From NCBI RefSeq assembly GCF_000012925.1, contig NC_007517.1, positions 70,351 to 134,350 on the forward strand: a stretch of 64,000 bases of DNA, written 5' to 3'. Position 1 is the stretch's first letter. Each line of letters starts with the position of its first letter. The notes beneath the pieces are model-generated. The model was not told the origin of the DNA. It did not search any database and saw only the letters and a program-made list of their open reading frames with translations. The translations under genes and the position numbers were made by a program. Below are positions 1 to 64,000 of this stretch, piece after piece. This DNA is from Geobacter metallireducens GS-15 (GTDB lineage: Bacteria > Desulfobacterota > Desulfuromonadia > Geobacterales > Geobacteraceae).

Positions 1-49
1 CTCATACGATTGAACGTAACCGAGCACACTATACACGGAGGAACAGACC

Positions 50-241
50 ATGGGCAGAATGAGAGAAAATCCGCGGTACAACGTCATATCCATGAGAATC
101 AGCGACGAGGAGCGTGATCGGCTCCAGCAGATAATGGAGGCAACCCAGAAGAGTGTCTCCGACATCATGCGCGAGGCCATGGAGATTTTCGCCGTTCAAT
201 TGCAAAAGACGGAGCAGCCCCACCACCAGAAGGCCGCTTAA
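50..241 (+). CDS. small ribbon-helix-helix (CopG/Arc-like) DNA-binding protein, 63 aa
   Basis: ATG at 50 is preceded by an RBS, acggagga. The N-terminal segment NVISMRISDEERDRL resembles the RHH beta-strand/helix motif. A rho-independent terminator follows immediately. Confidence 0.4.
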   Translation: MGRMRENPRYNVISMRISDEERDRLQQIMEATQKSVSDIMREAMEIFAVQLQKTEQPHHQKAA

Positions 242-242
242 G

Positions 243-275
243 AAAAAAGGGCCGCTACTTGCGGCCCTTTTTCTT
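243..275. terminator. bidirectional rho-independent terminator shared by the RHH gene (+) and cysS (-)
   Basis: Stem gggccgc(249-255)/gcggccc(261-267) with loop tactt. It is flanked by an A-run upstream and a T-run downstream. Confidence 0.6.
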
Positions 276-330
276 AAGCTGATTGTGCCAAAGGTGTCAC
301 AGGGGATGGGAATCCTGTGGCAACCATATG

Positions 331-1788
<1,458 letters not shown>

Positions 1789-1807
1789 GCAACTAACCTC
1801 TTTGAGT

Positions 1808-3469
1808 TTATTTCTTGGTCCAGGAATCCCGCAGGGTCACCGTCCGGTTGAAGACCGGCGCCCCTGGTCGTGAATCCTTCAGGTCAACGCAGAAGTATCC
1901 CTGCCGTTCAAACTGGAAGCGGTCCTCGGCCTGGGCTGTAGCAAGGGAGGGTTCCAGCCGGCAGTCGGCCAGAATCTCCATGGATGCCGGATTCAGGTGG
2001 TCCTTCCAGTCGTCGCCGGAGGGGTTAGGGTCGGTGAAGAGCCGGTCGTAGAGGCGCACCTTCGCTGTTTCGGCGTGGCGGGCCGACACCCAGTGGATGA
2101 CCCCCTTCACCTTCCGCTCGGACCCTGGGAGACCGCTGCGGGTTTCGGGATCGTAGGTACAGCGGACCGCGGTGACGGCGCCCTCGGCATCCTTCTCCAC
2201 GTCGACGCACTTAATGATGTATGCCCCCCGCAGCCGGATCTCCTCCCCGGGGGAGAGGCGCTTGAATCCCTTGGGGGGAACTTCCGCAAAATCATCCTGC
2301 TCGATGAAGAGCTCGCTGCAGAAGGGGACCACCCGGCTCCCCAGCTCAGGCTTCTGGGGGTGGTACGGGATGGTGAGCTCCTCCGCCTCCCCTTCCGGAT
2401 AATCCTCTATGACGAGCCGCAGGGGCTTCAGCACCGCCATGACCCGGGGTGCCCGCTCGTTCAGGTCCTGGCGAACGCTCTCCTCCAGGATGCTCATGTC
2501 GATCCAGCTGTCGCTCCGCCCCACGCCGATGGTCTCGCAGAAGTTTCTGACCGCCTCGGGAGTGTAGCCACGGCGCCGGATCCCCATGATGGTAGGCATG
2601 CGCGGGTCGTCCCAGCCGGAGACGTCGCCGTCCTTCACCAACTGCAGGAGCTTGCGCTTGCTCATGACCGCGTAGGTGAGGTTCAGGCGCGCGAACTCGT
2701 ACTGGCGGGGGCGGTTGGGCACCGGCAGGTTGTCCAGGAACCACTCGTAGAGAGGCTTGTGGTCCTCGAACTCCAGGGTGCAGATGGAGTGGGTGATCCC
2801 CTCGATGGCGTCGGACTGGCCGTGGGCGTAGTCGTACATGGGGTAGATGCGCCAGGCGTCACCCACGTGGGGGTGGGAGGCGTGGATGATCCGGTACATG
2901 ACCGGGTCCCGGAGGTTCATGTTGGGGGAGGCCATGTCTATCTTCGCCCGGAGCACCTTGGCGCCGTCGGGAAACTCCCCGGCCCGCATCCGGCGGAAAA
3001 GATCCAGGTTCTCCTCCGGGGAGCGGTTGCGCCAGGGGCTCTCCTTCCCCGCCTCGGTCAGGGTGCCGCGGTGGGCCCGGATCTCCTCGGCCGTCAGGTC
3101 GTCCACGTAGGCCTTCCCCTGGAGGATTAGGTGCTCTGCCCACTGGTAGAGCTGCTCGAAGTACTCGGAGGCGTAGTAGAGGTGCGTCCCCCATGAGAAG
3201 CCGAGCCACCGCACGCTTTCCTTGATGGATTCCACATACTCGGTTTCTTCCTTTACCGGGTTCGTGTCGTCGAAGCGGAGGTGGCAGCGGCCCCCGAACT
3301 CCTTTGCCAGGCCGAAGTTCAGGCAGATGGACTTGGCGTGGCCGATGTGGAGATAGCCGTTGGGCTCAGGGGGGAAGCGGGTGACGATGGTTTCGCGTTT
3401 GCCGCCCTTCAGGTCCTCCTGAACGATGGTGCGGAGGAAGTTGGCGGTGTGGGGCGTTTCGGTTGACAT
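1808..3469 (-). CDS. glnS: glutaminyl-tRNA synthetase
   Basis: 553 aa. HIGH motif (LHIGHAKS) and VMSKR motif, with a GlnS-like anticodon-binding C-terminus. Confidence 0.95.
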
Positions 3470-3505
3470 GGACTCGATCCTTTGGACGTGATTTCAGGGG
3501 GGGCG

Positions 3506-3979
3506 CTACCTGCGCTCCATGAGGACCACCGCATAAGCGGCGATTCCCTCGCCTCGGCCGGCAAAGCCGAGTTGCTCGGTGGTAGTGGCCTTGACGTTGA
3601 TCCGATCGATCTCAGCGATGAGGTCTTCGGCGAGATTCGCGCGCATCTCCGGGATGAAGGGAGCCAGCTTGGGGCGCTGGGCCACGATGGTGGCATCCAC
3701 GTTGCCGAGGACATATCCCTTCTGGCCGGCCAGGGCCATGACGTGGCGCAGGAGCTTGCGGCTGTCGGCCCCCTTGAACTGGGGGTCGGTGTCGGGGAAG
3801 TGCTTCCCGATGTCCCCAAGGGCCAACGCCCCGAGGATGGCGTCGGCGATGGCATGGAGGAGGACGTCGGCGTCCGAGTGTCCCAAAAGCCCCCGTTCGT
3901 AGGGAACATCAACTCCTCCGAGAATCAGTTTCCGCCCCTCCACGAGGCAATGGACGTCGTAGCCGTGCCCGATTCTCAT
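3506..3979 (-). CDS. ispF: 2-C-methyl-D-erythritol 2,4-cyclodiphosphate synthase
   Basis: 157 aa. [10 protein letters not shown]...GHSDADV signature. It overlaps the ispD stop by 4 nt. Confidence 0.95.
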
Positions 3980-4674
3980 GGCAGCTTCTCCTTGATGAAC
4001 GCTTCTGCCAGAACCATATCCTCCGGCGTCGTGATCTTAACGTTGCGGTAGTCTCCCAGAACGATCCGTACCTGTCGCCCCAGGCGTTCCACGAGCATGG
4101 CGTCGTCGGTGCCGAGGAACCGCTCGGCGTCGGCCACCTCGTGGGCTGCGCGGATGACGCCGTAGCGGAAGGCCTGGGGAGTCTGGGCGAGCCAGAGGGT
4201 CTCCCGTGACGGCGTTGCGGTGATGATGCCGTCCTCCACCACCTTCACCGTGTCCTTGGCCGGTACCGCCACAAGGGCTCCGTCGTTTTCCCGGGCCGTT
4301 GCGGTTGCCCGGCCGAGGATATCCTCCGTGACAAAGGGGCGGACCCCGTCGTGGATGAGAATCACGTCGTACTCCCCCGCCGTCCCCTCCATGGCCCGCA
4401 GGCCGTTCAGTACCGACTGCTGACGCTCGGCTCCGCCGGCAACGATGCTCCGCACCTTCGAAAAGCCGTGCCGCTCCACCACCTGCTCCCGGCAGAAAGG
4501 GATCTCGTCCGCTGGAATCACGACGAAGATGCCGTCCACCAGGGGGGAGCGCTCGAAGACTTCCAGGGTGCGGGCAAGGATCGGCATTCCGCCCAGGAGC
4601 AGATACTGCTTGTTGATGGAGGCACCCATCCGCTTGCCCATGCCTGCCGCTGGAATCAGGGCGAAAACTGCCAT
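3976..4674 (-). CDS. ispD: 2-C-methyl-D-erythritol 4-phosphate cytidylyltransferase
   Basis: 232 aa. N-terminal AAGMGKRMG nucleotidyltransferase motif. It is translationally coupled to ispF. Confidence 0.9.
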
Positions 4675-4789
4675 GTGTCGACCTCATTACGGGCCGGTGC
4701 GCTGCGGGAGCAGCCGGCCGGAATTATCCGATTATACAAAAGGATAGGCAAAAGACCAGACAAAAGTCGCGCCACAACGGTAGGAGTTC

Positions 4790-6229
4790 CTAGTCGGCAA
4801 GACTGCTGAGGGCCGCGGCTATGAACGGGATATCGTCATCCTGGAGGGTGCGGACATCGAGGAGGAACCGTCCCCTGTGGATGCGGCCGGTGACCGGAAC
4901 CTCCATTCCCCGGAGGCGGATTTCCATCTCCTGGGGAGAGATGCCGTCGGCCTCCATGGCCATGAGGGTCGTTGGCAGTTCGAGGAGGGGATAGGCTCCT
5001 CCCCCCACCTGGGAGATGCCGCTGGTGAGGGTGAGTCGGATGTCCGGCGGGGATGCCCGGCGGATGCGTCGCGCAAAGCTCCTGGCACGGGTCGCCAGCT
5101 CCGCGGCCGACGCGGTAAGCATCCGGAGGGTCGGGATCTCGGCCAGGGCCAGCCGTTCGTCCCGGTAGAGGCGGAGCGTTCCTTCCAGTGCAGCCAGGGT
5201 CAGCTTGTCGATCCGCAGCGCCCGCAGGAGGGGATGCTGCGTGAGGGGAGCGATGAATTCCCTGCGGCCGACGATGATCCCTGCCTGGGGGCCGCCGAGG
5301 AGCTTGTCGCCGCTGAAGGTGATGACGTCGACTCCCGCCTTGACGAATTCCTGAACCGTCGGCTCGCCCCGGATGCCGAAGGGAGAGAGGTCCAGGAGGC
5401 ATCCACTCCCGATGTCGGCCATGACCGGCACGGAATGCTCTTTGCCGATGGCGACAAGCTCGGTGGCGGACACTTCGGCAGTAAAGCCGACCACGGCAAA
5501 ATTGCTGGAATGGACCTTGAGGAGAAGCGCCGTCTGCTCCGAGACCGCCTGGTGGTAGTCGCGGGGATGGGTCCGGTTGGTGGTCCCCACCTCCCGGAGA
5601 ATAGCGCCTCCCTGCCCCATGACATCGGGAATGCGGAAGGACCCCCCAATCTCCACCAGTTCCCCCCGGGAAACGACGACTTCCTTCCCGGCCGCCAGGG
5701 CCGACAGGGCAAGGAGCACGGCGGCAGCGTTATTGTTCACCACCAGGGCCGCCTCGGCACCGGTCAGGTCGCAGAGAAGCCGTTCCACGTGGCTGTAACG
5801 GCTTCCCCGCTCTCCCTTTTCCAGGTCGAATTCGAGGTTGGAGTAGCCGAAGGCGATCTCGTCCAGGAGCGGTTTCACCCGCTTCGACAGGGGGGAGCGC
5901 CCCAGGTTCGTATGGATCACGACGCCGGTCCCGTTGACCACACGCCGCAGACTGAAGGCGGTCGAGCGGGCAACTTCCCGCTCGATTCTCGACGCTACCG
6001 CACCTTCGAGCAGTTCCTCTTCCTTGAGAAAGCCGCTGCGGGCAGCGGTGCGGAGGGAGTCAAGAACGGACCTGACAGCGTTGAGGACGGTCGGGCGGGG
6101 ATGAATGCCGAGAAGGACCTTGGTCCCATCCCATTCGAGAATTTTGTCAACTTTGGGGATACGCGCAAAGAGCGTCACGGGGGCGTCCTCTGTCTGGGGA
6201 GGTGGAGGTTGTGGAACGAGAAACCTCAC
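4790..6229 (-). CDS. selA: L-seryl-tRNA(Sec) selenium transferase
   Basis: 479 aa PLP-dependent SelA-like sequence (KLLGGPQAGIIVG, N-terminal PKVDKIL). The true start may be the internal GTG (VTLFARIP) preceded by gaggac. Confidence 0.85.
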   Translation of the reverse strand: MRFLVPQPPPPQTEDAPVTLFARIPKVDKILEWDGTKVLLGIHPRPTVLNAVRSVLDSLRTAARSGFLKEEELLEGAVASRIEREVARSTAFSLRRVVNGTGVVIHTNLGRSPLSKRVKPLLDEIAFGYSNLEFDLEKGERGSRYSHVERLLCDLTGAEAALVVNNNAAAVLLALSALAAGKEVVVSRGELVEIGGSFRIPDVMGQGGAILREVGTTNRTHPRDYHQAVSEQTALLLKVHSSNFAVVGFTAEVSATELVAIGKEHSVPVMADIGSGCLLDLSPFGIRGEPTVQEFVKAGVDVITFSGDKLLGGPQAGIIVGRREFIAPLTQHPLLRALRIDKLTLAALEGTLRLYRDERLALAEIPTLRMLTASAAELATRARSFARRIRRASPPDIRLTLTSGISQVGGGAYPLLELPTTLMAMEADGISPQEMEIRLRGMEVPVTGRIHRGRFLLDVRTLQDDDIPFIAAALSSLAD

Positions 6230-6283
6230 TACCAGATCGATGCCGGCCTGTCAAGGCCGCCCCGTGACAGGGAAAAGGAAGTG

Positions 6284-6988
6284 TTAGAGGTCGAGATGGA
6301 GGGCGGCTGCGCGCTCCGCCGGCTTGAGGGGAGGCGCTCCGTCGTTCTGCATGAGGACCTTGCCGCCGTACTCGGCGTTTTTCCGGACGAGAACTTCGGC
6401 CTTGTCCGGGTCCCGCTTGAGGAAAGCCTCGATGATTTTATCGTGCTCCTGCACCGATATCTTCATCCGTCCGGGTAGGCTCAGGGACGCGTAGCGCAGG
6501 CGCTGGAACTTGCGAACGAGGTTTGTAATCAGTTCGTAGAGCTTTTCGTTGTCGGCTGCCTTGAGGAAAAGATCGTGAAAGTCATTATGGATTCGAAAGA
6601 AGTGCTTGATGTCACCGTCGTCGGCCATGTGCCGAAGCCGGTCATTGATGTTGCGGAGTCGCTCGATATCCTTCGAGGAGAGTTTTTCGCAGGCCCGGCG
6701 GGCCGCATACCCTTCGAGGATGCTCTTGATGGCGTAAAATTCCTCCACATCCCGGGGGGAGAAGGCCGTTACCACAGCACCCTTGCGGGGGATGACGGTC
6801 AGGTACCCTTCCGACTCCAGCTGGCGGAACGCCTCGCGGATCGGGGTGCGGCTGATGCCGAAACGCTCGGCGAGGTCGGGCTCGGCAACCTTTTCCCCCG
6901 GCCTGAGCGCGCCGGTCATGATGGCGTCGCGGATGGTTTCGAGTATCTTTTCCCTGAGGGTCAGGTGCTTTTCCAGCGTTTTTTTCAT
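6284..6988 (-). CDS. GntR/FadR-family transcriptional regulator
   Basis: 234 aa. N-terminal winged HTH (LAERFGISRTPIREAFRQLESEGYL) with a FadR-type C-terminal (FCD) domain. Confidence 0.85.
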   Translation of the reverse strand: MKKTLEKHLTLREKILETIRDAIMTGALRPGEKVAEPDLAERFGISRTPIREAFRQLESEGYLTVIPRKGAVVTAFSPRDVEEFYAIKSILEGYAARRACEKLSSKDIERLRNINDRLRHMADDGDIKHFFRIHNDFHDLFLKAADNEKLYELITNLVRKFQRLRYASLSLPGRMKISVQEHDKIIEAFLKRDPDKAEVLVRKNAEYGGKVLMQNDGAPPLKPAERAAALHLDL

Positions 6989-7018
6989 TGAATCACTCCG
7001 GTAGGGGGTGCTTGCTTA

Positions 7019-7035
7019 TTGTATACAGTATACAA
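7019..7035. promoter_or_regulatory. perfect palindrome TTGTATAC-A-GTATACAA, candidate GntR autoregulatory operator
   Basis: 17-bp perfect inverted repeat about 30 nt upstream of the gntR start. It lies in the divergent gntR / K+ channel intergenic region. A GT-N-AC core is typical of GntR-family operators. Confidence 0.4.
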
Positions 7036-7153
7036 GAATTGTCAAGCAGGAGTTAACATGGCCTAAAAAAAAGAAAAAAGAGCGGTTCGTGGCCCGGTTA
7101 CGCTCTTGCCAAGGAGGCTGGTCCGATAGTATCTTGAGTGCGAAAGAGAGGCC

Positions 7154-8209
7154 ATGGACCCCGTACGCCATTTTAAAATTTCCATAGCTGTTCTGCTGCT
7201 CCTCGTCTCTGTCGGGACGGCCGGCTACATGGCCATTGAGGGGTGGCAGTTCCTCGACGCTCTCTACATGACGGTCATCACCCTCGGCACCGTGGGTTTC
7301 AAGGAGGTCCACGACCTAAGCAATGCGGGGAAGATATTCACCATCGGGTTGATAATTTTCGGGGTGAGCGTTCTCGGCTACATCGTCGGCAGTCTCGCCC
7401 AGATCATGTTCGAGGGGCAGATACAGCGGATCATCGGGAGGAAGAAGGTGGAGCGAAAGATAGAGGCCCTGCATGACCACTACATCATCTGCGGCTTTGG
7501 CCGGATCGGCGCCCTCATCTGCCGGGAATTCGCGGCCAAGCCGATGCCGTTTCTGGTCATCGAGAAGCATCCGGAGGTGCACGAGAAACTGCACCATGAG
7601 GAGTACCTCCACATCCGGGGCGACGCCACCGAGGACGAGACGCTGCTGCGGGCCGGGATCAAGCGGGCCAAGGGGCTGATCTCGGTGGTCACCTCCGATA
7701 CGGAGAACGTCTACATAACCCTCACGGCCCGGGGGCTCAACCCCGACCTCTTTATTCTGGCCCGCTCCGGCGAGGAGGGGTCCGAACTCAAGCTCAAGCG
7801 GGCCGGCGCCAACAAGGTGGTTTCGCCGTACGTCATCGGCGGGAGCCGGATGGCCCAGGCGATCCTTCGCCCCAACGTGGTGGATTTCATCGAGATCGCC
7901 ACGGGCCGGGAGCACCTGGATCTTCAGATGGAGGAGATTCAAATTCCCGAGAAATCAGCCTTTATTGGCGAGAACCTGGTAACTTCCGGATTCCGCAAGG
8001 AGACCGGCGTCATCATTGTGGGGATAAAAAAGGCCTCGGGCAAGATGGTTTTCAACCCGAATCCCCACACCAAGATAGAAGCCCTCGACACCCTTATCGT
8101 CCTCGGCGAACCGGTGGCTATTACAAAGCTGGAGCAACTGGTCGCCTGCGAATCGTGCGCCGATACGATCATCAAAAAACACCGAAAAGAGCACCCCGAT
8201 CATGTCTAA
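7154..8209 (+). CDS. potassium channel protein with TrkA-N/TrkA-C (RCK) domains
   Basis: 351 aa. Two TM segments around a TLGTVGF selectivity-filter-like motif. The RCK domain carries a Rossmann motif (IICGFGRIG) and a TrkA-C tail. Confidence 0.8.
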
Positions 8210-8972
8210 TTGCGTCTATGCCCACGTCCCCTATTCGATGCTGGCGGCAAACCTGCCAGCCATTATCTCCCGGCGTATCAACCCGGAGATATTTTTTTCC
8301 GGCGATACCCTCGATACCCTCGTCCCCGAGGAAGTGGGCGCAATCGCCGGGCAGCTGGCCGAGGCGGGGCTCCGCTGTACCTTCCACGGGGCCTTTATCG
8401 ACCTGAATCCCGGGTCGGTGGAGCGCCTCATCCGCGAGGCGACCATGCACCGCTTCGGGCAGGTGCTGGATGCGGCGCAAATCCTCAAACCCGACGTCAT
8501 CGTCTTCCATCCGGGATACGACAAGTGGCGCTATGGTGAGAGCCAGGACAAGTGGCTTGCCCACAGCATTGTCGCGTGGCGGCAGGTGCTTGAGCGGACC
8601 GACTCCCTCGGCACCACCATCGCAGTGGAGAACATCTTCGAGGAGGAGCCGTCGACCCTGAAGGCGCTTTTTGAGGCAATCGACCACCCCCGTCTGCGGC
8701 ACTGCTTCGACGTGGGGCACTGGAACCTGTTCCACACCGTGGGGATGGAGGAGTGGTTCGCCGAACTGGGCTCTTTCGTGGCCGAGGCCCATATCCACGA
8801 CAATTTCGGCAAACGGGATGACCACCTACCCCTTGGGGAGGCAGCCATCGACTTTGACCTCTTTTTCTCCCTCATGGAGCGTTACGCCCCCGGCGCCGCG
8901 TGGACCATCGAGGCCCATTGCCGCGACGCCCTCGACCGGGCGCTGGTCGCCATCGAGAAATACCGCACGTGA
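8202..8972 (+). CDS. sugar phosphate isomerase/epimerase (xylose isomerase-like TIM barrel)
   Basis: 256 aa. The motifs [18 protein letters not shown] and AHIHDNFG are typical of the AP endonuclease 2 / Xyl-isomerase-like TIM family. It overlaps the upstream gene by 8 nt. Confidence 0.75.
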
Positions 8973-8976
8973 CCAT

Positions 8977-8997
8977 GGCCCGCGCAAGCGGGCTTTT
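8977..8997 (+). terminator. rho-independent terminator after the TIM-barrel gene
   Basis: gcccgc-gcaa-gcgggc hairpin followed by ttttt. Confidence 0.5.
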
Positions 8998-9017
8998 TCA
9001 TGGATTTCTGTGGAGGG

Positions 9018-10502
9018 CTACAGATAGGGGGAGAAGAGCTTGGCCACCCCGTCCCGCAGCTTTTCCGGCAGGGGGCGGTTGTCCATTTGCTCGAGGGTTA
9101 CCTCGCGGGACCGGGCCAGCACGCCGGCTACATGCTTGGTCAGGGTTCCGGCGAATTCCCGGTCATAGACCTCCAGGTTCAGCTCGAAGTTGAGGCGGAG
9201 GCTGCGGGGATCGAGATTGGCGGAGCCGATGAGGCTCCAGAGGCCGTCCACAATGAAGAGCTTGGTGTGGACGAAGGGGGGAGGTTGGTAGAAGACCCGG
9301 ATCCCCTGCTGGAGGAGCTCCCAGAGGTAGGCCCGGGAGGCCCAGTGGACAAAGGGAAGGTTGTTCTTCTCGGGGAGGACGAGAGTCACTTCCACGCCAC
9401 GCAGGGCAGTGGTGACAAGGGCTGCCACCAGTGCCCGGTCGGGAATGAAATAGGGGGTCATGATCTGCACCTGCCGGGTGGCGCAGGAGAGTGCCCCCAT
9501 GAGGATCAGGAAGAGCTTGCGGAACTCCTTGTCGGGGCCGTCGCCGATGGCCCGGGATATGGCGTGCCCCGCCGCGGGGAGGGGGGGGAAGTGGTGCCGG
9601 TTGTCCAGGAGCTCTCCGGAAACGAAGTACCAGTCTTCCAGGAAGATCTGTTGAAGCTCGCCCACCACCGGCCCTGCGACGGCAAAGTGCAGATCCTTCA
9701 CCACCGTCGGGAGCGGCCGCTCCACCATGTGGCGGTCACCGATGTTCATCCCTCCCGTGAACGCCCGTTCCCCGTCTATAATCAGCATTTTCCTGTGGTT
9801 GCGCAGATTCATGTAAAACCCCTGCCTCAACGGCAGGAAGCGGGCGACCCGGATGCCGGTCCTCTCCATGAGCGTTCGGGCACGGGGGAAGGAATACTTT
9901 TCGCCGAGGCCGTCGATGATGACCCGCACGTCGACCCCCCGCCTCGCGGCGTCGGCCAGGGCATCGATGAAGCGGCGACCCGCGGCGTCCGAGTCGAAGA
10001 TGTAGGTGGAGAGGTGGATCGACCGGCGGGCGCCGGCGATGGCTTCGAGCATGGCAGGATAGGCACCTTCGCCGTTTACCAGGGGGGTGAACCGATTTCC
10101 CGTCACGAGGGGAGTGCTCACCACCCGGTCGGCCAGACGGCGGAGCTCGCTCAGGTACTCGGCGCCGGGGGGGAGGGCCGTGGCGGTGTTCTGTTCGAGG
10201 GTCGATTTGAAGAACTCGGGGTCGGCCAGGCGACGGCCACTTTCGAGCCATGTACGGGCGCGGCGGAAGATCCGGTTGACCCCCATCCCCCAGTAAAAAA
10301 AGGGGCCGAGCAGGGGGATGGTGAGGCAGGTGACGATCCACCCCAGGGAGGAACGGGGATCGCGCTTCATGATCAAGGCGTGCCCTGCCGAAAAGAGCGA
10401 GAGGGCAATGAGGGCCGCTGTTCCCAGTGCTAAGGCCAGTTCGTCGATCACATCACCTCTCCATAACAAGATGCACAAAAACCGCGGCGGGTCGGCCGGC
10501 AC
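9018..10502 (-). CDS. cls: cardiolipin synthase
   Basis: 494 aa. N-terminal TM segments and two HKD motifs (HRKMLIIDGERAFTGGMNI; HTKLFIVDGLWSLIGSANLD). Confidence 0.85.
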   Translation of the reverse strand: MPADPPRFLCILLWRGDVIDELALALGTAALIALSLFSAGHALIMKRDPRSSLGWIVTCLTIPLLGPFFYWGMGVNRIFRRARTWLESGRRLADPEFFKSTLEQNTATALPPGAEYLSELRRLADRVVSTPLVTGNRFTPLVNGEGAYPAMLEAIAGARRSIHLSTYIFDSDAAGRRFIDALADAARRGVDVRVIIDGLGEKYSFPRARTLMERTGIRVARFLPLRQGFYMNLRNHRKMLIIDGERAFTGGMNIGDRHMVERPLPTVVKDLHFAVAGPVVGELQQIFLEDWYFVSGELLDNRHHFPPLPAAGHAISRAIGDGPDKEFRKLFLILMGALSCATRQVQIMTPYFIPDRALVAALVTTALRGVEVTLVLPEKNNLPFVHWASRAYLWELLQQGIRVFYQPPPFVHTKLFIVDGLWSLIGSANLDPRSLRLNFELNLEVYDREFAGTLTKHVAGVLARSREVTLEQMDNRPLPEKLRDGVAKLFSPYL

Positions 10503-10617
10503 ACGTCAAGGTTAGCTCACCGTCCGGTCAAGTCAAGCAGCAGGCCGAAGCCGTTTCTTGAGGTTTCGGGCGGGAATTACTATACTCAGAACCAATACAA
10601 CGATAAAGGAATTATCC

Positions 10618-11958
10618 GTGACGAGAAGCAATCCGCGCCGAACGGCGCTCGACATCCTTCTGCGGGTCGAACGGGACCGCGCCTTTGCCGAGCAGCTCCT
10701 GGACCGGGAGCTTTCCCTGGGGACCCTTACGGGGCCCGACCGGGGGCTTCTGACTGAGCTGGTCTACGGGGTGCTCCGCCGCCAGGGAACCCTCGACTTT
10801 CTGGTGGACGCCTTTGCCGCCAGCCGCAGCGGCAAGCTGGAGCGGGCGATCCTGGTCATCCTTCGGCTCGGGCTCTATCAGCTCTTCTTCCTGGACCGGA
10901 TCCCCACTTCGGCCGCCGTGAACGAATCGGTGAACCTGGCCAAGGCCGTGGCGCCCCGGGCCGCGGGGTTCGTGAACGCGGTGCTGCGCCGGGCCGACCG
11001 GGAGCGGGACTCCCTCCCCTGGCCCGATCGCGGGGCTGACCCCGCTGCCTACATCGCGGTGCGTCACTCCCATCCCCGCTGGCTCGTGGAGCAGTGGATC
11101 GAGCAGCTCGGCATCCCGGAAGCGGAGGAGCTTGCGGTCGCCATGGCCGAGCAGGCCCCCCTTACCATCCGGGTCAATACGCTGAAGACCACCCGAGAGG
11201 CCTTCATGGAGGAGCTTGCCGCCGCCGGGATCACGGCTGAGCCCACCGTCTGGGCGCCCCACGGGGTTCGCATCCTCTCCCGTACGGCAGTCACCACCCT
11301 TCCCGGCTTTGCCGAGGGGCTCTTTACGGTGCAGGACGAGTCGTCGCAGCTGGCGGCGTTTTTTCTCGATCCCCAACCCGGCGAGCGGATTCTCGACGTC
11401 TGTGCCGCCCCCGGGGGCAAGGCCACGTACCTGGCCCAGCTCATGGAAAACCGGGGAGAGGTCCTGGCCTGCGACATCTCGGCCAAGAAGCTCCGGCTCG
11501 TGGCCGAGGCTGCGGCCCGGCTCGGCATCGGCATCATCCGCACCATGGCCGGCGACGCAACGAAGCCCGGTGCCGGTGAGCCCCCCTTCGACCGGATCCT
11601 CCTCGATGCCCCCTGTTCGGGATTCGGCGTCATCCGCCGCAATCCCGAGGGGAAGTGGTGGAAGACCCCCGACGATCTGGCCCGTCTCGCCGCCACCCAG
11701 CGGAACATCCTCGCTGCCGTCGCCCCGAGGCTCCGGCCCGGCGGGGTCCTCCTCTACTCCACCTGCTCGACCATGGTGGCCGAGGACGAAGACGTCGTGG
11801 ATGATTTCCTTTCCCGGCACGAAGATTTTGTGTTAGAAGATTTGAATGCCATTTCCCCCGATTTTCCCGGACAATTTACCGGTCGGGGGCATTTCCGGAG
11901 CTGGCCCCACCGGCACGGCATGGACGGTTTTTTCGCCGCCCGGATCAGAAAGCTCTAG
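10618..11958 (+). CDS. rsmB: 16S rRNA (cytosine967-C5)-methyltransferase
   Basis: NusB-like N-terminus and a SAM-MTase core (DVCAAPGGK, DAPCSG). Start taken at the GTG giving MTRSNPRR. Confidence 0.85.
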   Translation: MTRSNPRRTALDILLRVERDRAFAEQLLDRELSLGTLTGPDRGLLTELVYGVLRRQGTLDFLVDAFAASRSGKLERAILVILRLGLYQLFFLDRIPTSAAVNESVNLAKAVAPRAAGFVNAVLRRADRERDSLPWPDRGADPAAYIAVRHSHPRWLVEQWIEQLGIPEAEELAVAMAEQAPLTIRVNTLKTTREAFMEELAAAGITAEPTVWAPHGVRILSRTAVTTLPGFAEGLFTVQDESSQLAAFFLDPQPGERILDVCAAPGGKATYLAQLMENRGEVLACDISAKKLRLVAEAAARLGIGIIRTMAGDATKPGAGEPPFDRILLDAPCSGFGVIRRNPEGKWWKTPDDLARLAATQRNILAAVAPRLRPGGVLLYSTCSTMVAEDEDVVDDFLSRHEDFVLEDLNAISPDFPGQFTGRGHFRSWPHRHGMDGFFAARIRKL

Positions 11959-11973
11959 CACGTGGAGGATGCA

Positions 11974-12639
11974 ATGAAGAAGATAGCGCCATCAATTCTG
12001 TCCGCCGATTTTTCCCGGCTCGGCGACGAGGTCAGGGCCGTGGCAGCCGCCGGGGCCGACTATATCCACGTGGACGTCATGGACGGGCACTTCGTGCCCA
12101 ACATCACCATCGGTCCCCCGGTGGTGGAGGCGGTCCGGAAGGTGACCGAACTTCCCCTCGACGTGCACCTCATGATCGAAAACCCCGACCGCTACATTCC
12201 CGATTTCGCCAAGGCCGGCTCCGACATCATCGTCGTTCATGCCGAGGCATCGGTTCACCTCCACCGGACCATCCAGCTCATCAAGTCCCTGGGAAAAAAG
12301 GCAGGGGTATCCCTTAACCCGGCCACCCCCCTGTCGGTCCTGGAGTATGTCCTTGACGAACTGGACCTGGTCCTCCTCATGACCGTCAACCCCGGCTTTG
12401 GGGGACAGTCATTCATCGAGGCCTGCCTGCCGAAGATCCAGGCCCTGCGGGCCATGCTCGACCGGCGGGGATGCAATGCCGAACTGGAAGTGGACGGCGG
12501 CGTGAAGATCGACAACATCGACCGGATCGCCCATGCGGGAGCCAATGTCTTCGTGGCCGGAAGCGCCGTTTTCGGAAGCAAAGATTACAAGGAAACAATA
12601 AAAGAACTAAAGCGCCGGGCAAAAGAGCCGATACTGTAA
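11974..12639 (+). CDS. rpe: ribulose-phosphate 3-epimerase
   Basis: [13 protein letters not shown]...[12 protein letters not shown] signature. RBS ggagga lies before the ATG at 11974. Confidence 0.9.
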
Positions 12640-12643
12640 CTAC

Positions 12644-13261
12644 GTGTCGTGCACGTTATTCGACAAGCGTTTAGAAATGACAGAGTTGGTTGTCAAGCAG
12701 AGTGAACTCCCGGAGCGGATCAGGACCGCCCTGGCAAACCGGAAGCGGGTACCCATGGCGCCGGGGCCGGTTCCGGCCGCCATCCTCGTTCCCCTCTTCC
12801 TGGAGGGGGGTGAGTACCATATCCTCTTTACCAAGAGGGCGGAGCACCTGAACCATCACCGGGGAGAGATTTCCTTCCCCGGCGGGGTACGCCACCCCGA
12901 CGACGGGGGCCCCCGCGAGACGGCCCTGCGGGAGACCTGGGAAGAAGTTGGCATCAGACCGGGGGATGTGGACGTGCTGGGGGAACTGGATGATTATTTC
13001 TCCATCCACAACTACCTGGTGACGCCGGTGGTGGGGATCTTCCCTCCCCGCTACCCGCTGGAAGTGAACCCGGACGAAATCGAGCGGATCATCACGGTGC
13101 CGCTGACGCATCTCCTCAGGCCGGAAATCTTTCGGGTCGAGGATTGGAACTGGAAGGGACGTACCCATCCGGTCTGTTTTTTCACGTACGAAGGGGACGA
13201 GATCTGGGGGCTGACCGCTGCCATCCTCAAGCAGTTCCTGGATCTGACGTTCCAGCGGTAA
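12644..13261 (+). CDS. NUDIX hydrolase (CoA pyrophosphatase-like)
   Basis: Nudix box GGVRHPDDGGPRETALRETWEEVGI. Start is uncertain (GTG 12644 or ATG 12677). Confidence 0.75.
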   Translation: MSCTLFDKRLEMTELVVKQSELPERIRTALANRKRVPMAPGPVPAAILVPLFLEGGEYHILFTKRAEHLNHHRGEISFPGGVRHPDDGGPRETALRETWEEVGIRPGDVDVLGELDDYFSIHNYLVTPVVGIFPPRYPLEVNPDEIERIITVPLTHLLRPEIFRVEDWNWKGRTHPVCFFTYEGDEIWGLTAAILKQFLDLTFQR

Positions 13262-13315
13262 CGTGTGGAGCAGGAGAAATCGCGTAGCCAGGTGCTACGG
13301 GAGCATAGGGCTGAA

Positions 13316-14260
13316 ATGAAGAAGACAGTCTTGGTTATCGACGACTCGGACACCCTGCGGGAGGAGATCCTCCGGTCACTCCGGGGAGTATCCCTTTTCG
13401 ACACCTACCTGGAGGCCGGTGACGGGCTTGACGGGTTCAAGGTTCTCCTCAACAACCGGGTGGACCTGGTCCTCTGCGACCTGGAAATGCCGCGGATGGA
13501 CGGCTTCCGTTTTCTTACCATGATGCGGGCCCGGGAGGAGTTTCAGGACCTGCCGGTCATCATCCTGACGGGGCGTGAGGACCGGGACACGAAGATTCGT
13601 GGCCTTGAGCAGGGGGCTTCCGACTTCGTGACCAAACCGTTCGACACCGGGGAACTGGTGGCCCGGGTGCGGGTCCAACTCAAGATGAAGGGACTTCAGG
13701 ACGAGTTGAAGCGCTCCAACGAGATGCTGCGTACCCTCTCCATCACCGATCCCCTGACCCACCTCCACAACCGCCGCCACCTCATGGAGATGGTGGATAA
13801 GGAGTTCCAGCGCTCCTCCCGCAAGGGGGCGCCCCTCTCCCTCGTCATCCTCGACATCGACTACTTCAAGAAAATCAACGATACCTACGGGCACCAGGAG
13901 GGGGACCGGGTCCTCACCATCCTGGCCGACATCGTCCGAAGGCGGCTTCGGAGCTACGACCTCGCGGCCCGCTACGGCGGGGAAGAGTTCGTGCTGCTGC
14001 TGCCGGAAACTCCCGTCCAAGAGGCCCTCTCCATAGCTGAGCGGTTGCGGCTGGAGGTTCAGGAACATGTCTTCGAGGGAAGCCTCGGGGGGCTGGTGAT
14101 AACCATCAGTCTTGGCGTGGCCACGTACCCGTCGTCCCGGGTGGAGAGCATCGACTCGCTCTTCAGGCAGGCCGACGAGGCACTCTACCGTGCCAAACAG
14201 GGGGGACGCAACCGCGTTGAGCTCATGGCAGGGGCAAGCATTGAAAAAGGGGTGCCTTAA
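13316..14260 (+). CDS. response regulator receiver + GGDEF diguanylate cyclase
   Basis: REC domain (VLVIDDS...DLVLCDLEMP) followed by GGDEF with an RYGGEEF active site. Confidence 0.85.
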   Translation: MKKTVLVIDDSDTLREEILRSLRGVSLFDTYLEAGDGLDGFKVLLNNRVDLVLCDLEMPRMDGFRFLTMMRAREEFQDLPVIILTGREDRDTKIRGLEQGASDFVTKPFDTGELVARVRVQLKMKGLQDELKRSNEMLRTLSITDPLTHLHNRRHLMEMVDKEFQRSSRKGAPLSLVILDIDYFKKINDTYGHQEGDRVLTILADIVRRRLRSYDLAARYGGEEFVLLLPETPVQEALSIAERLRLEVQEHVFEGSLGGLVITISLGVATYPSSRVESIDSLFRQADEALYRAKQGGRNRVELMAGASIEKGVP

Positions 14261-14292
14261 GGCGCTCAGGTGCTCGTTTCTGACTGACGGAA

Positions 14293-14964
14293 TTATGATG
14301 CCGGCCGTTCCGTAACGTGGCTTCGACAGAAGAGGTGGAGGCCACAGCCGGGGCAGAGGGGGCGCTTGCGGCAGTGGCGCTTGCCGTGCTCCACGATGAG
14401 GGCGTGGTACTCGTTGAAGAGCCGGACGTCGGGCGGCAGGTTGGCCATGAAGAGATCTCGCACCTCATCGTAGCCGGCCGACCCGTTCAGAATCCCCAGG
14501 GCCGCGAAGAGACGCTTCGTGTAGGCATCCACCACGAAGGTCGGTTTCCCCCCCGCGTAGAGAAGGATCGAATCAGCGGTCTCCGGGCCGATCCCCCGCA
14601 CCCCCAGCAGTTCCTCCCGCAACGCGTGCCAATCCCCTGCGAACATCCGCTCCAGGCTTCCCCCGTGCCGTTCCCAGAGATACCCCGCGAAATCCTTGAG
14701 CCGGAGGCTCTTCACATTGAAGTACCCGGCCGGCCGGATGGCCTCCGCCAGGGAGGCGGCCGGCACGTCGCGGAGGGCTTCGGGGGAGAGGAGGCTCTCA
14801 CGCTTCAGGTTTGAGATGGCTTTTTCCACGTTTCCCCAGTTGGTGTTCTGGGTCAGGATTGCGCCGACGCAGACCTCGAAGGGGGTGTCGGCGGGCCACC
14901 AGTGGCGGGGTCCGTAGGCGGCATGGAGGATGTCGAAGATCTCCTGCAGGACCGCGTCGAGCAT
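14293..14964 (-). CDS. endonuclease III-like HhH-GPD base-excision repair protein
   Basis: 223 aa from the internal ATG (MLDAVLQ). HhH-GPD motif LLGVRGIGPETADSIL, and a C-terminal CX6C...C cluster. Its ATG overlaps the glnE stop (ATGA). Confidence 0.7.
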   Translation of the reverse strand: MLDAVLQEIFDILHAAYGPRHWWPADTPFEVCVGAILTQNTNWGNVEKAISNLKRESLLSPEALRDVPAASLAEAIRPAGYFNVKSLRLKDFAGYLWERHGGSLERMFAGDWHALREELLGVRGIGPETADSILLYAGGKPTFVVDAYTKRLFAALGILNGSAGYDEVRDLFMANLPPDVRLFNEYHALIVEHGKRHCRKRPLCPGCGLHLFCRSHVTERPAS

Positions 14965-17900
14965 CAGGCCGTCCCGCCGGGGGAGTCTCCCCCCATAATC
15001 CGCTCGTAGATCCGCCGCACCGCCTCGGTGGTCTCCTCGTACTCCCGCATGAGAAGATCTCCCGGGTGCCGCAGCTTCGGGTCGTAGCCGAGGCGGCGGG
15101 CCAGCTTGTCCAGGTACTCCCGGGGACCCCCCAGGTCGTTGATGGAGTAGTCGTGGATGAGGCGGAGCCGGTTCTCCAGCCGGCGAAGGAACTTGTATCC
15201 CGCTTGGAGCGTCGCGAATTCCTCCTCGGTCAGCACCCCGCAGAGCCGCATCGCCTTCAGGGCCAGGAGCGTGTTGGTGCTCCGGACCTCGGGGAGATTC
15301 ACCCCGTGGCAAAGCTGGAGGTACTGGACCATGAACTCGATGTCCACGATTCCCCCCCGGCCGGTCTTGATGTTGTAGCTCCCCTCTTTCTCCTTGGCCA
15401 GCTCCACCTCCATGCGGGTCCGCAGCCGGTGGATCTCTCCGCGTACCGTCTCGTCGGCGCCGGAGCCGTAGACCGTTCCCCGCATGACCTCCTCGATCTG
15501 GCGCCGCAGGCGCTCGTCGCCAAAGACCACCCGCGCCTTGGTGAGGGCCTGGCGTTCCCAGACCTGGGCCTCCTCCCGGTGGTAGGTCCGGAACGACTCC
15601 AGGGAGGTGACGAGGGGGCCGGCGTTCCCCGAGGGGCGGAGCCGGGTGTCGATTTTGTAGACATACCCCTCGCGGGTGGGGGTGGTGAGGATGGAGATGA
15701 TCTTCTGCCCCAGTTTGGCGAAATACTCCCGGTTCGTTATCTGCTTCTCGCCGTCGGTTTCTCCCTGCTCATCGTAGATGTAGATGATGTCCAGGTCCGA
15801 GTGGTAGTTGAGCTCGTTCCCCCCCATTTTCCCCATGGCCACCACGGCGAAGTGGGCCTGGCGCAGATCGCCGTCGGCGTCCCGGTACATGGGCCTGCCA
15901 AAGCGGGCCAGCTCTTTTTTGCCCATGCGGCAGGCGGCGGAGAGGCAGACCTCGGCGAGCCCCGTCAGCTGGTAGGTGAGTTCCGACTGCCCCAGCTTGC
16001 CGTAGATGTCGGTAAGTCCAATCCGGAGGAATTCTTCGTTGCGGTACCGCCGCAGGATGTCGAGGCGCTCCTCGTAGTCCACTGCCGCGGCGAGCATCCC
16101 TTCCAGTTCTCCTTCCATGGCCTCCCGATCCTTGATGAAGGAGGCGTAGGAACGGGAGACGAGGCTGTCCAGCAGTTCCGGGTGGCCGATGAAGATCTTG
16201 GACAGGAGCTCCGAGGTGGCGAAGAAGGAGACCAGGAGCTTCAGTATCTCCCGGTTCTCGGCCAGGAGGGCGTAGAAGGAGGAGCGGGAGCCCACGGCGC
16301 AGAGGAACCGCTCCAGGTTGGTGAGGGCCATGTCCGGATCGGGGGAGGCAAAGATCTCCTGGAGGAGGAGCGGTGATATCTGCTCCAGAAGCCGCCGGGA
16401 CCGCTCGGTGAGATGGGCCCGGGGAGGGCCGTCCCGCAACAGCAGCAGGTTCTCGTAGGCGGCATCCACGTTCTCGAAGCGCCGCTCCGCCAGCATGTCC
16501 TTGATGAAGTCTGGGTCGGCGCCCCGGTCGAAGAAGTAATACGTCTCCGGCCGCACTTCCTCCTTCAGCTTCTCATCCCGGGAGAGGAAGAGTCCGCCGT
16601 AGATGGACGAGACCCGCTCCCGATGCCCCTCCAGGACCTCTCTGAACTTAGTCAGGCCGTCCTGCCGCAGGTAGCCGCAGCGCCGGGCCAGGGCCAGCAT
16701 CTCGTCGTCCTTCTTGGGAAGGGAGTGGGTTTGGCGCTCCTGGACCACCTGGATCCGGTGCTCCACGGTGCGGAGGAACCGGTAGGCCTCGGCCAGGGCC
16801 GCAGCATCCTCCTCGGCGATGATGCGGCCGTCCTTCAGGGTCTCCAGGGCTTTGAGGGAGTTCCGTTCCCGCAGGGCCGGGTTTTTGCCGGCGTAGACGA
16901 GCTGGAGCGCCTGGATGAAAAACTCGATCTCCCTGATGCCGCCGCGCCCCAGCTTGATGTTCAGCTCCCCCTCCTGCTGCCGGGCCAGGGAGGCGTCGAT
17001 CTTTTTCTTCATGGCCATCATGTCCTCGATCAGGTTGTAATCGAGGTACTTGCGGTAGATGAAGGGCTCGATGGCGGCCAGGATTCGTTTTCCCAGTTCG
17101 ATGGAGCCGGCCACGGGGCGGGCCTTGAGCATGGCGGCCCGCTCCCATGACTGGCCCCAGTACTCATAGTAGGTGACCGCCGAGTGGAACGAGCAGGCCA
17201 TGTCGCCGCTCTTCCCCTCGGGGCGAAGCCCCATGTCGACCCGGAAGACGAAGCCGTCGGCCGTCACCTGGGAGAGCGCCTTGCTGACCATCTCCCCCAG
17301 CTTCACGAAGAAGGCGTGGAGGGTGGTCGTGCCCGTTGCCCCTCCCCGGCCGTCGGGAATGCCTGCCGTCTCCCCCTGGTCCGAGGAGTAGAAGTAGATG
17401 AGATCGATGTCCGAGGAGAAGTTCAGTTCCCGGCCGCCGAACTTCCCCATACCCAGGATGGTGAACTCCGCCTCCCGGAGGCCGTCGGGGGTCTCCATGA
17501 GGGGGAGGCCGTGCTCGGCCACGAGCTTTTTCCGGGCCACGTCGTGGGCCACCTGGAGGGCGGCCGCGGCCAGGGACGACAGCTCCCCCGTTACCTCCTC
17601 CAGGGGGGCGACGCCGGTCAGGTCCCGGGCCGCGATCCGGAGGATCTCCATGAACTTGAAACGGCGCAGGAGCGGGAAGAGGGCGGCGTAGTCGGTATCC
17701 TTCGGCACCTGGGCGCGGAGCTCCGCCAGCATCTCCGTCTCGCTCCGGCGGATTGCCAGTGCTTTGCGGATAAAGAGATAGTGGAAGTAGGAGGGGTCGC
17801 GGCAGAGGATGTTGACCAGGAAGGGGGAGGAGCCGCAGATGGTGAGGAGCTGGGAGAGCCCGTCCCGCCGGGAGCAGACGTCGAGGAGCTCGTCCCGGTC

Positions 17901-18155
17901 CGCCACGCCGCTCACCCGCTCCAGCCCGTTCAGGGCCATGTCCGCCTGGGGCGCGGCCAGGGAGGCGGCGGCGATGCCGCGGACGAGGCTGTCGGGGAAG
18001 ACATGCTGAAGGAGGCGGAGGTTCGTGGCCGACCGGGCCGCGTAGGTGAACCCCAGCTCCTCCAGGAGCGCCATGAGGAGCTGGTCGTTGTCGATGTCGG
18101 GGGAGGTGCCGATGGCCTCCTCCAGGCGGCGGGCCAGGGAATCGGTAGGGGTCAT
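14964..18155 (-). CDS. glnE: glutamine synthetase adenylyltransferase/adenylyl-removing enzyme
   Basis: ~1060 aa with two nucleotidyltransferase (GlnE) domains. Start taken at MTPTDSL, which overlaps the mtnA stop. The longer ORF prefix is a proline/arginine-rich frame artefact. Confidence 0.85.
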
Positions 18156-19192
18156 GGTTTCACGAGGGCCTTGAGCTTCGCCGTGTAATCGCCGGTAATC
18201 ACCCCCTTCTCGGTGATGATGCCGGCGATGTAGCGGGCCGGCGTCACGTCGAAGGCGGGATTGCGGACCGCGATCCCCTCCGGCGCCACGGGAAGCCCCT
18301 GGAGGTGGGTCACCTCCCGGGCGTGGCGCTCCTCGATGGGGATCTGGTCGCCGTTTTCGAGCGACAGGTCGAGGGTGGAGGTGGGGGCCGCCACGTAGAA
18401 GGGGATGTTGTTTTCCTTGGCCAGAACCGCCACGCTGTAGGTGCCGATCTTGTTGGCCGTGTCGCCGTTGGCCGCGATCCGGTCGGCTCCCACCACGCAG
18501 CAGGTGATCTCGCCCCGCTTCATGAAGAAGCCGGCCATGTTGTCGGAAATGAGGGTCACGGGGATGCCGTCCTTCATGAGCTCCCACGCCGTGAGCCGCG
18601 CCCCCTGGAGCCAGGGGCGGGTCTCGTCGGCGAAGACCTGGATGTTCTTCCCCGCCTCGTGGGCCGCCCGGATGACCCCCAGGGCCGTACCGTAGCCGGC
18701 CGTGGCAAGGCCGCCGGCGTTGCAGTGGGTGAGTACCGTGGCCCCCTCGGGGATCAGGCCGGCGCCGTGGCGGCCGATGGCCTTGCAGAGCGCCAGATCC
18801 TCCTCCTCGATGCGGATCGCCTCGGCCTTGAGGACTTCGCGCACCTCGTCCAGGGAACCGCCGCAGTTATCGGCGGCCACCCGTTTCATACGCTCGATGG
18901 CCCAGAAGAGGTTCACGGCCGTGGGGCGGGTGCGGGCCAGGACGTCGCAGACGTTATCCAGCTGCCGCAGGAACGACTCGTGGGTATCCGCGATGATCTC
19001 CCTGGCCCCCAGGGCCACACCCATGGCCGCCGCCACCCCGATGGCCGGCGCCCCCCGGATGATCATCCCCCGGATCGCCTCGGCCACACTCTTGTAGTCG
19101 CCGTACTCGCAGTAGACCTCTTCGCCCGGAAGCCGGGTCTGGTCGATCATTATTACCTTGTCGTCGCGCCATTCGATAGTTCTAAAGGACAT
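18152..19192 (-). CDS. mtnA: methylthioribose-1-phosphate isomerase
   Basis: 346 aa eIF-2B alpha/beta/delta-like fold, MtnA type. Confidence 0.85.
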
Positions 19193-19251
19193 AAATAACC
19201 CTCACAATCTGCCACAGAGACACGGAGACACAGAGAACAGCAAGTTGAATC

Positions 19252-20691
19252 TCACCCCTTGAGCTTCTTCAGTAACAGCTCGTTCACCACCGCCGGGTTC
19301 GCCTTCCCCTTGGAGGCCCGCATCACCTGCCCCACGAAGAAGCCGAAGACCTTCTCCTTGCCGCCGCGGAACTCCTCCACCTGCCCCATGTTGGCGGCCA
19401 TGATCTCGTCGATGATCTTCTCGATGGCGCCGGTGTCGGAGACCTGGACGAGCCCCTTCTCCTCCACGATGGCCTCGGGGGCCTTGTCGTTCGTCCACAT
19501 CTCGTCGAAGACGGTCTTGGCGATTTTGCCCGAGATGGTCCCCTTCTCGATGAGCTGGAGCAGGGCCGTGAGGCGCTCCGGCGTCACCGGGCAGTCGGCG
19601 ATTCCCGTGCCCGCCTCGTTGAGGGAGCGAGTCACCTCACCCATCACCCAGTTGGCGGCCCCCTTGGCCGGGGCGCCGGCGGCGAGGCACGCTTCGAAGT
19701 ACTCGGCCATTTCCCGCGTCGCGGTCAGGACCTCGGCGTCGTAGTCGGAAAGCCCCAAGTCGGAGCGGTAGCGATTGCGCCGGGCCTCGGGGAGTTCGGG
19801 GAGCGACAGGGCCACGTCGGCCACCCAGTCGTTGGAGATGACGAGCGGCACGAGATCGGGATCGGGGAAGTAGCGGTAGTCGTGGGCCTCCTCCTTGCCG
19901 CGCATGGAGCGGGTTTCGCCGCTGTCCGGGTTGAAGAGGCGGGTCTCCTGGACCACCTTCCCCCCCTCCTCGATGAGCTCGATCTGCCGCTCGATCTCGT
20001 ACTCGATGGCCTGTTTCACGAAGCGGAAGGAGTTGACGTTCTTGGTCTCGGTGCGGGTCCCGAAAGTCGTGGAGCCCACCGGCATCACCGACACGTTGGC
20101 GTCGCAGCGGAAGCTCCCCTCCTCCATGTTCCCGTCGCAGATGCCGAGGTAGACCACGATCTGATGGAGCTTCTTCAGGTAGGCCACCGCTTCGTCGGCG
20201 CTGCGGATGTCCGGCTCCGACACGATTTCCAGGAGCGGCGTGCAGGCCCGGTTCAGGTCCACCCCGGAGCCGCTTCCCAGGCCGGGGATGTCGCTGTGGA
20301 CCAGCTTGCCGGCGTCCTCCTCCATGTGGATGCGGGTGATGCCGATCCGCTTAGTCTCACCCTCCACCTCGATGTCCAGGTGGCCGTTCTGGCAGATGGG
20401 GAGTTCGAACTGGCTGATCTGGTACCCCTTGGGGAGGTCCGGGTAGAAGTAGTTCTTCCGGGCGAAGACGCTGCGCGGCGCGATCCGGCAGTTGGTGGCG
20501 AGACCGGCCTTGATGGCGAACTCCACCACCTTCCGGTTCAGGACCGGCAGGGCGCCGGGCATCCCGAGGCAGACCGGGCAGGTCTGGGAGTTGGGGCTGG
20601 CACCGAACTGGGTGGAGCAGCCGCAGAAGATCTTGGTGTCGGTTTTCAGCTGGACGTGGACTTCAAGGCCGATGACGGCTTGGTAGTTCAT
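19252..20691 (-). CDS. gatB: Asp/Glu-tRNA(Asn/Gln) amidotransferase subunit B
   Basis: 479 aa. [16 protein letters not shown]-terminus with a GatB/YqeY C-terminal domain. Confidence 0.95.
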
Positions 20692-20752
20692 TCGGTTTCT
20701 CCTGGTTCAGGGAGTTCGGATAGTAGCTTTTTCTGTTTTTTCTCCAACTTCT

Positions 20753-21124
20753 TTATGCTGTCGGCAACCGGCAATAGGTCTGGCCAAGGGCGACGATTTC
20801 TTTGCTGGGGTCGGCATTTTGAACGATCAAATAACAGGCGTAGCGGGATAGAAATACCGATTTTACCTGGCGTTTCGCGCCACTGCCGAGATCGACCATT
20901 TCGGTGACGTCAACGAAATGGTCATCTATCCGCTGGCCGCTGTTGAAGCAGGCGGTACGTGCCTTGGTGACTACCTGCTCGAAGTTGCGATAGTCAGCAT
21001 AATCCAGAATCTGGGCAAAATCGCGGCTTGACCAGAATTCACTGCCCGCGTCATTGGTGCGTTTGATCTGCTCGAAGGGAGAGACGTGTTTACCGGCAAT
21101 GTCTTTCGATAATCGTTTGCTCAT
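20753..21124 (-). CDS. DinD-like / Bro-N (KilA-N) domain protein, ~50% GC
   Basis: 123 aa from the ATG at 21124 (RBS gaggg). Sequence MSKRLSKDIAGKHVSPFEQIKRTNDAGSEFWSSRDFAQILDY resembles E. coli DinD and Bro-N domains. GC is markedly lower than the flanking gat genes. Confidence 0.6.
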   Translation of the reverse strand: MSKRLSKDIAGKHVSPFEQIKRTNDAGSEFWSSRDFAQILDYADYRNFEQVVTKARTACFNSGQRIDDHFVDVTEMVDLGSGAKRQVKSVFLSRYACYLIVQNADPSKEIVALGQTYCRLPTA

Positions 21125-21162
21125 TTCAGAGCCCTCACCATTCCCGCCTTTTGTGATCGCCC

Positions 21163-22620
<1,458 letters not shown>

Positions 22621-22791
22621 GGGGTCTCCGATGCGTGCGATTTTACTTTTCCGTCTCCCTCCCCAGGGAGTTGTTCGTTATGGTGGCGCTCGTCTCCACC
22701 GACCCGTGGAAGCTCGACGTGAAGCAGCCGGCCAGGGGAAGCGCAGCAGCAAGGACAAGGAGCCCAAGGAGCAGTCGGTGGGAGCAGGGAT

Positions 22792-23079
22792 TCACTCGAT
22801 CACCTTCGGCACCCGGAAGAATCCTTCCACCCGGTCCGGGGCGTTGGCCAGGGCGTTCTCCACGCCGATGGAGGGGCGGACCGCGTCGTCCCGGAAGGCG
22901 TTTTCCACCGGCACCGCGTGGGAAGTGGGGATGATGCCGCTCGTGTCCAGCTCGTTCAGCTTTTCCACGTAGGCGAGGATGGCGTCCATCTGGCCGGTGA
23001 AGGTCTCCGTCTCCTCCGGGGTCAGCTCAAGGCGTGCCAGGAGGGCAACGGCGTCGACTTCGGCTTTGGTTATCTTCAT
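22792..23079 (-). CDS. gatC: Glu-tRNA(Gln) amidotransferase subunit C
   Basis: 95 aa from MKITKAEV. GatC-like and adjacent to gatA. Confidence 0.85.
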   Translation of the reverse strand: MKITKAEVDAVALLARLELTPEETETFTGQMDAILAYVEKLNELDTSGIIPTSHAVPVENAFRDDAVRPSIGVENALANAPDRVEGFFRVPKVIE

Positions 23080-23238
23080 GGGGGATCTCCGTGGGGTGAA
23101 CCTGGTGAAATGAACGGTATTTTGTAGCACGAACAGGGGAAAATGACAAGGCGACGCGGCCATGAATGCCGCGGCTCATCGTTCAAACGGCCGGGATGCG
23201 TTCGCTTCTCTCTTGTGGCTGTGGGCTGGTCGGGAAAT

Positions 23239-25224
23239 TCAGAGCGCGGAAGGGGTGACCCCGCCACCGCCGGGGGCCGGGGGGAGATTGCGGAGGATGA
23301 CGTTGTACAGCTCCCCTGCCCGGACCGGCTTGGAGATGAAATCGTTCATCCCCGCCTCGTGGCAGACTTTCTCGTACCCCTTGAGGGCGTGGGCGGTCAT
23401 GGCGATGACTGGCGTGGTCTGGTCGATGCCCCTCTCTGAGCCGCTCCGTATCACGCGGGTCGCCTCCAGGCCGTCCAGCACCGGCATCTGGATATCCATC
23501 AGCACCACGTCGAATCGCTCCCCCTTCATGGCGCTCACGACATCGCCGCCGTTCTCCACCGCAACAACCTGGCACCCCATCATCTCCAGGAGGAGCCGGG
23601 AAACCTTGAGATTCATGGGATTATCCTCGGCGAGAAGGATCTTCACCTCCCGGCCAAACCGGGGTATCCCTGCCTGCCTGATTTCCCGGTTCTGGAGAGC
23701 GCAGGTCCCCAACCGGGCCGTGAACCGGAAGGTGCTCCCAACTCCGACGGCGCTCTTTACGGAGATATCCCCTCCCATCATCGACACCAGGGCGCGGCAA
23801 ATGGCGAGCCCCAGCCCCGACCCCCCGTATTTCCTGGTGGTGGAGCCGTCGGCCTGGGTGAACGACTCGAATATGAGGGAGAGCTTGTCGGCGGGGATGC
23901 CGATGCCGGTGTCCGAAACCGTGAAGAGCAGCATCACGCCGTCGTCCGTGCCGGAAGAGGGGGCGCGCTCCACCTTCAGGCCCACTTCTCCCTTGGCGGT
24001 GAACTTGACGGCATTGCTGAGGAGGTTGATCAGCACCTGCCGCAGGCGGGTTGGATCGCCGATGAATGCCTCCGGGAGGTCCCGTGCCACGTCGAGGATC
24101 AGCTCCAGCCCCTTGCCGTGGGCCTGGGGGGCTACCACGTCCAGGGCTCCCTCCACGGTGTTCCGGAGGTCGAAGGGGACCTTCTCCAGCAAGAGGCGCC
24201 CGGCCTCGATCCTCGAGAAATCCAGGATATCGTTCAGCAGCCCCAGCAGGCTCTCGGCCGATGAACCGATGATCTCCAGGTTTTCGCGCTGGGAGGGTGA
24301 AAGGGGCGTTTCCAGGGTCAGTTCGGTCATGCCGATGATGGCGTTCATGGGGGTCCGGATCTCGTGGCTCATGTTGGCCAGGAACTCCCCCTTCATCCTG
24401 CTGGCGGACTCCGCTTCGTCTCGGGAACGCTTCAGGTCGTTGACCATCCGCTCGATGGTATGGAGCACCTGGTGTGTCTCGTCATGGCTTTTGTCCTCCA
24501 CCACCGACGTGTCGTGCCCCATGGCGGCGGCCGCACAGAAGAGCGCCTGCCGGAGGGGGCGGTTGATGCGGTAGGCGGCATAGGCGGAAAAGACCACGGA
24601 GAGAAGCAGCGTCACCAGTGCCCCCGTTATGACTCGCGCCTCCAGCATGGAAATTTCGTCCTGCACGTCGTCCAGGTATACGCCGCTCCCCAGAACCCAC
24701 TGCCACGGCTCAAAGAGGGAAACATAGGACACTTTGCGGCTCGGCTCTTGTTCGCCCGGGCGGGGCCAGAGGTAGTCGACTTCTCCCTTCCCCTCCCGGC
24801 GCACAAGGTTGTTCATGGTCAGGAAGAGGGGCTTCCCCCGGGCGTCGGCCAAGCGGGTGAGATAGTGCCCCTCCAATTCGGGTTGCAGGGGGTGCATCAC
24901 CATCCTGTTCTCCAGGTCATGGACCCAGACGTAGCCGTTGACATTGTAGCGCAATGCACGAAGGGTATTCACGGCCAGTCTGCGGGCCTCTGGCTCGGAG
25001 AGCTCCCCCCGGAGTTGGAGGGAATGGTAGTGGGCGGCTATGGAGCGTGCCGCGTCCACGATATGGCTCGCGTTATCCGTCCGCTCGTGGATCAGCTTCG
25101 ATTCCAGAAGCGGCAGGAAGAACCCCAGCAGCCCCGCTATGATGACGAACACCGCCACCGTCGACATGAGGAATATTTTCGTGAAGAGTCGCCAGTTGCG
25201 TATCCGCCAGGTTTCGAGATTCAT
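23239..25224 (-). CDS. hybrid sensor histidine kinase (Cache-like periplasmic domain, HisKA, HATPase_c, C-terminal receiver)
   Basis: H-box SHEIRTPMNAI, N/G boxes and a C-terminal REC (ILLAEDNPMN...VLMDIQMP). Two TM segments bracket the sensor domain. Start taken at MNLETW, with RBS gaagga. Confidence 0.8.
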   Translation of the reverse strand: MNLETWRIRNWRLFTKIFLMSTVAVFVIIAGLLGFFLPLLESKLIHERTDNASHIVDAARSIAAHYHSLQLRGELSEPEARRLAVNTLRALRYNVNGYVWVHDLENRMVMHPLQPELEGHYLTRLADARGKPLFLTMNNLVRREGKGEVDYLWPRPGEQEPSRKVSYVSLFEPWQWVLGSGVYLDDVQDEISMLEARVITGALVTLLLSVVFSAYAAYRINRPLRQALFCAAAAMGHDTSVVEDKSHDETHQVLHTIERMVNDLKRSRDEAESASRMKGEFLANMSHEIRTPMNAIIGMTELTLETPLSPSQRENLEIIGSSAESLLGLLNDILDFSRIEAGRLLLEKVPFDLRNTVEGALDVVAPQAHGKGLELILDVARDLPEAFIGDPTRLRQVLINLLSNAVKFTAKGEVGLKVERAPSSGTDDGVMLLFTVSDTGIGIPADKLSLIFESFTQADGSTTRKYGGSGLGLAICRALVSMMGGDISVKSAVGVGSTFRFTARLGTCALQNREIRQAGIPRFGREVKILLAEDNPMNLKVSRLLLEMMGCQVVAVENGGDVVSAMKGERFDVVLMDIQMPVLDGLEATRVIRSGSERGIDQTTPVIAMTAHALKGYEKVCHEAGMNDFISKPVRAGELYNVILRNLPPAPGGGGVTPSAL

Positions 25225-25377
25225 GGCCCGCAGCAGTCCTTCTGCCGAACGATGGAAGGCATCAAAGGTGGGAGTCGTGCCGGGTTCCGGCACCGCGCAT
25301 CATTACTCTCTTTTCGGCAAAAAAACGGCATCCTTGAGAATTTTCTCACTTCACATCACGTCACATTCCCGGAATCT

Positions 25378-26886
25378 TCAGAGGATGGGGGTCAGCGGCA
25401 GCGACTTCCAGAGGCGCAGCCTGTTCCGCTTGGCCGCCGAGGCGCGGCGGTCCGGGTTGTCCGTGGCCGGATTCCAGCTGTTCTCCGGGCGCATGTCCCG
25501 CTCGATCCGCTCCTCCACCTGGCGGGCCAGGGCGGGGTTGCGGACCATCACCCCCACCTCGGTGTTCAGGTTGGCGGAACGGGGGTCCAGGTTGAAGGTG
25601 CCGACGAACAGAGTCACGCCGTCGATCACCATGGTCTTTGCATGGAGGGCGAAGGTGGGGGGCTTCTCCTTCAGCTTCGGGTAGCGGTCGATCAGCTCCT
25701 GCCGCACGGCCGGGTCCGGGCGGAATTCCCGGATGGTGATCCCCGCCTTCAGGAGCCGGTTGCGCTGCTTCCGGTAGCCGCTGAAGGCCTGGAGGTTGTC
25801 GGTGGCGGCCAGGGAGTTGGTGACGATCCGCACCTCCACCCCGCGCCGGATCAGCTTCCGGAACAGCTCCACGCCCCCCTCGGGCATGACCAGGTAGGGG
25901 GACTGGATGGTGACCCGCCGCTTGGCCCGGCTCACCGCGTCCACCAGGGCCGCCGTGCTCCGGCCGCCGCCCCCCAGTCCCTCCCGGCCGCTGTTCTTTC
26001 CCGGCAGGTCCGAGATGAAGCGGGCCTCGTCCCAGACCATCTCCCGCAGCAGCCCGTCGAACCTGCGGGGGAGGTTCTGGAGCGCCTGGCGGACCTCCGG
26101 GGCGAAGTTTTCCGGCTTCCCGGCATAGGCGTGGAGGCCGGCATAGACCTGGCCGGTCCGCTCCGGCGTCATCTTCTTCATGGGCTTTTTCAGCAGCTTC
26201 TCCACCGGCACAGCCAGGGGGCTCTCCCAGAAACGGGCGAAGCTCGCCTCCGCCTCGGCCACAGTCGGGCCGAGCATCAGCATGTCCCGGTCCCGGAAGG
26301 TGTACTCCTGGTCGAAATCGTAGTACTCGTCGGCCATGTTGCGGCCGCCGGTGATCCCCACCATGCCGTCGAAGAGGGCGGTCTTGTCGTGCATCCGCTG
26401 GTTCACGGAACGGAAGCCGGTCACAACGTTGGCGAACCGCTTCACCTTCGAGGTTCCCACCGTCATCTTCGGGTTGTAGATCCGGATGTCGATGTTGGGG
26501 TGACGGGCCAGGGCCAGGAGCGATTCCGGCGGCGCGTCGATGAGGAGGTCATCCACCAGCACCCGCACCCGTATCCCCCGCTCCGCCGCCCGCAGCAACG
26601 CCTCCGAGGCCAGGATGCCGATGTTGTCGCTGCTCCAGATGAAATACTGGACGTCGATGCTCTTCGTGGCGTGGTCCGCGAGCCACGCCCGGGCCAGGAG
26701 CGACTCTTCCCCCTTTTCCAAGACATAGAGGCCGGTCTTGCCGGGGTGGGCAGACAGCAGGGGCTGGATGCTCCGGGCCAGGGGAAGCGTTACCGGGGTG
26801 GTTTCGGCGGCTGACAGGCGTGCGCCGGGAACGGCGGTGAGTATGAGAAGGAGTGACAGGGTGATAAGGAGCAGAGGTCGGATCAT
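25378..26886 (-). CDS. secreted phospholipase D-family protein (Cls-like, two HKD motifs)
   Basis: Signal peptide MIRPLLLITLSLLLILTAV. HKD motifs HDKTALFDGMVGITGGRNM and HAKTMVIDGVTLFVGTFNLDPRS. Confidence 0.8.
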   Translation of the reverse strand: MIRPLLLITLSLLLILTAVPGARLSAAETTPVTLPLARSIQPLLSAHPGKTGLYVLEKGEESLLARAWLADHATKSIDVQYFIWSSDNIGILASEALLRAAERGIRVRVLVDDLLIDAPPESLLALARHPNIDIRIYNPKMTVGTSKVKRFANVVTGFRSVNQRMHDKTALFDGMVGITGGRNMADEYYDFDQEYTFRDRDMLMLGPTVAEAEASFARFWESPLAVPVEKLLKKPMKKMTPERTGQVYAGLHAYAGKPENFAPEVRQALQNLPRRFDGLLREMVWDEARFISDLPGKNSGREGLGGGGRSTAALVDAVSRAKRRVTIQSPYLVMPEGGVELFRKLIRRGVEVRIVTNSLAATDNLQAFSGYRKQRNRLLKAGITIREFRPDPAVRQELIDRYPKLKEKPPTFALHAKTMVIDGVTLFVGTFNLDPRSANLNTEVGVMVRNPALARQVEERIERDMRPENSWNPATDNPDRRASAAKRNRLRLWKSLPLTPIL

Positions 26887-27020
26887 TACAAAGAGCCTCG
26901 TTTCAATTGTCGGGAAGAGCGCGCAAAAAGGGCAGTCCCGCAGCAGTTTCGGCAGTTTTGGGGACAGTTTATTTCTCTGTCGAATAACCTGTCCCCAGAC
27001 AGAGAATGTCATAGTTTCTT

Positions 27021-27911
27021 CTACCTGCGCTGCAATGCGATGTATCTCGCTACATCATCCCATTTGACAGAGAAATCAATCAATTCTCGTTTGACTTCGA
27101 ATTTAGTCTGCGCTGATGGAGTGGTACGGGCGAATTCCATAAGCCCACGTCGAGGGGCAATTGCTCCAGCCAGCAAATTTTCTGTGGTCTGCGCCAAATC
27201 TGATGGGCTCATACCAAGTAAAGTCGCCGGACTCGAAGAAGGATAAAGTAGGTTTGATAAATTGTGCGTTGCCGGTTGAAACTCGGGTACCTTGGGTACT
27301 TGGGTCTCTTTGTAATTTGGTTTTAACAGCAGTTTCTCTCTTCCCAGCAGCTTTTCTCTGAATTCCTTCGATACTCTGCTCTGTCCAGGGGAAACCCTTG
27401 ATTCCATTTTGCACGCCCTATGTAACGCCGGGCCTATGGCTGTCACAAACGTATCTCCTCGTGGCCCTATTTTGGCCAATATCAATTTCCCATGGTGCAG
27501 AATTGTTTTAGTCAAAAAATGATATTTACTGAAGGTTGCATCGAGAGATTTCATCTGTAGAGCTGCTATTCGGCAGTAATATGCGGCATAAAGAACAGAG
27601 AGTGCGTTCACTTTGTCTGCTCTGAAATAGGCAATGATGCTATCTCCGACATATTCGACCTGATCATCGTCAGCGCCAAATTCGCGGGATATTTCATCAA
27701 CCGAGGAAAGAAAAGTATGAGCTAGCTTGAGATATGTCTTATGAGTCCGCGTCCAGGTGAATAACGTCGAATCAACGAGGTCAATTTTGAGCATGTAGAA
27801 CTCACGCTCGGTCCCCTCACCGCGTTTCAAGGCAGATGGAACTTTGTCTACAATTCCGCCGGCAGCCTCGTTATAATGTTTATTTATAATCTCATCGATT
27901 GTCTTAGCCAT
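27021..27911 (-). CDS. class III nucleotidyl cyclase homology-domain protein (cyclase B), low GC
   Basis: 296 aa. CHD motifs KIDLVDSTLFT, YVGDSIIAYF and GDTFVTAIGPALHRACKMES. Confidence 0.7.
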   Translation of the reverse strand: MAKTIDEIINKHYNEAAGGIVDKVPSALKRGEGTEREFYMLKIDLVDSTLFTWTRTHKTYLKLAHTFLSSVDEISREFGADDDQVEYVGDSIIAYFRADKVNALSVLYAAYYCRIAALQMKSLDATFSKYHFLTKTILHHGKLILAKIGPRGDTFVTAIGPALHRACKMESRVSPGQSRVSKEFREKLLGREKLLLKPNYKETQVPKVPEFQPATHNLSNLLYPSSSPATLLGMSPSDLAQTTENLLAGAIAPRRGLMEFARTTPSAQTKFEVKRELIDFSVKWDDVARYIALQRR

Positions 27912-28372
27912 TGTCAGATACCCTGGGTTGCTGGTTATTTACTACAGTAATACAGAAACAACATCCGACCCCAAAAACCACAGACGAGCCATGCCATTAC
28001 AAGAATATATGCCCATTTCAATCTAACTTCTTTCATGTCTCTAATGTATGCCAGCTTCATTTGCTCAAACACCAATTCTTGTTTGATGGCATCAATGGTG
28101 TCTGGAAGTTTTTTGACATAGTCCTCCAAGCGTACCTTCGAGGAAATATCCCTATTGATAAATGCATCACGTAATCCAAGATCGTACAACCCATCATTGT
28201 AGAAAGTCCCGATGGGGCAGTCCGTGAAAGTAACGTGGGATTTTGGATTGTGAATTGCCATTACGGACCGCATTGCAGCAACGAAGGCAGCAAACCATGT
28301 ACAAAGGAACAACATAATTAGCGCCCAAAGTTGCCACTGGCCAGGCCCACAATATACAGTCTGATGTAGTTT

Positions 28373-28380
28373 CGAAAAAT
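28373..28380. repeat. 8-bp target-site duplication CGAAAAAT (left copy)
   Basis: Identical octamer directly abuts both ends of the ISL3 element. Confidence 0.7.
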
Positions 28381-29752
28381 GCCTCGTCCGCAGAATCTGT
28401 GGGTAGTTGGCTGAAAAAATAAGGGCATTGCCCCTCCGTGAAGGATAAGATTGTTTTTGCGAGAAACGATCAAGTCCGACACGGGAGAAGCAATGCTTAT
28501 CAAGACTGTACTGAACAAGTTCGAGCGTTTCAAGTCCTTCATTTACGGAGATTGCCGACTGGCGAAAGTCGGCGGCTCAGAAGCACTGGTCATTGACATC
28601 AAGGCTCGTCGCAACAGCAAGCCCGAATGCCCGGAATGTGGCAAGCGAGGCAAGACATACGACACGCAACCGGCCCGACTGTTCGAGTATGTGCCGATCT
28701 GGGCGTTCAAGGTCTTCTTTCGCTACGCTCCCCGTCGGGTTCTGTGCCCAATCCATGGGGTAAAGGTTGAATCCCTCCCCTGGGGGTATGGCAAAGAGCA
28801 AATGACGATCTCGTACCAGGTCTATCTTGCCCGGTGGGCTCGGCGACTCTCCTGGAAGGAAGTTGCCGAAATCTTTAAGACCAGTTGGGACAGCATCTTT
28901 CGGGCGGTGCAGTATGCTGTCGATTACGGCCTGGCAAACAGAAACCTTGATGGCGTTACGGAAATCGGTGTTGATGAAATTGCCGTCTTCAAGGGCCATC
29001 AGTATCTTACGATGGTCTATCAGCTCAATGCCGGCGTCAGGCGTCTTCTCTGGTGTGGTCCGCAACGTCGGATAAGAACGCTACTGCGCTTCTTTCGGGA
29101 ATTCGGCAAAGAACGCAGCGCCAAGCTCAAGTATGTCTGCAGCGACATGTGGGCACCGTATCTCAAGGTTATCGCCAAGCGGGCACCCAATGCCGTGAAC
29201 ATCCTCGACCGCTTCCACATCATGCGGAAGTTTAACGAAGCGATTGACGAGGTTCGGCGCACCGAAGCCAAGGAGTTCAAGGCCGCCAAGCAGGAGAACG
29301 TCCTGGAAAAGGGCCGTTGGTTGCTGCTGAAACGGCCGGAAAATCTGTCCGAGAAGCAGACGTCACGATTGGGAGATTTGCTCAAGCTCAACCTCTCATC
29401 AATCAAGGCATATCTGCTGCGCGAGGACTTTCAGCAGTTCTGGGACTACCAGCGGTCTGACTTTGCTGGCAAGTTCCTCGACGACTGGGTCATCAGGACA
29501 ATGCAAACTGACCTGGAACCGATGAAGAAGGTTGCCAGGATGTTACGCAACCACAAACCGATGATTCTCAACTGGTTCAAGGCAAAAGGCCGACTTTCCA
29601 GCGGCGCGGTAGAGGGTCTGAACCTCAAAGCAAAACTGACTATCAGAAAAGCGTACGGTTTCCGAACCATCAAGTGCCTGCAAGTGGCGCTATATCACAC
29701 ACTTGGCGACTTGCCAGAACCCCTGTGTCACCACAGATTCTGCTAAAGAGCC
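28381..29752 (+). mobile_element. ISL3-family insertion sequence (1372 bp)
   Basis: Imperfect 22-bp terminal inverted repeats (gcctcgtccgcagaatctgtgg versus the reverse complement ggctctttagcagaatctgtgg, 17/22 identical). The right terminus ends in GGCTCTT on the reverse strand. 8-bp direct repeats and a single transposase ORF are present. Confidence 0.85.
28493..29746 (+). CDS. ISL3-family transposase
   Basis: 417 aa from the ATG (RBS gggaga). N-terminal zinc ribbon CPECGKRG and a DDE transposase core typical of ISL3 (IS1165/IS204 type). Confidence 0.85.
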   Translation: MLIKTVLNKFERFKSFIYGDCRLAKVGGSEALVIDIKARRNSKPECPECGKRGKTYDTQPARLFEYVPIWAFKVFFRYAPRRVLCPIHGVKVESLPWGYGKEQMTISYQVYLARWARRLSWKEVAEIFKTSWDSIFRAVQYAVDYGLANRNLDGVTEIGVDEIAVFKGHQYLTMVYQLNAGVRRLLWCGPQRRIRTLLRFFREFGKERSAKLKYVCSDMWAPYLKVIAKRAPNAVNILDRFHIMRKFNEAIDEVRRTEAKEFKAAKQENVLEKGRWLLLKRPENLSEKQTSRLGDLLKLNLSSIKAYLLREDFQQFWDYQRSDFAGKFLDDWVIRTMQTDLEPMKKVARMLRNHKPMILNWFKAKGRLSSGAVEGLNLKAKLTIRKAYGFRTIKCLQVALYHTLGDLPEPLCHHRFC

Positions 29753-29760
29753 CGAAAAAT
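29753..29760. repeat. 8-bp target-site duplication CGAAAAAT (right copy)
   Basis: See left copy. Confidence 0.7.
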
Positions 29761-29969
29761 TGAGATATATCTTTCCTGAATTAGTAAGTGCCAAGATCAA
29801 TATGCCCATCACAACAGCTGCTTTGGTGTCATTAACCCTAATAGCAGATTGAATATCTGTGATCGAGGCGTATAGGAATGCCAATATTTTTCCATCATTC
29901 TCTTTGCTCATTATCATTACCCTTTAACACCCCTTGTGCTTATCACTCAATGGCTTGCAAAATGTACTA

Positions 29970-30644
29970 TTAACCTCGATTCTTACGCTGTAGCAATGGA
30001 GGATGCAGTATTCGTTTTGTTACATTTTGTGGTTCTATACTCATGAGTTTCATGCAACTGACTCTCCTACTACCTGCAATATTACGAAGGGTTCTCTCTA
30101 CCTCGGTAAAACGCCACTGTATAGTATCTTGTTTGATAGAATTGTAAAGATTTTTGGTCATCAGCATCTTATTAGCAGGATTCTTGTCGCGATCTTTTAT
30201 TGCGCTTTGCAACCTACATGCAACGTTCAGTGGCCGTCCCACATATTCGTCACGATGGTTCAACCTTATCTTGATTAACCGTCCGCGATCCATTCCGATT
30301 GTTAGACCTATAATTTCTGGTGGAGTTTCTAAAACCGGGTGGATTTTCTGCTCATAGAGATGTTTAAACGTGGTGCACAATTTTCGAATGAATGGAAGAA
30401 GCTTTTCTCCGTCAATATTGTGATCAAATAGAAGAATCCAGCCATCGCCAGTGAAGTTATAGAGTCGGAAAGGAAAGTTATCTCCTTGTTCTACGATGAA
30501 TTTCTTTACACCTATCAACAAATTACGCCATTTTTGCAAATTGTCGGTGCGATGAAGATCTTCAAGAATATCTGTAGATGAGCATATGTCGAAAACTAAA
30601 ACAGCGGCCATAACTTCCTGCGCCATGTCAGACTCTTGTGTCAT
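29970..30644 (-). CDS. class III nucleotidyl cyclase homology-domain protein (cyclase A), low GC
   Basis: 224 aa. Motifs VLVFDICSSTD, NFTGDGWILLF and GRPLNVACRLQS, with canonical metal-binding Asp residues and transition-state Asn/Arg. RBS gaggag. Confidence 0.7.
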   Translation of the reverse strand: MTQESDMAQEVMAAVLVFDICSSTDILEDLHRTDNLQKWRNLLIGVKKFIVEQGDNFPFRLYNFTGDGWILLFDHNIDGEKLLPFIRKLCTTFKHLYEQKIHPVLETPPEIIGLTIGMDRGRLIKIRLNHRDEYVGRPLNVACRLQSAIKDRDKNPANKMLMTKNLYNSIKQDTIQWRFTEVERTLRNIAGSRRVSCMKLMSIEPQNVTKRILHPPLLQRKNRG

Positions 30645-30754
30645 TAGTATATTCTCCTCTGTTCAACATAATTATTGAGCGGTTCACGCGCACGCGCGCA
30701 TGAACCGCTCATCCCCCCAAACAGAACATTTCTCCCGTAACAGGATTTCCCGCC

Positions 30755-33247
30755 TCACGCCTGAGGCTGCTTCCCCCCCTTCGCCATCAACGCATTCAAA
30801 TCCACCCCCGGCAGCAGCCGGGTCAACTGCCCCATGAGCCCGTCGCCGGCTGTGCCGCCGCCGGAGACGAGCACATCGGGGACGATCTTGATCTGGCCGT
30901 TTTCGATGGCGGCGGAGATCAGTTCGACGATCTTGATCTGCTTGATGGCGTCTTCGCCGATGGCCTCTTTCTGTTTCGAGTAGGCCTGGGCGGTGGCGTC
31001 GCCGATGGCGGCGATCTTTGACGCCTCGCCGTCGCCGATGGCCTTCAGCCGCTTCCCTTCGCCGGTCCCTTCCAGGGCCTGGGCTTCGGCGGTACCTTCG
31101 GCCAGGGTGATCATCTCGGCCTTCTTCTGGGTGGCCACCTTCACGGCGATCTCAGACGCCACGAGGGTAGGCTGCTGGTCGGCGGTGGCCCGCATCTTCT
31201 CCATCTCGGTCCGCTCGGCCTGGGAGCGCTGCTCCATCTTGTACATCTCCTGCTGCTGCTCGGCGATGATCCGCTTGGTCTGGGTCTCCATCAGGTCTTC
31301 GGGGAGCTTGATCTGGCATATGAGTACGGAGACACACTCCACATGGTACCTCTCCAGGTCGATGCGGGCACGGCTCTCGGCTTTGGACTGCTCTTCGGAG
31401 CGGCTCTGGAGGAAGTTCATGGCCGAGGCGGTAGAGGCCTGGTTGCGGAAGGAGGAGTCGATCATGGGGTGGATGACGTGCTGGATCAGGTTGTCGATGG
31501 ATCCCACCTTTGCCACCATGTAGGGGGCCTGGTCGGGCCGGACGCGGATGACCACCTTAACCGCCACCTGGATGGGGAAGCCGTCCTTGGAGATGACGGT
31601 GAGCTGGTCGAAACGGGTGTCCTCCTGGTCGTCCCAGTCGATGGTGATGTTGGTGGTGTCGATGATGTAGCACATGAAGGCCCGGCGGTTCAGGTAGTAA
31701 CGGCCGGGTCCGGCCACCTCCTCCTGGATCCCCCGGAACCCCTTGGGGACCACGTACTTCTCTTTCCCCTCCTCGATGGAGGCGCCGGTCTGGGATGAGC
31801 CGAGCCGCTTCTTCATCTCCTCCGTCGGGTCATCCCCCACGTTGGAGACGATGACCCCCACCTGGCCCCGCTCCACCACGGCCACATCGTCAATGGCGAC
31901 GCTGAACATGAGGGGGTTGATGTAGTAGGTGCCGGGGCGAAGGACGTCGAGCTGCGGTCCCCGCTGGCCGCTCTTGGTGAGGAAGGCGGAGCCGTCCTGG
32001 TAGTCGTTGTGGCCGGTGATGGGGGAGGCGACATACTCCCGCTCCGGCAGGGGGATGCCGTCCAGGGCGGTGACCAGACCGATCTTGTTGGCCTCCACGA
32101 CCGCCGCCGGGGCGATCTGGATCTGGAACAGGTTCAGGTTGATCCGGTAGGTACCGGGGAGGAGCACGTCGATCTGGGGCCCCTTCTGGCCGCCGTTTTT
32201 CAGGAATGCCTCGCCGTTCTCGAAGTTGGAGTGCTCCGGCACGCTCTGGGCCAGGAGCCGCCCCATTGGGATCGGTTCGCCGTCCTGGGCCGTGACCATC
32301 CCCACCTCACCCTTGGCGATGACCACCGCCGCCGCCTTCATGATGCGGAAGAGATTGGGATGGATCCGGTAGACCCCCGGCGGCAGGATTTCGATCTGGG
32401 GTCCCTTCTGGCCGCCGTTCTTGATGAATGCCTCGCCGTCCTGAAAGGAGTTGTGCCCCGGCACCACGTTGGCGAAGATCCGCCCCGCGGGGATGGCCGA
32501 GCCGTCCGACGACTCCACCATGCCGATCTCCCCTTCGCTGATCTTGGTGGCGAGGCTCTTGGTGACCTTGAAGAGGTAGGGGTTGATCCGGTAGTTGCCC
32601 GGCGGGATGATCTCGATCTGGGGCCCCTTCTGGCCGCCGTTCTTGATGAACGCCTCGCCGTTTTGGAAGGAGGCGTGCCCCTCCACCGCCCTGGCGAAGA
32701 TTTTACCCTCGGGGATGGCGGCGCCATCCACCGACTCGACGATGCCGATTTCCGTGTCCTTGATCTCGGTGACAGTCCCCTTGGTCAGCTTGAAGAGGTA
32801 GGGGTTGATCCGGTATTTCCCCGGAGGGAGCACCTCGATCTGGGGCCCCTTCTGGCCGCCGTTTTTGATGAAGGCCTCGCCGTCCTGGAAGGAGTTGTGA
32901 CCGGTTACCACCTCGGCGAAAATCCGCCCCGCCGGAATGGCGTTGCCGTCCACCGATTCGATGAGGCCGATCTCGTTGTCGAGGATTTCCGTGAAAACGC
33001 TCTTGGTCGCCTTGTAGATGAAGGGGATGAGGAAATGGAGCCCCGGGCCGAGGGTGCGGGCCTGGATGCCCACCTCGTTCCCCAGGGCCACGACACGTCC
33101 CTGGGGCATCTTGCTCCCGAACCAGCGCCGCTCGATGAGGGCGATTTCGTTACCGCCGACAATGACGATTGAGGCATAGAGGAGGACGGCAATGGGCACC
33201 AGTGCGGCAAAGTACCCCCAGTGGTCAAGAACGACATTTAATAACAT
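30755..33247 (-). CDS. flotillin-like SPFH/band-7 protein with tandemly repeated N-terminal modules
   Basis: 830 aa. N-terminal TM segment, five or more ~75-aa repeats (IGxVESxDGxAIPxGRIFAxVVxGHxSFQDGEAFIKNGGQKGPQIExLPPGxYRINPYLF), then an SPFH domain and a flotillin C-terminal coiled coil. Confidence 0.8.
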   Translation of the reverse strand: MLLNVVLDHWGYFAALVPIAVLLYASIVIVGGNEIALIERRWFGSKMPQGRVVALGNEVGIQARTLGPGLHFLIPFIYKATKSVFTEILDNEIGLIESVDGNAIPAGRIFAEVVTGHNSFQDGEAFIKNGGQKGPQIEVLPPGKYRINPYLFKLTKGTVTEIKDTEIGIVESVDGAAIPEGKIFARAVEGHASFQNGEAFIKNGGQKGPQIEIIPPGNYRINPYLFKVTKSLATKISEGEIGMVESSDGSAIPAGRIFANVVPGHNSFQDGEAFIKNGGQKGPQIEILPPGVYRIHPNLFRIMKAAAVVIAKGEVGMVTAQDGEPIPMGRLLAQSVPEHSNFENGEAFLKNGGQKGPQIDVLLPGTYRINLNLFQIQIAPAAVVEANKIGLVTALDGIPLPEREYVASPITGHNDYQDGSAFLTKSGQRGPQLDVLRPGTYYINPLMFSVAIDDVAVVERGQVGVIVSNVGDDPTEEMKKRLGSSQTGASIEEGKEKYVVPKGFRGIQEEVAGPGRYYLNRRAFMCYIIDTTNITIDWDDQEDTRFDQLTVISKDGFPIQVAVKVVIRVRPDQAPYMVAKVGSIDNLIQHVIHPMIDSSFRNQASTASAMNFLQSRSEEQSKAESRARIDLERYHVECVSVLICQIKLPEDLMETQTKRIIAEQQQEMYKMEQRSQAERTEMEKMRATADQQPTLVASEIAVKVATQKKAEMITLAEGTAEAQALEGTGEGKRLKAIGDGEASKIAAIGDATAQAYSKQKEAIGEDAIKQIKIVELISAAIENGQIKIVPDVLVSGGGTAGDGLMGQLTRLLPGVDLNALMAKGGKQPQA
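31570..32960. repeat. intragenic tandem coding repeats (~225-240 bp units) within the flotillin-like gene
   Basis: The repeated protein module is reflected at DNA level. It gives rise to the many spurious long ORFs in the other frames of this interval. Confidence 0.6.
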
Positions 33248-33319
33248 TCGGATTCCTTTCGTGGTGCGGATGTGAGAGGGATGGGGGGCAATGCCCCTAG
33301 GACTGTTTTAATGGGCACG

Positions 33320-34816
33320 CTACTCCCGCACCCGCATCAGCTCCGCCATGCGGACTGCGGGCCGGTCGCTGACCGGTTTACCGTCGTGGTAGAAGGTGAC
33401 CAATTGCAGGTCGCCACCCTTGAAGGCGCGGACAGCCACGTCGTCGGGGCTGAAGGTGGCCCTTCCCAGGGACTTTTTCGTGGGCCAGTCGATGCCGCTG
33501 TAGGAGAGGTAAACCAGCTTGGAGCAGTAGACCCGCTCCTTGGATTCCACGTCGAAGTTGAAGTCGTAGGGCTTGCCCACCTGGCGCAGGGCCTGGATGA
33601 TGATCCGCCCCCGCTCGTCCCGGCCGGCGGCGGCCTTGCGCAGGATGCCGAGGCTGTCCACGTTCATGAAGTGTTCCAGTGTGTTCATCTCCACCCCGGA
33701 ACGGAGGGCCTCCACCACGAGCCGTCCCTCACGGATCTCCCCGTGGTGGCGGGCCACCACGGGATTGTCCCAGATCCCCAGCTCCTTCAGCTCCGCCTCG
33801 CTGCCGATCCAGACCGCCGCATGACCCCAGTAACCGGGAATGAGCTTGTCGGTGAGCCGGAAGGGGGTCTTCTCCAGGAGGATGTCGCCGGACCTGAGGG
33901 TTGCCGAAACATCATGCGCCACGTCGCCCCGCAGGGCCAGCTTCCCCTTGCGGGTCTCCACCAGCCCCACCGCGTTGCCGAAGAGCATGCTGAAGACGTT
34001 GACCCCTTCCCGCTCCATTACGGTGAGGGTGTCGGTGGTGGCGGCCCCCAGGAAGCCCAGCTTGCGGCCGATAACGTAGAGGGGCGATACCTTCTCGACC
34101 ATGGTGTACGAGGGGCTCTGGGCGATGAGGGTGGCGAGGTAGGAGGTTTCCGCGCCGTCGCGGAGGAGGGCCGGGTGCTTCTTTGATTCGCTCTCGAAGA
34201 ACGAGATGGCCCGCCGGACCCGCTGCCGGTTGGCGATGGAGTTGTAGTTGAGGGTGACCTTCGAGAGGGCGGCGCGGGTCACGGCATAGCCGGGATCTTT
34301 TTCATTGAGGATGCGGCGCAGCTTGGCGTCCCCCTCAAAGAGGGAGACCGCAAGGAGGTAGTTGTCATAGAGGACCAGGGCCGAGGCCAGGGATACCATC
34401 ACCCCCTTGAGACGGGCCTCATCGGTGATGCCGGCCTTGCTGAGTTCGGCGGTCGAGGCATCGAGCCAGCATTCGTGGCTCTCGGCCACGGCCAGCATCT
34501 CGTCCCGCAGGGTCAGGTGCTCGGTGATCCCCTGGTTGAGAAGTGCGATGTCATCGCCGGTAAGGGGTTTGCCCTGGTCCACTTTGGCGTGGACAGAATT
34601 TCCCACCTTGATGGTCTCGGCCCGGAGTGCCAGGGCCCGTTCCGCCAGGGTCCGGAAAGCAGTCATTTCCTTGGCGAGGGATTGGTTCACCGCCGCCCGG
34701 CCACCGCTGTGGGCCGCGGCAAGGTGCTCGCGGCAGGCCGCCTGGCGCTGGGCCAGGGCTGTGAAGGGTGAGAGGAGGGCAGCCATGAGCAGCACGGCAA
34801 CGGTGATGCGCCTCAT
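33320..34816 (-). CDS. secreted YiiX/YaeF-like permuted papain-fold (NlpC/P60 superfamily) hydrolase with N-terminal extension
   Basis: 498 aa. Signal peptide. The C-terminal ~200 aa (GDILLEK...GYWGHAAVWIG...VYCSKLVYLSY) resembles the YiiX family. Confidence 0.5.
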   Translation of the reverse strand: MRRITVAVLLMAALLSPFTALAQRQAACREHLAAAHSGGRAAVNQSLAKEMTAFRTLAERALALRAETIKVGNSVHAKVDQGKPLTGDDIALLNQGITEHLTLRDEMLAVAESHECWLDASTAELSKAGITDEARLKGVMVSLASALVLYDNYLLAVSLFEGDAKLRRILNEKDPGYAVTRAALSKVTLNYNSIANRQRVRRAISFFESESKKHPALLRDGAETSYLATLIAQSPSYTMVEKVSPLYVIGRKLGFLGAATTDTLTVMEREGVNVFSMLFGNAVGLVETRKGKLALRGDVAHDVSATLRSGDILLEKTPFRLTDKLIPGYWGHAAVWIGSEAELKELGIWDNPVVARHHGEIREGRLVVEALRSGVEMNTLEHFMNVDSLGILRKAAAGRDERGRIIIQALRQVGKPYDFNFDVESKERVYCSKLVYLSYSGIDWPTKKSLGRATFSPDDVAVRAFKGGDLQLVTFYHDGKPVSDRPAVRMAELMRVRE

Positions 34817-34911
34817 TCAGTGGTCTCCATTGATAGAATGATTTTTTGACCCCCCTGCTCGCCTTGCTCGCTTCCCCCCTACAGGGTAGGGGGGACTGAG
34901 GGGGGTCACAA

Positions 34912-35520
34912 TCATCTCTTCGGCAATTGTTCCCCATAACTTTTAATAAATTTTTTGAAATTAATCCAGACGTCATTGAAGCCGAAGGATTGCATCTCGG
35001 CCTCGGCGTCAGCCAGGGACCACCCCTCCACCTTCATCCGATAGGCGGCCACCACGATGCCGGTCCGGTCCTGGCCATGGCGGCAGTGGACAAATACCGG
35101 CTGGTTAGCCGGGTCGGCCATGAGCACCACCACCCGGTCCACCTTCTCCCGGAGACCGTCGCGGGACATGGCGATGGGGATTGCAATGGCCTTCATGCCG
35201 GCCGCTTCCACCTCCCGCTGTTCACTTTCGGTGGTCCGGAGATCGATGACCGTCCGGATTCCCATCTTCCGCAGGGTCTCGTACCCCTCGGGTCCCGGCT
35301 GGGCGCCCCGGTAGATTCCCGGCGCCACTCGTCCCCCATTTGATATCCCCGGCAGATGATAGATCCGTTCGGAGAGCCTCGCTTCCGGAGGGAGAGTGAC
35401 GGACGCTTGTGGTTGGGCCGCAGGCGTCTGGCCGGTTACCGCGCTACCGACGGCTGATCCCGCTCCCAGCGCAATGATCAGGCAGGCAACGATGGTTGGC
35501 CGAATGGTGATTGATGTCAT
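34912..35520 (-). CDS. secreted dual-specificity/tyrosine phosphatase-like protein
   Basis: 202 aa. Signal peptide and CX5R P-loop VHCRHGQDRTG. Confidence 0.7.
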   Translation of the reverse strand: MTSITIRPTIVACLIIALGAGSAVGSAVTGQTPAAQPQASVTLPPEARLSERIYHLPGISNGGRVAPGIYRGAQPGPEGYETLRKMGIRTVIDLRTTESEQREVEAAGMKAIAIPIAMSRDGLREKVDRVVVLMADPANQPVFVHCRHGQDRTGIVVAAYRMKVEGWSLADAEAEMQSFGFNDVWINFKKFIKSYGEQLPKR

Positions 35521-35575
35521 GATGTTCTCCTATGTTCTCGTAGTTAAATGAAAACTGTCCATAGCTTACCCGGTT

Positions 35576-38500
35576 TCACCCCACTACCGCCAGAGCCGCC
35601 TCCTTCACCCCCCGCAGGTCCAGCTTCCCGGTCCCCAGCAGCGGCAGGGCGTCCACGGCCACGTAGCAATCCCGCCCCGGCTTCCAGAGGTTGGGGAGGT
35701 CGCTCTCGGCCATGAGCCGGTGGAGGGTTTCGGCATCGCCTGCCTCCCGGGCGAAGACCACCACGAGCTTTTCCCCCCGCTTCTCGTCAGGGATGCCGGT
35801 GACGGCCACGACGCCGGTCATCCCGAGGCGGGCGTGGAGAGCGTCTTCCACGGCGCCGTGGGGAACCATCTCCCCGGCGATCTTGCTGAAGCGGGAGAGG
35901 CGGTCGGTGATGTGGAGAAAGCCGTAGTTGTCCAGCCGGCCGATGTCGCCGGTGACGTACCAGCCGTCCTTTACCACCTCGGCGGTCTTTTCGGGCTTGT
36001 GGAGGTAGCCGAGCATGACGTTGGGCCCCTTGACGAGGATGAGCCCCGCCTCCCCCTCGGGAAGCGCGGCAAAGGTGTCGGGGTCCACTATCTTCACCAC
36101 CACGCCGGGGACCGGGAGCCCCACGCTCCCTTGCCGGGAGGCGATCTGGCGGACCCCGTTGACCTCCACGTCGGGAAGCGACAGGGAGATGACCGGCGAC
36201 AGCTCCGTGGCGCCGTACCCCTCCATGGGGCGGATGCCGAACTTCTCCTGGAAGGTGTCGGCCAGCTTCGGCTTCAGTTTCTCGGCGCCGGTGATGACGA
36301 GGCGCAGGGTGGCAAAGTCCTCCTTTTTGGCTCGCCGCAGGTAGGCCATGAGGAAGGTGGGGGTGGCGATGAGGAGGGTCGACTGCCGCTCCCGCACGGT
36401 TTTGGCGATGGTTTCGCCGTCCAGGGGGTTGGTGTGGTAGACCGCCGAGAAGCCCGAGAGGAGCGGGAGCCAGAGGGTGCCGGTGAACCCCAGGGAGTGG
36501 AAGAAGGGGAGAGCCGAGCAGATGTTGTCCCGCTGGGTGGCGCGAAAGACCATCCGGAGCGCCTCCAGGTTGGAGAGGATGTTGTGGTGGGAGAGCATGA
36601 CCCCCTTGGGCTCCCCGGTGCTCCCGGAGGAAAAGATCACCGTGGCGAGGCGGTCGGCATCGAACCCGGCGGGGCGGGCGAAGGTGCGAAGCGGGAGGAA
36701 GCGGGCCGTGAGAAACGCCCGGCGCTTGTCGCCGTCGGTGAGGCCGGCGAGGAGGTCCTCCACGTAGAGGACACCGGGAAATTCCGGCAGGGTGCCGAGC
36801 TTCTCCAGGAAGACGCGGGAGGTGATGGTGGTCGTAATGGCGCACTGGGCCAAGGCCGAGCGGATACCCTCCGGCGAGGCGGTGTAGTTCAGGTTCACCG
36901 GCACGATGCCGTTCAGGGTGAGGGCAAGGTTCACCAGGGCGCCCCCCACGGTGGGGGGGAGGCAGACACCGACCATCTCCTGGCCGGGAGTTGCGTCCTT
37001 CAGCTTCGCCGCCAGGGCCACGGCGCCGGTGAGGGCCCTGCCGTAAGTCAGCTCCCGGCCCCCGGTGTCAGCCATGGCAAGGCGGTGCCAGTTCTCCCGG
37101 GCCGTCTCGGCGAAGAGCTCCCCCAGGGCGCGGCGTCGGGGCTTGCGGGCCTCGAACCAGGCCGCGGAAAGCTCCATCACGGCCCGGCGCACGTCGTGGG
37201 GGGTGCTCCCGGCCGGCACGGGCGCGCCGAAGAGGACCGTCACCCGGTAGGGGATGAGGGAGGGGAGGCGGGAGAGGAGCCTGCCGTGGGCGTAGGAGAG
37301 GGCGCTCCCCCAGGCGCCGCCGATGTAGACCGGGATGATGGGGTGGCTCGTCCCCTTGACGATGTGCTCGAAGCCCCCCTTGAACCGGTTCAGCATGCCG
37401 GTGCGGGTGATCTCCCCCTCGGCGAAGATGCAGACCAGGTAGCCGTCGTCCAGGGCCTTGCGGGCGGTGGCGATGAACTCCAGGAGGCCCCTTTTCCCGT
37501 CCCGGGACGAAACCGGGATCACCCCCATGAGGGCGCAGAGCTGCTTGAGGCCGGGAGCGCTGTAGATCTCCCGTTCCATGACGAAGCGGATCCGCCGCTG
37601 CTGGGTGGCGAGGAGGATGAGGGCGTCGAGCCAGGAGACGTGGTTCGCCACCAACAACGCCCCCCCTTCCACCGGCACGTGGCGGTCGTCGATGGTGGTC
37701 ACCCGGTAGCGGATCCGCATGACCGCCAAGGCGATGAAGCGGAGGAGGAAATCGGGGAGGACCCGGAGGGTGACGGCCGTGAGGACGAGGGTGATCGCCC
37801 CGAGAACCGTGAAGCAGCTGCCGGGGGAGAACCCCAGGGGGCCCGAGAGGACCCAGAGGAGCCCCGAGGCCAGAAGCACCCCGACCCAGCTCAGGAACGA
37901 CGAGGCGGCCAGGACCTCCCCCCGCCGGTCCGCCGGTGCCCGCAGCTGAATGAAGGACTGGAGCGGCACGATGAAGAGGCCGGCGCTGACGCCGAAGAGA
38001 GCCACCACGGCCAGGACCGCCCACAGGCTCGCCGGCATCATGGCCAGGACGAAGGAGCAGACGGTGAGCCCCACGGCCCCGATGGGGACCACGCCGAACT
38101 CCACGGTGCGCCCGGAGAGCCGGCCGGCCCAGAGTGACCCGGCGCCGATGCCGATGGCAGCGGCCAGGAAGAGGTAGCCGCTCTGCTCTTCGGAGAGGGC
38201 GAGGATCTTCATGCCGTAGGGGAGGAGATTCAGCTGACAGAAGGCCCTCACAAAGAGGAAGTAGGCGGCGCCGATCACCGCCAGGAGGAGATAGCCGTCG
38301 CGTTTCAGGCTCCGGAGGGTGCGCCAGTAGCTGGTCGGCAAGAAGGAAATCGCCCGGTCCGGGGCCACGGCCGGTGTCGGGGGGAGGGTGCGGGCGATGA
38401 GAAGCCCGGCCACGGCAATGGCCACCCCCGCCAGAAGAGCCACGCCGTGGCGCCCCCCTGCCAGCTGCACGAGGAAGGGGGCCAGAGCAGTCCCCCCGAC

Positions 38501-38962
38501 GATGGCGAGAAAGGAAGCCATCTCCAAGAGGCTGTTGGCTTTCGAGAGCCCCTCCCGGGGGACCAGCTCCGGCACCACCCCGTACTTAGCCGGAGCGAAG
38601 AGGGCGCTGTGGGTACCCAGGAGAAAGACCGCCCCATAGAGAAGTGGAGGGGAGGCCAGGAAGAGACCACTCACGGCCAGGAGGGCGATCCCCACTTCCA
38701 GCGCCTTGACCCCCACCACGATCCGCCCCTTGGGAAAGCGGTCGGCCAGGGAACCGGCCAGGGCCGAGAAGAGGAGAAACGGCGCAACGAAGGCGGCGCT
38801 CCCCATGGCGGCAATGGTGCCGGCCTCCTCCCGGCCGTAGCGGCCGATGAGGTAGAAGACGATGATCAGTTTGATGAGGTTGTCGTTCAGCGCCCCCAGG
38901 GCCTGGGCCAGGTTCAGGCGGCGGAAGGAGACGGGTAGGGTGGTCGGTTCGGTGGTATTCAT
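35576..38962 (-). CDS. aas: fused lysophospholipid transporter LplT (MFS) / 2-acylglycerophosphoethanolamine acyltransferase / acyl-ACP synthetase (Aas)
   Basis: 1128 aa. N-terminal 12-TM MFS domain, PlsC H(X)4D motif (NHVSWLD), and a C-terminal AMP-binding domain (SSGSTGEPKGV). Confidence 0.85.
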   Translation of the reverse strand: MNTTEPTTLPVSFRRLNLAQALGALNDNLIKLIIVFYLIGRYGREEAGTIAAMGSAAFVAPFLLFSALAGSLADRFPKGRIVVGVKALEVGIALLAVSGLFLASPPLLYGAVFLLGTHSALFAPAKYGVVPELVPREGLSKANSLLEMASFLAIVGGTALAPFLVQLAGGRHGVALLAGVAIAVAGLLIARTLPPTPAVAPDRAISFLPTSYWRTLRSLKRDGYLLLAVIGAAYFLFVRAFCQLNLLPYGMKILALSEEQSGYLFLAAAIGIGAGSLWAGRLSGRTVEFGVVPIGAVGLTVCSFVLAMMPASLWAVLAVVALFGVSAGLFIVPLQSFIQLRAPADRRGEVLAASSFLSWVGVLLASGLLWVLSGPLGFSPGSCFTVLGAITLVLTAVTLRVLPDFLLRFIALAVMRIRYRVTTIDDRHVPVEGGALLVANHVSWLDALILLATQQRRIRFVMEREIYSAPGLKQLCALMGVIPVSSRDGKRGLLEFIATARKALDDGYLVCIFAEGEITRTGMLNRFKGGFEHIVKGTSHPIIPVYIGGAWGSALSYAHGRLLSRLPSLIPYRVTVLFGAPVPAGSTPHDVRRAVMELSAAWFEARKPRRRALGELFAETARENWHRLAMADTGGRELTYGRALTGAVALAAKLKDATPGQEMVGVCLPPTVGGALVNLALTLNGIVPVNLNYTASPEGIRSALAQCAITTTITSRVFLEKLGTLPEFPGVLYVEDLLAGLTDGDKRRAFLTARFLPLRTFARPAGFDADRLATVIFSSGSTGEPKGVMLSHHNILSNLEALRMVFRATQRDNICSALPFFHSLGFTGTLWLPLLSGFSAVYHTNPLDGETIAKTVRERQSTLLIATPTFLMAYLRRAKKEDFATLRLVITGAEKLKPKLADTFQEKFGIRPMEGYGATELSPVISLSLPDVEVNGVRQIASRQGSVGLPVPGVVVKIVDPDTFAALPEGEAGLILVKGPNVMLGYLHKPEKTAEVVKDGWYVTGDIGRLDNYGFLHITDRLSRFSKIAGEMVPHGAVEDALHARLGMTGVVAVTGIPDEKRGEKLVVVFAREAGDAETLHRLMAESDLPNLWKPGRDCYVAVDALPLLGTGKLDLRGVKEAALAVVG

Positions 38963-39963
38963 GGGAAGCTCCGGTGTTTGATGGTGTCAGCGATCCCGAG
39001 TACGCCTGCGGCCCGGAACAGGATCTCCTCTGGCATCCCCAGGGCCAGCTTCAGGGCCACATCCTGATCCCAGGGGTTACCGATGACGGCCAACCGCCGG
39101 GCCTCCAGCGGCCCGAGCCGGAGGAGGTGGAACCAGGGGGAGGTGAGCCCCGTGGCAGGCAGGGGCATGTCGGTGCCGTAGAGGAGCCGGCCGTGAATGT
39201 CCCGGTGCGCCAGGACCCGCTCCAGGTGCCCCAGTCGGTTCAGCTGGGTGAGGGCCGAGATGTCGGCGTAGAGGTTCGGGAATTGGGCAAAGAGTGGAAG
39301 GAGGCGCGCCAGGTTCGACTCCCCGTGGCTTTGTCCGCTGGTGGCGCAGTGGGCGGCAATGACAGTCACCCCCTCTTCCAGGGGGAGCCGGAGACGCGCC
39401 GGGTCGGCCAGGGCGTTGTCGGCCAGGGTGAATGACTCCTCAAGGCCGGTGTGGGTCAGAAGCGGAAGCCCCAGCTGGGCCAGGTGGCGATAGAAGGGAA
39501 CGAGGCACCGATCCGCAGGGTCGGTCCCCTGGATGGAGGGGAGCCACTTCACGAGCACCGCTCCGGCGGCGGCAGCGGCGTCGAGGCGCTCCAAGGCGTC
39601 GGGGCGCTGGGGGTTGACGCTGGCGCCGAAGAGGAGGTTCGGGTAGCGGCGGCACTCCCGGGCCAGGAACTCATTGGGAATGTACATCTCGGTCCGGTCC
39701 CGATCCAACTGGCCGCTGCCGTCCACCACGCCATCCATGGCCAGCACCACGGCCTGCTGGACCTGGGACGAAGCGGTGAGCCGCTCCGAAATACGCCGGA
39801 GCACCAGGCTATCACCCTCCCGCTCCAAGTCCGCATTGGTCACGCCGAAGGATTTGAGGTAGAAGCGGTACTTCCAGCTCCGGCGAAGCTTCGGGGAGAT
39901 GAAGCAGCCGCTGTCACCGGCGCCGATGCCGGCGGCATGGCAGTGAATGTCGATGACGGTCAT
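38959..39963 (-). CDS. amidohydrolase-family (TIM-barrel metal-dependent hydrolase) protein
   Basis: 334 aa. N-terminal IDIHCH metal-binding motif. It overlaps aas by 4 nt. Confidence 0.7.
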   Translation of the reverse strand: MTVIDIHCHAAGIGAGDSGCFISPKLRRSWKYRFYLKSFGVTNADLEREGDSLVLRRISERLTASSQVQQAVVLAMDGVVDGSGQLDRDRTEMYIPNEFLARECRRYPNLLFGASVNPQRPDALERLDAAAAAGAVLVKWLPSIQGTDPADRCLVPFYRHLAQLGLPLLTHTGLEESFTLADNALADPARLRLPLEEGVTVIAAHCATSGQSHGESNLARLLPLFAQFPNLYADISALTQLNRLGHLERVLAHRDIHGRLLYGTDMPLPATGLTSPWFHLLRLGPLEARRLAVIGNPWDQDVALKLALGMPEEILFRAAGVLGIADTIKHRSFP

Positions 39964-40250
39964 TTCCGGCTCCGGTGGTTCATGCGGCAGTCGGTGATGG
40001 TCTTTACGGTCATGGCAGTGAAGACCGGGGCGGCGGCAACGGCGCTCATCAACAATAGGGCAAGTGGGGTGAACATGGCAACCTCCCGAACAATGGTTTC
40101 TGCTCAGAAGATTGCCGATAACATGCCAAGTCGGCTACCGCCTGAGATTGCCAATGATTCTGGATTGTTGCAGTCAGACGGCAATCGCTCCTGCTGATTA
40201 GCGGCAAATCGTGATTGACATTTTATGAATGGCAACTATACATCGAATGT

Positions 40251-41726
40251 ATGAAAGCTATCGAGACAATACTGGCGACGGAGCGGGATTTTTTTGCCAA
40301 GGTGGCCCGGGCCGCCTTCCTCAATCCCTTTGGCGAGAGCCGCGACGAACTGGACCTGCTCCTGGCGGGAACTGGTGCCGGTGACCGGGGCGGAGTGCTT
40401 GCCGCCATCATTGCCCGGGTGGCCGAACGGACGGCCGTCCTGCAGCGGGAACTGCGGGGCAACCACCACCGCCTGCCGGCTGCCGACCGGGAAACGGTCC
40501 GGACTGTGCTCCTCTTCGATCTCTTTCATCGGTTCCTGGACTCCTTCGACCGCCTGATCCGGGAGCAGGCCGTCGGCGGCGACTCCCCCTGCCCCGTCCC
40601 CTTTGCCGGCGGCTTCCAGGCCGCCTTCGCGGAGGCGGGCTTCTCCGAGACGGAAAGCCGCCGCTACCTGGGCCTCTTCTACCAGCTCCGGCGGGCCTTC
40701 TACTTCATCCGGGAAGGGCTCGCCGGTTCCAGCCCGTCGCTGCGCCGGGTGCGGGAACACCTCTGGCAGACCCTCTTCACCCACAACATCCGGTGGTTCG
40801 ACCAGTACCTCTGGGACCGGATGGAGGACTTCTCCGTACTCATCCTCGGGGAGACCGGCACCGGCAAGGGGGCCGCAGCCGCGGCCATCGGCCGGTCGGG
40901 CTTCATCCCCTTCGACCCGAAAACCGGCCGGTTCAGCGAAAGCTTCACCCGCAACTTCCTGGCGGTGAACCTCTCCCAGTACCCGGAGGGGGTCCTGGAG
41001 TCGGAGCTCTTCGGCCACCGGAAGGGGGCCTTCACCGGCGCCATCGATCACCATGAGGGGGTCTTCAGCCGCTGCACCCCCCACGGCGCCATCTTCCTGG
41101 ACGAGATCGGCGAGGTGCCGCTGCCGGTGCAGGTGAAGCTCCTCCAGGTGCTCCAGGAGCGGAGCTTCTCGCCGGTGGGGAGCCACCAGCGGCTCCGCTT
41201 CAGCGGCCGGGTCATCGCCGCCACCAACCGGGACCTGACCCGCCTGCGGGAGCAGGGGGAGTTCCGGGACGACTTCTACTACCGCCTCTGTTCCGACGTC
41301 ATCACCATCCCACCCCTGCGGCAGCGGCTCCAGGAATGCCCCGACGAGCTGGGGGAGCTGGTGGCGGGAATCCTCACGCGCCTGACCGGGACCGCGCCGA
41401 AGCGGGAGGTGCAGCTATTGCGCAAGGCCATCGAACGGGAAACGGGAAAGGGATACCACTGGCCGGGAAACGTGCGGGAGCTGGAGCAGGCGGTGCGGCG
41501 GGTACTGGTGACGGGACATTACCGGGGGGAAGAGAAAGGGGCGCCGTCCGGCGTGACGGAGCAGTTCCTGGCGGACGTGGCGGCGGGGGGGCTCGATGCC
41601 CAGGGGCTTCTGGCCGGCTACTGCCGCATCCTGTACGAGCGGCACGACACCTACGAGGAGGTGGCCCGCCGGGCCAACCTGGACCGGCGGACGGTGAAGA
41701 AGTATCTGCAGCAAGCAGGGGAGTGA
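40251..41726 (+). CDS. sigma-54-dependent transcriptional activator (bEBP) with an uncharacterised N-terminal sensor domain
   Basis: AAA+ Walker A GETGTGKG, a GAFTGA sigma-54 contact motif, and a C-terminal Fis-type HTH. Start taken at MKAIETIL. Confidence 0.8.
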   Translation: MKAIETILATERDFFAKVARAAFLNPFGESRDELDLLLAGTGAGDRGGVLAAIIARVAERTAVLQRELRGNHHRLPAADRETVRTVLLFDLFHRFLDSFDRLIREQAVGGDSPCPVPFAGGFQAAFAEAGFSETESRRYLGLFYQLRRAFYFIREGLAGSSPSLRRVREHLWQTLFTHNIRWFDQYLWDRMEDFSVLILGETGTGKGAAAAAIGRSGFIPFDPKTGRFSESFTRNFLAVNLSQYPEGVLESELFGHRKGAFTGAIDHHEGVFSRCTPHGAIFLDEIGEVPLPVQVKLLQVLQERSFSPVGSHQRLRFSGRVIAATNRDLTRLREQGEFRDDFYYRLCSDVITIPPLRQRLQECPDELGELVAGILTRLTGTAPKREVQLLRKAIERETGKGYHWPGNVRELEQAVRRVLVTGHYRGEEKGAPSGVTEQFLADVAAGGLDAQGLLAGYCRILYERHDTYEEVARRANLDRRTVKKYLQQAGE

Positions 41727-41867
41727 TATCAAACAAAAAAATCAAATCGCGGATGGATTTAGGTCAGATTTGGTCGGGCCGAATGAGTACAACCGCAGGC
41801 GTAGCAGCGCTACGTCGAGGATTGTGCGATTGAGAACCGGCCAAAGATGGCCTGAATACGGCCGCGA

Positions 41868-44096
41868 TCAAACCCGCTCCAACCCTGCAAACCGCACCAA
41901 CAGCTTCTTCGGCCCCACGGAGTTGAACCAGACGATCACCTTCTGGTCGTCCCCCTTCCCCTCGATCTTGCGGATGACGCCGACGCCGAACTTGCCGTGG
42001 CGCACCTTCATGCCGAGCCAGATGCCGCCGTCCTCGGGCTCGTCGGGGATCACCTCGATGTCGTCGAAATCGGGCTCGATCTCCGTTTCGAAGATGCTCG
42101 CCAGGTTGTGGCGCGTCGGTTCGGCGGCTGTTGTCTCCCGCTCCAGCCCCCGTCCTGCGCCGAAGCCGAAGGAGGACTGGTACTCGTCTTCCAGATCCAG
42201 GAGATCCCGGGGAACGTCGGCGATGAAGCGGGACGACATGTTCACCTGGTCCTGGCCGAAGAGTCGCCGGCGGCGGGCGTTGGTGAGGATCAGCCGCTCC
42301 CTCGCCCGGGTCATCCCCACGTAGCAGAGGCGCCGCTCCTCCTCCATGGCCTCGGGGTCGTCCAGGGAGCGGACGTGTGGGAAAAGCTTCTCCTCCATTC
42401 CGATCATGAATACCACTGGGAATTCGAGCCCCTTGGCCGCGTGGAGGGTCATGAGGGTGGCCGATTCCCGCTTCCCCTCGCCCCGCTCCAGATCCGACAC
42501 GAGGGCCACCTGCTCCAGGAAGGCGGCCAGGGTCTTCTCGTCGCTCGTTCGCTCGAACTCCTCCATGGCGGAACAGAGTTCCTGGAGGTTGTCGAGGCGG
42601 TCCTGGGCCTCGTCGCTCCGCTCTTCCTTCAGTTTGGCGGCGTAGCCGGTCCCGTCGATGATGCGGGAGGCGAGCTCCGACAGGGGTACCGTGCCGGCGA
42701 GGCCGGCAAACTGCTCCATGAGTGCCATGAAGCCGGCGATTTTCCCCCGGGGGCCGGTGGAGAGGAGTCCGCTGGTGGACGCCTCGCTGAAGGCGTCGTA
42801 GAGAATGATCCCCTTGCGGAATGCCAGCTCCGCCACCTTGTCCACGGTGGCGTGGCCGATACCCCGGGCCGGGACGTTGATGATCCGCTTGAGGGACACC
42901 TCGTCGGCGGGGTTCACGAGGACCTTCAGGTAGGCGAGGATGTCCTTTACCTCCATCCGCTCGTAGAACCGCATCCCCCCCACCATGTGGTAGGGAATCC
43001 CGTCGGCCACCATGGCGTCCTCGATGACCCGGGACTGGGCGTTGGTCCGGTAGAAGACCGCCACGTCCCGCAGATCCCCGCCGCGCCGCACATGCTTCTC
43101 CACCTCCCGGCAGACGAAGCGGGCCTCCTCCCGCTCGTCGGAGAGGCGCCGGTAGACAATGGCCTCGCCGGCCGGGTTCTCGCTCCAGAGGGTCTTGGCC
43201 TTGCGGCCGCGGTTTTTGGCCACCACGGCCCCGGCCGCGGCCAGGATGTTTTGGGTGGAACGGTAGTTCTGCTCCAGCTTAACTGTGACCACGCCGGGAA
43301 AATCCTTCTCGAAGTCGAGGATGTTCCGGATGTCGGCCCCCCGCCACCGATAGATTGACTGGTCATCGTCCCCCACCACGCAGAGGTTGCGCCGCTCCCC
43401 GGCCAGAAGCCGCACGAGCCGGTACTGAATCGGGTTCGTATCCTGATACTCGTCCACAAGGATCCAGCGATATTTGTCCCGGTAGCGGGCCAGCACCTCG
43501 GGGTGCTCTTCTAAGAGACGGACCGTCAGCATGAGGAGATCGCCGAAGTCCAGGGCGTTGCACTTCTTCAGCCGCTCCTGGTAGGCGCCGTAGACCCGGG
43601 CCAGCATCTCGCCGGTGTAGTCGCCGGTGGGGATCTCCCCGGGGGGGATGCCCCGGTTCTTGCAGTCGTCGATGGCGGCGGCAAAGGAGCGGGCCGGGAA
43701 GCGTTTCTCGTCCAGGCCGAGGCCGGCGATCACCTCCTTCAGAAGCTTTTCCGCGTCCTTGTCGTCGTAGATAGCGAAGGAGGAGTCATACCCCAGGTGG
43801 TGGATATCGCGGCGCAGGAACCGGGCGCAGGTGGAGTGGAAGGTGGCGATGAGGGGAGCCTCGCCGGCTCCCACGAGCCGCTCCACCCGCTCCCGCATCT
43901 CGCCGGCGGCCTTGTTGGTGAAGGTAACCGCCAGAATCTGCCACGGGGGGACGCCGAGGTTGCAGATCAGGTGAGCGATACGGTGGACGATGACCCGGGT
44001 CTTGCCGGATCCGGCTCCGGCCAGAACCAGGAGCGGCCCCTCGCCGTGGAGAACCGCCTCCTTCTGGGGCGGGTTGAGATTTTTCAGAAGGTCCAT
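41868..44096 (-). CDS. pcrA: ATP-dependent DNA helicase PcrA/UvrD
   Basis: 742 aa. GAGSGKT Walker A and UvrD/Rep helicase motifs throughout. Confidence 0.9.
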   Translation of the reverse strand: MDLLKNLNPPQKEAVLHGEGPLLVLAGAGSGKTRVIVHRIAHLICNLGVPPWQILAVTFTNKAAGEMRERVERLVGAGEAPLIATFHSTCARFLRRDIHHLGYDSSFAIYDDKDAEKLLKEVIAGLGLDEKRFPARSFAAAIDDCKNRGIPPGEIPTGDYTGEMLARVYGAYQERLKKCNALDFGDLLMLTVRLLEEHPEVLARYRDKYRWILVDEYQDTNPIQYRLVRLLAGERRNLCVVGDDDQSIYRWRGADIRNILDFEKDFPGVVTVKLEQNYRSTQNILAAAGAVVAKNRGRKAKTLWSENPAGEAIVYRRLSDEREEARFVCREVEKHVRRGGDLRDVAVFYRTNAQSRVIEDAMVADGIPYHMVGGMRFYERMEVKDILAYLKVLVNPADEVSLKRIINVPARGIGHATVDKVAELAFRKGIILYDAFSEASTSGLLSTGPRGKIAGFMALMEQFAGLAGTVPLSELASRIIDGTGYAAKLKEERSDEAQDRLDNLQELCSAMEEFERTSDEKTLAAFLEQVALVSDLERGEGKRESATLMTLHAAKGLEFPVVFMIGMEEKLFPHVRSLDDPEAMEEERRLCYVGMTRARERLILTNARRRRLFGQDQVNMSSRFIADVPRDLLDLEDEYQSSFGFGAGRGLERETTAAEPTRHNLASIFETEIEPDFDDIEVIPDEPEDGGIWLGMKVRHGKFGVGVIRKIEGKGDDQKVIVWFNSVGPKKLLVRFAGLERV

Positions 44097-44231
44097 GGGA
44101 GTACCTTTTCACACAGTGGAGACTTGGATCAACGGCCCATATTTACGGCCCGGGGGAATTTAGTCAAGAATGTTTGTGGTATAGTTGCCAGGTTAAATAT
44201 CCATCAGCCATGGATTCGAGGAGGAGCCACG

Positions 44232-44741
44232 ATGAAACGGTACTGCACCATCAAGACCCCGTTGGGCGACATGGTGGCGCTGGCGGAGGGGGACGAACTG
44301 AGCGGGCTCTGGTTCACGGATCAGAAGTACGTGCCGGCGGATGCCGGAGACCGGATGCACGACCAGGATCATCCCCTCTTTGCGGAGCTGCGCCGGCAGC
44401 TGGACGCCTATTTCGCCGGCATGCTGCAGACGTTCGACCTGCCGCTGGCGCCCCAGGGGACCCCGTTCCAGATGGCGGTCTGGGAGCTTCTGCGCACCAT
44501 TCCCCCGGGGACGACCACCTCCTACGGCGCCTTGGCTGTCCGCATGGCCCAGGGCAGGGGGGGGCGCATTACGTCGGCCCGGGCGGTGGGGAGCGCGGTG
44601 GGGCGCAATCCCATCGACATCATTATCCCCTGCCACCGGGTGATAGGGGCCGACGGTTCCCTTACCGGCTATGCCGGCGGGCTTAAGCGCAAGGCGGCCC
44701 TCCTGGCCCTGGAGCGGGGCGGCGGGTTGCCGCCGGGTTGA
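44232..44741 (+). CDS. ogt: methylated-DNA--protein-cysteine methyltransferase
   Basis: 169 aa from MKRYCTIK. Active-site IPCHRV and the TSYGALA motif. Confidence 0.85.
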   Translation: MKRYCTIKTPLGDMVALAEGDELSGLWFTDQKYVPADAGDRMHDQDHPLFAELRRQLDAYFAGMLQTFDLPLAPQGTPFQMAVWELLRTIPPGTTTSYGALAVRMAQGRGGRITSARAVGSAVGRNPIDIIIPCHRVIGADGSLTGYAGGLKRKAALLALERGGGLPPG

Positions 44742-44786
44742 TGCCAGGCGGTTCCCCTCCCGCTAAAACTGTGCTAGGGTGAGTCC

Positions 44787-45761
44787 ATGTCGATGGAGTC
44801 ACCTGAACACGAGGCAGCACCCTCTCCCCCCCGCAACCGCACCAAGGAGACGATCCGCGCCATCAAGTGGCGGCTGGGGCTAGTCCTGTTCGCCTTGGTC
44901 GCAATTCCGGTCCTCCTCCTGCCGCGCCGCCTGGCCGTGGGGCTCGGCGCCCGCGGGGGCCGGCTCGTTTTCCTCCTCATGGGGAAGCTGCGGCGCAAGA
45001 CCGTGGCACACATTGAGAGCGCCTATCCCTACCTCGGCACCCTGGAAGAGTGGGACCCCGCCGCCGGCACGCCGGAGGAGATCGCCCGGCGCACCTTCGC
45101 CAACATCGGCCGGACCGCTGTGGAGATCATTAAGCTCTATTTCGGCCAGGGAAAGGGACTTGTCGACCGGACGGAACTGCGGGGATTGGAGCACGTTCGG
45201 GCGGCAAAGGCGCGGGGGAAAGGGGTCATCTTCATCACCGGCCACTGCGACAACTGGGAGCTAGTGGCCCACGCCTTCGGCACCAACGCCGAGGGGATGG
45301 CGGTGGTGGCGAGGCGGCAGAAGTTCGAGCCCCTGACACGGCTGCTGGAACGGCTCCGCAACCGGCACGGCAACAGCATCATCTACTCCGAGGGTGCGGC
45401 CCGGCAGATCTTTTTCCGGCTCCGGAAGAACGCGGCCATCGGCCTTCTCATGGATCAGTCAGTCCCTTTCCACGAGGGGGAGCTGGTGGAGTTCCTCGGA
45501 AGAAAGGCCTGGACCACCACCATGCCGGCCCTCATGGCGGCCAGGACCGGCGCCGCCCTAGTCCCCGGTTTCGGCCACCGGGAGGGGGACCGCCACGTGG
45601 TGGAGTTCTTCCCTGAAATAGCCCCCGATCCTTCCGGCGATCCCATCGCCACCACCCGCCTTCTCAACCGGGCCATCGAGCAGTACATCGCCCGCCACCC
45701 CGACCAGTGGCTCTGGGTCTACAACCGCTGGAAGCGGGTGACCCGGGAGCAGCAAGGCTAG
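44787..45761 (+). CDS. lipid A biosynthesis (Kdo2-lipid IVA) acyltransferase, LpxL/HtrB family
   Basis: 324 aa. N-terminal TM segment, HCDNWE acyltransferase motif. Confidence 0.75.
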   Translation: MSMESPEHEAAPSPPRNRTKETIRAIKWRLGLVLFALVAIPVLLLPRRLAVGLGARGGRLVFLLMGKLRRKTVAHIESAYPYLGTLEEWDPAAGTPEEIARRTFANIGRTAVEIIKLYFGQGKGLVDRTELRGLEHVRAAKARGKGVIFITGHCDNWELVAHAFGTNAEGMAVVARRQKFEPLTRLLERLRNRHGNSIIYSEGAARQIFFRLRKNAAIGLLMDQSVPFHEGELVEFLGRKAWTTTMPALMAARTGAALVPGFGHREGDRHVVEFFPEIAPDPSGDPIATTRLLNRAIEQYIARHPDQWLWVYNRWKRVTREQQG

Positions 45762-46450
45762 GCCGGCCGTCTCCCGGCGGCGTCCTTCAGCTTCTCCATA
45801 TCGAAAATCACCACCCGGCTCCCTTCCACCTCGATGAGCCCCTCCTCCTTCAGCTTCCGGAAGGCCCGTGACAGAGTCTCGCTCACGGTGCCGAGGCGCG
45901 ACGCCAGCTCTCCCTTCTTCATGTCCAGATCCAGGTAGGTCTTTCCCTGGAACGCGGTGGACTTGCGTTCGGCCAGTTCCACCAGGTGGGCGGCGAGGCG
46001 GGCCGGCACCTCGGCGAAGGTGAGCTCCTCGATCTGGCGGGCGAAGCGGCGGAGCATGAGGGAGAGGGAGACGATGAGGTTCAGGGAAAAGCGGGGGTTC
46101 CGCTCCAGGATCCCCATGAACCCCTCCCTCGGAAAGAAGATCGCCTCCCCCTTTTCCGTGGCCCGGGCCTCGGCCGGGTACTTCCCGTCGCCGAAGAAAG
46201 CCGCCTCGGCAAAGGTCTCGCCGGGATGGACGAAATGGAGGACCTTTTCCTTCCCGTCGGGGGACACCTTGCAGAGCTTCATGCTCCCCTGGGCCAAAAG
46301 GTAGAAGCCGCTGGCCGGCTCCCCTTCCGAGAAGAGGGACTCTCCCCGGGCAAAGGGGCGCCGCGTGGCGATGGCCGCCACGTCGGACAGGTTCTCGCCG
46401 TCAAGGCCGGAAAAGAGGAGGGATTTTTTCAGGATCTCGGTTAGTTCCAC
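45758..46450 (-). CDS. Crp/Fnr-family transcriptional regulator
   Basis: cNMP-binding domain with a C-terminal HTH (ASRLGTVSETLSRAFRKL). Start taken at the GTG with RBS aaagga; a TTG start at 46465 is also possible. Confidence 0.8.
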   Translation of the reverse strand: MELTEILKKSLLFSGLDGENLSDVAAIATRRPFARGESLFSEGEPASGFYLLAQGSMKLCKVSPDGKEKVLHFVHPGETFAEAAFFGDGKYPAEARATEKGEAIFFPREGFMGILERNPRFSLNLIVSLSLMLRRFARQIEELTFAEVPARLAAHLVELAERKSTAFQGKTYLDLDMKKGELASRLGTVSETLSRAFRKLKEEGLIEVEGSRVVIFDMEKLKDAAGRRPA

Positions 46451-46476
46451 GGAATATCCTTTCAATATGGATTAGG

Positions 46477-47829
46477 TGTTGAGTGCCACGACATCGTGGA
46501 CAACTTTTTGTGCCATGACATCGTGGACACTCATCTGAATCACCGCAGTTTGTAATCGAATTCCTCGACCTGATTTTTATCCAGGAAGAGTTTCAGTTTC
46601 TGTTCTTTGACATCGATAGTCGCCACCACGTATTCAAGCGCTGTCTCCGGTGGAACCGAGAAGCATTCGCCGAAGATGTTCAGCTTCAGGTCACTGCGGA
46701 TAAGGCGGACAGCATGATATTTTCCGACTTCTGGCTTCTTCAGGCGATGCCTGGGAGGTTCATCCTCAGTCGGGAACCTCAGTTGCACATGCGAGGTGGC
46801 CAGTGCTTTCAGCGGCGTACTCCCCTTTAGCTTGCTGTAGCGATACTTGCTGTTGTGTCGCTGCTCAAAGGTCAGTGAGCCGACTTTCAATTCCTCTTCT
46901 GAAGTCATGATGACTTTGCCGAGGAACCGTTGTTGGTACCGGTCGTTGAACTTTTCGATCATGCCGTTTCTCCATGGTTCAGCCATGGGTATGAACCATG
47001 GTTCGACATCGTTATGCAGGCAAAGACGAATCAGTGGTCCCATGCCGCGGGGATGTGTCGGGCTGCCGAAGAATGACATGGCATTGTCAACCTGGAGTCG
47101 TTCTGGGATGCCTAGTCGTTTCCAGACTTCCCACAAACCGTCAATGACCATCTGACCAGCTTTGGACCGAGATGAGTGCAACCCGCACCTGACGGTTGCT
47201 GTATCGACAACATTCAGGCTGTAGAAGCGAATTGGCCCTGTCAGATAGCATGGACCAACGAGATCAGCTTGGTGCGTCTGGTTCGGCAACGCTGACGGCA
47301 GAACTGGGTAAAGCGTCCCTTTGGCTTCGTATTTGCCGGTGCGCCGATGTGTCAGTTCATTCCTTGCAAGAATCCGATTGATGGTTCTGGTAGAAGGCAA
47401 CGGCTTGACACCCAGGTCCTCCAACTCCCACAGGATGGCCTGTGCACCACAGAACAAGCCCTTGTTGTAGAGATTGAGGCGAACCATTTTGACGATTTCT
47501 TCAATCTCTGCCGTTGTACGGTTCGGCATGGATTGTGGGCATCGGGATCGCTCGTCACTCCATACAGGGTCATCTCCATTCTGGCGAGCAACCCATTTGT
47601 ATAGCCAGGAACGAGACTTGCCGAGTGATGTGCAAATTGATTCCGGGGTTTCGCCGTTTCTGAACCGTTGAACGGCCAACACCCGAAGCTGCTTGTTTTT
47701 ATCTTCCATGAACACCTCCGAGTTTGATGTGGTGTTCACAGAATGCCGTGGCGACTATTCGATTGTCAGAGAACTTTGTCTACGATGTGCTGGCACATTT
47801 TTCTGTCCACGATGTCGTGGCACTCAACA
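46477..47829 (-). mobile_element. IS481-like insertion sequence (1353 bp) with 26-bp perfect terminal inverted repeats and 6-bp ATTAGG target duplication
   Basis: tgttgagtgccacgacatcgtggaca at 46477-46502 is the exact reverse complement of 47804-47829. ATTAGG at 46471-46476 and 47830-47835 flanks the element. A single DDE (rve) transposase ORF lies inside. Confidence 0.8.
46540..47739 (-). CDS. DDE (rve integrase-core) transposase, IS481-family-like
   Basis: 399 aa. N-terminal HTH and an rve catalytic core (HQADLVG...NGMIEKFN). Confidence 0.8.
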   Translation of the reverse strand: MNTTSNSEVFMEDKNKQLRVLAVQRFRNGETPESICTSLGKSRSWLYKWVARQNGDDPVWSDERSRCPQSMPNRTTAEIEEIVKMVRLNLYNKGLFCGAQAILWELEDLGVKPLPSTRTINRILARNELTHRRTGKYEAKGTLYPVLPSALPNQTHQADLVGPCYLTGPIRFYSLNVVDTATVRCGLHSSRSKAGQMVIDGLWEVWKRLGIPERLQVDNAMSFFGSPTHPRGMGPLIRLCLHNDVEPWFIPMAEPWRNGMIEKFNDRYQQRFLGKVIMTSEEELKVGSLTFEQRHNSKYRYSKLKGSTPLKALATSHVQLRFPTEDEPPRHRLKKPEVGKYHAVRLIRSDLKLNIFGECFSVPPETALEYVVATIDVKEQKLKLFLDKNQVEEFDYKLR

Positions 47830-47835
47830 ATTAGG

Positions 47836-49091
<1,256 letters not shown>

Positions 49092-49139
49092 TTTGTTGAC
49101 TGAGAACACGGTTGCTTGTGTTCCAAATACTTTTCAGGG

Positions 49140-49853
49140 TCAGAAATCGACACCAAGCTCCGCAAGTTGTCGCAGGGCCGTGCCGGCCCAGTCCCGGTTG
49201 GCAGCGGGGCTGGCGGGGCTGGGGTGAATGATCCGCCCCACCTCCACGTCAAAGCCCTCCAGGGCCTCGTGGCAGCGCGCCTCGGCGAACGCTCCGACGC
49301 CGATGACCACCCGTGGCCGGAGCAGTACCACGGTCCGGCGCAGGGCCAGGTCACAGGCGGCGAAGAGGGGCTCCTGCTCTCCCCGGCGCAGTTTGTCCGG
49401 GGTGATGTTGCCACCCTCGGCGGTGAGGAAGAGGAGCGGGCAGTAGTTGGCCACGAAAAAGCGGGCAAAAAACCGCTCCGGCGTCCCGAACCGCTCCCGG
49501 ATGAACCCCCAGAGCCGCCGGCCGCTCACCTCGCTCCGCCGGCAGGCAAAGCCGTCGACCCGCTTTTTGGGGTGCTCGCCCGCCGGCCGCGTGACCGTGC
49601 CGTTGATCCCGAGCCACTCCGTCACCACCGCGACCTCCCCGAAGGGGACGCCGGTCTGGGCCATCCCCCAGGGGCCGGGGTTCATGCCGACGAAAAGGAC
49701 TTCCTTGGGAGGGGAGCCGAAGCGGGAGAGATAGGCGACATGGGGCTCCCGGGCGTAGAGGAGGGGATTGTAGACGTGGGCCACCGGCGATGAGAAGGAA
49801 AGCCCCGCCAGGTCAGCGGCAAGGGCATCGGAAATAGCCGCGAGACCGGTCAT
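49140..49853 (-). CDS. uracil-DNA glycosylase superfamily protein (SMUG1-like)
   Basis: 237 aa. GMNPGPWG motif characteristic of SMUG-type UDGs. Confidence 0.7.
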   Translation of the reverse strand: MTGLAAISDALAADLAGLSFSSPVAHVYNPLLYAREPHVAYLSRFGSPPKEVLFVGMNPGPWGMAQTGVPFGEVAVVTEWLGINGTVTRPAGEHPKKRVDGFACRRSEVSGRRLWGFIRERFGTPERFFARFFVANYCPLLFLTAEGGNITPDKLRRGEQEPLFAACDLALRRTVVLLRPRVVIGVGAFAEARCHEALEGFDVEVGRIIHPSPASPAANRDWAGTALRQLAELGVDF

Positions 49854-50893
49854 CGGCCCGCCTCCAGGACCCGCTTGATCCGCTCCTCGGTCACCGGGTG
49901 GGTGGAGAAGTAATCGCCCAGGGATTTTTTCTCCTTCTTCCCCTTCTCCTCCTGCTTCTTCCGGTGCTCCGCTTCCAGGCGGCCCAGCATGGCGGCATAG
50001 CTCTTCAGGGGGATGCCGCGGCGCTTCAGGTAGGCTACCGCGGCGTCGTCGGCCTCCGTCTCGAAGCTGCGGGAATAGGAGGCGTCGACGAGGACCGTGG
50101 GAAGCGTGGCGGCCAGGGAGGTGATGGAGGTGATGTCGCCGGTGATGGCGGCGATAATGAGGCCCGTGGCCGAGTTCTGGAGCACGTGGCGCAGGGCGTG
50201 GCGGTGCCGCACGTGCCCCATCTCGTGGGCCAGGACCCCGATCAGCTCGTCATCGCTTTGGGCAATCTCCACGAGGCGGTCGGTGACGACGATGATCCCC
50301 GACGGCAGCGCCAGGGCATTGGCCCCCAGCTGGTCGCTCCGGCGGAACTCCAGCCGGTAGCCGGCAGCAAAGGGAAGATCCCGGCCCATGCGGGAAAATT
50401 GGGCCGCGATGTCCCGGCGCCGGGCATCGGGGAGCCGGGACGGCGTGAAGACAAGCTTGTCGAGCATCGCCAGGCTCTCCCGCCCCAGGGAGACCTCGGT
50501 GACCGGGGGAACGGCCCGGGCGACCTTGTCAGCCAACGCGGGAATCCCGAAGGCGACAAAGCCCCAGACCACGGCCACCGTCGCCACGAGGGCCACCAGG
50601 GCCAGGGGGAGGCTCCGCTCCCACCGGTGGATGGCTGCCGAGGCGCGCCCTTTCCCCTGGCGCCGCATGAGCTCGTCCACGAAGCGGGTGTCGCTCACCT
50701 CGCAGAGGGCCCCGGACGGGAACCGGACCGAGCGTCGCGCCGTGGAAAGGGGGGAGGAGATGGCGAGGCGGGAGAGCTCCGCAGAGGTCTCAACCCCCTC
50801 CCCGGCCACCAGGAGGCGGTTCCCCTCCAGGGTGAGGCGTACGGTCCGCCGGGCCGAGGTCCGGCCGTCGTAGTAGATGCCTGGGGCCGTCAT
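49850..50893 (-). CDS. M48-family zinc metallopeptidase
   Basis: 347 aa from MTAPGIYY. HEMGH zinc-binding motif and TM segments. The longer ORF prefix was rejected. Its start overlaps the upstream stop. Confidence 0.8.
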   Translation of the reverse strand: MTAPGIYYDGRTSARRTVRLTLEGNRLLVAGEGVETSAELSRLAISSPLSTARRSVRFPSGALCEVSDTRFVDELMRRQGKGRASAAIHRWERSLPLALVALVATVAVVWGFVAFGIPALADKVARAVPPVTEVSLGRESLAMLDKLVFTPSRLPDARRRDIAAQFSRMGRDLPFAAGYRLEFRRSDQLGANALALPSGIIVVTDRLVEIAQSDDELIGVLAHEMGHVRHRHALRHVLQNSATGLIIAAITGDITSITSLAATLPTVLVDASYSRSFETEADDAAVAYLKRRGIPLKSYAAMLGRLEAEHRKKQEEKGKKEKKSLGDYFSTHPVTEERIKRVLEAGR

Positions 50894-52176
50894 CACAGGG
50901 CCACGTCGATCCCGAAGATATCGCCGATCTCCTCGCCGGTGGCGCTCACGTCCCCCTGGAACCCTGCCCGGAACGCCTCCATATCCGCAATCCCCTCGAC
51001 GGAAAGGGTCTCGAACCGGTACCGGGCCAGCCGCACCGACGCCCACGGGATCATGAGTCCGAGGCTCCCCATGATGGCCACGGCGTTGGAGAGATAGAGC
51101 CAGGCCATGTCCCGGACCCGCATCCGGCTCACAAAGCTGCTTCCTGCGATGCCGGTGCTGTTCCAGGTAAGGTTCGCCAGGGCGGTCTGCACGTAGACCA
51201 CGATGAAGAAGTAGAGAAACGGCAGGGTGAAGATCATGAGGGCACCCACCATCATCTGGGTCCGGTGCAGGTCGCCGCCGGCCAGGAGCGCCCCCCCTTC
51301 GGCCAGGGTGGAGATCACGTAGAAGGCCGCCGGCATCACCACCACCAGCAGGAGCACGAGCCACCCAGCCGCCTTCAGGAAGAGGACGTAGTAATCCTTT
51401 CCCGTGGCCGTGAAAGTGAAGGGGGTACGACCGAACGAGCTCCGCTCCACGAGAAACTTCTTCTGGCGATAGATGAGGTAGGGGAAGATGAGCCCCAGCG
51501 TGAACGGCACCAGGAAGGCGAGGCCGGCAAATATTACGTAGGCCTCCTGGTAGTCGTCCCGGAAGGCAAAACGGAGGCTGCGGTAGCTGGAGTTGCGGTT
51601 GTTGAAAAGTCGCGAACGGACCACGAGCCACGGCACCGTCAGGAAGAAAATAGAACCGAGGATCTTGGAGATGCCCGGCGTATACCGGGTTCCGGCCGTG
51701 TAGACGAGAAACGCCAGCACCCCGATGAGCCACCCGCGAAAGAGGGCCTTGGGGTCGGCCAGGTAGTCGAAGGGGCTTCCATCCAGAAGCGTATTGCCAT
51801 AGAAGTAGCGGCGCTTGCGGACCTTGGCCCAGGCCGAGTAGACCCCGAGGGTCACGATCTTCAGAAGCGTGTTGACGATCCAGATGCCGAAATATTCCTT
51901 GGCCGTGCCGGTGAAGGTGAAGCGGAGGGTCCGGGGCTGCGCCGGCCGCCGTGGTTCGGATGGAGCCGACAATGGCGGGACCACTGCCGCCGATTCGCGC
52001 GCGGCTGTCACGGCAGCGGGAGGAGTGCCCCGGTCAGCCGTCCGGGTAAAGATGAAGGTCTCCTTGCAACGGGGACATTTCACCCGCGCCCCGTTGGGTA
52101 CGGTCCCGGCGGGCATCTCCTTCGCGAAGCCACAGTGAGGGCAGCTTACGGTTTCCATGGGAGCCCCCACCGTCAT
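50893..52176 (-). CDS. DUF898 (YjgN-like) membrane protein with N-terminal zinc ribbon
   Basis: 427 aa. CPHCG...CPRCK ribbon followed by multiple TM segments. The ATG at 52176 overlaps the S4 gene stop (ATGA). Confidence 0.7.
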   Translation of the reverse strand: MTVGAPMETVSCPHCGFAKEMPAGTVPNGARVKCPRCKETFIFTRTADRGTPPAAVTAARESAAVVPPLSAPSEPRRPAQPRTLRFTFTGTAKEYFGIWIVNTLLKIVTLGVYSAWAKVRKRRYFYGNTLLDGSPFDYLADPKALFRGWLIGVLAFLVYTAGTRYTPGISKILGSIFFLTVPWLVVRSRLFNNRNSSYRSLRFAFRDDYQEAYVIFAGLAFLVPFTLGLIFPYLIYRQKKFLVERSSFGRTPFTFTATGKDYYVLFLKAAGWLVLLLVVVMPAAFYVISTLAEGGALLAGGDLHRTQMMVGALMIFTLPFLYFFIVVYVQTALANLTWNSTGIAGSSFVSRMRVRDMAWLYLSNAVAIMGSLGLMIPWASVRLARYRFETLSVEGIADMEAFRAGFQGDVSATGEEIGDIFGIDVAL

Positions 52177-52370
52177 TCCACCACGAGCGTTTCACCGCCC
52201 GCCTCGACCCGGTCGCCGACCCGGAGCTTCCTGCCGCGCCGCGTCTCCACCTCGCCGTTCACCCGCACTTCCCCATCGGCGATGATGATTTTCGCCTCGC
52301 CGCCGGAGGCAACGATATTCTCGGCCTTCAGAAAACTATCAAGCTTTATGTATTCGGTTTCGATCTTCAT
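52173..52370 (-). CDS. small S4-domain RNA-binding protein (YbcJ-like)
   Basis: 65 aa from MKIETEY. S4 fold signature. Confidence 0.6.
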   Translation of the reverse strand: MKIETEYIKLDSFLKAENIVASGGEAKIIIADGEVRVNGEVETRRGRKLRVGDRVEAGGETLVVE

Positions 52371-52470
52371 CGTGTTATGGCACTCCCAACGGTATTCGTC
52401 CAAGTTGGTTGTCTTTGTAGCACTTTTTTGTTATGAAGAGGAGATTTTTCACGCCCAAAGGAGATTTGCC

Positions 52471-53034
52471 ATGCTCACCACATCCGACTTCAAGCGGGGC
52501 CTCGTCATCAAGCTCGACGGTGCCCCCTGCGTAATCCTCGACGTCCACTTCCAGTCCCCCTCAGCCCGGGGCGCCAGCACCATGGTCAAGACCAAGTACC
52601 GCAACCTCCTCACCGCCCAGGTGCTGGAGAAGACCTTCCGTTCCGGCGACAAGGTGGAGGAGGCCGACTTCGAGCGCCACAAGGGGCAGTTCCTCTACGC
52701 CGACGGCGACCGAGGGGTATTCATGGATCTCGAAACCTACGAGCAGTTCGAAATGGACGCTGACTCCTTCAGCGCCATCCAGCCCTACCTCCTGGACGGC
52801 ACTGAGGTAACCCTCGGCCTGTTCCAGGAGCGCCTCGTGAGCGTAGATCCGCCCCAAGTGGTAGAACTCACCGTCACCGACACCCCCCCGATCATGAAGA
52901 ACGCCACCGCCACCGCCCAGACCAAGGAGGCCACCCTCGAAACCGGCCTGACCCTCCAGGTCCCCCCCTACCTGGAGGTGGGAGAGAAGATCAAGGTCGA
53001 CACCCGGGACTGCCGGTTCGTATCCCGAGCCTGA
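52471..53034 (+). CDS. efp: elongation factor P
   Basis: 187 aa. KOW-like N-terminus, with Lys in the STMVKTKYRNL loop. Confidence 0.95.
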   Translation: MLTTSDFKRGLVIKLDGAPCVILDVHFQSPSARGASTMVKTKYRNLLTAQVLEKTFRSGDKVEEADFERHKGQFLYADGDRGVFMDLETYEQFEMDADSFSAIQPYLLDGTEVTLGLFQERLVSVDPPQVVELTVTDTPPIMKNATATAQTKEATLETGLTLQVPPYLEVGEKIKVDTRDCRFVSRA

Positions 53035-53091
53035 TTCGCAGAGCAGCGGAGTGAAAATTCCCGAGCCGGCACCGGGAAAATCGAAAAAGGT

Positions 53092-53120
53092 ATTGACACA
53101 ATCCCGGCCAGAGGTTATAA
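53092..53120 (+). promoter_or_regulatory. sigma-70-type promoter for tRNA-Phe (TTGACA-17-TATAAG)
   Basis: -35 at 53092-53097, a 17-nt spacer and -10 at 53115-53120, about 15 nt before the mature tRNA 5' end. Confidence 0.5.
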
Positions 53121-53135
53121 GTTAAAGCTCTTTTC

Positions 53136-53211
<76 letters not shown>

Positions 53212-53220
53212 GAAAAATCA

Positions 53221-53253
53221 AGGCTTCGCGATTTTCTCGCGAGGCCTTTTTTT
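53221..53253 (+). terminator. rho-independent terminator after tRNA-Phe
   Basis: aggcttcgcga / tcgcgaggcct stem followed by a 7-T run. Confidence 0.7.
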
Positions 53254-53286
53254 GTCCCTGGAATTTCCCTCTCCCCAGGCAAACAA

Positions 53287-53326
53287 CAAAAAGAAGGGGT
53301 GGCCAAAAGCCACCCCTTCTTTTTTC
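53287..53326. terminator. bidirectional rho-independent terminator (tRNA-Phe side and cbcL side)
   Basis: gaaggggtggc-caaaa-gccaccccttc hairpin flanked by an A-run and a T-run. It lies about 30 nt past the cbcL stop. Confidence 0.6.
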
Positions 53327-53353
53327 ACTGCATGTCAATTACTGACTTCTCTC

Positions 53354-55210
53354 TTAGTGCGACCCTCCGGAGAGGAAGGCGAAGAGCATCAGCACCGTCA
53401 GCGATATACCGATGATAACCGCGCAGAAGCCAAAGGCTTTGACGATGAAGTCGTAGGCAACGCCGCTCGTTTTCTTGGCAGCGAACTGTTCGGTGATCCC
53501 CAGTTCCTCGTAGCGCTTCCACTGATCGCCCCGCTCTTCAAGGAATTCATGCTTCGGTATCTGGCCGTTGAAGATGACGAAGTCCATGGGGAACTTCTCG
53601 GGACGGCCGTGGGTGTTGAAGAAGTGGACCGTGAAGATGAAGCCCGTGGCAAGGAGCGCCTCATCGGAGTGAACGATGGTGGCGACGTTGAACATCCAGC
53701 CCGGGAGGAAGCTGCCGAAGAACTCGGGGAACCAGAGCATCAGGCCCGAGCCGCCGATGGCGAACATACCCCAGAAGACCGCGATGAAGTCGAATTTCTC
53801 CCAGTAGGTCCACCGCTCGAAAGTCGGTTTGGGCCCGCGGAAGAGGAACCATCTAACCATGCCGGCCACGTCCTTGATGTCACGGAAGTTGGGCATGAGG
53901 GAGTCGGGGCCGAACATGCGCTGGAGCCAGTTGCCCTTGAGATCCTTACGCACGAAGAGGAAGTGGAGGGACAGGAGTATCGCGCTGAAAAAATAGACAA
54001 AGGTGATGCAGGCGCCAAGACGGTGAATACGACCGGCATTGGCTGAGTGGCCGAATATGTGATCCATCATGAACTTCGCCCACTGCTGGTCGCTGAATTT
54101 AAGGGGAAGCCCCGAAAGCGACAGGAGGAGGAAGCTGATGATCACCAGGAGGTGGAGGAAGATGTGACGCTTCTTGAAGCGGCGATACACCTTGTGGCCG
54201 TCGGGGACGTGATGCTCCTCGTGGCCCTGGATGAGGGCCTGCTGCTTTTCGCGGTTCTCCACGAAGCCCCGGAACATCCACAGAAGGGTGTGAACCCAGA
54301 ACACGGCGAAGGTACTGACGAGGAGGCCAGTCATTGCCACGAAGGTGTAGAAGAGGATCGGGTATTTCACACGGTCGTGGGAACCGTGGGCGTAGAACTT
54401 GGTGAAGAGGGGGGTCGCCTTCGGATGGCACTTGGCGCACGTGGCGACGAGATTCTGGGGGTTGACGCTGGAGTTGGGATCCTTGGCAGGGAGAACGCCG
54501 TGGGCGGTGTGGCAGTCGGCGCAACCGGCAACCTTCTCAGGGAAGCCGAGGCGGTAGTTCTTGCCATGGTAGCTTTCCATGTAGGTTTCGACGGCAACGG
54601 TGACGACGTTGTTACGCTCCATCATCTTCTCGTCGGCATGGCACTTCATGCAGACCTTGGTATGGAACTCCCGGTTTTCCTTGGACTTCGGATCACCAAG
54701 GGGCTTGATTGCATGGAGGTTGTGGCAGTCGTTACAAGCCGCCGAGTCCATGTTGCCGCCAGCCACGGACTTTCCGTGGATGGAGTTGCGGTAGCCCGCC
54801 TCCTTGTCGTGGCACTGGATACATTTGGCCACAACTTTCCGTTTATCCTTGTTCCAGTAGGTATGGGTATGGATATCGGTGTGGCAGTCGGCGCACATCA
54901 CGTCCTTCTGGGCATGGACGCTGGCGTAGTGCTCGGAGTTCTCCTTCTTGTGGCAGCGCTCGCACCGAACCTTGTGGACCTTTGTTTCGCCTTTCATGTG
55001 CTTGGCGAGATCAGTAATCTCCACGTGGCAGCTTGTACAGGCGTTTTTGCCGTGGACCGACGCGGCAAATGCCGAGGCGGAAACCTTGTTGCTGTGACAG
55101 CCGAGACAGGTGGCCGGGTCAATTGCCATGCCACTTTCGGCAGCCGCTGGCCGGGCAACGGCCATGAGCAGCAGAAGTGCGGGGACCAGCCGAAAAACCT
55201 TCGACAACAT
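53354..55210 (-). CDS. cbcL: CbcL-like fused periplasmic nonaheme c-type cytochrome / membrane diheme b-type cytochrome
   Basis: Signal peptide, nine CxxCH motifs, and a C-terminal multi-TM His-rich HydC/FdnI-like cytochrome b domain. This architecture matches Geobacter CbcL. Confidence 0.8.
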   Translation of the reverse strand: MLSKVFRLVPALLLLMAVARPAAAESGMAIDPATCLGCHSNKVSASAFAASVHGKNACTSCHVEITDLAKHMKGETKVHKVRCERCHKKENSEHYASVHAQKDVMCADCHTDIHTHTYWNKDKRKVVAKCIQCHDKEAGYRNSIHGKSVAGGNMDSAACNDCHNLHAIKPLGDPKSKENREFHTKVCMKCHADEKMMERNNVVTVAVETYMESYHGKNYRLGFPEKVAGCADCHTAHGVLPAKDPNSSVNPQNLVATCAKCHPKATPLFTKFYAHGSHDRVKYPILFYTFVAMTGLLVSTFAVFWVHTLLWMFRGFVENREKQQALIQGHEEHHVPDGHKVYRRFKKRHIFLHLLVIISFLLLSLSGLPLKFSDQQWAKFMMDHIFGHSANAGRIHRLGACITFVYFFSAILLSLHFLFVRKDLKGNWLQRMFGPDSLMPNFRDIKDVAGMVRWFLFRGPKPTFERWTYWEKFDFIAVFWGMFAIGGSGLMLWFPEFFGSFLPGWMFNVATIVHSDEALLATGFIFTVHFFNTHGRPEKFPMDFVIFNGQIPKHEFLEERGDQWKRYEELGITEQFAAKKTSGVAYDFIVKAFGFCAVIIGISLTVLMLFAFLSGGSH

Positions 55211-55537
55211 GCATGCTCCTCCTTGTGAGGTATTTTTTCTTGCTTCCCGATAAATATCGATAAAACAAGGTATTGCAAAAGAAATCAAAGAATGTCTCGA
55301 CTCACCAGATTAACTTGTTCGACAATGCCAACCAAAACCATTTCAATGGATTAGCAAGATGCCGAACAATCGGAAAATAAAACGATATTCTAAATATTAA
55401 AAGTCATTCAATGAATAAGTATCAATCTCGGGGATAGTAATACCCAAGGGGGGAAAATGCAACAAAATAGTATACTTTTTTTATACATAGAGGCAATCGC
55501 AGCGGCTTAAACACGACATAACATTATCCCTGCTGCG

Positions 55538-57412
55538 TCAGGGGCAGTTCCGTACCGTGACAATCCCCTCCGCGGCGGCAAATTTGAGGAATTCCGCTGC
55601 CCCCTCTCCGGAAAGGGCGAGTCGCGCAACGACATCACCGGCCCGGCAGCAGCCGTCGAGCCCCTCGAGAAGAAGGAAATAGGACTCCAGGAGAGATTCG
55701 GTAAATATGTCGTTGCCGCGGGGATAAATGACGGCCCATGACGGACTGGGCGAGAAACATGCACAGATTTCCCGAAGGTCTGCGTTGCCCGCTTCCAGCA
55801 GATCGGTGATTTCATAGGAGAAGCGGGCAAGCCTCGTGGATGGAGCAAGACACACTACCTGATCGAGAATATTCAAGCCGGCGAGGCTGCGGTCGGTGGG
55901 AAGCTCCGGCGGCGGCGCCAGAAGCGCCGCCGCGTAATGATAGTGATAATCGACCAGGTCGAGAGCCACGGGGAGAAGACGACGCACCCGCCGGTCGGCA
56001 AAGATGTGGGCAAGAAACGAGCGCTGCAGCGACCAGATCGCCTCGTCGCCCAAGGCCTCCTCCCGGGCTTCAATCCCTTGGCGTGCGAGCCATCCGCCGA
56101 AGGCGTCGAGAAACTCTGCCGGCGTCAGGGAAAGGGGGGCAATGACGCCGTTGAACCAGGCGACCGCTTTTCCCCGGCTATAGAAGATGTCGCAGGCTCC
56201 GGCAAGGCGGGCGGCACGTTTCATGTCCGGGGCCGGAAACGTCGGGGTGGCGGTAAGCGCGTAGGGGGGCGCCGGAAGGTGGTCGAGCCCTGCCTGAGCC
56301 GCGCGGGCGGCAAGGGGGGTGCCGGGGAGAACGGCAAGGGGGAAGATGTCCAGATGGTTCGGGTAGAGGGCGAGGGCGAAGTCGAGGGATTGCCTGAAGC
56401 CTGCGAGGGAGTCGCCGGGGAGTCCGTAGATGAGATCAAAGCCGAAGACGGCCCCGCTTTCGTTGAGAAGCGCGACTCGTTTTCGAAAGTCGTCCGGATC
56501 GAAATGCCGCCGTATCCCCTTGAGGATGGCCGGGTCGGCACTCTGGAGGCCGATCTGGAGAGAGCAGGTAATGCCGGCAAAAAGCCGGGCCATCTCCCGG
56601 TCCAGAAACTCGCTCCGCACCTCGAAGTGGAAGTGGATATGGGGGGCGCGCTTGCGGATCATCCGCAGGATCGTCTTGGCCCGCTTCGCATCGACGTTGA
56701 AGGTGGAGTCGAGGACAAACACCTGGGGGACGTTGTGGCGGACGAGAAAATCGAGCTCCGCGTCGACCCGCTCCAGAGAGAACCGCCGCACCCCCTTGGT
56801 CCCCTTGTAGTCGAAGCAGTACTCGCAGGCGAAGTCGCACCCGCGGGAGAGTTGCCAGAGAAGCCCCCCGTAGCGCCCGGGCTCGATGATTCCCGACAAA
56901 AAGGGGGACGGAATGGTGTCAAGGAGCGCCACCGGCTTCTGGGGCCGGCTTGCCAGTTTTCCATCGTCAAGCCAGGCCGTCCCCGGCGCGCCACGGAAAG
57001 GACGCCCGTCGGCAAGCCGGGCCGTCACCTCGAGAAACGGCACCTCCCCCTCGCCGAGGATGAGAAAATCGTACCCCCCCCCGGTGAGCGTTCCGAGGGG
57101 GTCTGCGGTTGCCTGGGGGCCGCCGGCGAAGATGGTGATGCCGGGACGGTTCCGCCGAAGCTCCGCCGCAATCCGCCCCGACTCCTCGGTGTTCCAGAGA
57201 TAGAGGGAAAAGCCGACCGCATCGGGCTCGTGGGCAAGAATCTCGGCAGCACAGACGTCGGCTGGCGTTGAACGCAAAAAATCGCAGAGCGTGACAGCAA
57301 CGCGGGCGGCAAGCTCCTCGTCGGTGCCGAGGTATGCCTTCAGGAACGCGTTGGCGAGAGGGACGGCCTGGGGAGAGGGAACTGGGTGGATGGCGGCAAG
57401 GACGACCTTCAC
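55538..57412 (-). CDS. B12-binding radical SAM protein
   Basis: 624 aa. N-terminal cobalamin-binding Rossmann domain and CxxxCxxC (CDFACEYC) radical SAM core. Confidence 0.8.
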   Translation of the reverse strand: MKVVLAAIHPVPSPQAVPLANAFLKAYLGTDEELAARVAVTLCDFLRSTPADVCAAEILAHEPDAVGFSLYLWNTEESGRIAAELRRNRPGITIFAGGPQATADPLGTLTGGGYDFLILGEGEVPFLEVTARLADGRPFRGAPGTAWLDDGKLASRPQKPVALLDTIPSPFLSGIIEPGRYGGLLWQLSRGCDFACEYCFDYKGTKGVRRFSLERVDAELDFLVRHNVPQVFVLDSTFNVDAKRAKTILRMIRKRAPHIHFHFEVRSEFLDREMARLFAGITCSLQIGLQSADPAILKGIRRHFDPDDFRKRVALLNESGAVFGFDLIYGLPGDSLAGFRQSLDFALALYPNHLDIFPLAVLPGTPLAARAAQAGLDHLPAPPYALTATPTFPAPDMKRAARLAGACDIFYSRGKAVAWFNGVIAPLSLTPAEFLDAFGGWLARQGIEAREEALGDEAIWSLQRSFLAHIFADRRVRRLLPVALDLVDYHYHYAAALLAPPPELPTDRSLAGLNILDQVVCLAPSTRLARFSYEITDLLEAGNADLREICACFSPSPSWAVIYPRGNDIFTESLLESYFLLLEGLDGCCRAGDVVARLALSGEGAAEFLKFAAAEGIVTVRNCP

Positions 57413-57469
57413 GGACTCCTCCGGGGGTAAAATGAGACCACTCCGCCAGGAATGGCATGACGGTGATGG

Positions 57470-58024
57470 TTAGGATGACCGACGGGGCCTGGCCTTGATC
57501 TTGGGGACGCCGTTTTCGATGACGATGCGGAATTCCACCCGGTCGGTGCCGTATTTTGCCACGATCGCCGGCTTCTGCTTTTCAATGGCGGAGGCGACCA
57601 TATCCCTGGTCACCGTCTCGACGGGGAGGTTGCAGGAGCGGCGCGCCTCGATGAACTGGCGATAGAGCTCGTCCGCCTCGTCGTGGGACGGGGACGGAGA
57701 GGCGTCATTCTTGGCAGCTTGGGCGGGACGTTCGTGCATGGCCATGCGGAACCGGTCCCGGGAGTACTTTCCCTCCTCCATGAGCCGGAGGATCCGGTTC
57801 CAGTACTGCCGGTAGGAACCCAGCTTTGCCACGAGGGAGTTGTACTTGAAGTTCAGCATGGTGTTGACGATCTTCACGCTGACGTACTTGCGCGCCAGCC
57901 GGTCGACCGTCTCGAGCAGGCGCAGGGGCTCCCGCTTCTCAAGGCCGAGGAAGTACTGCTCGTACTTGATGATCAGCTCATTGAGGCACTGCTCGAACTG
58001 GGCTATGTCTTCCGGAATTCCCAT
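57470..58024 (-). CDS. hypothetical protein
   Basis: 184 aa from MGIPEDIAQ. Normal GC and no recognisable motif. Confidence 0.4.
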   Translation of the reverse strand: MGIPEDIAQFEQCLNELIIKYEQYFLGLEKREPLRLLETVDRLARKYVSVKIVNTMLNFKYNSLVAKLGSYRQYWNRILRLMEEGKYSRDRFRMAMHERPAQAAKNDASPSPSHDEADELYRQFIEARRSCNLPVETVTRDMVASAIEKQKPAIVAKYGTDRVEFRIVIENGVPKIKARPRRSS

Positions 58025-58177
58025 AGGTTCTCCGGGTTCGACTATAGACAGAAACCCCCCTCGGTGTAAAGACGAAAGCTTCCCGTTGCACCCGTCTATT
58101 CGCTTGACGTCCGCGCGGGGCATCGTATAGAGTAAATGGTTTCAAATCCAATGATTTCTCCTCAAAGGAGGGCCGTC

Positions 58178-59608
58178 ATGGGCGATCTTGCGGCGATAAT
58201 CCTTGCCGCCGGCAAGGGAACGAGAATGAAATCCGATCTGGTCAAGGTGATGCATCCCCTGGCCGGCGCACCGATGGTCGCGTGGCCAGTGGAGGCGGCC
58301 CGGCAGGCGGGGACGTCCCGCATGGTGCTGGTGGTCGGCCACCAGGCGGACACCATTCGTGAGCACTTCGCAGGAACAGAACAGGTAGCCTTTGCCCTCC
58401 AGGAGGAACAACTCGGCACCGGTCACGCCGTGGCCAGCGCCGCCGCGGCCCTCGACGGCTTTACGGGGAGAGTCCTCATCCTCTGCGGCGACGTCCCCCT
58501 TATCCGGCCCGAGACGCTCCGGGGGATGATCGACGCCCACGGGGCCACCGGTGCGGCCCTCACGGTCCTCACCACGCGTCTTGAAAACCCCTTCGGCTAC
58601 GGCCGGATCATCCGCGGCTTTGACGGCCGGGTCATCCGGATCGTCGAGGAGAAGGATGCGACTCCCGAGGAGCGGGGCCGCAGAGAGGTAAACGCCGGCA
58701 TCTACTGCGCCGAGGCGGCGTTTCTCTTCGACGCGGTCACGCGGATCGGCAACGACAACGCCCAGGGGGAATACTACCTCACCGACATCGTCACCATGGC
58801 CAACGAGCAGGGGCTCCGCTGCACCGCCCATCCCGTGGCCGACCCGGTTGAGGTCATGGGGGTGAACGACCGGGCCCAGCTGGCCGAAGCGGGGCGGTTT
58901 GCCCGGCAGCGGATCAACCGGGAGCTCATGCTCGACGGCGTGACCATCGTGGATCCGGCCGCCACCTACATCGACCGGGGGGCTGTCGTGGGGCGCGACA
59001 CCACGGTCCATCCGGGAGTCCACCTCTCCGGCGAGACCCGGATCGGCGAAGGGTGCACCATCGAACAGGGGGCCGTCATCAAGGGGAGCACCCTCGGCAA
59101 CGGCTGCGTCGTGGAACCGGGGGCCGTCATCCGGAGCTGCCGCCTCGGGAGCCACGTCATGGTGAAGGCCGGCTCCGTCATGGAGGATGCGATCATCCAC
59201 GACCACACGGCCATCGGCCCCATGGCGCACCTCAGGCCCGGAACCGAACTCATGGCCCACGTGAAGATCGGCAACTTCGTCGAAACCAAGAAAATCACCA
59301 TGGGCGAAGGCTCCAAGGCCTCCCACCTCACCTACCTGGGTGACGCCTCCATCGGCAACAACGTCAACGTTGGATGCGGCACCATTACCTGCAACTACGA
59401 CGGGGTGCGCAAGCACCGCACCGTCATCGAGGACGACGTCTTCGTGGGAAGCGACGTCCAGTTCGTGGCGCCCGTCACCGTCGGGCGGAACTCCCTCATC
59501 GCCGCCGGCACCACGGTGACCCGGGATGTCCCCCCCGACTCCCTGGCCATTGCCCGGGCCCCCCAGGTGAACAAGGACGGGTGGAAACTCAAACAGCGGG
59601 ATCAGTGA
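58178..59608 (+). CDS. glmU: bifunctional UDP-GlcNAc pyrophosphorylase / GlcN-1-P N-acetyltransferase
   Basis: 476 aa. LAAGKGTRM nucleotidyltransferase motif and C-terminal left-handed beta-helix hexapeptide repeats. RBS aaaggagg. Confidence 0.95.
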   Translation: MGDLAAIILAAGKGTRMKSDLVKVMHPLAGAPMVAWPVEAARQAGTSRMVLVVGHQADTIREHFAGTEQVAFALQEEQLGTGHAVASAAAALDGFTGRVLILCGDVPLIRPETLRGMIDAHGATGAALTVLTTRLENPFGYGRIIRGFDGRVIRIVEEKDATPEERGRREVNAGIYCAEAAFLFDAVTRIGNDNAQGEYYLTDIVTMANEQGLRCTAHPVADPVEVMGVNDRAQLAEAGRFARQRINRELMLDGVTIVDPAATYIDRGAVVGRDTTVHPGVHLSGETRIGEGCTIEQGAVIKGSTLGNGCVVEPGAVIRSCRLGSHVMVKAGSVMEDAIIHDHTAIGPMAHLRPGTELMAHVKIGNFVETKKITMGEGSKASHLTYLGDASIGNNVNVGCGTITCNYDGVRKHRTVIEDDVFVGSDVQFVAPVTVGRNSLIAAGTTVTRDVPPDSLAIARAPQVNKDGWKLKQRDQ

Positions 59609-59644
59609 CCCCTTTTTATCCATTTACTAACGGAGATTGAGACT

Positions 59645-61474
<1,830 letters not shown>

Positions 61475-61484
61475 CGGTTGACTA

Positions 61485-61949
61485 CTAGAAACAGCCAAGC
61501 TGGCACTGCCGGATCTTATACCTCTTGCTATTGGCCGCGTTCGCGACGGACATCGGCTTTACGTTCAGTTCGTTGGCGAGGGCGAAGACGTTGGCGCAGG
61601 TGAGCGCCCCCTTTTCCTCAAGATCCTCGACGCGGCTGGAGACATCTTCGCTGACCGGCTCTGTCGCCGAGCCCAGGTGCGAAGTCTTGGACACCGCGAA
61701 GCAGGCGAGTTGACAGTCTGTCACGCGGATGCCGAGCTTGTCGATCATCGCCCCCACATCAAGGCGGGAAACCCCCACGTTGCCGGCCACCTTCCAGCCT
61801 GCCGGACAACTCACGTATCCGTCTTTCACGGCCGCTTTCACGGCGCTTTCCAGCTGTGCCAGGACTTCTTCGGAGAGATTACTCGGGTTTTCCGGCAACG
61901 TGATCCTGCCGCTCTTTTTCTTCCGGTCTGCATCACAAAAGTCGCGCAT
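61485..61949 (-). CDS. hypothetical cysteine-rich protein
   Basis: 154 aa. Several Cys pairs (SCPAGW, CQLAC, CQLGC). Family not recognised. Confidence 0.4.
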   Translation of the reverse strand: MRDFCDADRKKKSGRITLPENPSNLSEEVLAQLESAVKAAVKDGYVSCPAGWKVAGNVGVSRLDVGAMIDKLGIRVTDCQLACFAVSKTSHLGSATEPVSEDVSSRVEDLEEKGALTCANVFALANELNVKPMSVANAANSKRYKIRQCQLGCF

Positions 61950-62000
61950 GGCAGTTCTCCTCTGAAATAAATCTACTCCTCTTGCTTGTAACGTGTTGCT

Positions 62001-62945
62001 TTACGCGTTCTGCGGCGCACCCTTCCGCAGGGTCTCTAGCCACTCCTGAATAAAGAGGTCGAGGTACTCCCGGCTGATGGCGCTGGAATGGGGCGTGATC
62101 AGGACGTTGCGTTGCTCCCAGAGAGGCGAGGAGGCCGGCAGCGGCTCTTCGGCAAAGACATCCAGACCGGCACCTGCCAGGCGGCCATCCTCCAGGGCGG
62201 CCACAAGGTCTTCCTCCCGGTAACAGTTCCCTCGACCCAGGTTGTAAAGGTAGGCTCCCGGCCTCATGGCATTGAAGTGTCGTGCGGTGAAAATACCATC
62301 GGTTGCCGTCCCGCCGGGAAGCAGCAGAACCACATGATCGGCTTCAGGCAACGCCTCCTCCAGCGCGTCAAAAGAGATCACCCTGTCGACACAAGGGCTG
62401 CCCGCAAAGGATTCCGGGTTGCGCTTGACCCCGGTTACGTGCGCACCGAAGGCTTTGAGCAGTTCCGCCATGGACTGCCCCAGCGCCCCCAAACCTACGA
62501 TCATGACCCGCTGGCTGAAGAGGCCGACACAACCGCTGTAGTCCGGACGCCCCCACATCCGGCGGCCCTGATCTTCAAGCGACTGGCCGAGGCGCCGGTT
62601 GAAATAAAGCATCATGGAGAGAAGACTCTCGCGCATGATACGACCGTGGAAGCTGCCATGACAGGTCATCACCCTCCCTGACGGGTCTGCCGCAACCCAG
62701 TCACGGCCGGCGGCAGGAGTGAAGAGTGCCTTAAGCCGGGGAGCGGTCGCATACCACTCGGGTTTGAAGACCCACACAAGGGCATATTCGGCATCGGGAA
62801 GCCGGTCCATGAAGTCGCTGTCGCTCGCCGAGACGGTAATGGCCACTTCCGGGAGTGCTTGGCGTATCTGCTCGACGTGACGTGGCTTCAGGGTGAAGGC
62901 GTCAATGTTGTTGTGCAGATGGATAAGGAGATTGCTGATCTTCAT
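62001..62945 (-). CDS. D-isomer-specific 2-hydroxyacid dehydrogenase family (glyoxylate/hydroxypyruvate reductase-like)
   Basis: 314 aa. NAD-binding GLGALGQ and a catalytic R/E/H arrangement (ITPH). Confidence 0.8.
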   Translation of the reverse strand: MKISNLLIHLHNNIDAFTLKPRHVEQIRQALPEVAITVSASDSDFMDRLPDAEYALVWVFKPEWYATAPRLKALFTPAAGRDWVAADPSGRVMTCHGSFHGRIMRESLLSMMLYFNRRLGQSLEDQGRRMWGRPDYSGCVGLFSQRVMIVGLGALGQSMAELLKAFGAHVTGVKRNPESFAGSPCVDRVISFDALEEALPEADHVVLLLPGGTATDGIFTARHFNAMRPGAYLYNLGRGNCYREEDLVAALEDGRLAGAGLDVFAEEPLPASSPLWEQRNVLITPHSSAISREYLDLFIQEWLETLRKGAPQNA

Positions 62946-63092
62946 GGGTGCGTTTCGCTCTCAGAAACCGTCGGTCTTATCAATGCGTTACAGGAGTAAC
63001 GACTATATCGATTCTGGCAGGCGTGGTCAATCTGCTGCGGCAAATCAGTACCCTCTTGTTTTCTCGGAGATATATGTGCCCCCCTCGTGCCG

Positions 63093-63999
63093 CTACCGCA
63101 AGTGCCGCACTGCCCGCGTGAGCCCTTCCAGCGTGAGGGGGAACATGGGAAAGAGACCTCCTACCACGGGGACGGTCTCGTAGTGCATCCAGGAATTCTC
63201 GGGAAGCGGGTTCATCCAGGCCCGCCGGCCGAAGGCGTCGGCAAGCTGGCGGAGCCAGTCCAGGCCGGACATGGTGCCGGCACGATACCGCTCCAGAATG
63301 CCGGAAGGGCTCATCAGTTCGTAGGGGGCCATGGCCCCGTCGCCCACGAAGATGAGTCGATACTCCTTTCCGTACTCCCTGATCACCTCGGCCGTGGGGA
63401 TGGATTCGTCGGAATCGAGGTCGACATAGAGGTCCTCGTAGACGCAGTTATGGAAGTAGAATGCGCGGAAATCCCTGAAATGGTTGAGTCCGTGGGCCGC
63501 GGAAAAGAGCCGCTCCGACAGGGCCCTGAACGGCTCCATGGAACCACCCGAGTCCATAATCAGCAGAACGCGCACCTGGTTCTCCCGCTCGCGGGCAAAG
63601 ACCAGATCGATCTCCCCGGCGTTCCTGCAGGTCCTGTCGATGGTGCCCTCAAGGTCGAGATGTTCCTCGGCACCGCATTCCCTCAGATCGCGCAGACGCT
63701 TCAGTGCCACGCCGATCTGGCGCACATCCAGGGTCAGATCATTGCGCAGGTTGCGGTAGCGCCGGCCAAAGGCCTGGAGCACGGCCCTTCCCCCGCCCCC
63801 CTCGGCAGCGAAGGATATCCCGGAGGGGTGGTTGCCGCCGGCGCCGAAGGGGCTCGTCCCACCGGTGCCGATCCACTTTTTCCCGCCGTGGTGGGCACCG
63901 TCCTGGGTACGCAGCCGCTCTTCCAGCTGCCGCAGCAGTTCGTCCAGGGAAAGCGCTTCCAGGCGGGCCAGCTCTTCCTCTGAAAGACGCCGCGGAGCC
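63093..63999 (-). CDS. VWA domain-containing CoxE-like protein (5' end beyond window)
   Basis: The reading frame stays open to the window end. The upstream in-frame translation contains the CoxE-type motif KWIGTGGTSPFGAGGNHPSGI. The VWA MIDAS motif is DSGGSM. Confidence 0.7.
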   Translation of the reverse strand, partial: APRRLSEEELARLEALSLDELLRQLEERLRTQDGAHHGGKKWIGTGGTSPFGAGGNHPSGISFAAEGGGGRAVLQAFGRRYRNLRNDLTLDVRQIGVALKRLRDLRECGAEEHLDLEGTIDRTCRNAGEIDLVFARERENQVRVLLIMDSGGSMEPFRALSERLFSAAHGLNHFRDFRAFYFHNCVYEDLYVDLDSDESIPTAEVIREYGKEYRLIFVGDGAMAPYELMSPSGILERYRAGTMSGLDWLRQLADAFGRRAWMNPLPENSWMHYETVPVVGGLFPMFPLTLEGLTRAVRHLR

Positions 64000-64000
64000 T

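Follow-up and report, generated by a model that had tools for sequence, protein, structure and literature searches.

In the 64,000-nt stretch of Geobacter metallireducens GS-15 analysed here (the window; NC_007517.1, positions 70,351 to 134,350), a low-GC insert spans 27014-30667 and carries three minus-strand genes in one direction, i.e. cyclase A, a gene for a three-transmembrane (3-TM) protein and cyclase B, the middle one being split by an insertion sequence (IS). The features, in window coordinates, are:

27021..27911, minus strand: cyclase B, 296 aa (ABB30328.1 / WP_004514203.1), from PADLOC, predicted fold and adjacency
27935..28372, minus strand: 3′ part of the PycTM gene, codons 56-200, with TM2, the cytosolic helical region and TM3, from PADLOC and hydrophobic segments
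28373..28380, no strand: 8-bp target-site duplication ATTTTTCG, second copy at 29753-29760, read from sequence
28381..29752, plus strand: ISL3-family insertion sequence of 1372 bp, transposase ORF 28451..29746, splitting the PycTM gene
29753..29917, minus strand: 5′ part of the PycTM gene, codons 1-55 including TM1, in frame across the IS in the reconstructed ORF
29914..30031, minus strand: recombination junction where the A module meets the PycTM-B module, from identity to locus L006 versus L001 and L004
29970..30644, minus strand: cyclase A, 224 aa (ABB30331.1 / WP_004514781.1), from PADLOC and predicted fold
30677..30710, minus strand: GC-rich hairpin (GAGCGGTTCA-14 nt-TGAACCGCTC) after the SPFH gene, read from sequence

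An earlier sequence-only reading had described a low-GC island here, and the composition agrees: GC content is 0.430 for the IS-free cassette, 0.622 for the whole window, 0.637 for the left flank and 0.651 for the right flank, and when the window is cut into 64 bins of 1 kb, the lowest four in GC are those covering 27 to 31 kb. We measured the same intergenic gaps of 52 and 23 nt, and the cyclase motifs quoted in that reading are all present in A and B. In G. metallireducens the cassette is a lone 3.65-kb islet with ordinary high-GC genes on both sides, the flanking genes encoding a PLD-family protein, a Cache histidine kinase and an SPFH protein. The match to the related cassette L006 begins at 30667, and the hairpin at 30677..30710 marks the upstream edge of the insert.

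The ISL3 element (GC 0.53) is inserted in the TM1-TM2 loop of PycTM. The two copies of the target duplication ATTTTTCG are perfect, and the terminal inverted repeats are imperfect, with 20-nt arms (28383-28402 and 29731-29750) that are 85% complementary. Its transposase matches Pfam DDE_Tnp_ISL3 at 1.5e-78, and weaker matches to HTH_Tnp_ISL3 and Zn_ribbon_ISL3 lie slightly below gathering cut-offs. Upon removal of the IS and one duplication copy, we obtained an uninterrupted 200-aa ORF, which aligns over its full length with intact homologues and is continuous with them at the junction between ...KIYLNFS and KLHQTVYC.... Hydrophobic segments at residues 34-52, 68-95 and 176-196 support a 3-TM topology, as had been proposed. 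PADLOC PycTM profile PDLC02364 matches the reconstructed protein at 2.9e-13, and its homologues bear Pfam PF18967 (PycTM; alias the pJV1-SpdB3 3TM family), with Q23, D30, K32, E154, K161, R166 and K169 invariant in the family. Since the PADLOC PycTM profiles are only 154-160 residues long, a short membrane protein is normal for this system.

Since the IS separates TM1 from TM2 in the effector, the G. metallireducens module is probably non-functional, and both cyclase genes remain intact despite the insertion. Among the matches listed, with 19 similar ones collapsed, the four G. metallireducens draft contigs all break off 470-500 bp upstream of B, approximately at the start of the IS, and every examined assembly of the species is consistent with an IS inside the effector gene.

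Cyclase B matches PADLOC PycC at 4.6e-11. The top PDB match of its AF2 model (pLDDT 85) is 7R65, the cUMP synthase BcPycC (E 9e-11), to which the B profile also aligns in a search of the PDB (1.7e-7). D44, D90 and H164 are invariant in the B family, and K168 is present in 107/115 members; H164 corresponds to N172 of BcPycC, and thus an invariant His replaces the transition-state Asn of class III cyclases. We assume that B is active, since there are loci in which it is the only cyclase. The UTP-selecting residues Y50, D94 and R97 of BcPycC are K42, V88 and S91 in B, and at the first of its specificity positions (E86 and T157) B has a Glu four residues ahead of the second metal Asp, as do guanylate cyclases and PfPucC, so its product may be other than a pyrimidine nucleotide. 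A C-terminal extension of ∼90 residues comprises a disordered linker and a short conserved strand-helix.

Cyclase A matches PADLOC PycC at 3.3e-6, and its AF2 model (pLDDT 90.9) is a bare cyclase-homology domain. Foldseek with this model returned class III cyclases at E ∼1e-10, the closest structures being generic adenylyl and guanylyl cyclases, not PycC. D19, D67, N140 and R144 are invariant among 120 homologues; with all four catalytic residues kept, A is predicted to be catalytically complete. Its specificity positions are N63 (Lys in 107 of the 120 relatives) and E133. The sequence-only reading had let the cyclase assignment depend on PF00211, and by that measure both proteins fall short, as A has no match in a Pfam search, PF00211 included, and B scores 18.3 bits, under the 21.9-bit cut-off. 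Such a test is too strict, since the cyclase domain is established by fold prediction and the PADLOC profiles. That A and B are recognisable paralogues was rejected: BLASTP between them gives E = 1.4 and hhalign of the family profiles a probability of 7.6%, so they are merely remotely related, and the class III cyclase fold of the predicted models is all they have in common.

Downstream sequence of at least 1.5 kb is available for 24 A-family loci, and in 22 of these it contains no Pycsar component; a search for a conserved neighbour found none, the top Pfam or PADLOC family occurring in at most 2 of 149 neighbouring proteins. A-family genes are also linked to PycC or PycTM in L054 and L061, and an 82%-identical homologue in L006 sits upstream of a different PycTM-PycC pair. 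A is an accessory minimal class III cyclase from a mostly solitary family.

In all 14 distinct related loci, B lies directly downstream of the PycTM gene, and the two often overlap by 8 nt. PycTM then B is the conserved core, and B the PycC partner of the PycTM gene. Beside this pair a second cyclase is encoded in 10 of the 13 evaluable loci; these second cyclases belong to five unrelated sequence types, and their genes precede PycTM, follow B or are divergently oriented. A search for a second cyclase in L017-L019, relaxed thresholds included, found none, and B is alone in these three loci. Thus, the five types, the three positions and the three B-alone loci speak against A and B being an obligate heterodimer and in favour of extra inputs that are interchangeable. 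The same cassette, for which the sequence-only reading had advised a search, occurs in contig L109, where an IS-free A-TM-B operon is collinear with ours at 93.4% nucleotide identity over 2228 bp and a single unoccupied ATTTTTCG stands at the exact homologous insertion point. All three genes are under purifying selection, with dN/dS of 0.11-0.21 (A 0.135, range 0.11-0.14; TM 0.193; B 0.209).

The cassette is a mosaic: nt 94-729 are 82% identical to L006, nt 848-2367 share 82-83% identity with L001 and L004, and the stretch between nt 729 and 848 matches neither. The A module was joined to the PycTM-B module by recombination at the A/TM gene boundary. Cassette GC is below flank GC in 13/13 related loci, and the hosts include Desulfuromonadales, Syntrophaceae, Nitrosomonadales, Methylobacter, Hydrogenophilales, Polaromonas, Rhizobium and Geomonas. 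Both findings support horizontal acquisition, and the view of an acquired module hit by an IS holds. Moreover, L012 and L106 are located within type I R-M operons, and other relatives adjoin Mrr, MqsA, RhuM, PDC-S14 or DUF1156 genes. The term 'defence island' thus has support around relatives elsewhere but is not supported for this genome, where the islet stands alone among ordinary genes.

PADLOC calls the three cassette genes PycC (A), PycTM and PycC (B), and BcPycC is the best structural match of B; a Pycsar-like cyclic-nucleotide defence module was thus correctly recognised from the sequence. The module is a recognisable member of the known Pycsar system, not a new kind. Its description as undescribed and non-canonical has to be given up, since the 3-TM protein belongs to the canonical Pycsar TM effector family PF18967, the gene order is typical and multi-cyclase loci are on record.

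As in Pycsar with a TM effector (PycC and PycTM of Tal et al. 2021, as summarised in PMC11224242, PMC13069673 and 10.64898/2026.08.12.744502), a class III-type cyclase adjoins a short 3-TM PycTM (PF18967, pJV1-SpdB3), the order is TM then cyclase, termed 'typical Pycsar' in PMC13069673, the low-GC cassette is horizontally mobile and has relatives in defence contexts, and the nearest solved structure to B is a Pycsar cUMP synthase. Unlike in that system, there is an extra cyclase of another family upstream, the transition-state Asn is His in B, which also has the ∼90-residue extension and none of the UTP-selecting residues of BcPycC, and the effector in this genome is interrupted by an IS. By description, the locus is also like the multi-cyclase 'Pycsar-1' loci (Chakravarti et al., bioRxiv 10.64898/2026.08.12.744502), with stand-alone cyclases, pJV1-SpdB3 3-TM effectors and more than one cyclase per locus, whereas the second cyclase here comes from a mostly solitary family. 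As multi-cyclase Pycsar loci with 3-TM effectors are already in this 2026 preprint, novelty is modest; the preprint remarks on them in one sentence without anatomy, and a fixed PycTM-B core with a second cyclase swapped among five types and three positions goes beyond it.

The 3-TM effector of PucsarTM (EcPucC and EcPucTM, cGMP-producing) belongs to the same broad family, and a hexameric 3-TM PucTM structure is reported (10.64898/2026.08.12.744502). E86 of B matches E118 of PfPucC, four residues before the second metal Asp, and B is without the bulky residues by which BcPycC excludes purines, but it has Thr157 where PfPucC has Lys195, the second guanine contact. In Thoeris with several ThsB TIR sensors, several signal-generating sensor enzymes likewise stand beside one effector, and multiple sensors are thought to broaden the phage range recognised (PMC13069673). 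Enzyme fold, signal chemistry and effector all differ, and a Thoeris-type multi-sensor role for the A-TM-B locus might be proposed by analogy.

An obligate heterodimer, in which A and B make one asymmetric enzyme signalling to the membrane protein, had been put forward in the sequence-only reading. It would agree with two cyclase genes flanking the effector in a tight operon, with the A-TM-B unit kept at 93% identity in L109, and with H164 of B, since A has both Asn and Arg and an A:B dimer would have one fully canonical site. In mammalian AC C1/C2 and soluble guanylate cyclase alpha/beta, catalytic residues are lost in a complementary manner between subunits, which strictly co-occur. Two different cyclase-homology domains are encoded together here too, but complementary degeneration is not seen, as D, D, N and R are all retained in A and both metal Asp in B; moreover, members of the A family mostly stand alone, B is the sole cyclase in L017-L019, its partners are of five unrelated types in three positions or orientations, in L006 this A subtype is partnered by another PycC, and the PycC and PucC enzymes characterised so far are homodimers. 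We consider such a heterodimer improbable. Another possibility, that A is a stand-alone signalling or defence gene with no part in the PycTM-B system, deserves more weight, though it is still unlikely. Since most A-family genes are unlinked to Pycsar parts (22/24 loci), the link of A to the operon could be merely positional, and the absence of a conserved neighbour, the separate histories of the two modules and the structural proximity of A to generic adenylyl and guanylyl cyclases all point this way. However, A reads in the same direction as PycTM from 52 nt upstream, with no terminator-like site predicted between them, A-TM-B is intact in L109 with an A dN/dS of 0.135, the 82%-identical subtype is again immediately upstream of another PycTM-PycC pair, L054 and L061 tie A-family genes to PycC or PycTM, and most loci (10/13) have a second cyclase beside PycTM-B.

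The products of A and B may differ in kind, and the differing specificity positions (N63 and E133 in A, E86 and T157 in B) would suit a relay, in which one nucleotide regulates or amplifies the other cyclase or the effector needs both; 'relay-like or locally amplified signalling' is raised for multi-cyclase loci in the 2026 preprint (10.64898/2026.08.12.744502). With no recognisable cNMP-binding or other regulatory domain in A or B, and with B-alone loci in existence, we hold a relay to be very doubtful. Different nucleotides would undercut a model of two inputs to one effector. Scarcely credible is a housekeeping cyclic-nucleotide locus that controls a membrane channel: the flanks are ordinary in G. 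metallireducens, but cassette GC is 19 points under that of the genome, the cassette occurs patchily across phyla, relatives lie inside R-M operons and in other defence contexts, three of three genes match PADLOC Pycsar models, and effector loss to the IS is tolerated in all sampled strains.

We therefore favour, as the probable though by no means certain reading, an IS-inactivated Pycsar-type abortive-infection operon with an additional independent cyclase input. Following the PycTM pore and abortive-infection model (PMC11224242), phage infection would lead a homodimeric cyclase to make a 3′,5′-cyclic mononucleotide. Once this nucleotide had bound to its cytosolic helical region, PycTM would form a pore in the membrane, by opening or by assembly, and the infected cell would be killed or arrested. 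Cyclase A was added by recombination at the gene boundary, ahead of the PycTM-B pair, and most likely served as an independent homodimeric second sensor-synthase feeding the same PycTM effector; the ISL3 insertion in the effector has probably inactivated the operon in G. metallireducens.

The cassette of G. metallireducens consists of three minus-strand genes, and the middle one, which encodes the membrane protein, is broken into two pieces.

27021..27911, minus strand: cyclase B, 296 aa
28381..29752: ISL3-family insertion sequence (IS), 1372 bp, which splits the PycTM gene after codon 55
29970..30644, minus strand: cyclase A, 224 aa

After removal of the IS, the gaps around the membrane-protein gene (TM) are 52 and 23 nt, and the GC content of the cassette is 43.0%, compared with 62.2% for the window and 63.7% and 65.1% for the two flanks; the four 1-kb bins spanning 27–31 kb have the lowest GC among the 64 bins of the window. 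Low GC content and three closely spaced co-directional genes had been noted in the sequence-only reading, and all details of that description which could be checked were correct. Scanning the cassette for promoters and terminators gave nothing above shuffled expectation. At its edges, short inverted repeats GGGGACAG...CTGTCCCC at 26990–27020 are a candidate terminator of B, and past the SPFH gene, at 30677–30710, a GC-rich hairpin whose 10-bp stem pairs perfectly (GAGCGGTTCA...TGAACCGCTC) lies 10 nt from the start of similarity to related cassettes, i.e. from the edge of the low-GC insert. The ORF finder starts the PLD-family gene on the B side with ATG at 27012 (544 aa, abutting the stop codon of B), and recorded annotations of G. 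metallireducens contigs give 502 aa with a start near 26886.

The terminal inverted repeats of the IS are imperfect, the 8-bp target duplication ATTTTTCG on either side of it is perfect, and its 431-aa ORF encodes a transposase of the ISL3 family (Pfam DDE_Tnp_ISL3, 1.5e-78); these features place the IS in that family. By removing the IS and one copy of the duplication in silico, we obtained an open frame of 200 codons. This reconstruction is more than plausible, given that a 2259-bp public contig (L109) carries A, TM and B with no IS, is collinear with the G. metallireducens cassette at 93.4% identity across 2228 bp, and has one unoccupied ATTTTTCG exactly where the IS sits in G. metallireducens. 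The listed G. metallireducens draft contigs with B (RCH3, many sequencing runs) all stop 470–500 bp upstream of B, about at the IS start, as expected with a multi-copy IS fixed at this site. The insertion seems to be recent, as both cyclase ORFs are still intact, the two copies of the duplication match perfectly and divergence from L109 is low. Its site is in the loop between TM1 and TM2 of the effector, past codon 55, so G. metallireducens lacks a complete, uninterrupted set of genes, and the effector, hence the whole system, is most likely inactive there.

Whether A and B are cyclases could not be read from Pfam. A had no Pfam match, and B scored 18.3 bits against PF00211, short of the 21.9-bit cut-off; taken formally, this check, which the sequence-only reading had proposed, speaks against cyclase identity. 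A PDB sequence search with A gave no match, and an NCBIfam search of all three proteins gave nothing meaningful. The Pfam outcome was overridden by structure prediction: with Foldseek the AF2 model of A (pLDDT 91) matched many class III adenylyl/guanylyl cyclases at E about 1e-10, and the best PDB match of the B model (pLDDT 85) was 7R65, the Burkholderia cUMP synthase BcPycC (E 9e-11), which was also the first PDB match of the B-family profile (1.7e-7). Thus cyclase identity was settled despite Pfam, and both proteins are class III cyclase-homology-domain enzymes of the PycC kind. Each has the two conserved metal-binding Asp residues: D19 and D67 of A, like N140 and R144, are invariant in 120 homologues, and D44 and D90 of B, which align to BcPycC D52 and D96, are invariant in 115. 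PADLOC called the genes PycC (A, 3.3e-6), PycTM (the reconstructed 200-aa protein, 2.9e-13) and PycC (B, 4.6e-11), which together with the match of the B model to BcPycC supports the proposed Pycsar-like module. The description of A and B as paralogues was dropped, as neither pairwise nor profile–profile comparison gave usable similarity (BLASTP E = 1.4; hhalign probability of the family profiles 7.6%).

The reconstructed membrane protein has three hydrophobic segments (34–52, 68–95 and 176–196), and PF18967, ‘Pycsar effector protein’, is the family assigned to its intact homologues. Local Pfam missed PF18967 on the 198/200-aa PycTM subtype, for which precomputed annotations and PADLOC find the match; a PDB search with the PycTM family profile gave no match. 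The 3-TM pJV1-SpdB3 family is the standard membrane effector of Pycsar and of its cGMP-producing sister branch Pucsar, and a relative forms a hexameric channel-like assembly (Chakravarti et al., bioRxiv 10.64898/2026.08.12.744502). Given this membership, the small size is normal, and the protein is a canonical effector and not the ‘minimal anchor’ that had been suspected. As existing Pycsar models recognise all three genes, we also do not retain the idea of an undescribed variant. Q23, D30, K32, E154, K161, R166 and K169 are invariant in the family, and the charged residues among them, which lie in cytosolic helices, are a candidate ligand site.

The active site of B is atypical. At the position of Asn172 in BcPycC, the transition-state Asn of class III cyclases, the B family has an invariant His (H164), and Lys168 is the counterpart of BcPycC Lys176. 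The UTP-selecting residues Y50, D94 and R97 of BcPycC are replaced by K42, V88 and S91, and four residues ahead of the second metal Asp there is an invariant, guanylate-cyclase-like Glu (E86). This Glu is at the position of the guanine-contacting E118 of the cGMP-producing Pucsar enzyme PfPucC, whereas at the second specificity position B has T157 in place of Lys (K195). Loss of the UTP-selecting residues together with E86 hints that the product of B may not be a pyrimidine nucleotide, and the invariant His with the same Glu likewise suggests that it may be other than cUMP or cCMP; judged from these residues, a purine product is conceivable, as is some other cyclic nucleotide. The C-terminus of B consists of a disordered linker (about 207–265) followed by a conserved, confidently modelled strand-helix (271–295).

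We gathered relatives of each protein together with their loci (given L numbers). A B-family gene lay directly downstream of the PycTM gene in 14/14 distinct loci, often with an 8-nt overlap, and thus PycTM–B is the core pair. The TM-then-cyclase order is typical of Pycsar (PMC13069673). An adjacent effector of the PycTM/PycTIR type is therefore present by PADLOC, by PF18967, by the three TM segments and by adjacency. The second cyclase is far less constant; two cyclases were found in 10/13 evaluable PycTM–B loci, with partners of five types.

Second cyclases at PycTM–B loci.
Upstream of PycTM: A itself, in this genome and L109
Upstream of PycTM: 240-aa PF00211 protein, in L001–L005
Upstream of PycTM: 247-aa protein, distantly A-like (hhalign 89%), in L012 and L106
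Upstream of PycTM: roughly 250-aa PycC-like type, in L013 and L107 (truncated)
Downstream of B: roughly 250-aa PycC-like type, in L014 and L016
Upstream of PycTM, divergently oriented: 230-aa PF00211 protein, in L105

In three further loci, from Polaromonas (L017), Rhizobium (L018) and Geomonas (L019), no cyclase other than B was found within 6 kb at relaxed thresholds. The varied partner types and these loci with B alone indicate that the partner is both interchangeable and dispensable.

Several of these loci have features of their own. In L012 (4684–6894) and L106 (2674–4882), from two different organisms, the trio of 247-aa A-like cyclase, PycTM and B interrupts a type I R-M operon between hsdS and hsdR, and the two accessory cyclases are 86% identical. 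In the roughly 250-aa accessory type both metal Asp residues and an EY(L)GDG motif are conserved, Tyr and Gln appear to occupy the transition-state Asn and Arg/Lys positions (IGECIYLASQLS), and the type may be catalytically degenerate; in L107 only its C-terminal 146 aa are left as an ORF. Just upstream of PycTM–B in L018, a Rhizobium MAG, a 203-aa protein (4531–5142) that has several hydrophobic stretches and matches no family might be a second membrane component.

The family of A is of a different kind, with abundant bare cyclase domains of roughly 204 aa (at least 330 protein clusters and 523 metagenome hits). Its hosts in metagenome loci L022–L100 include Desulfobacteraceae, Nitrospirales, Verrucomicrobia, Methylomirabilis and Methanoperedens, and its specificity positions hold Lys63 and Glu133. 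Among the 24 A-family loci whose downstream sequence extends for 1.5 kb or more, only two had Pycsar parts there. Clustering of 422 neighbouring ORFs yielded no recurrent partner, a Pfam and PADLOC scan of 149 neighbours found no family in more than 2, and a hydropathy check of downstream neighbours for hidden small TM effectors found none that recurred. Thus the A family is mostly solitary, in variable and sometimes defence-rich contexts. The A gene of G. metallireducens is nevertheless tied to its operon: L109 retains the whole A–TM–B unit; the A most similar to it otherwise (82% identity) lies in L006 immediately ahead of another PycTM gene and a BcPycC-like PycC; and comparison of G. metallireducens with L109 gives dN/dS values of 0.135 (A), 0.193 (TM) and 0.209 (B).

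The cassette DNA is a mosaic: nt 94–729 (gene A) match L006 at 82%, nt 848–2367 (TM and B) match L001 and L004 at 82–83%, and the junction lies within the last roughly 60 nt of A and the spacer. Cassette GC is below flank GC in all 13 related loci, and their hosts belong to several phyla, which is consistent with horizontal spread of the cassette families. Viral contigs and plasmids hardly carry these families: viral contigs gave one A-family and zero B-family matches, so they are not phage genes, and searches of PLSDB plasmids with the TM protein, B and the IS found no homologue. Related loci elsewhere lie inside type I R-M operons or beside other defence genes. A defence island had been supposed here as well, and this does not hold in G. 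metallireducens, where the cassette is a solitary islet with ordinary immediate neighbours of host GC, a PLD-family gene and a Cache histidine kinase-response regulator on one side and an 830-aa SPFH/Band 7 protein and a C92 amidase on the other.

That SPFH/Band 7 protein (30755–33247, minus strand), upstream of the cassette, has before its SPFH domain about five tandem N-terminal repeats of roughly 75 residues (...GEAFIKNGGQKGPQIE.LPPG.YRINP.LF...) unknown to Pfam. Elsewhere in the window, a second GC dip (46540–49091, 50–56%) contains another two transposase genes, placed back to back: the minus strand encodes a 399-aa HTH_23/rve_3 protein and the plus strand a 385-aa IS110-family protein (DEDD_Tnp_IS110 and Transposase_20). 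A Crp/Fnr-type cNMP-binding regulator (45758–46465) adjoins them. A single tRNA-Phe (GAA) gene (53136–53211) is beside a modest GC dip (53–56 kb).

In an intact operon, according to the established Pycsar model (PMC11224242; bioRxiv 10.64898/2026.08.12.744502), infection would lead a cyclase homodimer to make a 3′,5′-cyclic mononucleotide, which would be bound by PycTM, and the bound effector would compromise the membrane, so that the infected cell would be arrested or killed. For the second cyclase we favour the role of an independent extra input to the same effector, by analogy with Thoeris systems, in which several TIR sensors occur (PMC13069673). The sequence-only reading had offered a heterodimer of A and B, which, if obligate, would call for complementary loss of residues and strict co-occurrence. 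Neither was seen: A keeps D, D, N and R and B keeps D, D and K, A-type genes are solitary in most loci, B is the sole cyclase in three genomes, and its partners are swapped among five types. The heterodimer thus fits poorly. Alternatively, A may be a bystander, for which the mostly solitary habit of its family has to be set beside the ties of this A gene to its operon, or A and B may make different nucleotides.

Beyond the extra-input reading, accessory cyclases, solitary family members included, could be portable sensor-synthases, possibly acting in trans. That the PycTM–B clade is inherently multi-input, recruiting interchangeable accessory cyclases, and that B in addition makes a product other than cUMP or cCMP, is a combination we regard as rather unlikely; if true, loci of this type would form a combinatorial branch of their own within Pycsar/Pucsar signalling.

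The locus is a new, broken member of Pycsar. That some Pycsar-1 loci encode multiple cyclases has been noted (bioRxiv 10.64898/2026.08.12.744502); new here are the anatomy of a fixed core with a swappable accessory, the finding that the cassette is a mosaic and that A belongs to a mostly solitary family, and the unusual catalytic residues of B. In G. metallireducens itself the cassette is what remains of an acquired, probable anti-phage system, small, most likely inactive and of little consequence alone. The comparative picture gives concrete anatomy to what was a one-line remark in the literature on Pycsar loci with several cyclases, and L109 provides an intact template for asking whether extra cyclases broaden phage sensing. 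Moreover, it draws attention to solitary minimal cyclases that make up an abundant, uncharacterised family and to a PycC clade, that of B, with an unusual active site.

Follow-up and report, generated by a model that had tools for sequence, protein, structure and literature searches.

Geobacter metallireducens GS-15 serves as a model for the study of metal reduction and of electron transfer between species. In the 64,000 nucleotides of its genome analysed here (NC_007517.1, positions 70,351 to 134,350; hereafter the window), a low-GC island carries a minus-strand cassette (~27014-30667; 2.3 kb without the insertion sequence) whose middle gene is split by a transposable element. The locus raises the question of what the split gene encoded and what the insertion did to the cassette. 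Taking all evidence together, we consider it very probable that a recent ISGme6 insertion inactivated the PycTM effector of a three-gene Pycsar-type cassette. The coordinates of all features are compiled in Table 1.

Table 1. Features of the cassette and of the inserted element, in window coordinates
Feature	Position	Strand	Remarks
Hairpin, 15-nt arms, 9-nt loop	26959..26997		just past the stop of the 296-aa gene
Downstream cyclase gene, 296 aa, ABB30328	27021..27911	-	PycC-like, with ~100-aa C-terminal extension
PycTM 3' fragment, codons 56-200	27935..28380	-	predicted helix 2, ~82-aa soluble region, helix 3
Left 8-bp target-site duplication copy	28373..28380		CGAAAAAT
ISGme6, ISL3-family insertion sequence, 1372 bp	28381..29752	+	DDE_Tnp_ISL3; source records; identical copies
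Left terminal inverted repeat	28381..28402	+	GCCTCGTCCGCAGAATCTGTGG; 18/22 match to right end
Transposase gene, 417 aa	28493..29746	+	from ATG of public records
Right terminal inverted repeat, reverse complement	29731..29752	-	GGCTCTTTAGCAGAATCTGTGG
Right 8-bp target-site duplication copy	29753..29760		CGAAAAAT
PycTM 5' fragment, codons 1-55	29753..29917	-	predicted cytosolic N-terminal helix and membrane helix 1
Upstream cyclase-like gene, 224 aa, ABB30331	29970..30644	-	divergent PycC-like class III nucleotidyl cyclase
Hairpin, 16-nt arms, 4-nt loop	30676..30711		between SPFH gene and cassette

A preliminary description of this DNA had placed an ISL3 element between identical 8-bp direct repeats, and both its boundaries and the two repeat copies proved exact; the inverted repeats, given there as 17 matching positions out of 22, actually agree at one position more. 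The transposase matched the Pfam family PF01610 (DDE_Tnp_ISL3) with E=1.5e-78, which identifies it as an ISL3-type DDE transposase, and its ISL3 HTH and zinc-ribbon domains scored slightly under the Pfam cut-offs. The longest transposase ORF begins at a TTG codon (28451). The 417-aa sequence has an exact match in the protein collection, named 'ISGme6, ISL3 family' of G. metallireducens GS-15 in the source records, and occurs under at least four identical protein accessions in GS-15. In keeping with the ISL3 family, the element has terminal inverted repeats, recovered in a repeat search as arms of 20 nt with 85% complementarity, and an 8-bp target duplication; the probability that the same 8-mer stands by chance at both exact inverted-repeat ends is ~1.5e-5. 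The sole match in an Rfam scan of positions 26000-32000 was below threshold and fell on the IS end. Copies of ISGme6 at other loci are 100% identical across the 1372 bp. A second copy is flanked by the 8-bp repeat ATATTTAT, and a copy in GS-15 adjoins pilA (Gmet_1398) (PMC6050967).

In-silico excision of positions 28381-29760 yielded a single minus-strand ORF of 200 codons, which begins at 29917 and has its stop at 27935. The junction reads ...IYLNFS|KLHQTVYCGPGQWQLWALI|MLFLC..., the very frame reconstructed in the preliminary description. The two halves are devoid of stops and frameshifts, and the insertion point lies at codon 55/56, directly after predicted helix 1. In the present genome, the minus-strand ORF starting at 29917 does run into the IS, as had been described, and forms a 75-aa ORF (29690-29917). 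The sole usable start of the 3' fragment is Met75 (28315), giving the 126-aa ORF (27935-28315) listed before; its counterpart in strain RCH3 (P0007) carries the NCBI label 'hypothetical protein, partial'. Distant homologues use the second ATG (29911), which results in 198 aa, whereas the closest intact allele keeps the MIMSK start and has 200 aa. The disruption of a 200-codon ORF by an ISL3 element is thus confirmed as an observation.

The proposal that both fragments belong to one continuous protein was borne out by uninterrupted relatives, a search for which had been named among the checks to make. Twelve intact 198-aa homologues with 69-87% identity aligned without gaps at the junction. An uninterrupted three-gene cassette of the same order and 93-94% DNA identity was found on a metagenome contig (L038), which was reached via a protein clustering with the 224-aa cyclase; its effector allele has 200 aa, 186 of them identical to the rebuilt protein. 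The alignment falls into two blocks, in which positions 35-949 of L038 correspond to 30667-29753 of the window and positions 942-2259 to 28380-27060, and the blocks overlap on one ATTTTTCG copy only. The 8-bp target occurs once in L038, at 942-949, exactly at the insertion point, and the contig therefore represents a true empty site. Judged by this alignment, an intact allele with a single 8-mer where the homology blocks meet is the decisive evidence for an insertion. Scanning the genome collection gave neither a G. metallireducens locus nor an intact allele closer than 78%.

The preliminary description had presumed a membrane effector of an abortive-infection-type cassette, and the rebuilt protein agrees with this view. 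It matched the PADLOC model PycTM (PDLC02364) with E=2.9e-13 over residues 14-188, junction included, and is flanked on both sides by PycC-like cyclases. Intact homologues carry a precomputed PF18967 PycTM annotation. When the rebuilt protein was scanned directly, the Pfam copy searched gave no PF18967 match at E<=0.1, and the same scan of 16 family members gave PF18967 at E=0.26 in three of them; because none of these matches was usable, the assignment was based on the PADLOC profile together with the precomputed annotations. Hydropathy, with peaks centred near residues 35-43, 76-87, and 184-188, agrees with an AlphaFold model in predicting three membrane helices at about 33-53, 67-92, and 175-197. 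The model, computed from a 16-sequence alignment and used for helix positions only (pLDDT 66; below 50 in the loop 96-143), shows helices at 2-60, 67-92, and 148-198. Thus, the three transmembrane helices proposed earlier are retained, and the soluble loop, put at ~85 aa before, is predicted to span ~82 residues between helices 2 and 3. Foldseek, run with the model on the PDB, yielded no match below E=0.5, and the PycTM alignment profile gave chance matches only (E>0.5) against PDB sequences. We conclude from the profile match that the rebuilt 200-aa protein is PycTM, the membrane effector with three predicted helices known from Pycsar anti-phage systems. PycTM is a 3TM effector of the pJV1-spdB3 family, and in the solved EcPucTM hexamer the channel is lined by helix 2 (bioRxiv 10.64898/2026.08.12.744502).

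Both neighbouring genes match PycC models, as expected for class III cyclases beside a Pycsar effector. The 224-aa protein matched PADLOC PycC (PDLC02367) with E=3.3e-6 and had no match among PDB sequences; its gene shares 94% DNA identity with that of L038, which encodes 225 aa. The 296-aa protein matched PycC with E=4.6e-11, its Pfam Guanylate_cyc match was below cut-off, and its best solved relative is 7r65. These values are weak against those of canonical PycC in related cassettes (~1e-99 to 1e-104), of which each contains one. Both proteins keep the two metal-binding Asp residues and the invariant DxxxS and GD motifs in the alignment, and on these grounds both are divergent PycC-like class III enzymes. 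A Pycsar cyclase is expected to produce cCMP or cUMP. The idea that the 224-aa protein is a frameshifted remnant of a canonical 240-aa PycC was rejected, because the protein is full-length and belongs to another family: it is 82% identical over 100% of its length to P0022, which is encoded upstream of a different PycTM, and is matched by the 225-aa protein of L038.

The weak PycC matches could also be read as a sign that the cassette does not serve defence at all, but combines ordinary signalling cyclases with a pJV1-SpdB3-like membrane protein involved in DNA spread or cNMP-regulated physiology. The assignment of PycTM to the pJV1-spdB3 3TM family in the literature (bioRxiv 10.64898/2026.08.12.744502) and the distant relatives of the 224-aa cyclase, which stand alone with no adjoining effector, point in this direction. 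We nevertheless find this reading very improbable. PADLOC models match both components, PycTM and cyclase genes are tightly linked across phyla, often with overlapping stop and start codons, and the window cassette lies within a low-GC island. Furthermore, relatives reside in defence islands, one (L034) with a type I restriction-modification system and a Schlafen-like gene, another (L017) with HEPN_AbiV. A putative role of the GS-15-type cassette in phage defence is supported by this context, namely the low-GC island and the relatives in defence islands. In Pycsar systems (mechanism summarized in PMC11224242), and by analogy here, a cyclase would make a cyclic mononucleotide upon phage infection, which would activate a PycTM oligomer and lead to membrane damage and aborted infection.

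Instead of the canonical two genes, the cassette comprises three in the order 224-aa cyclase, PycTM, 296-aa cyclase, with spacers of 49-52 nt and 23 nt, and the same is seen in L038. This cyclase–PycTM–cyclase layout is common to the window, L038, L001-3, L017-18, and L036. Relatives of the 296-type cyclase lie directly downstream of PycTM in five other lineages (L001-3, L009, L034, L035, and L036). In L034, a gene lies on each side of PycTM, the upstream one (247 aa) matching no PADLOC model, and Geomonas oryzae (L035) has a pair only, PycTM and the 296-type cyclase. DNA homology to L017 and L038 begins at 30667, and that to L001 extends as far as 27014. The cassette has a mosaic structure, joining the divergent 'accessory' cyclase of an L017-like type to the effector and divergent cyclase of an L001-like type, and the GS-15/L038 form therefore lacks any canonical PycC, although one is found in each donor type. 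We think it unlikely that the layout is a separate variety of Pycsar working with two signals or as a relay, in which the flanking cyclase genes are swapped as modules with gene boundaries as the exact exchange points. If the two divergent cyclases sensed different triggers, made different nucleotides, or heterodimerised, the result would be a cNMP defence system wired in a new way, and the IS insertion could reflect the cost of such re-wiring.

As to the borders of the island, the hairpin adjacent to the SPFH gene is probably the terminator of that upstream gene and marks the upstream edge of the cassette; the hairpin behind the 296-aa gene is a candidate operon terminator. The repeat search revealed no convincing direct repeats at the island borders, and an empty site for the whole island was not found. 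An exact look-up of the neighbouring PLD-like protein, aimed at island-free relatives, found no entry for the sequence with this start. As tblastn with the effector gave no match in plasmids and a single remote match in phages, on a Salmonella contig, there is no evidence for plasmid or phage carriage.

The insertion had been thought most likely to inactivate the cassette, and the position of the break makes this very likely. Multi-copy ISGme6 transposed into effector codon 55/56 and duplicated the 8-bp target. The break separates helix 1 from the remainder, and the only start codon left in the C-terminal part lies inside helix 2; with no start before mid-helix 2, the effector is almost certainly non-functional. 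The insertion also puts 1.4 kb of oppositely oriented IS DNA ahead of the downstream cyclase gene, and a terminator-like hairpin lies on the minus strand within the IS (28421-28435). The second cyclase is therefore probably poorly expressed, the polarity resting on a hairpin defined by a consensus pattern, for which the scan gave 8 sites against 4.3 expected from shuffles. In sum, the IS would kill the effector and lower the expression of the downstream cyclase.

It is conceivable that function was kept in another form, if an outward-facing IS promoter or a start codon within the gene allowed expression of a C-terminal fragment that still works, or that serves as a regulator or an antitoxin-like decoy. 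The 126-aa ORF is indeed intact and holds the family's most conserved motif, the invariant ELVFEQMKL..IRD within the soluble region, and a promoter-like site occurs on the minus strand inside the IS (28533-28505). This site, however, is followed by the terminator-like hairpin, and promoter-like sites were in no excess over shuffled sequence (6 against 4.9 expected). Moreover, helix 1 is missing from the fragment, as is the first third of helix 2, the helix that lines the EcPucTM channel. We regard retained function as hardly credible and hold to inactivation of the effector.

The insertion had also been called recent, and the evidence concurs: the other ISGme6 copies are identical, the direct repeats are intact, stops and frameshifts are absent, and dN/dS of the split effector gene (0.19) is like that of the neighbouring cyclase (0.14; dS ~0.17-0.21). 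Strains GS-15 and RCH3 carry the insertion, as does each of the 23 independent assemblies read, with the RCH3 contig stopping 3 nt into the IS and all Logan assemblies read breaking 28 nt into it. Thus, the insertion is evolutionarily recent, in a relative sense, yet fixed in the sequenced G. metallireducens lineage.

Two accounts of this fixed insertion were weighed. We lean towards a neutral accident, in which ISGme6, with a preference for AT-rich DNA, struck the horizontally acquired low-GC island by chance, the island being by far the largest AT-rich target nearby, and drifted to fixation. ISGme6 copies with recoverable flanks all lie in DNA of 35-48% GC, although six copies in all were examined, some of them from metagenomes; the target duplications seen among them are ATATTTAT and CGAAAAAT. 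The window has 62% GC, and 4.2% of its 400-bp windows fall below 48% GC; two of the four such segments are the cassette island, which makes up most of the window's AT-rich DNA. The identity of the copies suggests a recent transposition burst. Target bias explains the landing site, however, and not the fixation. Alternatively, and in line with the preliminary description, the insertion was positively selected, since loss of a costly, leaky, or toxic abortive-infection effector may be advantageous, for example during long phage-free laboratory culture or in a mis-wired mosaic cassette. The IS struck the effector and not a cyclase, it is fixed in all assemblies read, and the mosaic cassette combines two donor types without the canonical PycC of either, all of which would fit. 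Against this, L038 has the same mosaic intact, with three open frames under purifying selection, so the mosaic as such is not lethal. Furthermore, one fixed insertion in one clonal lineage keeps selection and drift inseparable, and AT-target bias accounts equally well for the location, which thus supports neither account over the other. Selected loss appears to us rather unlikely.

The very probable loss of function in GS-15 is relevant to studies of phage sensitivity and defence in Geobacter. The cassette is likely to escape automatic defence finders, because its effector is split and its cyclases are divergent. With the 93%-identical L038 allele and the exact empty site at hand, a repair experiment is straightforward. 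The locus illustrates neatly how an active ISL3 element can land in an AT-rich defence island gained by horizontal transfer; as a defence gene broken by an IS it is a clean but ordinary case that does not overturn current understanding. The recurrent cyclase–PycTM–cyclase layout with whole-gene swapping bears on why some Pycsar loci have several cyclases, a point recently raised.

Compared with known ISGme6/ISL3 elements, the present copy is unremarkable: it is 100% identical to the others and shares with them a DDE_Tnp_ISL3 transposase with zinc ribbon and HTH, a length of ~1.4 kb, imperfect terminal inverted repeats of which one begins with GGCTCTT, and an 8-bp target duplication in AT-rich DNA. 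It resembles other cases in which an IS inactivated a defence gene or a toxic gene, since a single clean insertion hit the killing component and left the other genes intact. Some Pycsar loci contain several cyclases, and related cyclases are now known to produce cGMP (bioRxiv 10.64898/2026.08.12.744502); the cyclase–3TM–cyclase order and the exchange of modules at gene boundaries are absent from that paper's description of multi-cyclase Pycsar-1 loci and Pucsar. From Pycsar systems with a transmembrane effector (Tal et al., 2021, via PMC11224242; bioRxiv 10.64898/2026.08.12.744502), the GS-15 cassette differs in having three genes, the effector lying between two cyclases, in its divergent cyclases, neither of which matches canonical PycC strongly, and in its interrupted effector. 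In these systems both gene orders are known, effector-then-cyclase and cyclase-then-effector, and a small class III cyclase stands beside a three-helix PycTM of ~180-200 aa, as in GS-15. The likeness extends to the PADLOC matches for PycTM and PycC and to the surroundings, a low-GC island or other defence genes.

The element that splits the effector gene is ISGme6, a standard, already named member of the ISL3 family. The product of its one long plus-strand ORF matched Pfam DDE_Tnp_ISL3 (E = 1.5e-78) and came slightly under the Pfam cut-offs for the ISL3 HTH and zinc ribbon, and an exact-sequence look-up returned the 417-aa protein as "transposase of ISGme6, ISL3 family". The preliminary description had claimed identical 8-bp direct repeats at both borders, and these are indeed present. 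It had also described the terminal inverted repeats as imperfect, which holds, but we count 18 rather than 17 matches in 22 positions. In GS-15, the transposase occurs under at least four identical accessions, with a variant under two more. At six other transposase loci, the element was 100% identical over the recovered parts (full 1372 bp in five of the six), and the copy in contig L024 is flanked by a clean 8-bp duplication, ATATTTAT. The flanks of the copies, where recoverable, were all AT-rich (35-48% GC), and a further copy adjoins pilA (Gmet_1398) (PMC6050967). Two copies from metagenome assemblies (L025, 1338-2709; L029, 299-1670) lack matching 8-bp repeats, and one of them directly follows another ISL3 transposase gene, which suggests that insertions are nested or that copies have recombined. 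For the left end of ISGme6, Rfam gave a sub-threshold match to the full model of the actinobacterial "sRNA" Ms_IGR-7 (27.7 bits vs. a gathering score of 45; E = 0.017); this Rfam family may represent an ISL3-type element end.

Features of the disrupted cassette and its surroundings (window positions)
Feature	Position	Strand	Remark
Bro-N protein	20753-21190	-	145 aa; from L016 7194-7631
PLD-family protein	25378-27012	-	Immediately downstream of the island; PLDc_2 domain present twice (Pfam, 6.5e-37); later start in public records, 502 aa
Hairpin	26959-26997		Brackets the island
296-aa cyclase-like protein	27021-27911	-	C-terminal extension at residues ~200-296
126-aa ORF	27935-28315	-	C-terminal part of the effector
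Direct repeat	28373-28380		CGAAAAAT
ISGme6	28381-29752		1372 bp; start GCCTCGTCCGCAGAATCTGTGG; end, reverse complement of GGCTCTTTAGCAGAATCTGTGG
Ms_IGR-7 match	28383-28498	-	Sub-threshold
Terminator-like hairpin	28435-28421		On the operon strand
Direct repeat	29753-29760		CGAAAAAT
N-terminal effector ORF	from 29917	-	Runs into the IS
224-aa cyclase-like protein	29970-30644	-	
Hairpin	30676-30711		Brackets the island
830-aa protein	30755-33247	-	Directly upstream of the island

Deletion of 28381-29760 fused the N-terminal ORF to the 126-aa ORF in one 200-codon frame, the two parts being bridged by 19 open codons, as had been proposed. The rebuilt protein matched the PADLOC PycTM model PDLC02364 (E = 2.9e-13) over residues 14-188, spanning the break at 55/56. 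A search of 5.8 billion proteins yielded 12 intact 198-aa homologues (69-87% identity), all bearing a precomputed PF18967 (PycTM) annotation, and also recovered the fragment from RCH3, a second G. metallireducens strain, annotated as "hypothetical protein, partial". The homologue alignment revealed neither a gap nor a drop in similarity at the junction. We assign the split gene to the PycTM family. Hydropathy, together with an AlphaFold model of moderate quality (pLDDT 66), placed the three expected membrane helices at residues ~33-53, 67-92, and 175-197, with a spacing of ~82 residues between the last two, for which ~85 had been given previously. The most conserved PycTM stretch, ELVFEQMKLAYIRD, lies just ahead of the last helix.

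An intact allele is present in L038, a contig of a public sequencing run reached via protein P0021, a cluster mate of the 224-aa cyclase. It encodes a 225-aa cyclase, a 200-aa PycTM (start MIMSKENDEK) identical to the reconstruction at 186 of 200 positions, and the downstream cyclase up to residue 283, where the contig ends. Thus, the two fragments form one continuous homologue, as the preliminary description demanded of intact genomes. At the DNA level, L038 35-949 was 93.9% identical to window 30667-29753, and L038 942-2259 was 93.0% identical to window 28380-27060. The two L038 blocks overlap only at 942-949, that is, ATTTTTCG, the reverse complement of CGAAAAAT. Because the overlap comprises the target alone, the intact allele has a single copy of it and the window has two, one on either side of the IS; this is the textbook signature of transposition.

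ISGme6 entered after codon 55, duplicating 8 bp. The N-terminal fragment now ends after 20 foreign codons, and the first start codon left for the C-terminal frame is Met75, within helix 2. As helix 1 is cut off from the rest and helix 2 is shortened, we infer that no functional effector could be formed. According to the Pycsar mechanism (PMC11224242; bioRxiv 10.64898/2026.08.12.744502), infection would cause a cyclase of the intact cassette to make a cyclic mononucleotide, which would activate the PycTM oligomer and thereby damage the membrane. The IS runs antiparallel to the operon and has a terminator-like hairpin on the operon strand, so the downstream cyclase is probably expressed at a lower level; the argument is a weak one, given that 8 terminator-like sites were scored vs. 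4.3 expected from shuffles.

The compact, AT-rich island has 40-47% GC, against 62% for the window. Both genes flanking the effector encode class III cyclase-like proteins: the 296-aa protein (4.6e-11; closest solved relative 7r65) and the 224-aa protein (3.3e-6) matched PADLOC PycC, and the DxxxS and GD metal-binding motifs did not vary among ten aligned cyclases of this kind. Proteins related to the 296-aa type are encoded directly 3' of a PycTM gene, the stop and start codons often overlapping, in a Desulfuromonadales MAG (L034, within a type I restriction island), in Geomonas oryzae (L035, a plain two-gene pair), in a Moraxellaceae MAG (L036), and in loci L001-3 and L009. Owing to this recurrent arrangement, the effector and the 296-type cyclase look like a self-sufficient pair. 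The ~100-aa C-terminal extension conserved in this family (...LGMSPSDLA...ELIDFSVKWD...; no Pfam match) may serve in sensing or partner binding. In loci L020-L023, relatives of the 224-aa cyclase (47-53% identity, ~204-208 aa) lack an adjacent PycTM or TIR gene: one lies amid acetate-kinase genes, another next to an integrase and a ParE/Phd pair. Members of the 224-type family thus also occur outside Pycsar-like pairs. As to the surroundings, the 830-aa protein combines an N-terminal membrane segment with a C-terminal SPFH/Band 7 domain (Pfam, 3.6e-23) and contains about five tandem repeats of ~80 aa, all of which include ...GEAFIKNGGQKGPQIE.... In the gatCAB operon, the ORF called for the Bro-N protein lies between gatA and gatB and overlaps the gatA end; Bro-N domains are commoner in phages and mobile elements.

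Window 29913-27014, comprising the effector and the 296-type cyclase, was 83% identical in DNA to L001, in which the upstream gene encodes a canonical 240-aa PycC (PADLOC, 1.6e-99) unrelated in sequence to the 224-aa protein. Window 30667-30032 was 82% identical to L017, a locus in which the 224-type cyclase is followed by another PycTM, of 184 aa, and by a canonical PycC of 232 aa (5e-104). Judged by these similarities, the cassette (27014-30667) is a mosaic of L001-type and L017-type cassettes, with the joint between 30032 and 29913, at a gene boundary. A canonical PycC is present once in either donor type and absent from the window cassette. L038 shows that the mosaic is older than the IS and has been kept intact elsewhere.

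The insertion is recent, in line with the preliminary description: the duplications are intact, neither half contains a stop or frameshift, and the other copies of the IS match it at 100%. In the comparison of the window with L038, the effector had a dN/dS of 0.19 (dS 0.17) and the 224-aa cyclase one of 0.14 (dS 0.21), so that there is no hint of constraint having relaxed on the split gene. Three flanking or internal proteins were also found exactly in RCH3, whose contig is 100% identical across 10,449 bp and ends 3 nt into the IS; the public assemblies read with an identical 296-aa gene all break 28 nt into it. Neither an excision variant nor an intact G. metallireducens allele was found in the RCH3 contig and these assemblies. 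The RCH3 contig and the assembly breaks are signs of a fixed insertion. Loss of a costly effector may have been selected, as suggested earlier; the mosaic cassette is, however, tolerated elsewhere, as is clear from the intact L038 allele. Target bias is the simplest alternative, as ISGme6 copies occupy AT-rich DNA: only 4.2% of the window has a GC content under 48%, and of the four segments concerned, two make up the cassette island. We give a neutral accident, through drift and target bias for AT-rich DNA, about twice the weight of selected loss.

The finding is of value mainly for its exact empty-site control, for the practical note on GS-15, and for documenting that cyclase modules have been swapped around a conserved 3TM effector. 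PycTM has been described as a three-helix protein of the pJV1-SpdB3 family, and the related effector EcPucTM as a hexameric channel lined by helix 2 (bioRxiv 10.64898/2026.08.12.744502); the three helices of the rebuilt protein agree with this description of PycTM. An IS-broken defence effector is a familiar kind of event. By its likeness to Pycsar, the intact cassette would work similarly; unlike Pycsar, it comprises three genes with two divergent cyclases, and several cyclases have already been remarked in some Pycsar loci (bioRxiv 10.64898/2026.08.12.744502).
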